Shown here: positions 1 to 64,000 of the stretch, in pieces
Layout: every line of letters begins with the position of its first letter
How positions within the stretch are numbered: position 1 is the stretch's first letter
Source: Podarcis tiliguerta
Lineage: Eukaryota
Reading direction: 5' to 3' (one strand)
Length of the DNA: 64,000 bases
Assembly: GCA_965153285.1 (NCBI GenBank)
Contig: OZ229114.1
Notes under the pieces: generated by a model
The model's input: the letters and a program-made list of their open reading frames with translations, nothing else
What the model was told of the DNA's origin: nothing
Databases searched by the model: none
Program-made: the position numbers and the translations under genes

Positions 1-1
1 G

Positions 2-205
<204 letters not shown>

Positions 206-1026
206 ATCGGTTGCATGTAACTTTCCCCCTACGTTTTGGGTTGTTTTAAAACCAACAGCAGCCTTTGGAAAGTGGGAGTTTTAGGCAAAGAAATAGAACA
301 CCTCTTGCCACTTTTCTGGTTAAATTTCTACCACTCTCTGAAGCTTCTACCAGCCCCCTCCCCACTGCCTCAGTGTGGGAGAACAGTACCCATTTCTTCC
401 TTTGGCTAGAGAGAATGGAGTAGAAAAGTGGCTGTGGAGTGAGAAAGGGTTAAGCTGCCCCCCCCCAAGCATCCCTAAGTTTTTGAAAAACCCAAAACAG
501 TGGAAGAAAGAAACACACAACTGCATGTAACATCTAGTTTGGCCCTATGAAACCAGAAAAACTGAATCCCTCCATACTGTAACACGTAGTTTGTCTGCTC
601 CACCAACGGAGCTAATCTCCCATACCTCTTTGCTCAATATGGATTGAGAACAGCACTTTTGTCTGCATAGCTTCTTCCTGTCTGTTCAATGGCCCTCGGT
701 TTGTGTGTGTGAGCAGGTGGCAGTGGGAATTTTCCTTCTTGGGGTCCACTTTGTACACTTGGTATTAACAGCACCTAACTCTGGAATCCAAGCACATGGC
801 CTTGTCTGCATCTCCGTTTGCACTTTATGTAACCAACCCTCTCTGGCCCATGCCTGCTCCAGTGGAAGGGTTGGGCATTGTGGGATATGTACCAAAAACG
901 ACTGGTCTCCTTGTATGAGCTGCGCGGGTTACTTCAGGGAGCGAGGCTGGTGCTCCTTCCTTAGTTTCCAGCCTTGCACAAGCAAAGATTGTAATCTTAA
1001 GAACCACCTTTTCTGTCAGTACAACC

Positions 1027-1032
1027 AATAAA
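1027..1032 (+). terminator. GOT1: Candidate GOT1 polyadenylation signal AATAAA
   Basis: AATAAA about 820 nt after the GOT1 stop codon. Confidence 0.6.
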
Positions 1033-2996
1033 ACATCTCTTCATGCCATACCTGTCTTTTGGCCAACTTGGGGCTGGGGTGGAGAAAGGAACAGAGCTCT
1101 TTGTTGTGTAGAAAACTGTGTGTGATCCTCGACCGCCATTGGAACAACCCATTACTATACCCAGGCAGCTATTCTTACTCTCCACTTGACCTGAAATGAC
1201 CATTCCCTGCCTCAGTCTCTCCAGTTGTCAGGTTAAGAGGTGAGTCTCTTGTGGTAGCTCCGAAACGAGATACTCTGCCTGGAAACCTTGATGAATGGAC
1301 TATCAGGAGTGTAGTTTGCTAGAAGGGAAGGGTGATGTTACTGCTGACGTAGTGGGTGAGGGTGATGCTCAGAGTCCACAAACTCCTGATCCTTGACTAC
1401 AGCACCTGAAGCTGCTTTCTGCCATACAAACTGAGGCATGGGATGATCTGCAGAGAGCTGGTGCCGCTGCTGCCTTTGCTTCAGCAAAACTGAGTGAAGA
1501 GGCAGGCTTTGAGCCTTCAGACATGGAATGTGTGTGTTTGTGTGTGTGCAGCTCTCTGCTGCTCTAGAGGAGCACACTATTTTGCCCATTGTTACAAAAG
1601 TTCCTAAATTTGATCCTTCTACATTGGAAAATCTTTCAGCGGCTCTTTTTCAGTGGGAACAACGTAATGATCATATTTGCTTTTCCATCTTTGTATGGCT
1701 GCAACCATCCCTCTGTTCCTACCAAAGCCACACTTTTCTCCTTGTCCGCCAAGTTAGCCCCACTCTATACCAGAACTGGGTTTGAGTCCCACCTTGGGCA
1801 AAAGATTCCTGTATTGCAGGGGGTTGGACTAGATGGCCCCTCTGGTCCCTTCCAACTCTATAATTCTACAGTCCTACAAAATAATAGCTACAATAAAGGA
1901 CATATTCCAGCTTGAGAAAACTAGAGGAGAGCAGAACATCTTGGTACCTTGACTGCAAAAGTTGGCATTAACCAAACTGAGTATGAAATGATGTAGGATG
2001 AGAATTTACCTGCACTCTAGGGGTGAAAAGCCTTTTCCTGCCTGAGAGCAGCACTCCCTTCTGGGCAATGGTGGGGATGGGTGGCACATGTCAGTGGTGG
2101 GCAAAGCCGAAGGTAAAAGCAAGCAGAGTAGCTAAGGTGAATCCTGCAGCAAGCAGGCTGCTCCCTTTTAACTGTTGCAATAGGCTACTTACACATACAC
2201 ACCCTCTAAGCAAGCAATAGGTATTATCAGAGTTGAGGAACACATTTCAGCTAGGCAAAAGGCACTGAAGGAGGGTACAAAGCAGGGCTGGTAAGAGATA
2301 TGGCTGAGGACAGGGTGTGACCTGGGGAGAGTCCCAAAGACACAACTGGCCCCTGGGGTTGAGGTTCCCAATCCCTGTTGCAGTCAAAGTGTTGCCTTGC
2401 AAGGAGTTAATGGAACTGAGCATTCTAATGTATTGACCTAGAGATAAAGCAAAGGAAACTCTGGTATTCTTCAGAGCAGAAATTTAACAGATAGTGTACA
2501 AGCTTTAGAGGAAGACAAAGGGTGTCCCTTGGGATTATGATAAGCAAGGAGAAGTAGGGCAGTTATTTAAGAGAATGAAGCAATGCTTTCCTGGCTACAG
2601 CAAAGGCAGCACAGGCCTGTTTTCCATGCTTTTGCCCGAGACCTGGAGTTGGCATGAAAAGCCACTTCTCACTTGGAAACAAAAGGCTATAAGGAGGAGC
2701 TAGGGAATTGTCACCCCAGATGCCTGGACACAGGGGGGAAAAGGCAAATCGTTCCAAGCCTGTGTGATGCCAGCCACACTTCTTTGCCAGTAAAATAGTG
2801 CACTTACAAAACCTGCTTGAAAATGGCTCCTGCTAGACTCAGGTCTCTAGCTTGACCACTAAACATTAGGAATGTTAAGACCAGGGCTTTTGGTCCCCCC
2901 TCACACCAGAACCTTTAATGCATGTTTGCCCCTTTCTCAAAGACATACTCAAAAGCTACACGTGAAAGGGGTTGATTTAATGTAAAACAAGAACAT

Positions 2997-3002
2997 TTTA
3001 TT
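2997..3002 (-). terminator. CNNM1: Candidate CNNM1 polyadenylation signal (3'UTR about 2.6 kb)
   Basis: TTTATT on + is AATAAA on -, downstream of the CNNM1 stop at 5637. Confidence 0.4.
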
Positions 3003-4004
3003 TCTCCCTGACAGACGCTTGATGTCAAAACATTTTTTTTCTCTGAACCTGGAGGACAAGATTGCTCAGTGTGCACAGGTGACAGGTGAGCAGTGCGCTG
3101 ACCTGCCCTTTGGACTGCCAGCCCAAAGCCAGCTGGTGCTGGTTACAAACAGCAACGGGTCTGGAACAACAGATCTGGGATAATGACCAGACAGACATGA
3201 ATACAAGAGGGAGCAGATGGTACGATGCTGTTGGCTGCACAAACATGCACTGGGGCCCCCTGTGCTGGACCATGCATAAGGAAGGGTGGGCACTTCCAGC
3301 AGGAAGGGGGATGGACCGTGTGGCACCCCCTCCCTCTGGGCATTACCCCATGAAAGTAAGATTTGAGATGGTGAGGACGTTGCCCTGCTAGGACGACCCA
3401 CAGGGAGCCACACGCACCACCACTTCGCGGTCGCCTTCTCGTTTCCACCTCTTTTGCTGGGCCTTCCTTGCTCAGCTTTCTCCGCGTTTTGGCGCCACCT
3501 CTCAAGCTCAAAGGGCTGCCATCTGAACCACAAGCCCTGGAGGTGGGGGGTAGTTGATGTGAGACAGAGAAGCAGGTGCCATCACGCACACATGGATCTT
3601 GTCACAGTCGGCTGTCATGCTGCAGACCTGAGAGAGGAGGAAAAACAACAGCTTTTCAGCACAGTAAACTAGATGCAGGGAACCTCTTTGCCCCTGCCAC
3701 GTTGTTTTGTGCAGCCCCCTGTATTTATGTGATAATTCAGGGCCATGCCCCCTACACACAGCACTTGGAAAAAAGCAGAAGGCCATTGTGCACAGAGCCA
3801 AGTGTGCCCTAAGCACATTCCTCTCAAGCGCCTGTTGGTTTTGAAGGAAAACATGGCCACTCCAAAAACAACATGGCGGTTTACAGGTTCTTGAGAATGA
3901 TATAAAGGTCTGTAGAACTATGAAAGCTGGTGAATGGGAAGGACATTAAAAACCATCACCCAAGAACGACCTGGCAGGAACCCATGAGCTTGCGGAATGC
4001 TGAT

Positions 4005-4361
4005 GGTAAAAAAGGTAAAGGGACCCCTGACCATTAGGTCCAGTCATGACCAACTCTGGGGTTGCGGCGCTCATCTCGCTTTATTGGCCGAGGGAGGCGG
4101 CGTACAGCTTCCGGGTCATGTGGCCAGCATGACTAAGCCGCTTCTGGCGAACCAGAGCAGCGCACGGAAACGCCGTTTACCTTCCTGCCGGAGCGGTACC
4201 TATTTATCTACTTGCACTTTGACGTGCTTTTGAACTGCTAGGTTGGCAGGAGCTGGGATGGAGCAACGGGAGCTCATCCCGTCACAGGGATTCGAACCAC
4301 CGACCTTCTGATCGGCAAGTCCTAGGCTCTGTGGTTTAACCCACAGCGCCACCCACATCCC
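4005..4361 (-). mobile_element. Sauria SINE in the putative CNNM1 3'UTR
   Basis: GGGATGTGGGTGGCGCTGTGGG head and CCTTTACCTTT tail on the - strand; homologous to the other copies. Confidence 0.88.
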
Positions 4362-5636
4362 TGATTGTAGCTAGACCTAAAAAGGAGAGATTGGAGAAAG
4401 GAAATTTCTAAAGCGGTAAAGAAGGGTGAAGGCTAATCATCCCCAAATCACCTTTTAATGAGAGCACCTCAAGACACGGAATGTTCATGTGTGAACTGGG
4501 GATGGGACAGAAAAGAAATGGAGGAAAGGGGGGAATTATTCACTTGCTCAAAAACCTGACAGCTCATATGGAAGGGAAGGGGGAGGGAATGCCTTCACAA
4601 CCTCCAGAACTGAGTGCCTCCCATAAAACAAAAACAGGTTCCCAAACTTATTTACCCCACAGACCACTACAAAATTGCTAAGGGTCTTGAAAAACCTGGT
4701 TTTTCTACTTGTTGCAGCAAGTGTAATATGATATGTTAGATGATGTACAATTTAAAACTGCATTTTCACTGCTTTTTTACGGTTTAAGAACGTACACAAT
4801 AAAATTCAATATAAACAGTAAAAGCAGCAATGAAAAATCAATCAAAAGCAATAGGAATATTTAACGTGATAGATATGCCGTCTCCCATCTTCAACCACAA
4901 TCTACAGATGTTGTGGACTACCTTATTGAAACTCGCAGACCACACTTTGGGAACTCCTGCTTTAAAGGACTCAGTTCTAGAGCTGGCAGCTACCTGAGCA
5001 ATATAGCACAGCAGGGAGAAGGCTGACCAGTGATAATGGGAGCTCATATAAAATATAACCATTAAAATATAATAACTCCTCTTTCAGATATCTGGAGCCA
5101 GGAACAAGACAATTCCCCTTTAGGGGTTGGGGAAACACATTTTGTGCTTGATCCACTTATTCTTAATGTGATAGTATCAGAAAGCCAATTTCTCCCTCTC
5201 AAGAATACATGGAACCGGATGAACACTAACAGTGGTTTTCCACAGCACGGAACTGCACAATTAACACACTACTTTAAAACACTTCTTTAAAACATACTTC
5301 TTTAAAACGTACTTCTAAAAAACTTTAAAACTCCACGAAAGTACACATTCATGAAATGAGACATGCTATTTAAAAAAACACACACCACCGCACAATAGAG
5401 CTTCAGTACTGGGATTGCACAGCGAACGGGTGAAGGACCACTGAAGAAATAGAAAAATCCCATATACCAAGAAGTTAAGAGAATGGTATTTGTGTGTGTG
5501 TGTGCGCGCGCGCACATGCAGAGACTCGTGTGCCTAGCTCACAGCTGATGTACGCAGCTTCATGAGAGACCAGCAGTGCCAAGAACACAGCAACACGTGC
5601 CACTCACCTGTGGGCGGGGCAAGGCCATGTTGCCAC

Positions 5637-5716
5637 TCATGTGATGAGAGGTGTGAAGTTGGAATTATCATCTGCACTCTTTTCGCTATCTGCTGACGGT
5701 TTTCTCCTCCTCCCAC
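5637..5716 (-). CDS. CNNM1: CNNM1 last coding exon
   Basis: (S)GRRRKPSADSEKSADDNSNFTPLIT*, matching the CNNM1 C-terminal DNSNLTPLIT. Confidence 0.92.
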
Positions 5717-6020
5717 CTGCAATGCCAAGTAGTACACTGTTGCAGACCAGCGCCTAGCTTTAAATGGCAATGTTAATGGGAGGGTACAAGACCCTTCGAG
5801 CCTAACACATCAGGCATGACTTCACAGGCTCAGGGAATTTCAAGCAGATTGGTGGCTGGTGAATCTATACAGCCTCTGGGGAGCTTCCTCCCTAGGAGCT
5901 GAGTCCAACCATCCCTCCCCAGTGGTGAGCAGGTCTACACTCAAGTGGTCATAACTGCACAGCTGCGTCAACTGCCCCCCTCCCCCATTTACCCCCTCCA
6001 GGGCCTTTGATGTGACTTAC

Positions 6021-6137
6021 TTAGGGTCCGGAGTAACTTTTTGCCCAGGGGCTCCTCTGGGCCACTTGGGGATATGCTCATCTCCATTTCTCTGTTTGAA
6101 GTTTCAGGTTCCAGCCTGAAAAGGCAGCCCTCGTTTT
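6021..6137 (-). CDS. CNNM1: CNNM1 coding exon 11
   Basis: NEGCLFRLEPETSNREMEMSISPSGPEEPLGKKLLRTL, with conserved GKKLLRTLS; GTAAGT donor. Confidence 0.88.
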
Positions 6138-6219
6138 CTGTAAGGCAACAATATCCAAGATAAGGTACAACACGCTTCTCTCCCTGTTCCTGGCCCACGT
6201 AAATGCCACCGTGCTCCCA

Positions 6220-6468
6220 AGAAGAAGAAGAAGAGTTTGGATTTGATATCCCACCTTTCACTCGCTTTAAGGAGTCTCAAAGTGGCTAACATTCTCCTTT
6301 CCCTTCCTCCCCCACAACAAACACTCTGTGAGATGAGTGGGGCTGAGAGAGTTCAAAGAAGTGTGACTGGCCCAAGGTCACCCAGCAGCTGCATGTGGAG
6401 GAGCGGAGACGCGAACCCGGTTCCCCAGATTACGAGACTACCGCTCTTAACCACTACACCACACTGGC
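6220..6468 (-). mobile_element. tRNA-derived SINE (Squam3-like) in a CNNM1 intron
   Basis: A box GTGGTGTAGTGG, B-box-like GGTTCGCGTC, (CTT)n tail on the - strand. Confidence 0.8.
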
Positions 6469-6481
6469 CCAACATACTTAC

Positions 6482-6598
6482 TCTGCTGTGTGCCGGTCTC
6501 TAGGCAGCCTGCCACCTCCTCCTGGATGTGAGGGATTCCCTCCATGTGCAGGAACACAGAGTCTGTCGGGCTCTTAAGATGCAGGTCTGAGTGGCTAA
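6482..6598 (-). CDS. CNNM1: CNNM1 coding exon 10
   Basis: SHSDLHLKSPTDSVFLHMEGIPHIQEEVAGCLETGTQQ, resembling mammalian SRSDGLRSPSEVVYLRMEE...STQQ; cag acceptor, GTAAGT donor. Confidence 0.85.
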
Positions 6599-6879
6599 CT
6601 GCAGGATTCATAAGGAGAAACCACCACAGCAAGTGTGTCAGGACATGTGTACATTTTAAGTGTGGGATACAGGGTGGCAACAATTCAGTGAAGGATGACC
6701 AGGGATAAAGTCAAAGGTGGGCTGTTATCAGTTAATTTAGCTTCCTCCCATTTGGCTTGGTTTTAATTCACATTGAGCCTTTGCTCCAGGGCGGGCGCAC
6801 AAGCAATTTACACATGCAAAATCTGTCAAAATCGGCAGCGAATGTGCTTCACCACGGTGTTCATTACTGTACACCATCA

Positions 6880-7107
<228 letters not shown>

Positions 7108-7633
7108 TTAGATGACTCGCTTATGTTCATCATCTCCAAAATCTACCTTGTATCTTCTGCTACAACCCACATCCACATCCCTTTGCAACTCAACTACTGG
7201 AGGTTCTTCCATTTTACTGCAACATCTCTTCCGCCTTCGCTATCTTTAAAACTGTGCCACCTTCATGCCCGGCTAGTGGCTTTCCCATTGGCACCTAGTA
7301 GGAAACAGGGTGTTGGGACTAGGCAGATCTTTGGTCTGGTCCAGCAGAATCCATCCTCAGGGAAAGACAGCTGTGCCTCAGCAACCAAAGGATTACAAGG
7401 ATGCCCAAACCTGCCTCAAAACAAACGGTTCTACAGAAGCTCAGAGCCTTGCAAGTTCTGTGTGATGTGCTATTCGTCAACCCTCTCCCTTCCATTTTTC
7501 TTTATCAAACCTTGCTCTGCCTTTTCATTTCCGTCCACCTAATTCAAGACTGAAATCTCACCAGGCATCAGCTCTCTGTTCTGCACGCTGTCGATGCTAC
7601 TTGACTGTTCAACTGATGAACAGCTTTCACATA

Positions 7634-8149
<516 letters not shown>

Positions 8150-9974
8150 TCACAGCGAAGAGGCAATGGCTAATGTGCAGGCTCTCGGGGAAGCATTTCT
8201 CAAGTCCCTCCTCCAGTCTGGCATGTAAATTTGGCCACAATCACCTCCAGCCATGAAATCCAGGGTAGGCTCAGCCCAAAACATTTTACAGGCGGAGGAC
8301 AAAATGTACCCTCTCTGTTTCCATACAGCTGTCAACTAGGCTGACAGCCGAATCTTTAAATCGTGGTGATGTGAGCAGGGTCCTCTATTGGCCCTGAAGC
8401 AGCAGGCTTCATGAAGTACATGCAGATGGGAGTGGCTGGGCAACTTAGGAGGAACAGCTCTCCATTCCATTCTGCTACCCGAAGTAACTGCCTCACTTTG
8501 CCTAAGGATAGGGCTAGCCTGACCAGGGTAGCTTCTGGGGTTAATGTCACAGACTTGCTCAAGGATAAAGAATGCTGAGCAGGGATGGGGCATTGCAGAT
8601 AACAAATACAACAGGCAGAAGGCTGGAGGGAGCAGCTTGCTTACTGAAGGATTTTGCCCCCACCCACCAACATCTGCTTTAAACCAACATCTGCTCTTTC
8701 AAAAAAGCCAACAGCACGCAAGCCCACACCATGCTTCTCAAGCTGATTTGCTGCAAGACTATGCAGAGAGGATATTAGCAAGAGGAAAATTTGAGGGATT
8801 ATTCACATGATGTGGATTCAGGTCACCACTGTAGCTCTGCCTGCTTCAAAAATAAGCAGCTTGATGGGGAATAGAGCAAGAAGAGATTGAAGTAAAAACT
8901 GGAGAAACTGCGGGCTCTCTCTCGCTTGACAAGGAACAGAAATGGCTCAGGTTTTCCAAATGAGCCTGAGAGCATGTAGCAGTGTTGCTTCCTACAGAGT
9001 CACTGAATCAATGGCTTTTATGGATAACACAACCCTTTGCAGGTTTGAGTGGCACCTTTGTCTACAGCAGTTTGGGCAGCATTGAGCAGTTCTGAGAACA
9101 AGAAGTGGGTTGTTGATCTGCTTAATTTTTTCTCCTGGTAGAAATTTGGGCACCTCTGTGGAAGTTCTGCTTGACCCATCAACATGCTGAGGTGTGTGAT
9201 CCCCACATGGTAAGAGAAGTGACTTTAACCAGGACTCCAGTCAGCCTGGAACAGGAGTCTGCTAGCACTGTTCAGGGGAGACCTTTTCCTACTCCATGCA
9301 GAAACCTTCCCTCCATATTGCTTTATGGTGCTCAAGGGCCTGGTTTAGGCATTGGTGATCAGTTGCCAAACTGAATGTATTAAGGGGGGAGGTTTCTGAA
9401 AGCTGAAAAGCAAGCATCCTCTCTCCTCTTCCACTCACTCCTCAGATTTCCTTGTGCAGTACAGGGAGGAGAGCTCACCATGAACGTCTCCCTTGTTTAT
9501 GAACGGCAATGGAACCCACCTGAGAGGTGCCAGAGCTGAGCTCTGGCTGGAAAAAAGCAATGCCTACACCCTATTTAAGACTGTGTTTCTCCTGCCTATG
9601 AAGAGCACCAGCCTAAAACCTATTAACACAGCACCTATAGCATTGGAGTTTACTTCAATATCCTTTGTTACTATCATTTTCCTCTTCAACACTGCCACCA
9701 CCACACTTTCCTGTTTTATTACTGACAAAGCTGGTTAACACTATATTCTTTCATTCTCTCCACTAGCTAAGATTCATATTTTTAGCTTCGTGTTTTATGC
9801 AGCGTTACCCCCACCCTGTCTTTTGACCATTCTGTCTTGCAACATTTCATGTCAAGTTCTCCACTTTTCTAATTCCCTTGATCTTAATCTTTCTTGTCTC
9901 TTTGATTTCCTTTCCTTTCCTTTCCTTTCCCTTCCCTTTCTTGCAAGCCATAGCACATCAAACACCTTGTAGGA

Positions 9975-10065
9975 TACCTACCGCAGTAACAAGAGATTTG
10001 TGGCCCTTAATGAGTATTTATGGCAAGAGCTTTCAGAGACTAGAGTCCACATCATCAGATGCAGA
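9975..10065 (-). mobile_element. Penelope-like element pLTR relic with a degenerate hammerhead motif
   Basis: - strand TGCATCTGATGATGTGGACTCTAGTCTCTGAAAGCTC; similar relics near 23040-23120, 24310-24390 and 55585-55700. Confidence 0.5.
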
Positions 10066-10900
10066 AATGTCTCTAACAGTGACTTAAAAAAAACAACCTT
10101 ACTGCTACCACAAAATTTCCATATAACACCTCCCCGCAATCCCAATTTCCTAATATTTTAACTGCTGTTTATGTAAGATTTACACAGGAAATGCATGTTT
10201 ACCATTTTCACATGCAAACCTTGCTTTCCCCTTCTTCTTTGACCGGCACTTTCTTAGCTCATTTCCCCCATGTAAGAAGGTCCCTCTTAATTTGGGCACC
10301 ATGCACGTTGCTTGAAATTCTATTCTATTCTATTGAAATGAGGAAGCATGCACAGTTCAGATGCAACAGTGAGACCACAGCCCATCTAGTAAAGAGGTAT
10401 GCTCCTAGACCCTAATTTTGGAACTGGCCAATTGAGCGTATTCCTTGGAATCTCTAGAAACATATACAGCACATTTCTGCATATGCACACATTTGTATAT
10501 GGATTTGTATGCACATATTCTGTATAAGCACACATGCATATTCATATGCAATATTTATTGTTTGCAGCTCCTCTATGTGTATGATAAATTATGGGAAAGT
10601 GGCTATCCCTGGTGTTTTATGTGCAGCCTTTGACGTAGATCACCGCTCAGCACAGGCAAATAGGTAACAGTTGTGGAGAAGCACAGCACATGCAAAAATA
10701 TGAAGAGTGTTCATTTTTGCATGCATGCAGAATATATGCCGATATGTGGACTTAGAGGAAGGGCTCGCATTTAAGCACAGGATCATGAGGTTGCAGGATA
10801 GTGTAGTGTGTATTCTTCCATACTCCAATGTGCAGGGCTGGAAAAAGGATCAGCAGGCAGCAGCATGGGAACTCTTGCTGGGTGCTATATATACAGTTAC

Positions 10901-10963
10901 CTGGGGAGCCAGCCAGAGATTCCCCTCTGCTGAAGGCGAAGGTACGAGACACGGACACAGGCA
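10901..10963 (-). CDS. CNNM1: CNNM1 63-nt exon, probably an alternative cassette
   Basis: (L)PVSVSRTFAFSRGESLAGSP; ctag acceptor, GTAAC donor; phase 1-1 and frame-preserving. Confidence 0.8.
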
Positions 10964-12226
10964 CTAGACGGGGGGCCAGAATCAGGAGACAAAAACCAGG
11001 GGGCAGGGGAAGGAGCAAGGGAAAGGGTTTAGAAGGAACAGAAAAGAACTAGGCTGGATAGACAACAGAATTACAGCTCAGAAAGTTGCAAGGGGCTTAC
11101 AGATACAGAGTGGAGCTGTCTTTCCTGCAGCTATTTATAAAGTGAACAGGTAGAAAGTTCTGGCAGGCAAACTGCCAGAACTAGATCAGGGCCTAAGTAT
11201 CCATAGTATTGTAGGGTTATATTATGGAGAACCTTCTCCAGACTGTGACGGGGGGGTGGGGAGTATAACCAGAACAAGGTCCCTGAAAAGAGATTTCACT
11301 CCATATGCTACCAACATTATTTCACAGACACAATGCCTCACCTAGCATCATAATTAGGGCCCAGCCACACTTTTGTTTGCTCTGCAATTTCAAATCATAG
11401 GTGCTAGAGGGGTTTTGTTTGTTTGCTGAATCTGCAGATTGACATTTGTTCCAATTCTGGGTAAAGCTGGTGGGACCAGAAAAAGAAGCAACAACCCTCT
11501 TGGACCCATGATTTGAAATCATGGGACAAGTGGAAAAAGAGGTTTTAATAAATATGTCGTGAGCGTTTGTTGTAGAACCATGATGCAACTCCGCCAATCA
11601 CCACTGGGTGGCACCAAATTATACATTATGGTATGAATTGTTTCTGGGCATTCAAAAGAGATTATGGACCCAAGGTTCGGGGCCGTAACTATTATTCCTA
11701 CAGATTTTCCTTATTTGCATGGAGCATTACTGTCTTGAGGGAGAAGGTGGGTGTTCTGCATGTGAGCAAGGATATTTGTTATGCACACACAATGCATGCA
11801 TACATGATCAAGTTACCACACATATTAAGTATGTGCAGGACCAGCTCCAGCTTTTTCTGAACCCAGAACAGGAGAGATGTGGGCAGGAGAGGCTTAGGGT
11901 TCCTCCGCTTCGTTGCCTCTTGATTGGCTGTAGAGGCAGAGGATGAAGAGATAGGAAGGTGGGATGAAGAGCTGGATGCGGCCGAGTTTAGGACCCTAGT
12001 AAATAATGGCCAGCCGAGTCTCTGTGTGCAGCTTGGGAAAACGAGGACTGCCTGTTCTGGGCTGGGAAGGGGGATGGTGACAAGGGGCAGGGGATGTGAC
12101 AGGGAGGTGTGGTAGAAAGTCCAGTCTTCTATCCAGACTGGGTGTTTCAGGGGATGTCCCGCCTGAGCAGTCCCGCTCCACATTATCCACATCAGCAAAA
12201 GATTAGGTTGGGGAGAAAATACGTAC

Positions 12227-12274
12227 ACAAGAAAGACGACCCGGCCAAGCTGCTCATTTTGCGCACGTCGTTAT
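12227..12274 (-). CDS. CNNM1: CNNM1 coding exon 6 (48 nt)
   Basis: DNDVRKMSSLAGSSFL, resembling mammalian DNDVRKVGSLAGSSVF; ttcag acceptor, GTACGT donor. Confidence 0.9.
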
Positions 12275-12377
12275 CTGAAAATACAGGAGGCAGATGGAAG
12301 GTGAGTCTCAAGTCAGAGCTTTGTAGTACCAGCCCTACACAGTACAGGGAAGATACCCTTTCTCTGAAGGGTATGGA

Positions 12378-12769
12378 TATCGATGTTCCGTTTCACCTAA
12401 GAGGAACAGATATGTGGATTGTTGTGTGTCACATGTCTGTTTACATTCCAGCACAGCCTGCTGGGAACTTTTGTGTATAGCTTTTGCTTAGTGCCTCCTG
12501 CTCTTAGATATGAAGGAGAGCAGACATGTTTTCTTTGTCTTGATCTATGCTGAATAAACTGCTTGTAAATATGCTTTACATATGCCTGTCTGCCCTTCCG
12601 TTGCGAAGTTAAGTACTCTGCTGATTAGAGCGTGCTCCAGCTTCTGAAGAGTTCTGAAGCTGCGGGTCGCTGATTTATGCTGTGCCAAGGACTGGAGATC
12701 GCCCGGCTACTGGCTGGAGCCAGCTGGGGGCCTGCAAACTGCCCCCGTTTCCTTGGACGCATCCCAACA
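12378..12769 (+). mobile_element. Solo LTR of a related Copia family in CNNM1 intron 5
   Basis: Ends TCCCAACA; ATGGA TSD at 12373-12377 and 12770-12774. Shares blocks with the sense strand of the Copia LTR (TTCCGTT..ACCT, GTGTCACA, TTCTTTGT..TGATC..GCTGAATAAACT, ACTCTGCTGAT, GGAGATC). Confidence 0.8.
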
Positions 12770-13621
12770 ATGGAAAGCCAGGGTGGTCATACCAGCTGCA
12801 GCCTGCCTGGACTGGCCGCAGATTGGCAGTCCCTGCTACAGCGATGCTTTTAGTGTATCTCACAACGTCTGCCAGCTTACAAGGATAAGAGAGCACCCCT
12901 GTCGCAGACACTGCTCCTTCTGACTTTCCATTAATGTTTCCCATACTGCAGTTCCAAAAATGTTATGGGGGGGACTTGTTCTTTCACATCTAGATGAGAA
13001 GCCATATAGACTGCTGCCAACTATGTGAACAGGAAGCTCAGCGGTCCAGAAGCTCAGTGACTTCCACTTTACCACTGACCATTTCCCTCTGGCAAGGCTG
13101 TTCAAACTGTACATGCTCAGGTGGCTGCAGCACAGAATTAAAGGGCAACAGAGAATTAGAGTTCATGAGTACCTGAAGTCAAAACATTGTACTTGGAAAA
13201 AGCGTTTAGGCCTTATGGAGAAGAGCCTTCAACGGTGTGGGCTTAGCGGCTCCAGAAAGCTCAGGGCAAGGCCCAGAAATGGGAAGGGGTGGGGGAACTG
13301 CCTTTCAGCAGCTGGCAGAGCAATGAACCTAAATTTCACCCTTGTACAGTAGGCTAGTTTCTGCACACATTCCTCCACCTCTCTCTACCCTCCATCTGGG
13401 CAAGCAAGAGGCATTATCAGAGTTCAAGGAAGTACCGCAGCCAAGCAGGGACCCTCTGGGGAAGAATCCTAACAGGCCAGATAGACAGGCTGGGAGGACT
13501 ACAGCTGGCCCCCAGGCTTGTTTGGCACAGTTACCAAGCCTTCGCCATTACTTTTGCTCTACTTTCAGACCTTTGCATTCCCTCTTCCTTTGTTCGCTTT
13601 CTGCCCTATTACAATTTGCTA

Positions 13622-13876
<255 letters not shown>

Positions 13877-14479
13877 TCATTCATTAAAAAATAGAGAGGA
13901 AGGAAAACAAAGCCAGTGCATCTTAGCAAAACTGCTTTGAACCCAAACAAAGGCTGTTTACACAGATAAGTGTGGGTGTTCCTTCATAAAGGCAGAAAGC
14001 AGAAGGTGTGAGCCAAGGCTGTTGGGGCATCATTAGGAAAAAACACAGGGTAATGCGAGACACATAAAAGCTAGGAGTGAGGGCCCCTGGACAAACTGGG
14101 AGAGCCCATACCTGATAGGTTTGGAGTGACTGCCTGATAGGAGTCTGAAGCATCAACAGAAGGGACACAGAAAGAATGATTCCAAGGTTGGGGGTTAAGG
14201 ATAAAAGCCAGCCTTGGGCAGGGAGAAAAGTATACTGGAGTATCTAGTGGTTGGCTGTCATAAGCCAAGCTCAAGCTAACAAGATATTTGTTTCCCCCCA
14301 ATATTGGTAGCAAATTTAGAGCATCGTCAACTTTACTGCAAAAGAACTGAAATCCAACACCTTATTCCTTGATCTAGGCTGCAGCACTTTTAAAATCCAG
14401 CTGGGGAAGTAAGGCCTTGTAGATCCAAGGGTGGGTGTAGCTGTGCTATACTTAGCAGTCACTTCACCCTCCGGGACTA

Positions 14480-14713
<234 letters not shown>

Positions 14714-14950
14714 TTAGTGAGATGGGGCTTTACACCTTCTATGACCTGCCAACAACAACCCAAAATGCTGACCAAGGGTGCCATGGAAACTCAGGAAGAG
14801 AGAGGGAATTCTCCAGTCCCTGCACCCATCAACTTCTCTGTCCAGATTAAAAAAAAGGGAGCTCAAATAATTTCCACTGTACCATAAAGCAGATCAGATC
14901 TTGAGCTGGGGAAGCTGAAGAGTATAGCTCTTTGAGGTATGCAGGCATCA

Positions 14951-15172
<222 letters not shown>

Positions 15173-15981
15173 TCAGGATAGCACAAACAGAGTTATGGCG
15201 CTGCTAATCTACAAATGGTGCCCTGTCTCCATCTCTTCTTCCCCTGAACCTGGAAGCAAAACAAAACTGATGATTTCTGGGACTCTAGATAAACAGCTGG
15301 AAGATTTCAAGTGTTTGCAACTCCTCTTCCCTTTCCTCAAATCTTTTATTTGTTGAGTACATGATGGGGTGGGGGGAAGTTCTGAAACTGGAACCTCCTG
15401 TCTGCAAACTCAAGAGTTCCAAAGACTGGTGACATTTGTGGATTTCTTGAGCCATCTTGATTATTTTTATATGGCAATGACCAGTAAAATGCAGCCCCAC
15501 ATTTGCCCTGCTCTGCACACTGAGGAGTTCCCACTACATAAGATGTTCCGTTCCAACGTTTCTTCTCTCAAGTGCAACACAGAGCGGTTATTTTATAATA
15601 TCTGACAAGATGCACATCATGAAAGCACAGAAGTGCAGAAACTAGTTGTGGTGAGATGAAGACATTCTGTACAACCTCAGGAGCTATCTGTTAATTCCTC
15701 TGTGCCTCAGAGCTGAATCATGACATTGAAACAAAGTCTGAAGACATGGCTTCTTTGACCACCTACAGCTCTTTCCCAGTGTTTCATTACTTAAGCCCTT
15801 AGCAGACCACCCTTTAGCCAAACAGTTCTGATGCAGGAACATTGCCTCAGACCTTTGGGGGAAGCAGCAGCTCCACTTTCTGTCAAGCAGCAAGATCAGT
15901 AAGTCATAAAATCAGAGTGAGAAAATTAAAAGTGAAGTTGCTTCTTTCTAGATGCTTGTTTGAGGGTTGGGGGAGCAGTCA

Positions 15982-16314
<333 letters not shown>

Positions 16315-19294
16315 TTATCCCATCCGTGCCAAGGACAGGTAAGCAATGTATGTCTAGGGAATACATTCTATTTGCTGTGGAATGAAAGGGCTGTGGGGAA
16401 GGTGTCTTGATAGTTGGTACAGGTGAGAGGTCCATAATGGTGTGAAGGAAAAGAGTAATGTCAAGGAAACACTGGTTCTGTGACAATACAAAACATACAA
16501 TCAGGTGCCCTTCAGCAATGAACCAACCTGAAGCCTCATCCTATTTTTGCACTGAAATCAAGATTAAAGTATTACAGAAAAGGCCATTAATTCAAGAACT
16601 CTTCAATAAACAACCAAGGGACCATTATGGGTGCCCAGGAAGATGCTTTGGGAGCCGACTAGGCTTCCTACTTCAAAAGGCGTGTGAAACAGTTAATCAT
16701 ATGATTATTATTTTAATGTGATTAAAAAACAAACCCTGATGTTCCATTTTAACAGGGCCTGAGCAGTGAAACAAAGAACATAGGCTTAAGAGTTCAATGA
16801 TCATGGAAGAAACACGACAGGTTCCAGACTTACCTCTCATTTTCTATGATTCTCTTCCCCCAGAACATTGCACCTAACTCTGAGAAAATGCTGGCAGCTG
16901 CTCTTTTCCATGTATGCTGCTTTAAGAACATTCCAAAGCATCTAAATGGGGAATAATTTGCTAGGAAGTAGCACTACTGAGAGGAAAGCAAGCTGAACAT
17001 GACTCAGCAAGATTGTGCTCAGCTTCATCAAAAGGAACAATGAAGACAGGCCATGAGATGTCATATTTAGCATTGGCTGCATCTCAGCTTCCATACTGTG
17101 GGTAGTTGCTTTCAAATATTTCTCAGCAAAGTGGATGTGAATGAGAGCCAAGATGCATAGATCTAATAAATGCTTAGCCTTGGTCTCTTTGCTGTTAAGC
17201 AGTGCAGACCCATTATCTGCCCACCCTGATGATTTCTGATCACCAACATGACAGCATTCAAAGGTGCAGCTTCCACTGTGTGCCTATTCGTTTTAATACT
17301 AACTTAAGTGTGAGGATTCCTTTGAGTTCATTTCATCTGCTCACACAACTGGGTACATTTCAATGTATGTATGTACTAACCCCCTCATCAGTTTTTGAGA
17401 GAAGCAGTTATTGCTGTTTGCTCCAAGGCTTCTGAACTTCTCCAACTGTACTGCAGAGGCAACATCTTAAAAAATGCTATTAAAAAAAACAAAACAAAAA
17501 ACCATATAGGGCAAAATTCCCACAATTTCAGCTGCTGCAGCTTTGGCACCAGATACCACAAGGTTCACAATAAAATTGTGAATGCTGGTGACCCTGAACA
17601 ACATCAATGGGTATTAATGATTTCCATATGGCCAGAGCAAAGCTGAACAGCATCAGGGGAGCCTGTACTGCACACCTGGAGATTAAATAAGCCAAATTCA
17701 AGACCAAACATAAAACTCCCTGCCTTTCAAAAGGGCAGCTGCTTTAGATTGCCTGTGTCTGGCACAACCAGCTGCAACTCAGCCAAGTGACCCCTAGCAT
17801 CACTCAGGGATGACTAAGTAGAACCACCACTGGACAAATCTTAAACATGGTATTACTCTGGTTCAGTGTGCTCACATATCCCTAACAATTAAGGTGCACA
17901 ATGCTAACTGATGAGAGGTATTGAACACAAAATAAGTTGTCTGATGCGATGTTTATATAGCAAAACTATAACCTTTGTTCTCTCTTCCTAACAGCAGCAC
18001 TGCACACCCATGGCACAATCAACCATGTTACGAAGCAAAAGCAAGGGAATATGGGCTTTGTGTCTGGAAAAGTTATCAGGAAGATAAGTTATAGTTTTGG
18101 GCACTGACAGGATGCCACCTACTCATCCACAATCCCAGTTAAGTCCAGTGCTATTTGGCCCATCTTTTTCATTTAGCTGGACAATCTATACTTGGAATGG
18201 GAAATCTGTGGTCCTCCAAATGTTGTTGGACTCCAGTTCCCATGATCCTTGACTACCGGCAGCCCTTGCTGGGGCTGATGGGAACTGGAGTCCAACAGCA
18301 TTTGGAGCGCCACGCTGGATTACTGACTGTATTGTTCCCTACTGTTTCTTGCACCTTTTTCTGCTCTGTTGCCCCTCTAATAACCTGGTATCTAGCAAGC
18401 TGCAGATTCCTACTGTAGCTTTCCCCTCAGATACAATTTTCAAAACCCTTAGCCAACTACAGTTCCCAGGATTCTTTGAGGGAAGTCATGTCCTTGAAAT
18501 GTGCACCAAATATGCTTTAAACGCCTGGTGTGGATCTGTATATGATATGAGAGGTGCTGTTCTCTGTGATATTTTAAATTGGTGTTAAGAGAAGCCAGGG
18601 CTGGGTTATTTGCTTTGCAGCTATCTTGCAACCGCAGGCATGCGCACAGATGACATGGGAGGGGCTATTTTCTGTAGACTCTCTGTTGAGAACCGGCCCA
18701 TAACTCAGTGGTAGAGCACATTCTTTTCAAGCAGAAGGTCTCAGGGTTAACTCTATATTTCTAGATAGGATTAGTAAAGAGCCCTATCCAAGACCCTGGG
18801 GAACCACTACCAGTACCAACCTAGATGGACCCAAAGTCTGACTTGGTAGCTTCATATGCCCGCAGCAAGTATATCTTGCTGTATTCCTAACACTCAGCTG
18901 GAATAGGCAGATTATAGCGCAGTCATCTTCCTTACAAGAGTTGCTGAAGGCAAAGAACTGGCAGACCAGGTTCAGGCTTCTGTGAAAGGAGGGCTAAATG
19001 GCAAATGCATGAATCACTCAGCTGAGAGCAGAATATTCAGTACATATGCGTTTATGCACACTGTGTGCAGGGGGTTTTTTTTTTGGGGGGGAGGGGAGGC
19101 CGTAGGCCTATACAGCAATGCATTCCCTCTCAAGCAGCTCCAGGAGAGCATTGCTTACTCACTTAAGATCTAGGGAATATTAGGATTGCATGAGCCATGC
19201 ATGACAAGAACACAGAAACAGACACACACACACACACCCTTGCACCTCTCCCAGGAGTCCAGCCACATTACCTAGGCAGGACAAGACTAAGCTA

Positions 19295-21300
<2,006 letters not shown>

Positions 21301-21400
21301 GAGGGCGTTGTCCAAGGAGTTCATTCGACCGTCTAAGAAGGCGTCTTGGTGTACAGCAAAAGTACGGGTGCCGTGGCTCTCTGCTGCTCCTATTGCTGCT

Positions 21401-21820
21401 ACTCTTGGTGACCCCTTGGACCAGAGCACGCCAGGCACTCCTGTCTTCCACTGCCTCCTGCAGTTTGGTCAAACTCATGCTGGTAGCTTCGAGAACGCTA
21501 TCCAACCATCTCGTCCTCTGTCTTCCCCTTCTCCTTGTGCCCTCCATCTTTCCAAACATCAGGGTCTTTTCCAGGGAGTCTTCTCTTCTCATGAGGTGGC
21601 CAAAGTATTGGAGCCTCAGCTTCAGGATCTGTCCTTCCAGTGAGCACTCAGGGCTGATTTCCTTAAGAATGGATACCTTTGATCTTCTTGCAGTCTATGG
21701 GACTCTCAAGAGTCTCCTCCAGCACCATAATTCAAAAGCATCAATTCTTCGGCGATCAGCCTTCTTTATGGTCCAGCTCTCACTTCCATTCATCACTACT
21801 GGGAAAACCATAGCTTCAAC
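21401..21820 (-). mobile_element. RTE-BovB LINE 3' fragment
   Basis: Encodes LKLQYFGHLMRREDSLEKTLMFGKMEGTRRRGRQRTRWLD...WRALVQGVTKS, the typical BovB C-terminus. Confidence 0.9.
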
Positions 21821-22802
21821 TGTACCAAACTAGGTAGACCAATGGTGTGACTTGCTCTATTCCTGTGCTTTTCTGTTAATAAGGCAAATACTACAAAGAG
21901 GCTATAAACGCTCAGACATGAAGCACATCCAAAGTCCTACCTCACAATCTGCTTGTGCCATTTGGATGCCAGGACATTACAGGCACCTTCAGCCACTGTC
22001 TCTCTCTAATGGTCCCTTTCTTTTTGGAAACTGCGAGCTCATTTTCTCTAGTGAGCTCATTTTTGCCATCTTGGAATGGAAGAAAGGGTGGGATACAGAT
22101 GTAAGGAAATAGATAAATAGTGCTAAAGTGCACACCTTATATAATTACATGTTTTTACTTGTAGAAGGTGTGCCATTTCCCCTAGCAGCTAAGGAAAAGG
22201 GGGCATTGCTTGAAATGCTGCTGCCAGTAAAGTACCAAGAGAAAATTGTATTACTAGCTCACCCTTAGGAAAGATATCTATCTGGCAAAGCCCTTTGTGA
22301 AGTTATTCTGTCTTGCTAACAAAAATCCACATTTGTGAAAAACATGTTAGTTTAGATGATTCACTATAGCCTCAATCCTTTGCTGGTATTATGAAATCAG
22401 CTTAATCTCTAATCTGGTTAGACTAAATCTGTCCCCGTCTTTCTAAATCTCCAGGATTTAATATAAGTGTTTAGAAGTAAGTTTCACTGAAATTAATAGG
22501 AATACTTCCAAGTTAAGATGCTTAAGATCAGGGTACAATTAATTATTTTTCCTAGGAAGAAAACCCTTTATTTTTCATAATATACTACATAATTGTAAAT
22601 ACAAAAACAGAGAAATACCTCAACGTATTGCAATACCATCTTGTTAGACCATTTTATTATTATTAGTGGAGGGGAATGGCATTCTGCCCTGCTTAGGGCT
22701 GCATCTTTATGTAGCCACTGCTTAGCATTGGCAGGGCAGAGCAGGGAAATCTGACAAGCTATGTCTAAACAAAATAAAAAAAGTTCCTTCCAGTAGCACC
22801 TT

Positions 22803-23030
22803 AAGGTAAAGGTAAAGGGACCCCTAACCATTAGGTCCAGTCGTGGCCGACTCTGGGGTTGCGGCGCTCATCTCACTTTACTGGCCGAGGGAGCCGGTGT
22901 ACAGCTTCCGGGTCATGTGGCAAGCAACCAGAGCGGCGAACCAGAGCAGCGCACGGAAATGCCGTTTACCTGACGTGCTTTCGAACTGCTAGGTTGGCAG
23001 GAGCAGGGACCGAACAACAGGAGCTCACAC
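22803..23030 (-). mobile_element. Sauria SINE, truncated and internally deleted
   Basis: AAGGTAAAGGTAAAGGGACCCC tail; homologous to 4005-4361. Confidence 0.82.
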
Positions 23031-23832
23031 GTTTGTTATTGGTATGAGCTTTTGTGTGCATGCATACTTCATTTTTTTTATTTTATTTTACTACAGCAGA
23101 CCAACACGGCTACCTATCTGTAAGTAAAGCTATGTCTACTTAACAAGCTAATTAGACAGTGCACGTGACACAATGGGGAGTGAAAAGTTCAGACAAGACC
23201 GGAGCCAATGCATACATCCACATACTGCATTTGTTTACCTGGGCCAGGGCACAATCTTTGGTGTTCCCAATACAGTTACACAAATCAGTGAATTTGTATG
23301 CTGATTCCTTTAGTTTTCACAGAATCCATGGAACAAGGAGAGACATTAGGGGTTGTATTCAGTGTAGTGTCAAGCAGATCACTGGTCAGTGCAAGGATTT
23401 CTCCTTGAGCAATGGAATGATCTTCCCCTCTCCTTCCCCTGTACCCCCCTCAATCTGTTCTGGGATTCCCCCCCAACCCTCCAAAGCAGATTATGGAATG
23501 GTGTGGGGTGTGCACGAGGGAGGGGGTGGAATTCTCCTTGCACTATTCCTAATCCTTGTGCTAGCTCAAAAAAATGTAATTGAATGCCACTCTGTTATCT
23601 AATTGGACCTCTTTCCTTAAGATAATGCTATTTATTTTTAGGATACCTGATGAATTACAAGGCACCACTGCAGTTTGCCAGAATCTTTGGAAATGAGTGA
23701 CACGCAACTTGCCTTCAGGTCGGCTCAGTGGTATAGTGGAGCAGGGATGAGCAGAGTGAAGCACCACTGCTAATTTCACTGCTGTGACAATAATATCATC
23801 TCCTGGAGTGCCATTTGCTACTTCTGTACATA

Positions 23833-24218
23833 GGGACACGGGTGGTGCTCTGGTCTAAACCACTGAGCCTCTTGGGCTTGCCGATCGGAAGGTTGGCAAT
23901 TCAAATCCGTGCGATGGTGGTGAGCTCCCGTTGCTCTGCCCCAGCTTCTGCCAACCTAGCAGTACAAAAGAACACTAGCGCAAGTAGATAAATAGGTACC
24001 ACTGTGGTGGGATGGTAAACGACATTTTTGTGCGCTCTGGCTTCGGTCATGGTGTTCTGTTGCACCAGAAGCAGTTTAGTCATGCTGGTCACATGACCTG
24101 GAAAGCTGTCTGTGGACAGATGCTGGCTCCCTCAGCCTGAAGTGAAATGAGTGCTGCACCCCATAATTGCTCTTGTCTGGACTTAACCAACCAGGGGTCA
24201 TTTACCTTTGCCTTTACC
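23833..24218 (+). mobile_element. Sauria SINE
   Basis: GGGACACGGGTGGTGCTCTGG head and TTTACCTTT tail. Confidence 0.85.
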
Positions 24219-26752
24219 TGACCTATGTAGCAGATAAGTTTTTATTTGAGGGCAACCCTCCAGGTAAGCTAAGCAGAGGTTGCATGCATGACAATGGATT
24301 AAATCATTTCTGTTTTGTCCCTTTGTTAGGACCAACAAAAACGTCACAAATTAGGGAGCAAGCTTTTGAATCCGTCAGAACTCGTCATGAGGATCTATGT
24401 TGGGCAAAGAATTTTAGGGGAGGAGGTGGAGAAAAAAACTTTTTTGGTCCAAAAATAATTTTTGCTGCATAGTTTACAGCAACACCACTGGTTTTGTTAT
24501 TGCAATGTATTGCTGAATGTACAAGATGCAGCTTTGCATTCAATATAATGGCAGCTGTCCTAGAGTTTATTGATGCTGCATTCCTTTTGTAAAAAGATTT
24601 GGGCTGCACTTTAACATTTGCCCCTTCCCTTCTTTAAGCCTTTATTCTGGCCTCCCTTTCCCACTCTGTATATTGAAAATAGCTGGAATAACCATAAGGT
24701 GGCTCCCTTTCTCCATAACACAGGCTCTGCAGATCTGGTGGTTTTCAGAGTGGGCTGTGAAGTTCTTTAGGGAGGCTGACTAGCAACTGTTGTGATGCTT
24801 GTGTTGAAGAGAATAATTTTCCATTGTGGCTGAGTCTTTACAGGAAAAATCAATAAAAATAAGAGTGTCTGCAGAACCCAAAAGCTGTGGTTGATCCTTG
24901 CCTGTATTCATCTCTCTCTCTCTCTCTCTGTATAAGGAAAGTAATGTTTTTCATGGCAGCAATATATATAAAAAATGAAGATTCAGGGAGTTTTAATGGC
25001 AGATTTTCCAACTGCACAAATTCCCCATCAGACAACCCACACTGGGGAAAAGAAGAAGCTGAACCAACACAAAGTGTGCATTACTTCTTGCCTGCAGCAT
25101 GTACCTGTGGTTTTCCCAAAGGAATCAGTACTTATCTACTGAAAAGTGACAATTAATGTTATGAAACTGTCCACAAAAGGAGTACTTTAAAGGTATTTAC
25201 AAGGAGGCAGTGAAGTATGAAGGCAGAGAAGAGGAGATTCTGGCCAAAAAAGAAAAAAAGTGTTTTAATATGGGACACAGGAAAGTCTATGGAGCATGCC
25301 CACTAAGCTATATCCCTTCTTCTCAGGGACTTGAGATGGAGAAAATGATCTTCATTAGAGCATGTCACTCACAGCCTTAGTTTGTCCTAACAACGAGTAC
25401 AGCTCAAGTATTTCATTGTCTTAATAACCTTCATAGCTGAAGAGACTTTGTAATAAACCATTCTCCTTGCAGAATGCAATGTAGTGCAAGTACTAATGAA
25501 ATACCAACTGCTCACAATTGCCTGTCAGTCCACAGCATCAATGTGATCAAGGCTTCTGTTGAGGTATCAAAATACTGCCAGCTCTGTGACAGCAGTATTT
25601 CCAGCCTTGTATAACAAAACAAGATGGGAAATAGTATTTGAACACCTTCCTTCCACTAGATGAGATCTCTCCTCTACATGGGATAAACAACTTACGCCCT
25701 CTCTTTCTTTGGCATGTGTTTGCTTTTTCTTTCTTTCTTTTAAACTCTGTAGATGACTCAGAGGAGTGCAAGAGGCACCCACAGAACAGTGCATACCAGG
25801 GGGGAGCAGTTTGCAAGATCTACTTTATCTTTTGCTGGAACCCCAAGTTCCATCAAAGCCAGGTGCAAAAATGTAGGTGAGGGAAACACAAGCTTAGAAT
25901 AGGTAATGGGATGCCTCAGAGCGCAAGCTCAGCACAATAAACTGAGCTCCTGCTCCTTTCAAAAGGTCTAATGCTATTTTACTCCCAAACTTAGTTTTGC
26001 CAACCTAATTTAGGAGAAAACAACCCTAACCCTTTTTAAAATTAAAACAATAAGCAATTGGGGGTCACAAACCCTTACTGCAAATTACCCAGCGTTTTAG
26101 CAGATCTCAATCTAACTTCTGCTTGCCCCTAGTGTAAGGATTATTTTAGGGAGCAGATTGAAACAGACATCCCCAGAAAGGGAAGCTTCCTGCATGCACA
26201 TTCCAAAATCTTTTTTGTTGTTGTTGTTTGGACTGAGCTGCAGTGCAGTTTATCTGGAAGTCCTCTGGGCAGTGCCTTACAAGTTGTGGGGCAGATCTGG
26301 GACAGTGGCCAAGGGCAGTCTGTTCTCATAGGGAAGTTAAGGAGAGGAAATTGTGGGGTTTCATTTAGTTCTACAATTTAAATATATAATCAGTGACAGA
26401 TGGTAATGCTAACTGCAGAAGGGGCTATTGTACAATTTAACATTTTGCACATACCAAAAAGTAAATAGCCTGAACAACAAGTTAAACAGATCACCTTTCC
26501 ACTGTGCCCACAGCCCAGGATACAAACTTTTCCAGACATGTTGCCCTTGCCTCGGGATATCAACAGCCAAGAAAGATGACCAATAGAGAGCAGCTTCTAA
26601 TGTGTACAGTTAATTAGATTTCCATCTATATTCCTTTGTGCTGGAAGGGATTGTGGTGGTGAAACCTTTACATCTGGGGCAGAGGTACAGAGTATGGGCC
26701 ATGTTGCACGTACAGCAGTTTGCAGTAACAGCTATGTTCCATGTGTATTGTG

Positions 26753-27134
26753 TGTTGGGAGATACTGCCAGGGAGATAAAGTCCATCTTGACTCCTCGTC
26801 GTCTCCGGACATCCATTGATCTCCCGCAGACACGCAGTATCAGCAATTAGCGACAGGAGCTCCAGAAATAGCTTCCCTCATTCTAGAGCTCTTGCACACT
26901 CTATCAGCAGAGTTCACACAGCAAAAGTTGCACACAGGAGAGCATTATTTCTAAGTTTATTCAGCGTTGATCAGAACAAAGAAAAATCATGACTGCCTGC
27001 ATGAGGGAGTTCCCGGCAGTGAGAGAGAAACGAAAGCAAAAGACACAACAGAAACATCCTGTGAGACAGGAAATACGCAGGCTGTGACACAAACATCCTG
27101 CTCCCTTTTAAGGTGGAACGGAAATATCCCAACA
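26753..27134 (-). repeat. Copia 3' LTR (AATAAA on - at 26956-26961)
   Basis: Direct repeat of 33105-33486, preceded on the - strand by the PPT. Confidence 0.96.
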
Positions 27135-27148
27135 TCCTCCCCCTTTCC
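27135..27148 (-). other. Polypurine tract GGAAAGGGGGAGGA
   Basis: Purine run directly abutting the 3' LTR. Confidence 0.9.
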
Positions 27149-27171
27149 GTGTAACCTGTAGTACCTGTGGT

Positions 27172-27558
27172 TCAACCCAATTGCAACCTCTGTACATAAA
27201 CCTTAAGTTGTTCTCTGTTAACAACCTTCGACAACAGATCAGCAGGAATTTCATTTCCTGCCATGTAGGACACCCAAATAAGTCCTTTCTGAATACACTC
27301 TCTTGCACGATGTAACTTAATCTGCAAGTACTTGGTTCTTTGCTTGCAACTCTCTGAGTTCAGCAAAGCCAAACAGGATCTATTGTCTTGATACACTTTT
27401 ATAGGACATTTCACAGTAACTCTGATGTCCTTAAACAGTTGCATCAACCATTCACAATCCATGAGTGAAAATGACAGAGCATTGAGTTCTGCTTCACAGG
27501 AACTTAGGCTCACTGTCGTCTGCTTCTTGCACAACCAGTCAAACAGACAGTGGTTGTA
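27172..27558 (-). pseudogene. Separated C-terminal RNase H part of the Copia pol
   Basis: YNHCLFDWLCKKQTTVSLSSCEAE...YQDN...PADLLSK*. Joins in frame to 29330 once the insertion and one TSD copy are removed, giving a 1309-aa ORF. Confidence 0.93.
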
Positions 27559-27633
27559 CATGTAGCCAGTGGCGTAGCGTGGGGGGTGCCAGGGGTGCGA
27601 GCCGCACCGGGCGCAACATTTGGGGGGGCGCAA

Positions 27634-27847
27634 GTCCAGAGGGAAGGAGGTAGAAGGCGGACGCCCTTGGGCGCCCCCAGCCGCGGGCGCGCTGCAGCCG
27701 CGCGCGGAGTTGGTGCTGCCACAGGATTCCCAGTGCCAACACGTTGCCCAGCAGGCCGGCCGCGAAGAGCAGCGAGCCCGGCAGCGCCGACTGGCCGCCC
27801 TCCAGGTGCCGGTTGGCGCGGCAGCGGTAAGCGCCGCCGCCGTCCAT
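27634..27847 (-). pseudogene. PTGDR: Captured 5' coding fragment of a prostanoid receptor (PTGDR/DP1-like): N-terminus, TM1, ICL1 and start of TM2
   Basis: MDGGGAYRCRANRHLEGGQSALPGSLLFAAGLLGNVLALGIL...SAFYLLPSGL, compared with recalled human DP1 [37 protein letters not shown]...SVFYMLVCGL. Confidence 0.8.
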
Positions 27848-29204
27848 GGAGCCGGCGGCGGGCGAGAGTCTCCGCTCTTGGCTAGGCGACGCCGAAGCGG
27901 AGGATCCCGAGTCCGGCGGCGCGGTTCCGCCGGGGGCTCGCCTGCTCCTATCCTTCAAGGAGTTTCTGAGCTCCCGCAAAGGGAGGCTCCTGCTGGCCGA
28001 GGCGGTAAGATGGGGCGCGGAAGGGGGGGCGGGGGCGAATGCATTGCAAACTCGAGTCAAGGGCTGCGCGTGGGGAAGGGTGGCGGAGAGGACGAGGAAG
28101 TGGGGCGGCGGCGGAGAAACTGCAGGCTCTGCTCGCAATCTCTCCTGGCAAAAGGCTTCCACGCCGCGGGAAGTTTGCCAGGAGCAAAGGAGGGAAACGA
28201 GGTCGGGTTCCTTTGCCCTGAACGTGACCCTCTCCCACAGCAATCTTTCCTGTGCCCGTGGACTCAGAATCGAGCTCTGTCCAGGAGGCGCTTACTCGCA
28301 GGTAAACTGGGCGCGCTGGATCGCAGCCTGAGGCCCTTGGAAAACCAGGACCGGTTCCAGCAGGCGTCGTGTAGGATTCGCCTAGAAACGAGGATCTTTT
28401 TTCCCCCCGCCTCGCAGGGACCCCGATGGTGGCCACCACGCCCACCCCGGAGGGGAGAGGGAGAGACAAGAGAAGGCACAGGCCCGGGCGACTTCTGTAC
28501 TAGTAAAAACAAAGAAAGAGGCTTCCGGCACCCTGGAAGCTAAGCAGTTTATTACGGCGCAAACGCTTTTCTGGGCTAGAGTCCACTTTGGAAGCATGAA
28601 GTTGCGGATGTGAATAGCACTCGTGGCGTTGGGGTTGTAGAATAGTGACGTATGAGGGAAAGGAACTGTATAAAGTCAAACAGATAGTGAGGACGGGGGT
28701 TATTAACGGTGGCCTTTTCCAGGCTGGCTGTATGTTGCAACTGAAATCAGTTTGCATCCTGTCATATTCAAGTTGAGCAATTAAAGTGGATTTGGCGCTC
28801 TTGGGCAACGAATGTGCTTAGCACCCCCACACACCCCACAGTCTTTTTAAGTTGAGGGGGAAATGCAGTGGAAACCGTGGGATAACATTTGGTTGACGTG
28901 AGGTCCTGGCAAACAAATCAGAATGAATGCTCAATACATTGGATGTGCCTATAACAGTCCTAAGGGCCGGCCGGGCATGGACTGAGGCAGCCGCTTTGAG
29001 CAGTGGATTCCACACAGGTGTGGTGTCCCACCGCCCTGGAGAAGTGAGCAGAGGCAGCAGCTTCTGCTGAGATGTCGCCACAAAGTACTTTGGCACAACC
29101 CTTGTAAGCAAGGCTTCAGTGGGGGTGGCAACAGGAGGGGCAGTGAAACAACAGGATGAGCCACCCCTGACATCCCAGCAAAGTGTGTGCAAACAGATGA
29201 GGAT
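27848..29204 (-). promoter_or_regulatory. Captured 5'UTR and putative CpG-island promoter of the receptor gene
   Basis: CpG-rich to about 28560 and contiguous upstream of the ATG. TGACG CRE-like sites at about 28646 and 28893. No similarity to Copia. Confidence 0.6.
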
Positions 29205-29329
29205 CAGTGGCGTAGTGTGGGGGGTGCAGGGGGGGCTGGCCACACCGGGCGCAACATCTGGGGGTTAGGGTTAGGGGGCGCAAATTACTTGCCTTGCCCC
29301 AGGTGCTGACAACCCACGCTACGCCACTG
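29205..29329. mobile_element. Complete ~125-bp hAT-type MITE forming the right end of the composite element
   Basis: Has its own left TIR CAGTGGCGTAGTGTGGG at 29205; its first half is homologous to 27567-27633. Confidence 0.85.
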
Positions 29330-30777
29330 CATGTAGCATACTCCAGAAGTGCTTGTACCATCCGTGGTGTCACTTCCAAAACTTGCATCAGCAAAGATTT
29401 CAAGACCTCCAGTCTTCTGACTGGTGAACCTCAGCCTGTAGTGCATAGTCCCTTTCAAATAGCGGGCTATGCGCTTCAGAGCTTTCCAATCCTGAACAGT
29501 AGGATTATTAGCATGTCTGCTAAGCAGGTTAGTGCTTACAGCTATGTCAGGTCTTGAGCATCTAGCAATGAAATTCAACTTGCCTAGAATGCATCTGTAC
29601 AGCGTTGTGTCAGAAAACGCTTCAGCAGTACTGTCTACCTGGTAACCTGTCACCATCGGTGTGTCTGCTGGGTTTGCATCAACCAAATTCAACCTGGTTA
29701 ATACATCAGCAATTTTCTGTGTTTGGTGAACCAGAAAATTACCTGCTTGGTCCCTCTCCACCTGCAGAGAAAGATAGTTGGATACCTCACCAAGATCCTT
29801 CATGTCAAAGTGCTCCTTCAGCTGAGCTAGGGTGCTTTGGTACAAAGCCTGATTCTTCCAGAACATCAGAAGATCATCAACAAAACATAAACAATACAGT
29901 TTGTTTTGCCCCTCCTCCTTGACAAACACACATGGATCAGCTTTGCCCTGGTGAAAACCTAGAGAAAGCAACGTCTCAGTGAGTTTTGTGTTCCAACACC
30001 TGGCACTCTGCTTGAGACCATATAAGGATTTCCGCAGTTTACAGACCATTCCCTTCTGTATCTGCATTCCATCAGGTGGAAGCATATACAGCTCCTCCCC
30101 CAAAATCCCGTACAAAAAAGCTGTATTAATGTCATGATGGGAAACATGCAGTTTCTCCTCCGCAGCAATCTTGAGCATCAGTCGAATGCTCTCATATTTG
30201 ACGGTGGGTGAGTAGGTCACGTGGTAATCCTGTCCTGGTACCTGTGAAAAACCTCTGGCAACCAATCTGGCTTTGTGTCTGACAACCTTGCCATTCTGGT
30301 CTGTCTTGGCCTTGAAGACCCATTTGCTGCCAACCAGTCTCATTCCTGGGACTACCGGTACCAATTCCCAAGTTTGGTTCCTGTTCAAGGAATCAACTTC
30401 AGCCTTCATGGCATCAAGCCATGGCTCAGCATCTTTAGAGGTTAACTCCTGGACCTCTTTGAAGCTTGAAGGTTCCCACACCTTCTTTGAGCTACTAAGA
30501 ACAGCAGTTGCTGTCTTAGCAAACTCATCAGCAAATCTCTTTGGAGGTTTGCCCTTGGTCGCCCTTTCAGATCTGCGTACTAGACGCAAGTCTTCTGGAC
30601 TCATCTCCTCCTTCTTAGGAGAAAAACGACCAATGGTGAACAGTGGTTCTTCCAGTTCATTGTCAGACGCATCAGATGGTCTGACTGAGGCCTTTGCGCT
30701 CTTGAAGTCTGCTGTGTCATCACTGTCACTGACACCAGCAGCCGCACCGCCCACTGAACTGGAATCCGAACTCTGAT

Positions 30778-30809
<32 letters not shown>

Positions 30810-32872
30810 GCTTCCTCAGCTTCTTTAGCATCATCTGCTTTTTGCACATCACCTTCATCCTCCTCTGGGTAACTCTGGAAAATTCCCACATTTTCCCCCC
30901 ACTTAGGATTGTACTCAACACTCCTTGTGAACTTAATGGACTTAGAGTCAGTCATCCATACCCTGTATGCTCCTTTTTCGTACCCCATGAACAAACCATG
31001 TGCCCCACGCTTCCCAAGCTTGTTGCTTTGTGGGGTGTGTACCCACATGTCAGAACCAAAGATTCTCATGTGCTTGACATTTGGTTTCTTACCAAACATC
31101 TTCTCGTAGGGGGTACAACCAATAGGTGATGACAGTCTGCGATTAAACGTGTAAACATACGTCGACAGAGACTCCCCCCAAAACTTCTCAGGGAGATTGG
31201 CATCATGCAACAAGGTTTTCATGCCTTGAAGCAATGTTTGCTTTGCTTGCTCACAAACCTCCCATGGGGATCCAGGACTTGAGAGGCTATGCTGAATTCC
31301 CTTCTCAGTCAGAAAAGCTTCAAACTGCTGAGAAGTGAATTGCCCGCCTCGATCAGTAAACAGACAGCCGATGCGTTTACTGTGAACATTCTCCAACCAA
31401 GCACAGAATGCCTTGAACCTAGGCAACGCTTGCGATTTCTGCTCAAGCATAAACACATGAATGTACCTGGAAAAAGAATCAATTAGAACCATGAAGTACC
31501 TTGCTCCACCCAAAGAGGGCGCAAGAGGACCAACCAGGTCCGCGTGAACAAGCTGGTAGGGTTTGGAAGCCTGCCTGCTAGACTCCTTGCCTTTTGGAGC
31601 AACCTTCACCTTGTTCTCTGCACAAGATACACATTTCATGTGAAACTTACAGGGTTTGATGTTCAAACCCTCAACCAGTTCAGGCATCTTGGCCAGCGCC
31701 TGCCAAGACATGTGACAAAATCTTCTGTGTGCTTCATGAACACATCCTGCATGAAGAACCTTGTTAGTTTGTGCAACACAACAAGAATCAACATTAGACA
31801 CAGCAACAGCATTGTCATCATAAGTTATACAGAACAACCCATCCATAAACTTAGCATGCAAAATGTCCTCTTTGCCTTTCCTGATGACACAGACGTTCCT
31901 CTTGAAGGAAACTTGAAAACCACGCCCAATTAGCTGTGGGACACTGAGCAAATTGTTCACAGCACCTGGAACATAAAGTACATTTTTGATGGTCGTGCGC
32001 AGACTTGCAAGTTTCACAGTCCCTTCTCCTGCAATCTGCAACGTCCTTCCGTCAGCCAGGTGGACCTCACCATCTTGAGGTTTGAAGGAGATAAACAGAT
32101 GCTTATCTTTTGCGAGATGGCGGGTGCACCCAGAATCAACAATAAATCGGGGCTGGGCCTTTGGAGCAGCTTTTCTGGCAAGCAAAACCTTGTTTTCCAC
32201 CGGCGTGGGCTTAAACTGCTTGCCCCCCCGCTCCTGGCCATGAGGCTTGCCTTTAGCCTTTGGTGAAGCTGTGCCAGCAAACAAAGCCTTGTTTTCCACT
32301 GGCGTGGGCTCTTCACCCCCCTTCTGCTTCTGGCCATCTGCAGGTATCTGTCTCTGTTTACCTCTGGCCTTCCGGCCTCTGTAAAGGCGATGACCTTGGT
32401 TCCCACGAGAAACAGAGCTCTCATCTGCCGACTCCTTGGCTCCCCCTGGAGGCTGGAATGCTGTCCCACATTGCTCCCCCTGGAGCTTGCAACCGGTCCC
32501 CTCGGCATCCCTGCATCCACTTGCATTCCGGGAAACAGCCAGGACCTCCGATGCAGTCAAACTCTGGGCTGGGTTGACTGGTAGATGGGCCAGCTTCAAA
32601 GCATTCCACATCCCACGAGCAGTGGTATTGCCAGCTAGTGTGGCAATTTCCTCCAGAGAGACGGACAAGACTATTATGTCAATGGCCCTTGAATCTTGGG
32701 TCTTCCATCTCTCTGTCAGAGGAACTGGAGGGGCCTCACTCACAGTATGCCACACTCCAAACTGTTGCAGTAAACTCTGACACCACTCTGCCCATGCCTC
32801 ATAATTTTGCCGATTTAGCTTTGGGCACTCAACAGCTTCAGAAGCTGTTTGAGAAGCTTGGAAAGACTCCAT
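29285..32872 (-). CDS. Copia gag-pol polyprotein, truncated in RNase H by the insertion (native part 32872-29330)
   Basis: Gag LNRQNYEAW; protease FIVDSGCTRH; integrase HRRFCH..CVSC, HADLVGP, TDRGGQF; RT LYGLKQSARCW, FVDDLL; RNase H start FADASFG..STSG. Confidence 0.95.
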
Positions 32873-33086
32873 CCCAGCTTTTCACTCTAGCCGAGCCCTT
32901 TTCAACTTCAGGGGCTTCTTATCTTGGCTGTCCATAAATCACGAAGCCTTTGGCTTGGCTCCCAGGCCAATTAAGCCAGCCGGACATCAAAGGCACTTGC
33001 CGCGGCAACGAAAAGCCTTACTTTCGCTTTTCCCCACATACCTCAGCATTATGTCGCAGTCTTACTCTCCTGTAAGTGCTGTGTAT

Positions 33087-33100
33087 CTGGGCCCGAAACC
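33087..33100 (-). other. Primer-binding site, half-tRNAiMet type (GGTTTCGGGCCCAG)
   Basis: 4 nt inside the 5' LTR; 12/14 match to the copia-type PBS GGTTATGGGCCCAG. Confidence 0.75.
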
Positions 33101-33104
33101 TTGT

Positions 33105-33486
33105 TGTTGGGAGATACTGCCAGGGAGATAAAGTCCATCTTGACTCCTCGTCGTCTCCGGACATCCATTGATCTCCCGCAGACACGCAGTATCAGCAATT
33201 AGCGACAGGAGCTCCAGAAATAGCTTCCCTCATTCTAGAGCTCTTGCACACTCTATCAGCAGAGTTCACACAGCAAAAGTTGCACACAGGAGAGCATTAT
33301 TTCTAAGTTTATTCAGCGTTGATCAGAACAAAGAAAAATCATGACTGCCTGCATGAGGGAGTTCCCGGCAGTGAGAGAGAAACGAAAGCAAAAGACACAA
33401 CAGAAACATCCTGTGAGACAGGAAATACGCAGGCTGTGACACAAACATCCTGCTCCCTTTTAAGGTGGAACGGAAATATCCCAACA
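33105..33486 (-). repeat. Copia 5' LTR
   Basis: TGTTGGGA...TCCCAACA; appears identical by eye to 26753-27134. Confidence 0.96.
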
Positions 33487-36199
33487 TTGTGCACTATCTC
33501 AGCTTCCCTCCCATCAAGCAGCTTTAGATAGCTCCATTTGTACAGCTCTCCATGCTTTATTTTTCATTTTTGTTTATTAAATTTATATACTGCCCTTCCT
33601 CCAAAGATCACAGGGTTGTTTACAGTACAAAACACAAAAATAAATAACATAATAACTAACAAAACTATAACTAACATACCCAGTTTAAAAGGTCATAGAT
33701 GGTTTAATTAGCCAAAGGCCTGCACTCCCACCCTCCTGTGGACAGACACAGGAGCTCTCAAGACCTAGGAAGGCAGGTGTGGTGATGCATCTCCTTTCAA
33801 GGAGAGACAAGCACAGAAAATAGAAGGAGAGACAAGCACAGAAAATATTGGCAACTGCTGCTACCTGCCTGACAATCTGTGAATCCATGGCAGTGACTGT
33901 GATTGGTCGCAATGGTGACTTTAGGTTCTAATTCAGATTAATATTGTTAGGAATGCATAGGGTGCCTCCAGGCTGTCAGAATTTTCCAGGAGTGATTCAC
34001 ACACATACCAGAAATTTAGGTTTGTGCATTTAAAGTACATTAAATGCTCTGTTGCCCTAGCACAACAAATCCACTTAAAAATAAAAGGAAAAACCTAACT
34101 AACTTCTGGCAGTTAGTAAAGTGATGGGGAGATGCCCTGAAAAGTGTGGGATGATTTCCTTGCTTAATAAAATGCTTAATAAAAAGACATAATCACCCTG
34201 CAAGCAAACCAGGATGAATGCTCATTGTCACATAACCTCCCACTAAACTAATTCAAAATAATCTAACCTTTGCATCGGCTTTGTGCAAGGAAATCAGGAT
34301 GAATTCTCAATAAACAGGTTGCCTGGAAGAGTCATAGTAACAACACTGGTGCCATTTGAAGTGAAGTGTGGGGCTTTTGTGTGTGCTCTGTAAGAACTCA
34401 AATACAAGGACAGCCACCAAACTACTAAAGAGCTAACTTAAACTCACTGGGTGATACATAAGCAAGTCACATTCAGAAAAGATACACTGAAATCAATGGA
34501 ATTAAGTTTTACTTTCTGTCCTCAGAGGGTGATTGAAAACAGTGCTCTGGTTTTAATCCAGCAATACATTGCAGTACAGTACTGCCTCTGCAGGCTTAAA
34601 CCAATTAAATTAGTAATAGAGTGATGTTATGTTGCTCACAGAAGTCTTCCCTAACTGGAAAACTAAAGAAACTATGGAAGAGTATCAATAAATGTCTAGA
34701 ACTAAACACACTACATGAAAGTGTGTCCTGCTGAAAACAATGGAACTTACATCCAAATAACATATTTAAGATCTCAGTGCTGAAAACATTCAATCTGTCT
34801 TACTTTTTCTTTGACTTTTGCCATCTGAATTTCTTTACTATTCTCAGCTAAAAAGCTTTTTCCTTGCTTCGCAGGAATAGTTGCATCATTTTTCATACAT
34901 CCTCTGGGATTACTACTCTGCTGTACTGGAGAAGACCACATATCAGATAGATTGTGCAAAAAGCAAAACAAAACCCCATACACTATGCATTAATAAATGC
35001 ACAGCAAACATATGTGAAGAAGTGTGAATTCCTGTAATGCAATGACTTCATAATATTTTTCTGCTGAACAAAGTTGTATATTATATAGTGTGTGTCAGAC
35101 TTATGATCTATAAAATCTTATTTATGGCACAATCCTACGCTACCTTACCTTGAAGTAAGTCCTACTGAACTTGGTGGGACTTACTTCTGAGTAAATGTGA
35201 ATATGATTACATGTCGGTTTGCTGATTAAAAATGTAAATAAATATACTCCTATAATCTATGGTGCCTTAGAGCTTGCCCTGGAGCTACAGAATGGGCAAA
35301 TTAAGTTCTTGTCCCCCGAAAGGGGCTTAATTTTTCCCATACAATAATTCAAGTAAATTGCCCACTGCAGACCTGACTGTTACTTATACAACATATTCCT
35401 ATGCATGTTTACTCATAAGTTCCACTATGTTCAGTACTGCTAACTCCCAGCTAAGCATGCATAGGATTGCAAAAGGGGTCTCAGTGACAACATTTGCAAG
35501 TTTCCATAGGTCATTTTGCACTTTGGCATCACTGCTTCAGTCCAAGTACATGAAATCACTGATCAACAACTGCTATCCATGATGGAGGAGAAGAGAGGAT
35601 AGCTTCTACCTTCCATAATCTCATTAGTGAACAGCAATGACGGATATGTGAACTCATGTGACCGCAATCCTGAATGCTTACTAGTGTTAATACACCATAC
35701 CAGGTCAATTCCTGGAGGTAAACTACACCCTGTGGTCTTAATGAGGTTTATGACCCGACAGAGAATCTTTCCCATGGTGCATAATTTTGTAATTATGTGT
35801 ATGTTCACTTCCACAATCTTTTTGACTGGACAGGGGACTTCTGGTGATGGATCAAGAATCTCCATCTTGGGTCAGTTGTAAGCAATGCTCATCCCTTGCT
35901 CCAAGAGAACAAGAGCACAATCCCACCCAAATTGCCTGGGATTTTGGGGAGGGAGAGAGTGGTGCTGGTGCCTCCCCCTTTTTTTTCTTTTAACTGTTGG
36001 TTTGGGATTTCTGGCTTACTATAGATGCCAGTTTCTTCATGAGAGCTGTGCCCAAACACATTTGGCTTGCTAGCTTGGCTCTGCCATGCCTTCCATCCTG
36101 CCAATGCTTGGCCTTTCTGCTTTCTCTCCTTCCACATATAACACTCAAAGTATCTGGCATTCATCTGTCACTGGGGACTTGTTTTTGCCACATTGTGTA

Positions 36200-36226
36200 A
36201 ACACACACACACACACACACACACAC
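36200..36226. repeat. (AC)n microsatellite
   Basis: Direct reading. Confidence 0.88.
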
Positions 36227-38804
36227 CCCGCCGCCAATGTTGCTAAACAGACCTACCTCTTCTCCTGGTGCTATTGCCATGGTATTTCTCCATATGGAAC
36301 GATTCCATTTGCTTGCCAAACTCACTGGGCTGGGGGCTTGAAGTTTCTCAAGCTCTGATACCTTCCAGATCTTTTGGAAACAACATGCTATCTTTGCCGT
36401 GCTGCATTCAAGAAACCCGCCACCATATTTGTTTCCTTTTAAGGCACTGAGAGCAAAGAATATAAGGAAAGTGCTGATTGCTGAGCATGATATTCAAATT
36501 AGAGAAAGTAACAAATATAAGCTTGAAGGGCCAGTTAGATCCTGTGGCTTAGAATGAGAGATTCTCCCTACGCAACAATGCACAAGTAACATTGCAAATA
36601 ACAGTCACATCCTTGCTATATACTGGTATGTGCCCCAAACAATTCATCCACTGGACAAATCCTTCCTGCAAAACTAAAGGATCACCATGGAAAAGCAGAG
36701 TCAGGAATTCTTATAGTAACCATTGCCATGTCTTTGTGTCTTGGTTGTCACTACGGTTGCATTTTTTATTTTTGCCACCAGCTTCTGTCCTGTACTTTGA
36801 CCACAGCTTAATGTGCAGACATTGGCAGGTGATCATGCATATCTTGGTGCTCTAAGATGCTTCTCCTTCCTTTTCCTGCATATCAAGTTGCTATCATATC
36901 TGCACAGGAGCAGGCCAGGCTGGTTTTTTTTGGCTAGTTGGCATTGCTAGTATCCACTTTTAATTGTTATTTCCTTTTGTTTCATTGTGTGTGTGTGCTC
37001 TAGCTAGCTTTCCCAACTTAGCTGTACTGGATAGACTTTCCCCAACAAATAAATTGCAGACACAGCCTAACTTGCTAAATCCTTCACTCTCTCCATATCC
37101 CAAGCCATCTGGATGTGATCTACAGCAGTGATTTCAGCACCTGGCTATTACAGCGATAGGGCTGTAGAAATAGTTTAGATAACTCCACTGTTGCAATCTC
37201 CGAAGTATTAGAGACTGTGAGGGCATTCTGCTTTCTGCACAATTATCTGTAGTGATAACATCACCAAAACTCTCCTGAAAGTAGAGATATTCTCTGGGCA
37301 CTGGCAAAAGCTCTGCAATGGTTCTATCCATATTCCTGTTAAACAAAAAGTCCCGCTGATTTTAATGTGGCTGGATAATGCCTATTGCTTTTAATGCTGT
37401 AACAAAGAAGGTGTTCAAGTCCTCCCTTTTGGAAGATAATCCCATAAGTGGATAAGTAATGCTGCCATTTGTGCCTTATTTGTACCTTAAATTGGCAGGA
37501 AGCAGTGATAGCAGCATAATATGAAACCCAGAGGAATGTAACATCAGCAAACAATACCCAGATGTTCACAAGCTAACACTGCATAACCCAAGTACATTTA
37601 TGGAATGTGCACCAGCAAAATAACGCTTACACCACCACTATCCTATGCATTTTGATTATGAGGCAAATTCAGCTGTGTCCAATTGATTTTAAGCCCTTGC
37701 ATGGTTACAAACCCTTGCACACCTCCTGAGAAGTTCTATTGAACTCAGTAGGACTGCTTGCCTATGTTGTGAGTGAGAACCTAGTCAGACCTATATATCA
37801 AAGAGGCCCAATGTGCTGTGAATGTGCTTTGAGCACACTTTGAAATGTGTGTGTGATTGCAGCACAGCAGGCAGTTGGACTTGCATATGGATAGAGTGGC
37901 CAAGTGCCATACTATAACATGGACAGTCCTCTACTTTTAAGTCTGATTTAAAGAGAAAAGAACAATTAAGAAAGGAGAGCAGGGTCTTTGGGAGTCAACA
38001 GGCTGCAGACACAAAGAGATCACCAGCCTTCTCCACTGGTGACGAGTTGCCTTTCTACTTAATTTATAATATTTGTTACTAAACTGGCAGGTAGGCTTAA
38101 TATCAATTAGCATATGAAAATCCCAGGGCCCTCCTTTGGGGGAGAGGGGCGATGCCTAAATGGTGACTGTATGTATGTGAGAGAAAATCTGGCTGGTCGC
38201 TACAATTCTGTGATTCTATGACTGGGCAGAGGAGAAAGGTTGGTGGGAACTGCATCTTCTGTGATCCTGAAAATGATGCGGGGCTGAGGGGAATGCGGCC
38301 CTCTCGCAGGCACCGCCCTCGCTTGACTGGGACTTGGTAGGACCCAAGTTCTCTTACCCTCCGGGTGAGATAAGCACCCCAGGGGAGGTTCTTCGCGGCG
38401 TGTCGCTAAGGAGTGGGCCGAGGCCTAGGTCTTCCTTTTTGCGCAGACCTGAAGGAAGAGCGGGAGAGCGGCGCCGCTTCCTCGCTTGCCGGGAGCTCCA
38501 TGCAAAGGAAATGATTGACCTGGCCGGCCCTTCGTTGAAGGCGGGGGGACAACAACAACTCCCCCACTTCCCCACTCCTTGGCCTTCATTTTCCCGCTAT
38601 GCGGCGGCGGCGGCGGGCCTCCCTGGGGAGAAGGAGGCGGCGCAGCAGCTTCCTCCCTCCTTAAACGCCCAGAACTGAGGGGATGGATGGCGGCCCACAC
38701 CTCCTCTGCAGCAGAAACGACAGTCTTGCAAACTCCACGTTAAAGGTGAAGGGCTAAAGGGCTTTAACCCCGGACTAATATTTCTTTTAATAAATATATT
38801 GGGG

Positions 38805-38892
38805 TTTTTAACCAATTATGTACGACTTTAAATTTAGGTTTATCTATCTATCTATAAACCTAAATTTAAAGTCGTACATAATTGGTTAAAAA
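38805..38892. repeat. Perfect inverted repeat with 39-bp arms and a 10-bp (CTAT)n spacer
   Basis: TTTTTAACCAATTATGTACGACTTTAAATTTAGGTTTAT / ATAAACCTAAATTTAAAGTCGTACATAATTGGTTAAAAA. Confidence 0.92.
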
Positions 38893-39241
38893 AACCAAAG
38901 AAACGGAAAACGGACATTATTCTTGCGATGTGACAAAAGTATACTTCAGGGCCGCACAACTGCCATATCGCGTTTATTTGTCTGTGCAATTGGGGGGATT
39001 ACAATAATACTGTAACAATATCAAAATTTCTTCTGGCTGTCACACAGCAGCGGTGGCAGCTGAGGTCCAGTGAGAGCAGGTATTTTTAATTTGTAATGCT
39101 GCGGGGCCTCTTAAACTTGGCATAGTTTTAGGCCCTCAGCATGTCTTAATTCATGCTGAGAAGTGAGAAGGAATACAGTTGTGGGCAAGCAGATGTACCC
39201 TCCAAAAGATGATACAGGGGTGTGCATCTAGTAATCCAGTA

Positions 39242-39456
39242 CAGTGGTACCTCGGGTTACATACGCTTCAGGTTACAGACTCCGCTAACCCAGAAATAAT
39301 ACCTCGGGTTAAGAACTTTGCTTCAGGATGAGAACAGAAATTGTGCGGTGGCAGCAGGAGGCCCCATTAGCTAAAGTGGTGCTTCAGGTTAAGAACAGTT
39401 TCAGGTTAAGAACAGACCTGTGGAACGAATTAAGTACGTAACCAGAGGTACCACTG
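39242..39456. mobile_element. Tc1/mariner (Tigger-like) MITE, same family as 7634-7859
   Basis: CAGTGGTACCTC...GAGGTACCACTG; TA TSD; near-identical interior. Confidence 0.87.
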
Positions 39457-40489
39457 TAGTACCTTTTTACTCTTTCAAAGGTACACCCCAGTCTTAACCA
39501 TATTGTACTGAGATAGGTCCCATTGAAATGAATTGAGCTTGGTTTCAAATAGAATTGATGGTGTTATGTATATTCTTCACAGAATGTAGTCCAGCACACA
39601 TTTTCTAGGGAAGTCCCCACTGAACTTAAAAGAGACTTCCAAGTAAAAGTGTGCTTGTTAGTCACTCCACTTCCAGTGAGGAGCTAAGGGCTTAAAGTAG
39701 GATTGTGCCTTTTTTAAAAGGCAGCTTTGATGTGCGGACATTAGCAGGTGATAATGCTTATCTCCACAAAAAGCTTTTTCCTGCTGATTCCTGCATACCA
39801 AACTTCTGTTAAAAGCACACACAAGGGCAGTTGCTTTTTGGCCAGTTGGCAGCCCTATTTCATTGTCTGCAGCTGACTTTCTTTGACAATGAGCCAGATC
39901 CAGAGCTTCTCTGTGCCCTTTAATAGATATTAATTCTTACAAAAGACCAGCAAAAATGCTGGTATCTGATTATTTTAGTTACTAACCATTTCAGAAGGTT
40001 CAGAACTACCTTGGGAAGAGCAATAGGAAGAACCCTGCTGGATCAGGCCAGTGGCCCATCTAGTCCAGCATCCTGTTTTCATGGTGTCCAACCATATGCC
40101 CTGAGGAAGCCCACAAGCAAAACATGGCTAGTAGCCATGTTGGCCTCCAACTGTCTCGGGGAAACAATGGAGTTGTGCTTCTGGGGTTGAAGCCAAACTG
40201 CTGGAGAGTCACAGCGTTGTGACTGCAGAGACCAGTTGCTCAGAAGTGCTGCCTCCCGTGTTGTTTTTGCTGTATTAGCAGCACCAAAGTGAACTCTCTG
40301 GGGTACAAGTCTGGGCAGTGTGTATAGAGATCCTGTGCTGCCCAAACAACAAGACCCTCCTCTCAGCCTCACTGATGTGGTGCAAAGGAAAGCAGAACAA
40401 TGCTTTTGGTAGTACCTTGGCTGAAGGATTTGCCAGAAGGAGGCAGACAAGACGCCATCCGTCTTAGGGACTCTGCTCTGTATTTGTGT

Positions 40490-40807
40490 CAGGGGGCAGC
40501 AAACGTTTTCAGCAGGGGATCGGTCCACTGTCCCTCAGACCTTGTGGGGGGCTGGACTATATTTGGGGCGGGGAGAATGAGTTCCAATGCGCCACAAATA
40601 ACCCAGAGATGCATTTTAAATAAAAGCACACATTCTACTCATGTAAAAACACCAGACAGGCCCCACAAATAACCCAGAGAAGCATTTTAAATAAAAGAAC
40701 ACATTCTACTCATGTAAAAGCATGCTGATTCCCGGACCGTCCACCGACCGGATTTAGAATGCGATTGGTCCGGATCCGGCCCCTGGGCCTTAGTTTGCCT
40801 ACCCATG
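40490..40807. mobile_element. hAT-like non-autonomous element with an internal ~55-bp duplication
   Basis: CAGGGGGCAGCAAAC ... GTTTGCCTACCCATG ends; CCACAAATAACCCAGAGA..CATTCTACTCATGTAAAA present twice; TSD incomplete. Confidence 0.65.
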
Positions 40808-42189
40808 GTGTAGAGTTTACTCCTTTGCCTTTTCTTCTCCTGAAGATATCCCACAATGCAGCAGAGGGTTAGAGTTTTCCTTCTCCTAGATGGGCTACCT
40901 TCCCAGGTTGACAAGCCCCATCTGCCCCTCACTTCCCTCTGTGGCACATGCAGAAACTGCCTTCTTGACCGTTGGACCCATTATTGGTCTTGTCCACTCA
41001 ATCTGCCGGAGGCTGACTTCACATGCAAAGGCAGTCCCTAACTCACCAAGGGTTTGAGACCCCTCACCTGGTTTAGTTGGCCAGTTGAAACTGTTCCCAG
41101 GGTGTGGACAAACTACCCCAGAACCCCATACATCACTGATAGCCTTATCCGTGTTTTGCCATGTGTCCTACTTTACAGAGGTCTGTCTTTTATCTAAAGG
41201 GCTGTCAGAGGATAGTTAAGGTATCTATTTATCCAGCTTAAGCCCAGTTTATAGATAGCTCTAAGAAGAAAGAACAGGAGACATTAAGTTGCCTATCAAC
41301 AGTTAGCACTGGGACAGCAAACTGAACAGGCATACAGGTCACCTGGTCAAAGTCTTCTCTACCTTAGTTGGATATATTATATTTCAATTTAAATTTTACT
41401 AATTTTCTCTAAATGTGCACCTGTATCTATAAGTTTGCATATGCAAATATTATACAAATCTGTGTCCCATCTCTCTCATCCTCTTTTTTTGTTGCATTTT
41501 CCCTTTCTTGGTCATGTGCAACTTGCCACTCCTGGATTTTGCACTGTAAGCAACATATGGATTTTGAAATGAATTGAATGCATATGAAATGAATAATAAC
41601 ATTTCTTTTGGAGAGTTATTGTAATGACTTACTATTTCTGTAGTGCTTTTCATGCATCAGGTCTTATTTATAAGAAATATACATTTCTCTGTATTATTGA
41701 AAGAACAATTAGCTAGCTAGCTTTTGAGCTAAGAGTGCCTCTCTGTTTCCTCTGATCTCACTAAGGTTAGTGAGGTTGCAATCCTATTTATTTACTGAGA
41801 AGTAAAAATACATAGGACAAACTGCTGTGATTGTCATGTACATCAGTAGGAACCAAAGGGAATGGAATTATCTGAATAAGCATAGGAATAAATTTTAGAT
41901 TATTTATACAGTAAAGATTCACAAAGGCCTTACGAAATCATATAGGAAAAGTCCCCTGGCTACACTCTTAAGGAAAGTTGAAAAAAAGAGCCTGTGATTG
42001 GATGGAAGATTCTTTGAATAGTTGATATGTATGGAGATTTATCCTGCATGTGTATACATTGTGCTGTAATGCAGGTTTATATAGAAGTAAGTGCAACTGA
42101 GCTCAATGGGACATTCTTCCAAAGTTCATTTTTCTGAGACAAAGAGATGGGGCAAATAAAGGGCATTTCTAAGGGGACCACACTTAAAG

Positions 42190-42590
42190 AACACTTTGAG
42201 AAATGGAACATGTCCAGAGGCAGGTGGACAGAGATGGTGAGGGTCTTAGAGACCAAGTCCTAAGAGGAGAAGAGACTTCAAATATTTGAAGGGCTGTCAT
42301 GTACATGATGAACTCAATTTGTTTCCTGTTGTTTGTTTCCTGGGGAGGTAGACCAGATGCAATGGGTTTAAAGTACAAAAAGTGGTTTTTGATTAAATAT
42401 GAGGGAGAGGTTCCTGATAGTATGAGCTGTTCAGCTGTGGAACAGACTGCCTCAGAAAGTGGTGGACTCTCCTTTGTCAAAAGGTTTTAAGCAGAGGCTG
42501 GATAGCTACCTATCAGGGATGCTGTAGCAACAGATCTCCTATGTCAGCAGGGCATTGGGCTTGTTGATCTTTGAGGTTCCTTCCAGCTAT
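42190..42590 (+). mobile_element. Degenerate CR1 LINE 3' end
   Basis: GGTTTTAAGCAGAGGCTGGATAG ... TGAGGTTCCTTCCAGC, typical of CR1 3' ends. Confidence 0.6.
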
Positions 42591-43786
42591 ATGGCTCGTA
42601 AGATAACCCCATGCAATATCACATGCAGTCTTACATCCAGTTTATGTGGGACCTGATTGCATTGGAAGTGGTATCAAGCAGCTGCCTGAATGTTCAGATT
42701 AGCCCTGTTACCTAGTATGTTTGCGTGGGATTGTAACCTTATTAGCTAACCCTGCTCTGGATAAAGCTATGTTTGCATCCAGCCCTTTGCATTCCCCTCT
42801 ATCATTCCGTTACTCTCAAAGGATGCTTTTATGATTAAAAACAGCAAGCTTAGGAGAAGAGAGGGGGTGTTATTTACAAGCCTAACAAAAATCAGTGGGC
42901 TAAATATTTACAGGAGAAAATAGTTTAAAAGGAGCCAGGCTTTCAGAAGTAATTATGATAATGTTCCAAAGAAACAACCCATTCACACCAAGTGGGTGCC
43001 TGAGTCACAGCTGGTGCAAGCTGATAAAGCTCTTGGCTGGGGTCTGTAAATTGTGAATGCCCCCCCCCCCCCAAATAAGTCCTTCAAGAGATCTTCTGCT
43101 CACAGATTCTGGTTAAGAAGAAGGTTCTCTCTAGTTCCTTTGAAATTCCAACATAAAATGTTGCCTCAAAGGAAAAAAACCTCTTACTTTTTGAGCAGGT
43201 GGGTACAGAAAACAGTCCTTGAATTTCTTTATTTATTACTTATTCCAAGGCAGCCAACAGCTGTAAAGTGCAAACTACAAAATATTAAGAACATAAAAAC
43301 AAAGCAGTTGAATATACAATAAAAACAATAAAACTGATAAAAAACAGCAGCCAGTTGAACAAATTGCAACCTATTTGCAGTAGTCACAAGGAGTCAGAAT
43401 ATCATCAGGCCAAAGGCCCTTCTCGATAAAAAGGATTTTTGCTTAACCAGCAGAATTCTCATTTTATCTTACTCTTGTTCTTAGAGGTGATTCTTCAGGA
43501 GTTTAATCTTATTCATTCCAAAGAATAATTTCCTCAGATCTGTTTGTTTAGTTCGCAGTGGACCATCTACAGCTCTCAGTTCTTCATCTTCGCAATCCAA
43601 CATGAAGTCAAAAGCAGCCCCTTGACTTGTTGCTGGTGATTGCCAAAGGGTCATTTTGTGAGGGTTGGAAGTACCGTAATTCTGTGGAAATTGACTTGGC
43701 TGGAACACCCAAAGTGGTGTAGTGGTTGGAGCATTGAGCTAGGTGTGGAAAAACCCTGATTCAAGTTTCCACATAACCATCAACTA

Positions 43787-44054
43787 CCGCATTGGCCTGA
43801 ATATAACCCTCACTTTTTTTCAAAATTCTGACTCTGAAAAGTTAAAGTGTGGCTTAAATTCGTGATCTTGCAAAAATAGGCCTTTATGATATCGCTGCTG
43901 AACCAGACATACGGTAAAACGGAATGGGTGTGCACGCCTGTGGAATTTTAAGGGAGCAGCTTATATTCGGGTATTGGTTTTTTTCTCCCCCTCCCCCCTG
44001 AATTTTGAAGGTATGTCTTATATTCAGGTGTGACTTATATTTGGGCCAATACTG
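43787..44054. mobile_element. Tc1/mariner-type MITE nested in an old tRNA-SINE (about 43712-44190)
   Basis: CCGCATTGGCCTGAATATAA ... TTATATTTGGGCCAATACTG imperfect TIRs, flanked by TA. Confidence 0.7.
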
Positions 44055-44459
44055 TACTTTGAATCAGTCTGCTTTTCAGTCTAACTCACCTTGCACGGTT
44101 GTTTTGAAGAAAAAGTAAGTGTGTTGGTGGGAGAACCATGTGTGTAGCCTTGAGTTCCTAGGAGAAAAAGTGGAGTAAATAATAATAATAATTAATTAAT
44201 TAATTAATAGTAAGTGTCCTGGTCTTAGAAATTAATACTGTGTGTTCTAGAATGAGAACAGCTGTGTCTAAAATACGGGAGTTTGTGGGGGGGGGGTGAT
44301 CCGTCTGAGGGCCTCATTCCATTGTGGAAAAACGTCTCGGGGCCACGCCAGTGATGGGTGAGGCCGGAGAGGAAGAAAAACTTCTCTATCAATGTCATGC
44401 ATACAAATTTTATAAGCTTTTATAATTTCATCTCTTTCTCTCCCTTTTTTCTAAACTCC

Positions 44460-46300
44460 CAAATGCTGCCTCTTTTCCTCATGGCAGTGCCCTTGATCTT
44501 TTTTGTTGCCCATCTCTGGCACTGTTCCAACTTTACGATATGTACACAATACTCTAAATGAGATTGCACCATAGATTTTTATAACTACATTATATCAGCA
44601 ATTTTATTTTCAGTTCCTTTCTTAATGATCCCTAGCTTAGAATTGCTTGTTCCACAGCTGCTGCACAACTGGGTTGATGTCTTCATCAAGCTATCTGCTA
44701 TGAACCCAGGGTCTTGTTCCTGCTCATTTAGCACCAGACCCCATGAACATATATGTGAAATTAAGATTTGTTTGCTCTGACATGCATCACTTTACAGTTG
44801 TTTACACTGAATTGCAGTTGCCATTCTACTTAGTTTGGTAAGGTCCTTTTAGAGTGCTTTACAATCTCTTTTTCTTTTAATGCAGGGGTGAAACTAAGCT
44901 TTATTTCACCAGGGTCAAAGACACAGGCTGGGAACCTCTATAACCCGCTCCCCCAACTACAGCACTGTTTAAGGACCCTGTAGTGTCATCAGCAATCTTC
45001 GCCTCCTCACTGCTCACCTGTTACACTAAGTCATTTATGAACAAGTTAAAAAGCAGAGCCCCTAGTTCTCATCCTTGGGGGACACTACAGTCTACATGTC
45101 TCCATTTGGAGAACTGTCCATTTATTCCTTTTATTTGCTTCCTGCAACTTACCGTAATCAATTTGTGATCAACAACAGAACCTCTCCTCTTTTGGATCAC
45201 CTCTATCTATATGCTTGTTGACACTCTAAAATAACTTTACTTTGTCATGAGACAGGACTAGTCCTTCCAGAAGCCATGCAGGCTTTGCTGCAGCAAGGCT
45301 TGTTCTTCTATATGCTTGGCTATTTTATCTTTTTTGGGGGGACATACATTAAGCTAGGGACGCAGGTAGCACTGTGGTCTAAACCACTGAGCCTAGCACT
45401 TGCCGATTGGAAGGTCAGCAGTTCGAATCCCTGAGATGGGGCGAGCTCCTGTTGTTTGGTCTCAGCTCCTGCCCACCTGGCAGTTCAAAAGCACATCAAG
45501 TGCAAGTAGATAAATAGGCACCGCTCTGGCGGGAAGGTATATGGCGTTTCCATGCGCTGCTCTGCTTCACCAGAAGCGGCTTAGTCATGCTGGCCACATG
45601 ACCAGGAAGCTGTCTGTGGACAAACGCCGACTCCCTCAGCCTATAGAGTAAGATGAGTGCGCAACCTCAAAGTTGTCTGCGACTGGACCTAATGGTCAGG
45701 GGTACCTTTACCTTTTTACATTAAACTAATTAGTCTGCAACTTCCACAATGCCAGTGATTGGTTCATTTTTATTTTGTCTAGAACTTTGTCTCTCTTCAC
45801 CACTGTCTGCTTCGGTTTCTCAGACTCCCCTCCTCCAAAAGTTAATTCAAAAGTTAGTGCTCTGCTCTACATCTTCCACTGTGAATATAGGTGTACCCTT
45901 TCAATTCTATGATTCTATGAAATAATTAATTCAGCTTCCCCCCTCCCCAATCTCCTTATCCTCCTTTAGCACATTTTTGACTCCCTTGTCATCCAAGGGT
46001 TCAGCCACCTCCCTAGGTAGTCTGCTGCTATTAATGGATGTAAAGACCTACTTGCTGGTCTAATATGTGTGTGTGTGTTTGCAACATGCTTCTCCAATTC
46101 TTTTTTAGCATATATTATTCTCTGCTTACACTAATTTTTTTTTTTGCCAAATTTTGTGTTCCTTCTTGTTCTCTTTGTATGGACAATACTTTTTTTTTTT
46201 TTTTAAAGAAAGTCTTTTTGCCTCTGAGAGCTTCTTAACTTTGCTAATTAACCACTTTGGCATCCTCCTGGCCATTGTGAGACCTTTATTCATCTGCAAT
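44460..46300 (-). mobile_element. Degenerate CR1 LINE RT-region relic
   Basis: ADDT-like motif (GTGTCATCAGCAA at about 44983 on +) and CR1-like flanks; heavily decayed. Confidence 0.6.
45357..45719 (+). mobile_element. Sauria SINE inserted in an old CR1
   Basis: GGGACGCAGGTAGCACTGTGG head and ACCTTTACCTTT tail. Confidence 0.85.
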
Positions 46301-46708
46301 GTACAGATTAGGGCCCGGTTAACCTGTTTGACATTCTAGCACCAGTCAAACTAACCTTAATCATTATTGTCAGAAAAAAGAAATCAATTGTACACCCAGG
46401 TACAAACAAGAACAGCTGACATGTTAGAACAGTTCCCTCCCAAGAGCTGTGCTGCTGCCACTTACCCAGATGGTGCAGGGAGCAGCAATGGCATACTGAT
46501 GGAAGTGCCAGATTGCCTCCAATGGTGCACCTAGGCTGCCCTAAGCTCACCACCATCTGGCCCCAACTCCACACCATGACACTGCCCTATCACATGACTG
46601 CTACTGAGTTCAGATGTTCTCATCTGTTCTGCAACCTGTTAAGGGACCATCTGAATGGAGCTCATGGACCACTAGTAGTCAAAGGACTACAGCTTGAGCA
46701 TCACAGCA

Positions 46709-46770
46709 GGTAGGTAGGTAGGTAGGTAGGTAGGTAGGTAGGAGCTTGGTAGGTAGGCAAGCTAGGTAGG
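46709..46770. repeat. (AGGT)n microsatellite
   Basis: Direct reading. Confidence 0.9.
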
Positions 46771-47299
46771 ACAGCTTGCCTTAGGACTCTTAGGCAGCTA
46801 TACAGCAATACTTTCTCCCCTGGAGGACAGCAAGAAAGGGTTGCATCTGTATCAGAGCTCATCTATTACCTTCCATCATCAGTTCAAAACAAGAAAGAAA
46901 GCACAACTCAGGAAGAAGTGGAAAAATGCCTTGATCATCAGTGATTCCTGAGTCACACGCATTTCAACTTAAATTCTTGGTAGGGGTTCCTTTTCTGCCT
47001 GGAAGATGAATACTTCTCTTTCTCAGTGCATTCTGCCAACATAGGCAGAATCTGCTCCAAATTATGTACCTCTTCTTCACTGCGAACCACTTACATCCAT
47101 ATTCAGCAAGCTCTCTGTTAGCTGCTGTTGAAGACCCAGGCTGCCATGTTTTCCCCAATATCCTCACCTTCCTAGCTTTCTGTCCTCATAGAAGTATCCC
47201 TCTTTTGACAAAACATTGGCATAATTTGAAATAGTACATTTGAAATAGAGGAGTCCCTGCCAAGAGTAAGCCAAATAAGCTGTTACTACTACAGTACAG

Positions 47300-47660
47300 G
47301 ACGCGGGTGGCGCTGTGGGTAAAAGCCTCAGCGCCTAGGGCTTGCCGATCGAAAGGTCGGCGGTTCGAATCCCTGCGGCGGGGTGCGCTCCTGTCGCTCG
47401 GTCCCAGTGCCTGACAACCTAGCAGTTCGAAAGCACCCACGGGTGCAAGTAGATAAATAGGGAACGCTTACTAGTGGGAAGGTAAACGGCGTTTCCGTGT
47501 GCTGCGCTGGCTCACCAGATGCAGCTTGTCACGCTGGCCATGTGACCCGGAAGTGTCTGCGGACAGCGCCGGCTCCTGGCCTATAGAGTGAGATGAGCGC
47601 ACAACCCTAGAGTCTGTCAAGACTGGCCCGTACGGGCAGGGGTACCTTTACCTTTACCTT
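47300..47660 (+). mobile_element. Young full-length Sauria SINE with TSD
   Basis: TSD TACTACAGTACAG at 47287-47299 and 47661-47673; CpG-rich body; (ACCTTT)n tail. Confidence 0.92.
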
Positions 47661-50600
47661 TACTACAGTACAGCTATGACCCTCACCTTACCCTGGATGT
47701 GCCCACTTGACTGCTTCAATCTGCAGAAGTGGCACTTTTACAAGGGTTGCAAAACATTTGTTCCACTCTTGTGAGAAATTGATTTGTTTTTACTGTGACA
47801 TCAGCTGATCTATAGATATTAGGTAGGCATCTTCGCTGTTCTGTTTTTGACTACTGCTAAAAACTTTTCTGTTTTGGCAAACCTTCCCAGACATGTAATT
47901 TGATTAGGTGCATTTATTTTTCAGTTTCAATTAGATGCATTTCCCCCCAATGGATTTATCTCTATTTTGATCATTCATTATGTTTACTGTTTCAAAGTCT
48001 GATTTTATTACAGTGTTGATGAATACTATATGTAAGCCACTTACGGATTATTATTATTTGATTAAGTGGTATATAAATCTTGTTAAAGAAATAAAATAAA
48101 TACCATTTGATCATTACACATAATAGTCCCTTTCATTCCACTGTGCATCAGTGTCAGCAGAGCTGATGGCCACAAAAAAGGGATGCCTGTTTTTCTATGG
48201 TATCTTTTGCTCTGTGATGCTGAGCCATGAGCTTCTTTGTGTTACCTATCTCCTAGTTTGTTGTCAGGCAAAGCAGCGTCAAAGCTTTGCCAGGAAGGTC
48301 TGCTAGCACGGAGGGTTCCTCTTATTCCGTTGGAGCCTTGGGAACCAGCTTCCATGCAAAGGTTTTCTCCAACTCCAGTACAAACACACACAAATACACA
48401 CCAACTGCTGCAGTTAATTTAAATTTTCTTTCCTGAGGAGGCCAGTGCAAGGCTGGGTTCTCTGAGATTCTGCATGATCTGACACCACATCTCAGCCTGG
48501 CCCTGCCCTCCTCCCCCTTCACCCGGCCTGGCTTTCATACAACGAAGAAAAGAAATAGGGGAAGACACTTTCCCCCCAACATTCTCTATTTATCTTAAAT
48601 GAGGCAAAAAGGGCTTCATCAGTCTGTTTGAAACAATATCTGAAGCAGAGCTGGGCTGTGAGGGAGCGTCACTTCATCAAAGGCTGGGCTGGATACTCCA
48701 CTGGGGAAGAAGCCCACAGGCCTGGTGGTTACTTTAAGTTTATAATGTGCAGGATTTACTTACATCATCTGCTTTCTGTAAATCTGCCCCCCCCCCCAAG
48801 CAACACTTTGCTCCAGCCTCACCCAGTCATGTCTGAGCACCCAATTCCAGAGTCTCTGAATTAACTTGTACCTCAAAGTAAGGCTAGACTGGGGTGAAGG
48901 GGGAAATCTACAGTGGGAAATTATAATCAGACAAGCTTGCAATTTCAGGGACAAATCGTGTAATCATATTGGGCACAATTCCAGCAAAGCTAAGCACTTT
49001 GAAGGTTCATTTATTTCAACGTGAGAGATCTAATAATGCACTTGAGACTGCAGTCCCATACATACTTACCTAGGAGGAAGTCCAACTGAATTCACTGAGC
49101 CTTACTTCTGAGTAGACATGTCTAGGGTTGCACTGTGGCTGTTCTAAATGTTGACTAGATCTAGATCACGTCTTTCATTTTGTAAATCAGTTTGCTTAGA
49201 ACTTGGATTTCTTGAAGTCAGGCCCATACCTCACAAGGTAAGAGAGTATGATGGGATGGAGTAATTGTACTTACTTTCCTTACTTCATCATAATACATGC
49301 TTCATCTCAGTCAATAATCTTAGTGAAAAGCCTCTTTAAAAACAAACCCCCATGTGCTGCTTTTAGGCAATATTTTAGCATAAGTAGTGCGGTAAAAATC
49401 AGAAATACATTATTTCCATACTTGCCTAAAAAAGGGAGAAAAGGCTGCAATCATTAGCAAATTTGAGGAAATAAGCCCCATTCAGTTGAAACTTTCTCAA
49501 TAGGCATGTTTATAGGATTGAGCTGCAAAAGTGTGTGATCCATGGAGCCCAACTAGGAAGTAAATATCAAGAGCTTGATAGGACTCCTATTAAATATAAG
49601 TATGCTTATTTTGAAGTAAGCAGGCATATAATTGGGGTATGTATATTTTTCCTGAAAATTTAAAGGGCTCTGAAATCAGTGGTGTATAGTTCCAAGCAGA
49701 TAGCTACCTTTAGGATCAGACTATAATACACCAGCCTCATTTATTTTAGTGGGACTTCTTTAGGTGAATGTGTTTAGAGTGTGTATAGGAAGCAAAAGGA
49801 GAGACATTCAGAATCTACCTTATGCCTCTTGGGGGAAGGGAGAAAGGAGGACTATACAAATGTTAATTTGCATCCAAGAATTGTCATAAACCCATCAAAT
49901 AATTGTAAATCTTGGGCACGATCCACTGAAAATAAAGCATTGTTTTCAGTCCCTTGGGAGAAAATTGCATACCCACATATAAATAAATGGGACACAAAAG
50001 TGCTTTGCTTTGGCTGGATCATGCCCCAAGGTTTCAGCAGATTCAATCCTATCAATCCAATCCACTGTTTTGTTTTTGTTTAAACCCAGCAACTCAACAG
50101 AGAGAGAACATATCAGGGGCATTTTAATTAATATAATCGTTCAGGGCATGTAAAATTACACCAAAATAACTGGTAGAAAATAACAATTGACAGTTTCAGT
50201 CAAGAGCTAATGACAGGTTTACTATACATTAATCACAACGATGATGACGTGCACATTAATGATGATGAGGGTGATAATCATAAATAAAACGTTTTGTACC
50301 CTAAAATCCTGTGCCATCCCTTGCTGGATTGATTCCTATAGGCCACGGGTGGAGGGTAAGGAGATAGTGGAGTCTCCCGACGTGGTGCGGGAATCAGAAA
50401 GAGTGTTAAGATAGAAAGCCCCGCCGCGTTCCTCTTGCCAAGCTGCTTTTCCTTTAGTTAAAACAAGAAAGGGGAAAAAAGAGAATACGTGGGCCTCCGG
50501 CGCTTAGTGGTGCGCATCCTTTCCACAAGAGAAAGAACTGCGGAGAACTGCTCATTCCTTAACCTATTTAAGCCATTTCTATCCGGCCTTTCCCTCGCAA

Positions 50601-52610
50601 GCCTTTCAAAGCGCCTTACAACCCAGAAAGAAGGGCAAAATCTAACACAGGGGGCAAATCCAAAACAAGGGCAAAGAAATTAAACGAATCAGTCGATCTT
50701 TCTAGCTTTCAGATTTATGTTTTCCAAGACTCTCGATAGGGTCCGAGAAGGAGAATCCCGAGATCTTTACCTGGAGGTTTTAGATTGCAGTAAGAACCCC
50801 GCTGCCCTATGGGATTCAGTGGGGCTTAATTCTGCGTGGACATGGTTAGGATGGCGCTACAGTGAGACCCTGGGAAGAGACTAGAACGGTCAGATCAAAA
50901 TAGATAAGGTGGAAAAGGTAATCTGCATAACAAATAAGGGATTCCCCACCCCAGCAGAAACTCCCTCCGTTACGCAGCTAAATCCCAGCCACGCGGGATT
51001 TCCAAAATCTTTGCAACATAACCGATGATTTGCAATAACATTGAATGAATGAAGCCAGTACAAACGAAATCCCACTTTCTTTTGGGAACGAGCCCGGCAG
51101 TGGGAATTCCCGGGGAGGTTGTAGGACTCCCTCGACGCCACTGCACTGGGTGGAGGAAGCCGGTTTCAAGCGCCTTGCCATCCAGCCTTCCCCTTGGAGT
51201 CTCTGGGCCGCTTGTCAGCAGGTAACAGTCGATGCCATCGGGGATCGGGCGCTATTTTGCGAATGGAGGAGCCAAGGAGACCCGAGAGGTGCATTGGTTT
51301 GGGGGCGTGTCTCCCTCACCCAGTTTGCTCGGCCATCGGAGCGGGGAGAAGCCCGTCGGGGTTCCAAGGGGGACTCCGCCATCACCGCCGCGGACCGGTC
51401 TTCAGGTCTTCTTGCACACCTTGATCCTTCCACGTCTCTACAACCCCCTTCCCCAGTTTCAAGGCGGATTGTGTGGCTGAATGTGTGATGCCCTGGCTCA
51501 GCCGAAGTGATGCCTCCACCCCGTTCCCTCCACACAGCACCCGGCTTAATTCTACCGAATTCAAGCAGGGAATTCAAGTTGCTTCTCGGGGAAGTTACGC
51601 ATATGTTCTGGCCGGCTGGATTCCGGCAGCGGATCAGCCACTTCTTCCCTTCCCTTTCTGGAGCCATTGACTAAAAATGCTCTTCGACGGAGCATACAAA
51701 GTCTGCGAAAGGCGCTTTTGAAGGAGGCCAGCTCCTCCGGCTCGCTCTACCAGCGGCAAATGACCAGGAGGTTCCGTCTGAGTCCCAGGAGGTGTCTTCG
51801 GGTTCCCATCCCCGTCGCTCTCAGGCTTGGGGCCCCCGATGGCTTACCGTGTCCCCCTTGCTCGGCTTCCCCAGGCCCGTGGTTCTCTGTCCTGCATGAC
51901 TCTTTCTCGCAATATCCGCCGGCAAGTTTTTGCGCGCCCTCCTCCAATTCGAAGCGTGAAATCGGGCCGTCGGATTCGAGGCGCGCGTTAATTGTTTCTG
52001 CTCAGCGGTACGCCTGATTCTCTCTGCAAAGTCAATCCCGTTGGAAATGGGATTTCATGCTGTTTTCCTGGCCCGGTAATTGATCTTCCGAGCGCTGCTA
52101 AGTGGAGAGATTTCGGACAAATCGAGCTGTCTAAAGTTGCTAAAGTCGATTCGATTTGAGTCCCACGAGGGTCTGCAGCGGAAGGGGGGTGGACAGACGG
52201 GAGAAGGGGCAAGAGACCTATAGAGTTCGGGTCAAACTCCGGTATTTCGCCCCCCCCCCGTGATACCCAAACTCTTGTTCAGTTTCCCAAGATTCCCCCC
52301 TAAAAACCCGACGGTATAGGCAACATGCCCAAGTTAACGGAGGGAGCAGTAGGTGAGGGTTAGAAAAGACATTTCTAAGTCTGGGCTTTTGCAGGCAGAA
52401 GGGCAAAGAGCAGTCGTTTAGGGAGGACTCCAATTCCCATCAGCCCCAGCCAGCACGACCTGCGGAGCTTTGGTCCAGCAACCTCTCTAGAGGACCACAG
52501 GCTTTTAGATCATTCCCGCTGGAAAAGGCTCCCCCTTTGATCTTGACAGGTGTGAAAACAGGCTATCCGGTATTTGCACCATTCTGAAACGCAGGACGGT
52601 GATCGTTTGG

Positions 52611-52830
52611 GAGGCAGTGTTGTACAGTGGTTAGAGTGCTAGCTAGGACCTGGAAGACCTGAGTTCAAACCCCCATTTGGTCATGAAGCTCACCTTGGGT
52701 CAGTCACTGCCTTTCTTCCTAACCTACCTCACAGGGTTGTTGTGGGGATTAAATGAGGAGGGGGAGAAGAACCATGTAAGCCACCTTGAGCTCCTTAGAC
52801 AAAAAAAGGGGGGGGGTATAAATGCAGTAA
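52611..52830 (+). mobile_element. Older tRNA-derived SINE (Squam3/MIR-like)
   Basis: GTACAGTGGTTAGAGTG...GAGTTCAAACCC...ACCTTGGGTCAGTCAC...CCTACCTCACAGGGTTGTTGTG. Confidence 0.7.
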
Positions 52831-55800
52831 AATGAAGTTTTACTGAAGGAATGTGCCAAGGGGGTTTGTTACCCTGTCGCGCATTCGTTTACTCCCTTGC
52901 GTAAAGGACAGCAGGCTACCTTCCAGGAAGCCGGTGCCCTGCGGTTATACAACGGGGACGGATTTCCCCTGGCAGTTCCTGGGAATGTAAACGCAGCGGG
53001 ATGGGGCTAGTTCACACACGGTAGTGTCTATTCCTCCTTTTCACATCGCACCAAACGCGACGCTTTACCGCGGAGTCTTAAACGTGTCATCACCTAGACG
53101 GGGCCAGCCTCAGGCAGCTGGAACTGGGTGTCATGGAAGGGCAGCAAATTTAACTGACTTAAGGATAATTGTATCTCTGCTGCCAGGGAAACGGAAAGGT
53201 ATTTCTGTCCCGGATGCCCAAATTACTTGGCTGGCCTGGCTGTACGTGTGTGCCATTTTGCTGTTTGGCGTAGGGCAACGAGGTGTCTTCTTGCGCCGTC
53301 CTTGTGAACAGAGATATCAAGAGATGGCGCTTCCTGGAACCGAGCAAGGAGTCAGCTGGGCTTACCCAGCGAAGCCAGGCACCTGCTGTTTGGGGATTTT
53401 CTTTTTCGACCAATCTAAATTGTGCCCCCGCCTTTTAAAAATGTGGCTGGCCAAGGCCAGAGTGTCTTAGTTAGAGTAGCATTGTTTGACGGATCTTCCC
53501 TTCTCTTCCTAGCCCTGCAGAAGGGGCGCTCAGAAGGATGGACCGGAATGCTAAGTATTCCAAGTTTATGCCCTAAATGGCAACGCATCGGGCTTTCGGC
53601 CACCAGGAGGCGCTCGTTGAACACCATCAAGCTCTTGGTTGCCGTCTGTTTTGTACTAAAAGGCCTTCGGAAAGCCAGAGGCTCCGTGCAGTGCGCCCCC
53701 TGCCGGCTAGTTCTCTTGGCAATGCCTGCTTTCGGCGAGGATCCCATTAAGGATGGATGGATGGGGCGAGGGCACCGCTGCGGATGCGACAAAGGGGGGT
53801 ATTTGGGAGAAAGAACTTCGCTCCTGGCTATCCTTTCTTTTCACCTCGAACAATGGCTGAGGAGATTCAGCTTAGATACATCAGCCTGCCCGCTGGCAAC
53901 CCGTGCTGCCCAGTCCCACACCCACTGGGGATTTTGCCTGACTATAAACTCGGTGGAAATGCCCTTATACGGGATCTCATGATTCCAGCGAGGGGTCAGG
54001 CTGGGAATTCAGGATTCTGCTTTCCAGGGTTTTCCTGGAGACTCCAGCCTCATTTGCAAAGCAGCCAACGTCAGCACTTCGTCCCTCTGCTAAACATCTG
54101 TCCATGCGAAAATGCGTTTTTAAAAAACAAAACAAAACCCAGGTTTCCAGACACCCACTCCACCCTCGATATTTATGTCTGCAACATCTCATTTGGAAAT
54201 GCCATCGACTCAGTTTGCAACATCCCATTATAGGGGGTTAAATCCCGACTTCCCAATTTGCAGTTTATTATTATTTTTATATATTCCTCTACTTAGAGGT
54301 TTTGGCCTTGGAGCATGTGTTACCAGTTAGAGAAATATCAAAATAATGAATGACAAATTCCGAATTCTGAGGCCATGAATCACAAACTGGAGAGTCCAGA
54401 CTGAGTAAACGGGGGCCATGGAGATTCCTCACGGATCACCCAAGCAAATACATTTCATTTAGGAATTATAAGACTTCAGTCCTATACCCGCCTGCCCATT
54501 GAGCTCAATGGGACTTCTGATTAGATACGTCTGGACTAGCATTGCACTGTAATTATTCCCCCTCCCATAACAGTGTCATAAATATGGATAAGAGAGACTT
54601 TGTTCATCCTCAAGCTGTTCAAAATCACCCCGTTAACTCCGTTCCTCATGAAAAGCAAAAAATGAATTTAAAAAGATCAAACAAACAAAACCCTAGGAAA
54701 GCACCTAAAAATCATGACACGAAGGGAGCACGAATTTTTCTGGATTCCCCGGCTGGATAAAATATAGGAAGCCAAGACTGGTCAGGCATGAACGGTGAAT
54801 TCACCAGGAGCTTTTTAAAAACAAAAAATATGTATTCATTAATGGCCTGAAAAAGGAAGTAAGAATGTGACAAGATTTGCAGTTTATCAGGTCATTTAAA
54901 GCAGCTAAAGCAGCCAAATCTAAAGCAGACTGAGGCGGTGGTCTTATCTGGTACCTGGAAGTAAGTCCCGTTGACATCAGTGGTGCTTACTTCTGAGTAG
55001 ACACGCGTGGCCTTGCACTGCAAAGACCAGTCGCCCTCGGTGCTAAGGAACGCAAGCAACGAAACAGCAGATGGGATATAATGCTACTTGGGAGGAGGAG
55101 AGATGGCCAAAGAACATAATAAAATCTAAAAATGAAGGCAAGGCGTCGTTGATTTCAGTAGGTTTTACACAAGGTATTGAGGGTTCGGGAAGCAATTGCA
55201 CTTATGCAGAGCCAGATTCATACAGCCTGTGAGTATTTCATCCAGCATTTCATCCCAGTCCTAAAAAAAATCATATTGTTTTTCTTCCTGTGAAAAATGT
55301 GCTTAGGATCGCAGTCCCCTCCACTGTGTTGGGAGGTAAGTGGAACGCAGCGCCTAGCGCACCTTTGTTCCCCAACAAGTGTAATGGGAACCTGACTGAG
55401 GTGGCAGATGAGAGCCCCGCTGAAAACAGTGGCATTTCCTTCTGAATAAACACGCGGCCACAATCGCCCCTTGAAACCACAACAGCCAGGAGCCACCATT
55501 CTGGGGAGATCCGTCGAAATGTCGGTCCAAGAGACTGTAGCTCCCCAGCCCAAAGAATAAACATCACGTTAGACTTCCGAGCGCGGGTAGTGCGTTGAGT
55601 CTACTGCAGCGGAAACAACAAAGAGCCCTGTCCTTTCCTTGAAGAGGACAAGACTTGAGAGTGGCATTTGCTTTCCTGCGCGTCACTTCGTCGGATGCAC
55701 GACGGCCGGGTTATCTAATGTACAATGGGTCTTTCTTAGTGCAGAAGAGCAAAGGGGCCGTTGAAAAGAAGTTCACCTTCATACCATTATGCCTCGAGCC

Positions 55801-58800
55801 CTGAATAGTATATTTCTGCTCTCCCAGTTGATTTTAAGGCAGTAAAGAGAAGCTCAATCAGAATTATTTGGTCACAAGCAAAGGTTTAAACACTTCATCT
55901 TTGGGAAAAAAAAGAAGAGAACAAAGGAAGGATGTGTCTGAACCGCACAAAACCAGGAATACCTGAAAAGAAACTGCCCCATTTATATCCGAAGGCATCA
56001 AGCTTGAAACAGATCTGATCGTTGCTTCTCGCTAGGCCCAGTTTTAGACTATGGAAACTTGAGATATTAGGCACCCCTTGCCTTAAACATTAGAGTCTCT
56101 CAAGGGAACATTTGCTGATAATTCCTATGTTAAATGTATGTATTTATATTACAGGGCATCAGGCTTACAGGACGTAAAACAGTGGTTCAGGCTGCGTACA
56201 GGCCATATATTAAAAACCCATTCTGCAAGAGTCCTGGGGATCCTGTAGTTTATCCACACCCCACCCACAGAGCTACAGTTCCCAGCACCCTTGGCAAACT
56301 ACACTTCGCATGGTTCTTTAAAAGAGAGTTTCCCAGGTGAGCCGTGCCTTGAAAGGAACCACTTTTTAATTTTTCTTTGAGTCTGATGCCCTTTAATATG
56401 AATATATGCGTAGCATTTCTGATATTGCTTACATTTACAGAGGCCAGCCGTGATGGGAATACCCCCCTCCTCTCACCGCCCCCTCCTTTGAAAGCGCTTC
56501 CTGGCGCATCTGGCTCTGGACACTGTCAAAGACAGGCTACTGGGCTCGATGACCCCCTCAGGCTACTGTTGTGAATTTGGAAAGTTCTTCAGTAGTGTCA
56601 ACTTGAGCATAAATACTCGTGAACGAGGAGAGGAAATTGTCCATGTCCACCGTTATTTTCTTGCAAACCAAGGGCCCAGCCTAATCCCCCCCCCCTCCAC
56701 CGCCCCAAGATCTAATCTATTTCTCCGGTAGTCTTTTGTCAGCGCCAGGACTAAGTTCTTCCATCTTCGTGATTCCAAACAGCAATTTTACGCAGCACCT
56801 CTACCATCCTGAACATTTTAAAGCTCAAAGCCGTTTCCTCCAACCCCAAGTACAACTGGGCATCTCCGAAGGCAGAGTTGCACCCACAGCTCGCACATCC
56901 CGAGAGCATGTTCGCACAAGCAGGACTTGGATCATTTGGAGACATTCTGATTTCATGAGAAGGTCGCTCTCCTGAGATCAAGGACAAGTTGTCCATCAGT
57001 TGATATTTCTGCGGTGGGATAAAGGCGATACAAAAACCGCGCGCGGATTTGCTCAAAAGCCTTATGGGGACGCGATCTTACACACACTTACTTGGGAGTG
57101 TAAGCCTCAAGGGGCACACTTCCAAATTAGAAGGCGCAGAATCCGGCACGGCTGGGGTGAGATCCGAAACTCCGGGAGATTTCTTTCACAACCAGCGAGT
57201 CTTACGACTTAAATAAAAACCTTCTGCAGTGTAAAAGAACAACAACAACAACTATTATCTCCAGCGTGCGCACACAACGACAGTGCTCCTAGTGAAACTT
57301 GTTTTCGAACACCGGGAAAGTGCAAAGAGCCAGTTGGACACACCATCTGGGAGCTCTTCGCATACCAAGGAAACCCAGAGGAGGACTGAGGCTAACCCTC
57401 CCCTATAAATGTTTAAAACTAGGCTTAGAGATCGCTCGGTCTCCATAGCAGGGCTCCAATCTATCGAGGTCCGCAAGGCTGACTACAGAAGAAATGTGAC
57501 GGACTTCACCGAGAAACAGCAACTCCCGGGAGGCAATAAATCGAGCCGGTCTCCTTGCCAAACCGACCTGGCCTTTTGCACTCCCACTAAGACAACTGAA
57601 GAGCTGGAGGGCGGATGGGCTGTGGGTGTTTGTGTTCTGCATCCCTTTTGTTTTACCCGGGTTTTCCTTTCCAGGAAAGGAACGAGACTCAGACATAAAG
57701 AACGATTGCATTGCTTAAATGGGTTACTCTGCTTAAAATATATATTCCCGCACTCTGGGACTAAGCAGTTCCAAGCCGGGACAAATCCTGTGGCGCGCGG
57801 TCCCGGGCGACCGGGATCAGCTCTTGGCCAATGCTCGAGCAATATGCATTTCTTTGGCAGTAAAGTCGCCCCTTCTGGACTCGGTTTCCACCGGAGTGCT
57901 AAGCACGAGATCGCATTCCTGCAACCTCGGGCACGTTTACTCGCAAGTCACTTCCGCGGCGTTGAACTGGCGGCTTTCCCGCAGAAACAGGGCGCGAAAA
58001 CAGCCCAAGTGAAGACGCCGCGCGTAGTTTGACAGGGAGAGGGGAGAGAAAGACCCTTCAGTCAAATAGGGCTTACAGCTGGATTAATAAATGGCCCTGT
58101 GACACCCCCTCTCTCTTAGGCCCCCTCCCCGCAAATGCAAAAAACTCCGATTCAAAGGGAAGCACATCCCGCCTGCCCTCTGGCTCATCCCTAAGCAAAC
58201 GGATGGAGAACCTGTCTCTCTCCCTCCCACAGTCCATAGCCCATTAGCCCCGGCCAGCGTGTCTAGCGGTAAGGAGCGGCGGTAGTTGGAGACCTACAAC
58301 ATGTGGAGGGTCACAGGATCCCCGGTCCGTTGCGGGGTGGGTGGGGGAGATTCCCTTGGCCGGGGTAAGGCCCCTCCACCGAAAACGTAGCAGAAGGGAG
58401 AGAGATCTCTTCTCCCGTCGGGGAGATGCCGCGTTACCCATAGATGAGAACCATCCTCCCGGGAACGACTCACCCGCGCTGCGTCGGGGCTCGGATTCTT
58501 TCCCCTTTTTCTCCTCCCGGGAGCGCCGGGACTTCCTCCTTTCGTCCACGCCAGTCTCAGCACCGAAGGCAAAGGCTGGCAGTGGGGTAGGGTGGGGTGT
58601 TGGTGGAGCTGCAGGGCACCCCTGCTCCCCTCCAGCCCCCAGATTTTTGACTGTCCAGAGCCAAAGGCCGGCGGAAAAGATTGTGTGAACGCAGAGACAG
58701 ACCCCTGCTTACCTACCCATCTCTTGGGCTACTCTTGCGCGAGGTTTCCGCGTCGGGGCTGGGGAGAGACGAGGCAACGACGGTCAGGGGGTTCCCATTA

Positions 58801-59316
58801 TTCGCCTCCGGTTGGACTGCTCTTGCCAAGCCACCTTTTTGTAGCGAGACTGTTAGCAACGGCGGCGGCGGGAGGCCTCCTACCCGGCAGTTGGAGAGAA
58901 GGAAGCCCGGTGCGCGCGCGGAGGGGGGGAGGCCAATCCCCTCCCCATCTCCCCCTTCCCCCTCCCTCCGGATGCGCGCAAGCCCCCTCCGGGAGCCGGC
59001 TTGGCCCCTCGGGGAACCCGTGCCGAGAGGGTTAACCCCGGAGCGACTCCCCTTTACCTTTGCGAGAGCGAAAATGTCCGCAGGCGGCGGCTCTTCCAGG
59101 GGCGGCGCTGGCGAACAAGGCGTCTTGGCACCGGCCCCGGGGAAGGCTGGTCAGGGGCGTGAGCTCCCCTCTCCCACCAGCACCAAAACATTGGGGGGCA
59201 GGGGAAAAAAGGCAGCTTCGCCCCCACGCTTTGCACTCCGGACAATTAGCCGCCCGCGACTGGCTGTGCCCGGCGCGGGACTTAATTCGGGGAGCCCCCC
59301 TCGGCCTCGGCCCAGC

Positions 59317-59576
59317 ATGCCCTGCCCCAGCGCTGGCCCTCCCGGCTTCCTGGCCCTCTTGGCCCCTGGACTAGCGCTGCTGGCTCACCTCTCGCTCCCC
59401 TCGCAGGCCGGGGTGAGGCGCCTTCCCGCCGGGACTGGCCCGCAGGGCGCCCCGGGCCGGACGCTCATCCTCCTGGACGTGAGCGCCAGGAGCCCCCTCC
59501 GCGTCACCAGCGAGAACTTCCTCTCGCTGCAGCTGGATCCCTCCATCCTCCACGACGGCTGGCTGGACTTCCTCAG
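59317..59576 (+). CDS. HPSE2: Inactive heparanase-2, coding exon 1
   Basis: LALLAHLSLPSQAG...TLILLDVSARSPLRVTSENFLSLQLDPSILHDGWLDFL; AG|GTAAG donor. Start inferred as the ATG before the signal peptide. Confidence 0.92.
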
Positions 59577-60450
59577 GTAAGGAGGGGCGGCAGCGGCTCC
59601 CCGGCCTTCCCCACCCCACGGGCTCGCTCCCCTCCTGCCAGCCCGCCTCGGCGCCCCTCTCCGCCCTGCCGCGCGCTACCGCAGCGCGCCCTTTGCGCTC
59701 CGCGCGTCCCCCCTCCACGGCCTCGCCGAGCCGCGGCTGGGACGCGAGGAGGAGGCCGGGCCATGGTTCCTATTAAGATGCACATGTTTGCAATGGAGAA
59801 AGCATCTCGGAAAGGCTGGCTGGAGGGGGGGGGGGGAGAGAGAGAAATGCTGCCGCTTGCCTTAGCCCCACCGCCCGCGCCCGGTTCTGGAGCGGGTTTC
59901 AGCCCCGAAAGGGCGAATCTGAAGCTGATAACCGTCGATGTCCCAGGGGGCGGCCACTCCAGGGCTTCTTTGAGTCAGGAGAACCGCTCCCCTACGCGAT
60001 CAACGGGGCCCTGATGGGAAAGAGTCCGAAGGAATCCCTCCAGAGCCCGCGCCGATGCCCAAGACGGGGCGGGCTTGCCCTCCAGCCGCTCCGCGGGGAA
60101 AGGGAGAAGGGCGTCCCAGGGTCGCGTCGCTGCCCGCCGGGAGAGCGCAAGCTCCAGGTATCATTTCTCAGCCGCATCTCTCCCGGCTGCCTCCGGAGGG
60201 CTGGAGAAGATGCCCCGTCGTCCCTCTGGGCAGTCTTCCGTGGGGCGAAGGGTGGCTTTCTGGTCCCTGTGCTTCTCCGGGCAGCCTCCTCTTTCCCTTC
60301 GGGGCCTTTGACGGCCTGACGGGCTATCGGCGCCCTCGGTGTGCACCGGGGGAGGCGCGATGGCGGCGCTCCGAGCGCGGCTTGCCTCTCCGGTCGGGCC
60401 CTGGGCTGCGCAGGATCCGTCCTCTCTCACGCAGCTCCTTGTCCGCGCAG

Positions 60451-60608
60451 CTCCCGGCGTCTGGTGACCCTGGCCCGTGGCCTGGCGCCCGCCTTCCTCC
60501 GCTTCGCCGGCAAGAGGACCGACTTCTTGCAGTTCCAGAACGTGAAGAACCCGGCCAAGAGCCGAGGCGGACCCGGACCCGACTACTACCTCAAGAACTA
60601 CGAGGACG
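60451..60608 (+). CDS. HPSE2: Heparanase-2 coding exon 2 (gene continues beyond the window)
   Basis: SRRLVTLARGLAPAFLRFAGKRTDFLQFQNVKNPAKSRGGPGPDYYLKNYED; cag acceptor, GTGAG donor. Confidence 0.96.
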
Positions 60609-63545
60609 GTGAGGCTGCGGAAGCGCAAGTAGGGGCTAAGCCGGGGAGAGGGCAGCGGCGGGGAAAGAGGGGCGAGGCGGCGATCATGGGGGGGATGCGA
60701 TCCCAGAGACGGAGGAAGGATGCTCACTCTGCAGACCCCGGCAAACCCTTCCATTATCAGTGACTGGGCGATGGGGAGGAGAGGCAGGCTCTTCTTATGG
60801 GGGAAAGGAGGCTTATCACGTCGAGCTAGTGATAACGATAAAGAGATGGCCCCTAGTGAACTGGGGCCAAAGTAAGCTCTCTGCTTATTAGGGTCTTTTT
60901 GCTGCCAGCAGTGGCTGAGCCCATGCAGGTGACTTTAAAACGACTCACACATTTACACCTGACTTGTGATTAAAAGCCCTCCTATGCTGCTTGGCAGGAT
61001 GGTAAAGATGCCTAAGGCTCCCAAGCAGGGCGGCAGGGAGGGTCAGATAATTTGGTCCCTGGTATCTTATGCAAGAAACAGTTCAGGTGGTGATGGGTTG
61101 CTACCCCAGAGCCAAACAATACCCTCCTTGCAGATGTGCACCTGCTTCTGTGCCAGCATGTTTGGAGTGTGGCTGCAGAGAGTGTTGAGGACATCAAGGC
61201 ATATATGCTGGGATGGTTGCATGACACAGCCTGGCGTTTCTGATGGTGCATTGGGAGGGCTTATGCCAGGCAGACATCATTAACCCTTTTGCTCTGTGTG
61301 TATTTTGCAAGAGAGCTAAAAGTGGTTGCTAAACTGTGTCCACGGGTTGTATTTCACTAAGCTTTACTCATAATAGACTCCTTGAAGTTGATGGACATCA
61401 ATTAACACATGACTAATGTAGGTGTGTTAATGTTAATGGGTCTACTCTGTGTAAAGGTTAGTTGAATGTCACCCTATAGGTCCATGTGTGAGAAGAGCAA
61501 TTTGGTATTCAACTGGTGGTTCAGGACCCACATTAGGTTGCATCCTGATTTTTGGTAAATATGTGGTTTTTTGGGTGTGTGTTTTTTAAGGGTCACCAAA
61601 TTCATGTTTGGGTAAAAGATGAGCTGAGGGTCTGAAAAAGTTGAAGACTAGGGGGAAAGGCAGAGGAGAAGATTCCACCTGTAAGAATGCAGGAGTAGCT
61701 TTGCTGAATCAGAGGAGACACCCATCTAATCCCCACACTCTCCACAGCAGTAGGCAGTCAGTTGCAACGCAGGGAGGAGAAAACCACCCCCTCTTGTTTA
61801 CCTGGTAATTGAAGATACATTGCCTATAAATAGGAACATTTGGTTTTTATGCTAGCATGGCCAATGAAATCATCTTTACCCATGAACTGGCTTAATTCAC
61901 TTTTAACAGTGGACTCCTACCTATATTTACCCAGAAGTTCCACTTGGTTCCATGGTGCTTACTCTCAGATAAGTGGGACTAGGATTGCAGCCTAAAGTGG
62001 TTGCTATCAATTATGCTATCAATTATGCCGTTTGCCTGTCCTCTGCTTATTGCCAGTTGTTACACCAGGCACAACTGGTGGGCAAAACTAAAAGCAAAGT
62101 ACATGGAAGTACAAATTACACTTTGTGAGTGTGTGATTTAGGCAGAAATCCAGAATATGCAAATATCAATATAAAAAATGGAAAGCAATAATCTAAACAA
62201 AAACCTCATGGTTACCATGCAACAAAGGTCGGTCATACAAAGTGTATGGTGTCTCAAAATCTACCAGAATTCACAACCCTCCAAAATCTACCCCTCGGAC
62301 GGGGTGAGGCAAACTCTCCACAAGGATTTATTTATATTTAGACCATTTCATAATTAATTGTATATTTAACTTTTCTTCTACTGTGGAATTGTGGCTGGAT
62401 GAATATTTGACAAAACACTTTGAGTTTAAGAGATATAACATACAAAGAAGTAAACAGTGCATCTTTCCCCAGGAACACAGGCAATTTCAATGGATTAGTC
62501 AGCTTGTTGAGAGAGACATAGAATAGTGTAGGACACAGTAATCTAAGGAAACAAGGGTAGATGGAGATGCTTCCTTGCCTGATCCTTCCCTGCCATCCGT
62601 GGTATAGTTGGTGCTGTGATTTGTGCACTGATCTCTCCCACCTTTATCCTCTGGCTGAGATTACAATATTCCCTCATCCTTCATTTTTATCTTGGAGATT
62701 GCAGGGTACTTTACCTTGGAGGCACCCGCGCAAAGGGGTAGAGAGCACAAAAATATTGGGGAGAGTGTGGAAGGGGCAAAGTGCATTTTGGGATGGGGAG
62801 AGCTTTGTCCCACATGCTATATTTTAAAGAAAAAATATGGTATATTTCATACACATTCAGGTTGTCATCAACGTCTTTTCTCTGGTGTGAGTCCGTTGAT
62901 TTTGATGGAGTTTAGTTTTCCTGTAAGCATGCTTGGGGACTGCAGCCTTATTTTAATTTCTAGTGTATGATTCAGTTACAATTTGTATGTTAAAAGTGCA
63001 TTTTCTTCAAGCAGCTGTTGGACTCTACCAATGAGGTGGTGCAAGGCTAAGCTGCTTGTTTCCCCTCCCTACGTTTGGTGATACCTATAGTACTTAAAGG
63101 CAGAAAATCTGAACTGCGCACATTTCCTACATTTAAAGGACATTATTTCACCGAAAGTGTCCTGGGAACTTTAGTTTACCCTACACAGAGCAACAGTTCC
63201 CAGCATCCTTAACAAATTTCCCAGGATTCTTTGTGGGAGATAATGCACTTTAAATGTATGATGAATATGCATCCTTGGTTTTTAACGCCTGGTGGTTTTC
63301 AAGAACCTGCAACAGTTCTATCACACCAATTTGGGCAAATGGAATGCATGCCAGCATTTCTGGTGAAGCTGAGTATTTCCGGTGAAGCTGAGCAACACAG
63401 TAAGGGGCAGGCTTGGGCCTGTCTGATGCTAGAAAGGCCGGGCTCCATGTTACAAGACTCTGCTCTTTCTCTTAGCAGGAGCCTGCCCATGGCTTCCTTC
63501 CCCACCCACTCCTTTGCCACTTCTTGAACTCAATAATTCAAGCTG

Positions 63546-63551
<6 letters not shown>

Positions 63552-63602
<51 letters not shown>
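63552..63602. repeat. Compound (TG)n(AG)n microsatellite
   Basis: Direct reading. Confidence 0.92.
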
Positions 63603-64000
63603 TCCTCTGCCACCACTACCAACTTAGAAGTGGTATATGAAGACTAAGGGCTATGCATTAGATCAGTAATTCTTACAGAAACCATATACAGCAGACACAC
63701 AACTACAGCAGGTCCTGCTCATTTTGTTAGCTGAACTGAATTTATAACTGGATCAGAAATGAAGGAGAACATTCACACAACACCTCTAGACACCTCCTTT
63801 TACAGCACACATTTTCTCTCCTTTACTTACTCAGCTCAGGGTGCTTCTGCTCCACTTCCTGACAATTTGGGGAAAATATCAGTCTGTACTTCTTTCTCCC
63901 TGTTTCAGGGGTGAACCTTGGGAGTGAGGAAAGACACAGGGCATTTTCTTAACAGTAGTAAACTTCTTGCTCAATACTTTAGCATCTGCTTAGAGTCAAG

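What the first reader, a model, noticed from the sequence alone, without database searches (positions are those of the whole stretch)
27559..29337. Gene-capturing hAT-type 'Pack' element carrying a prostanoid receptor (PTGDR-like) promoter and exon fragment
Seen: 1763 bp bounded by perfect 17-bp TIRs and an exact 8-bp TSD (CATGTAGC). There is no transposase; about 1.57 kb of the interior reads as upstream region, 5'UTR, ATG and ~72 codons of a prostanoid GPCR. Known: 8-bp TSDs with CAG-start TIRs typify hAT elements. PTGDR lies beside PTGER2 in mammals, not in the GOT1-CNNM1-HPSE2 block. Pack-MULE/Pack-TIR gene capture is well described in plants and much less so in vertebrates. Inference: a recently mobile lizard hAT MITE family has transduplicated host gene starts.
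Basis: partly seen in the sequence, partly recalled or inferred. Interest (0 to 1): 0.92.

Follow-up and report, generated by a model that had tools for sequence, protein, structure and literature searches.

The report
Lizard hAT element carrying two gene fragments
A 1.76-kb transposase-less hAT-type DNA transposon sits inside a young Copia retrotransposon of a lacertid lizard and carries pieces of two unrelated host genes (the start of the prostaglandin D2 receptor gene and exon 1 plus intron 1 of CMTM3), a clear squamate example of a known but rare kind of transposon-mediated gene-fragment capture.

Summary
The boundaries are real. There are perfect 17-nt TIRs and an exact 8-nt duplication (CATGTAGC). 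Other copies of the host Copia in four sequencing runs lack the insert exactly (skip of 1771 nt, 8 ambiguous letters).

The PTGDR (DP1) call is right. The peptide is 66/67 identical to Podarcis muralis PTGDR, and in the PDB it matches DP1 far better than EP2 or IP.

The cargo is not 1.57 kb of PTGDR promoter and exon. It has four parts after the 78-nt left end:
- 224 nt of PTGDR: 21 nt of leader plus 67 codons, on the minus strand.
- A 22-nt junction of unknown origin.
- 1314 nt of CMTM3: exon 1 codons 4-41 (100% identical to Podarcis CMTM3), the splice donor and about 1.2 kb of intron 1, on the plus strand.
- A complete 125-nt MITE that supplies the right end.

No promoter of either gene is present.

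In the window's species the PTGDR piece lies on short contigs about 20 times deeper than single-copy neighbours. In two sister species it is single copy. The CMTM3 piece is about one extra copy. I read this as a second-generation derivative of a multicopy Pack-hAT family, made by template switching.

The kind is known (Pack-TIR, Tan et al. 2021); this is a new member.

The parts
27559..27566 (.). Left copy of the 8-nt target site duplication CATGTAGC
   Evidence: Read directly. The empty-site joint 27558->29330 has 8 letters that fit either side, in 4 runs.
27567..27644 (+). Left end of a hAT-like non-autonomous element (17-nt TIR at 27567-27583 plus subterminal sequence), a partial 'half-MITE'
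   Evidence: Perfect inverted repeat with 29313-29329. It is 87% identical over 60 nt to the 5' half of the inner MITE. One X1 contig matches up to 27647 and then diverges (table 7).
27645..27868 (-). PTGDR (prostaglandin D2 receptor, DP1) fragment: 21 nt of 5' leader, the ATG at 27847 and 67 codons plus 2 nt (N-terminus, TM1, first intracellular loop, start of TM2)
   Evidence: PDB DP1 at E 2.4e-8. It is 66/67 identical to Podarcis muralis PTGDR and 95.5% to Zootoca. The homology borders are sharp. Contigs of 4 runs align to exactly 27645-27868 and run on unlike at both ends.
27869..27890 (.). 22-nt junction segment of unknown origin (filler or a strongly altered PTGDR leader)
   Evidence: No listed contig piece of the 4 runs lies on it (table 8). 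No repeat of it longer than chance occurs in the window.
27891..28004 (+). CMTM3 exon 1, codons 4-41. The start codon, 5'UTR and promoter are absent.
   Evidence: 39/39 residues (codons 4-41 plus one read-through residue past the donor) are identical to Podarcis muralis and P. lilfordi CMTM3, starting exactly at 27891. Contig alignments also start at 27891.
28005..29204 (+). First ~1.2 kb of CMTM3 intron 1, starting with the GTAAG donor
   Evidence: The donor GCG|GTAAGA is at 28005 and the protein continues with VLSFIIF..., which is not encoded here. Contigs of X4, X5 and X7 align up to 29204 and then run on unlike for 381, 99 and 369 letters. CpG o/e falls from 0.97 to 0.22 along it.
29205..29329 (+). 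Complete 125-nt MITE of the same family. Its right TIR (29313-29329) is the right end of the whole element.
   Evidence: It has its own left TIR at 29205-29221 (1 mismatch) and its right TIR. Summed contig depth is about 10^5-10^6 in all 4 runs, so the family is very abundant. X1 contig 29002-29229 crosses the 29204/29205 junction by 25 nt with no differences.
29330..29337 (.). Right copy of the target site duplication CATGTAGC
26753..33486 (-). Host of the insertion: a full-length Ty1/Copia-type LTR retrotransposon (LTRs 26753-27134 and 33105-33486, 5-nt TSD TTGTG). The element interrupts its RNase H region.
   Evidence: The LTRs are 100% identical. Pfam finds Retrotran_gag_2, rve and RVT_2 in ORF 29285-32872. 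The pol frame resumes in the same codon phase after the left TSD copy.

Best explanation
The element is a non-autonomous hAT-type 'Pack' transposon of 1763 nt. It is inserted, with an 8-nt target duplication, in the RNase H region of a very young Copia retrotransposon about 5.7 kb upstream of a CNNM gene in a lacertid (Podarcis-like) genome.

Its cargo is two unrelated host gene fragments joined head to head. One is the first 224 nt of the PTGDR transcript region, on the minus strand. The other is CMTM3 exon 1 (codons 4-41) plus 1.2 kb of intron 1, on the plus strand. A whole MITE follows and supplies the right end.

Inferred origin:
- A Pack element carrying the PTGDR 5' piece already existed and had multiplied to roughly 15-25 copies in this species.
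- During repair of a transposase-made break, DNA synthesis copied the left end and PTGDR piece of such a copy.
- Synthesis then switched template to the CMTM3 locus, leaving a 22-nt junction.
- The product was joined to the terminus of an ordinary MITE.

The composite either arose at this site or moved here once by cut-and-paste. It carries no promoter of either gene and most likely has no function.

Shown: the borders, the TSD, the empty site, the identities and borders of both cargo pieces, and their separate parental contigs. Inferred: the multicopy precursor, the template-switch mechanism and the order of events.
For: - TIRs and TSD.
- Exact empty site in paralogous Copia copies of 4 runs: joint 27558->29330, skips 1771, both = 8.
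- PTGDR piece.
- CMTM3 piece.
- In all 4 runs the two pieces lie on different contigs that continue unlike the window at 27645, 27868, 27891 and 29204. Examples are X5 records of 1655 and 1561 letters and X7 records of 1587, 1202 and 673 letters.
- PTGDR gene models sit on ~137-139-Mb contigs and the CMTM3 cluster on an ~85-Mb contig in Podarcis assemblies.
- The left end and the inner MITE are only 87% alike, so they come from different family members.
- In the window's species (X1, X4) the PTGDR piece lies on short contigs (344 and 295 letters). These break at 27645, run 120 letters beyond 27868 unlike the window, and have depth 326 and 240 against 13-27 for the CMTM3 piece. In species B and D the piece sits in long contigs at depth 10-16.
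- X1 carries the CMTM3|MITE junction.
- The cargo keeps CpG o/e near 1, and the host Copia has identical LTRs, so the event is recent.
Against: - No contig listed by read laying bridges 27644/27645 or 27868-27891. The 29204/29205 junction is crossed by only 25 nt, below the tool's 31-nt rule. The internal joins therefore rest mainly on the assembly.
- The copy number of the PTGDR piece is inferred from contig depth, which the tool warns is a poor measure. No second copy could be read.
- The composite itself looks single-copy, so it is not shown ever to have transposed as a unit.
- No autonomous hAT with these TIRs was found, so the superfamily call rests on TSD length and the TIR start.
- The exact start of the inner MITE at its first base is not what simple template switching predicts. 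It fits joining to a transposase-cut end or a macrotransposition better.
Confidence: 0.75

Rival explanations
1. One reading: one capture event took about 1.57 kb of the PTGDR locus (promoter, 5'UTR, ATG and about 72 codons) into a hAT MITE.
For: The PTGDR peptide is real. The adjoining DNA is CpG-island-like.
Against: PTGDR homology stops 21 nt upstream of the ATG in the protein comparison with four lacertid gene models and in contigs of 4 runs. The adjoining DNA encodes CMTM3 codons 4-41 at 100% identity on the other strand, followed by a splice donor. The two genes' gene models/contigs are of very different size in Podarcis assemblies (~137-139 Mb vs ~85 Mb).
Confidence: 0.03
2. Macrotransposition. 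A truncated PTGDR-carrying element and an ordinary MITE lay 1.3 kb apart in direct orientation at the CMTM3 locus. The transposase paired the outer left and right TIRs and moved both, with the CMTM3 DNA between them, to the Copia.
For: The right part is a complete MITE starting at its first base, directly abutting CMTM3 intron DNA. The two TE parts come from different family members, being 87% alike. An 8-nt TSD surrounds the outer ends only. Closely linked hAT (Ac/Ds) elements are known to do this in maize (my own knowledge).
Against: CMTM3 contigs of X4 (same species), X5 and X7 continue past 29204 without a MITE. The left partner would have had to sit in CMTM3 coding exon 1 and to lack its right end. 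There is no MITE right terminus at 27868-27890.
Confidence: 0.12
3. Assembly artefact. The internal joins (TE|PTGDR, PTGDR|CMTM3, CMTM3|MITE) are chimeric, created at repeats, and only a simple MITE sits at this site.
For: No listed short-read contig bridges the first two joins. The MITE family is extremely abundant.
Against: X1 holds a zero-difference contig over 29002-29229 that crosses the CMTM3|MITE join. X1 carries window-type and parental-type variants of the CMTM3 piece side by side (28298: depth 11.6 of 25.4). PTGDR and CMTM3 share no repeat that could cause a mis-join at 27868-27891.
Confidence: 0.07

Closest known systems
Pack-TIRs of animals, especially Pack-hAT elements (Tan et al. 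2021, Nat Commun, PMC8277862)
   Same: It is a non-autonomous TIR element whose interior is host sequence with identifiable parental copies. hAT is the most common carrier there (208 of 370). The cargo is GC-rich. Template-switch and gap-filling models apply.
   Different: That survey found no Pack-TIR in its only lizard genome (anoCar2: 0) and only 4 multicopy cases in 100 animal genomes. This element carries fragments of two genes head to head, ends in a whole MITE, and seems to derive from a family of about 20 copies.
Pack-MULEs of rice and other plants
   Same: They carry fragments of several unrelated genes inside one element, prefer GC-rich 5' gene ends, and can form chimeric ORFs (my own knowledge and PMC8277862).
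   Different: They belong to a different superfamily (Mutator, 9-11-nt TSD, long TIRs). They number in the thousands per genome and their transcription is documented, which is not shown here.
Ac/Ds macrotransposons and fractured Ds elements of maize (hAT)
   Same: Two hAT ends from different copies bracket host DNA and move as one unit with an 8-nt TSD.
   Different: There both partners are normally complete or defined fractured elements at a known donor locus. No donor allele was seen here.

Membership tests
hAT superfamily (non-autonomous member) | 8-nt target site duplication | tested here: met
   CATGTAGC lies on both sides. The empty-site joint has 8 ambiguous letters in 4 runs.
hAT superfamily (non-autonomous member) | Short TIRs (about 10-25 nt) beginning YARNG | tested here: met
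   The perfect TIR is 17 nt and begins CAGTG. The consensus itself is from my own knowledge.
hAT superfamily (non-autonomous member) | An autonomous partner encoding a hAT transposase (BED finger, DDE/RNase H-like core, hAT dimerisation domain) with the same termini | not testable with these tools
   No such ORF lies in the window.
Pack-TIR (gene-fragment-carrying TIR element) | Internal sequence is host DNA, not transposase or TE sequence | tested here: met
   The PTGDR piece is 66/67 identical to the Podarcis protein. The CMTM3 piece matches at 39/39 (codons 4-41 plus one read-through residue) and is followed by a donor and intron.
Pack-TIR (gene-fragment-carrying TIR element) | A parental copy of the cargo exists elsewhere and extends beyond the captured borders | tested here: met
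   Long contigs of X4, X5 and X7 run on past 27645, 27868, 27891 and 29204. Full-length PTGDR and CMTM3 genes are annotated in Podarcis.
Pack-TIR (gene-fragment-carrying TIR element) | Multicopy, i.e. the cargo-bearing element itself has transposed | tested here: inconclusive
   In the window's species only, the PTGDR piece lies on short contigs of depth 240-326 against about 14 for single-copy sequence. The composite with CMTM3 is about one extra copy. No second copy could be read.
Prostaglandin D2 receptor DP1 (PTGDR) as source of the GPCR piece | Closer to DP1 than to EP2 or IP, and orthologous to lacertid PTGDR | tested here: met
   PDB matches are DP1 2.4e-8, EP2 0.013 and IP 0.036. Identity is 98.5% to P. 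muralis, 95.5% to Zootoca and 64% to Sceloporus.

The most novel reading that the evidence does not exclude
A hAT family is active now, or was until very recently, in one Podarcis species. It is repeatedly building and amplifying gene-fragment carriers. One family with the PTGDR 5' end reached about 20 copies after the split from sister species, and members keep acquiring further gene pieces (here CMTM3). That would be ongoing transposon-driven exon shuffling in an amniote, with insertions still polymorphic between individuals.
Probability: 0.4. Interest if true: 0.7.

Novelty: new member of a known kind. Interest (0 to 1): 0.5.

Why it matters
Cut-and-paste DNA transposons are thought to be extinct or nearly so in most amniotes. 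Gene-fragment capture by them is well documented in plants but sparse in vertebrates. The one broad animal survey found no case in a lizard and only four multicopy cases in 100 genomes.

This element is a cleanly delimited, very young, two-gene Pack-hAT. It has signs of a species-specific multicopy precursor and shows the capture architecture junction by junction. It also marks lacertid genomes as a place to study active hAT transposition and chimeric gene formation. In itself it is most likely a non-functional insertion.

Tried and rejected
- The look-up of encoding contigs, for the PTGDR loci of P. muralis, P. raffonei and P. lilfordi, was closed. The parental DNA could not be fetched, and microhomology at the junctions could not be read.
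- The search for homologous proteins with the 102-aa chimeric ORF found nothing. This says nothing about other copies.
- The search of earlier findings by sequence was blank twice, and had no note for CMTM3.
- Rfam found no RNA family in 27400-29500.
- No other copy of the cargo or of the MITE lies in the window.
- The 22-nt junction has no above-chance source in the window.
- A literature search for the TIR string and for Pack-TIRs in squamates found nothing relevant.
- Expression could not be tested.
- I rejected reading 'YLLPSGL' as PTGDR TM2, because homology ends at ...AFYLL.
I compared only codon phase, from existing translations.

Full report
**Observation**

CAGTGGCGTAGCGTGGG at 27567-27583 is perfectly complementary to 29313-29329. 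CATGTAGC stands immediately outside both, at 27559-27566 and 29330-29337.

The TIR pattern is expected 0.07 times in shuffles of the window at up to 3 mismatches and occurs 4 times. Three of those occurrences are in this element. There is no transposase-like ORF.

**Host of the insertion and the empty site**

The element interrupts a full-length Ty1/Copia-type retrotransposon on the minus strand.
- Its gag-pol ORF at 29285-32872 carries Retrotran_gag_2, rve and RVT_2.
- Its LTRs at 26753-27134 and 33105-33486 are 100% identical over 382 nt.
- It has a 5-nt TSD, TTGTG.
- The pol frame stands in the same codon phase at both copies of the 8-nt duplication...SGVCYM before the element and YNHCLFDW... 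after it.

I laid contigs of four public runs on 26800-30100. Two runs were of the window's species (coded A) and one each of sister species B and D. All four gave a joint from 27558 to 29330 that skips 1771 nt, with 8 letters fitting either side. These are other Copia copies without the insert. Since 1771 = 1763 + 8, this is the expected empty site, and the insertion and its target duplication are real.

**The GPCR piece**

The minus-strand ORF from the ATG at 27847 matches solved DP1 structures at E 2.4e-8, EP2 at 0.013 and IP at 0.036.

A library-wide search led to squamate PTGDR. The first 67 residues are 66/67 identical to Podarcis muralis PTGDR, 95.5% to Zootoca and 64% to Sceloporus. 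The genome is therefore a lacertid close to Podarcis. The single change is G55R.

The homology has sharp borders.
- It starts at LSPAAGS, 7 codons (21 nt) upstream of the ATG.
- It ends at ...SAFYLL.
- Four lacertid gene models that read through the leader all have ...PAPSRRT before LSPAAGS, while the window has ...SPSQERR.

Contigs of all four runs align to exactly 27645-27868 and run on unlike at both ends. Only 224 nt are PTGDR, and no promoter is included.

**The rest of the cargo**

The plus strand of 27891-28004 encodes AEAEDPESGG...LLLAEA and is followed by GTAAG. This is 100% identical to codons 4-41 of CMTM3 of P. muralis and P. lilfordi, starting exactly at 27891. The proteins continue with VLSFIIF..., which is not encoded here, so 28005-29204 is intron 1.

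Contigs again start at 27891. In X4, X5 and X7 they end their match at 29204 and continue unlike for 381, 99 and 369 letters.

In every run the PTGDR and CMTM3 pieces lie on different contigs. In X5 these are records of 1655 and 1561 letters, each extending far beyond the joint. In Podarcis assemblies the PTGDR gene models sit on contigs of ~137-139 Mb, and the longest contig on record for the CMTM3 cluster is ~85 Mb.

The 22 nt between the pieces (27869-27890) lie on nothing listed and have no above-chance source in the window. Their translation (PSQERR) faintly recalls the PTGDR leader (PSRRT). Whether they are filler or an altered leader is open.

**The transposon parts**

The right 125 nt (29205-29329) are a whole MITE with its own left TIR, which has 1 mismatch. 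The left 78 nt are only a 5' part and are 87% identical to it, so they come from another family member. The family is very abundant in all four species, with summed contig depth of 10^5-10^6.

The layout is:
- left end, 78 nt
- PTGDR, 224 nt, minus strand
- junction, 22 nt
- CMTM3, 1314 nt, plus strand
- MITE, 125 nt

These sum to 1763 nt.

**Copy number and age**

In the window's species the PTGDR piece lies on short contigs of 344 and 295 letters. They break at 27645, extend 120 letters beyond 27868 unlike the window, and have depth 326 and 240. The CMTM3 piece and diverged single Copia copies have depth 13-27. In species B and D the PTGDR piece sits inside long contigs at depth 10-16.

The tool warns that depth is a poor measure, so this is an inference. 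Together with the contig breaks, it suggests roughly 15-25 copies in this species only, most of them carrying more PTGDR leader than this copy. An earlier, unchecked note of this scan reports another PTGDR-carrying Pack beside BCL2 on another piece of the genome.

The CMTM3 piece is about two loci in X1. Window-type and parental-type variants stand side by side at 28298, at depths of about 13.8 and 11.6. A zero-difference contig at 29002-29229 crosses the CMTM3|MITE join by 25 nt. In X4 only the parental type is seen, which hints at polymorphism, but contigs cannot show absence.

The window differs from the X4 parental CMTM3 contigs at about 10 of 1282 aligned sites. The difference to species B and D is about 2.3-2.4%. 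The cargo keeps CpG o/e near 1.0. All of this points to a recent event.

**Mechanism (inferred)**

The simplest account is serial template switching during repair of a transposase-made break.
- Synthesis ran through the left end and the PTGDR piece of a pre-existing Pack-PTGDR copy.
- It then jumped to CMTM3 exon 1, leaving 22 odd nucleotides.
- It ran 1.3 kb into intron 1.
- The product was joined to the first base of a MITE, perhaps a transposase-cut terminus.

[quoted passage not shown] The data cannot say whether the composite formed at this site or moved here once, because it is single-copy. Macrotransposition from a CMTM3 donor allele is a minority alternative, and no such allele was seen.

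**Function**

Neither promoter is present. The PTGDR ORF runs on into the TE end and the Copia for 102 codons. There is no evidence of expression, because no RNA run of this species was listed. The insertion lies about 5.7 kb upstream of a CNNM-type first exon at 19292-21094 (Pfam Ig_CNNM4_N and CNNM). I take it to be a neutral, non-functional insertion.

**Comparison and novelty**

This is a Pack-TIR of the hAT type, a kind described in animals by Tan et al. 2021. They found 370 cases in 100 genomes, 208 of them hAT and only 4 multicopy. They found none in the one lizard genome surveyed. I found no report for squamates.

The hAT assignment rests on the 8-nt TSD and the CAGTG terminus. An autonomous partner could not be sought. 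The finding is a new member of a known kind, with three uncommon traits: two gene fragments, a whole-MITE end, and a probable multicopy precursor.

**Limits**

- The joins at 27644/45 and 27868-91 have no listed bridging contig.

Noticed in passing
window 19292-21094 (minus): A large GC-rich first exon of a CNNM-type metal transporter (Pfam Ig_CNNM4_N and CNNM). The Copia and Pack insertion lies about 5.7 kb upstream of it.
   Followed up: partly
window 26753-33486 (minus): A full-length Copia-type LTR retrotransposon with 100% identical 382-nt LTRs and TSD TTGTG. Its gag-pol is open up to the Pack insertion. Many near-identical copies exist in all four species sampled, so the family looks recently active.
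   Followed up: partly
window 27870-27876 and 27896-27902: A 7-nt inverted repeat (CTCCGCT / AGCGGAG) straddles the 22-nt junction and the start of the CMTM3 piece. It could be a snap-back or templated-repair trace, or chance.
   Followed up: no
window 28687-29019: Inside the CMTM3 intron piece, contig depth rises to 100-1800 in all four runs, and several contigs skip about 100-120 nt near 28792-28910. This suggests an older interspersed repeat in the intron.
   Followed up: no
window 29264-29276: The inner MITE holds TTAGGGTTAGGG, two telomere-type units. Loose ends of other family members show a single GGTTAGGGGGCGCAAAT, so this is a small internal duplication of the family sequence.
   Followed up: partly
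window 58580-58596: A weak match to the TIR (2 mismatches). The alignment shows no further likeness to the MITE family.
   Followed up: partly
same genome, other pieces (earlier notes): First readers flagged many other hAT/MITE elements with CpG-island or first-exon-like cargo in this genome (SPR exon 1, FLT4 intron, SMARCC1 intron and others). If real, capture of gene 5' ends by this family is frequent.
   Followed up: no
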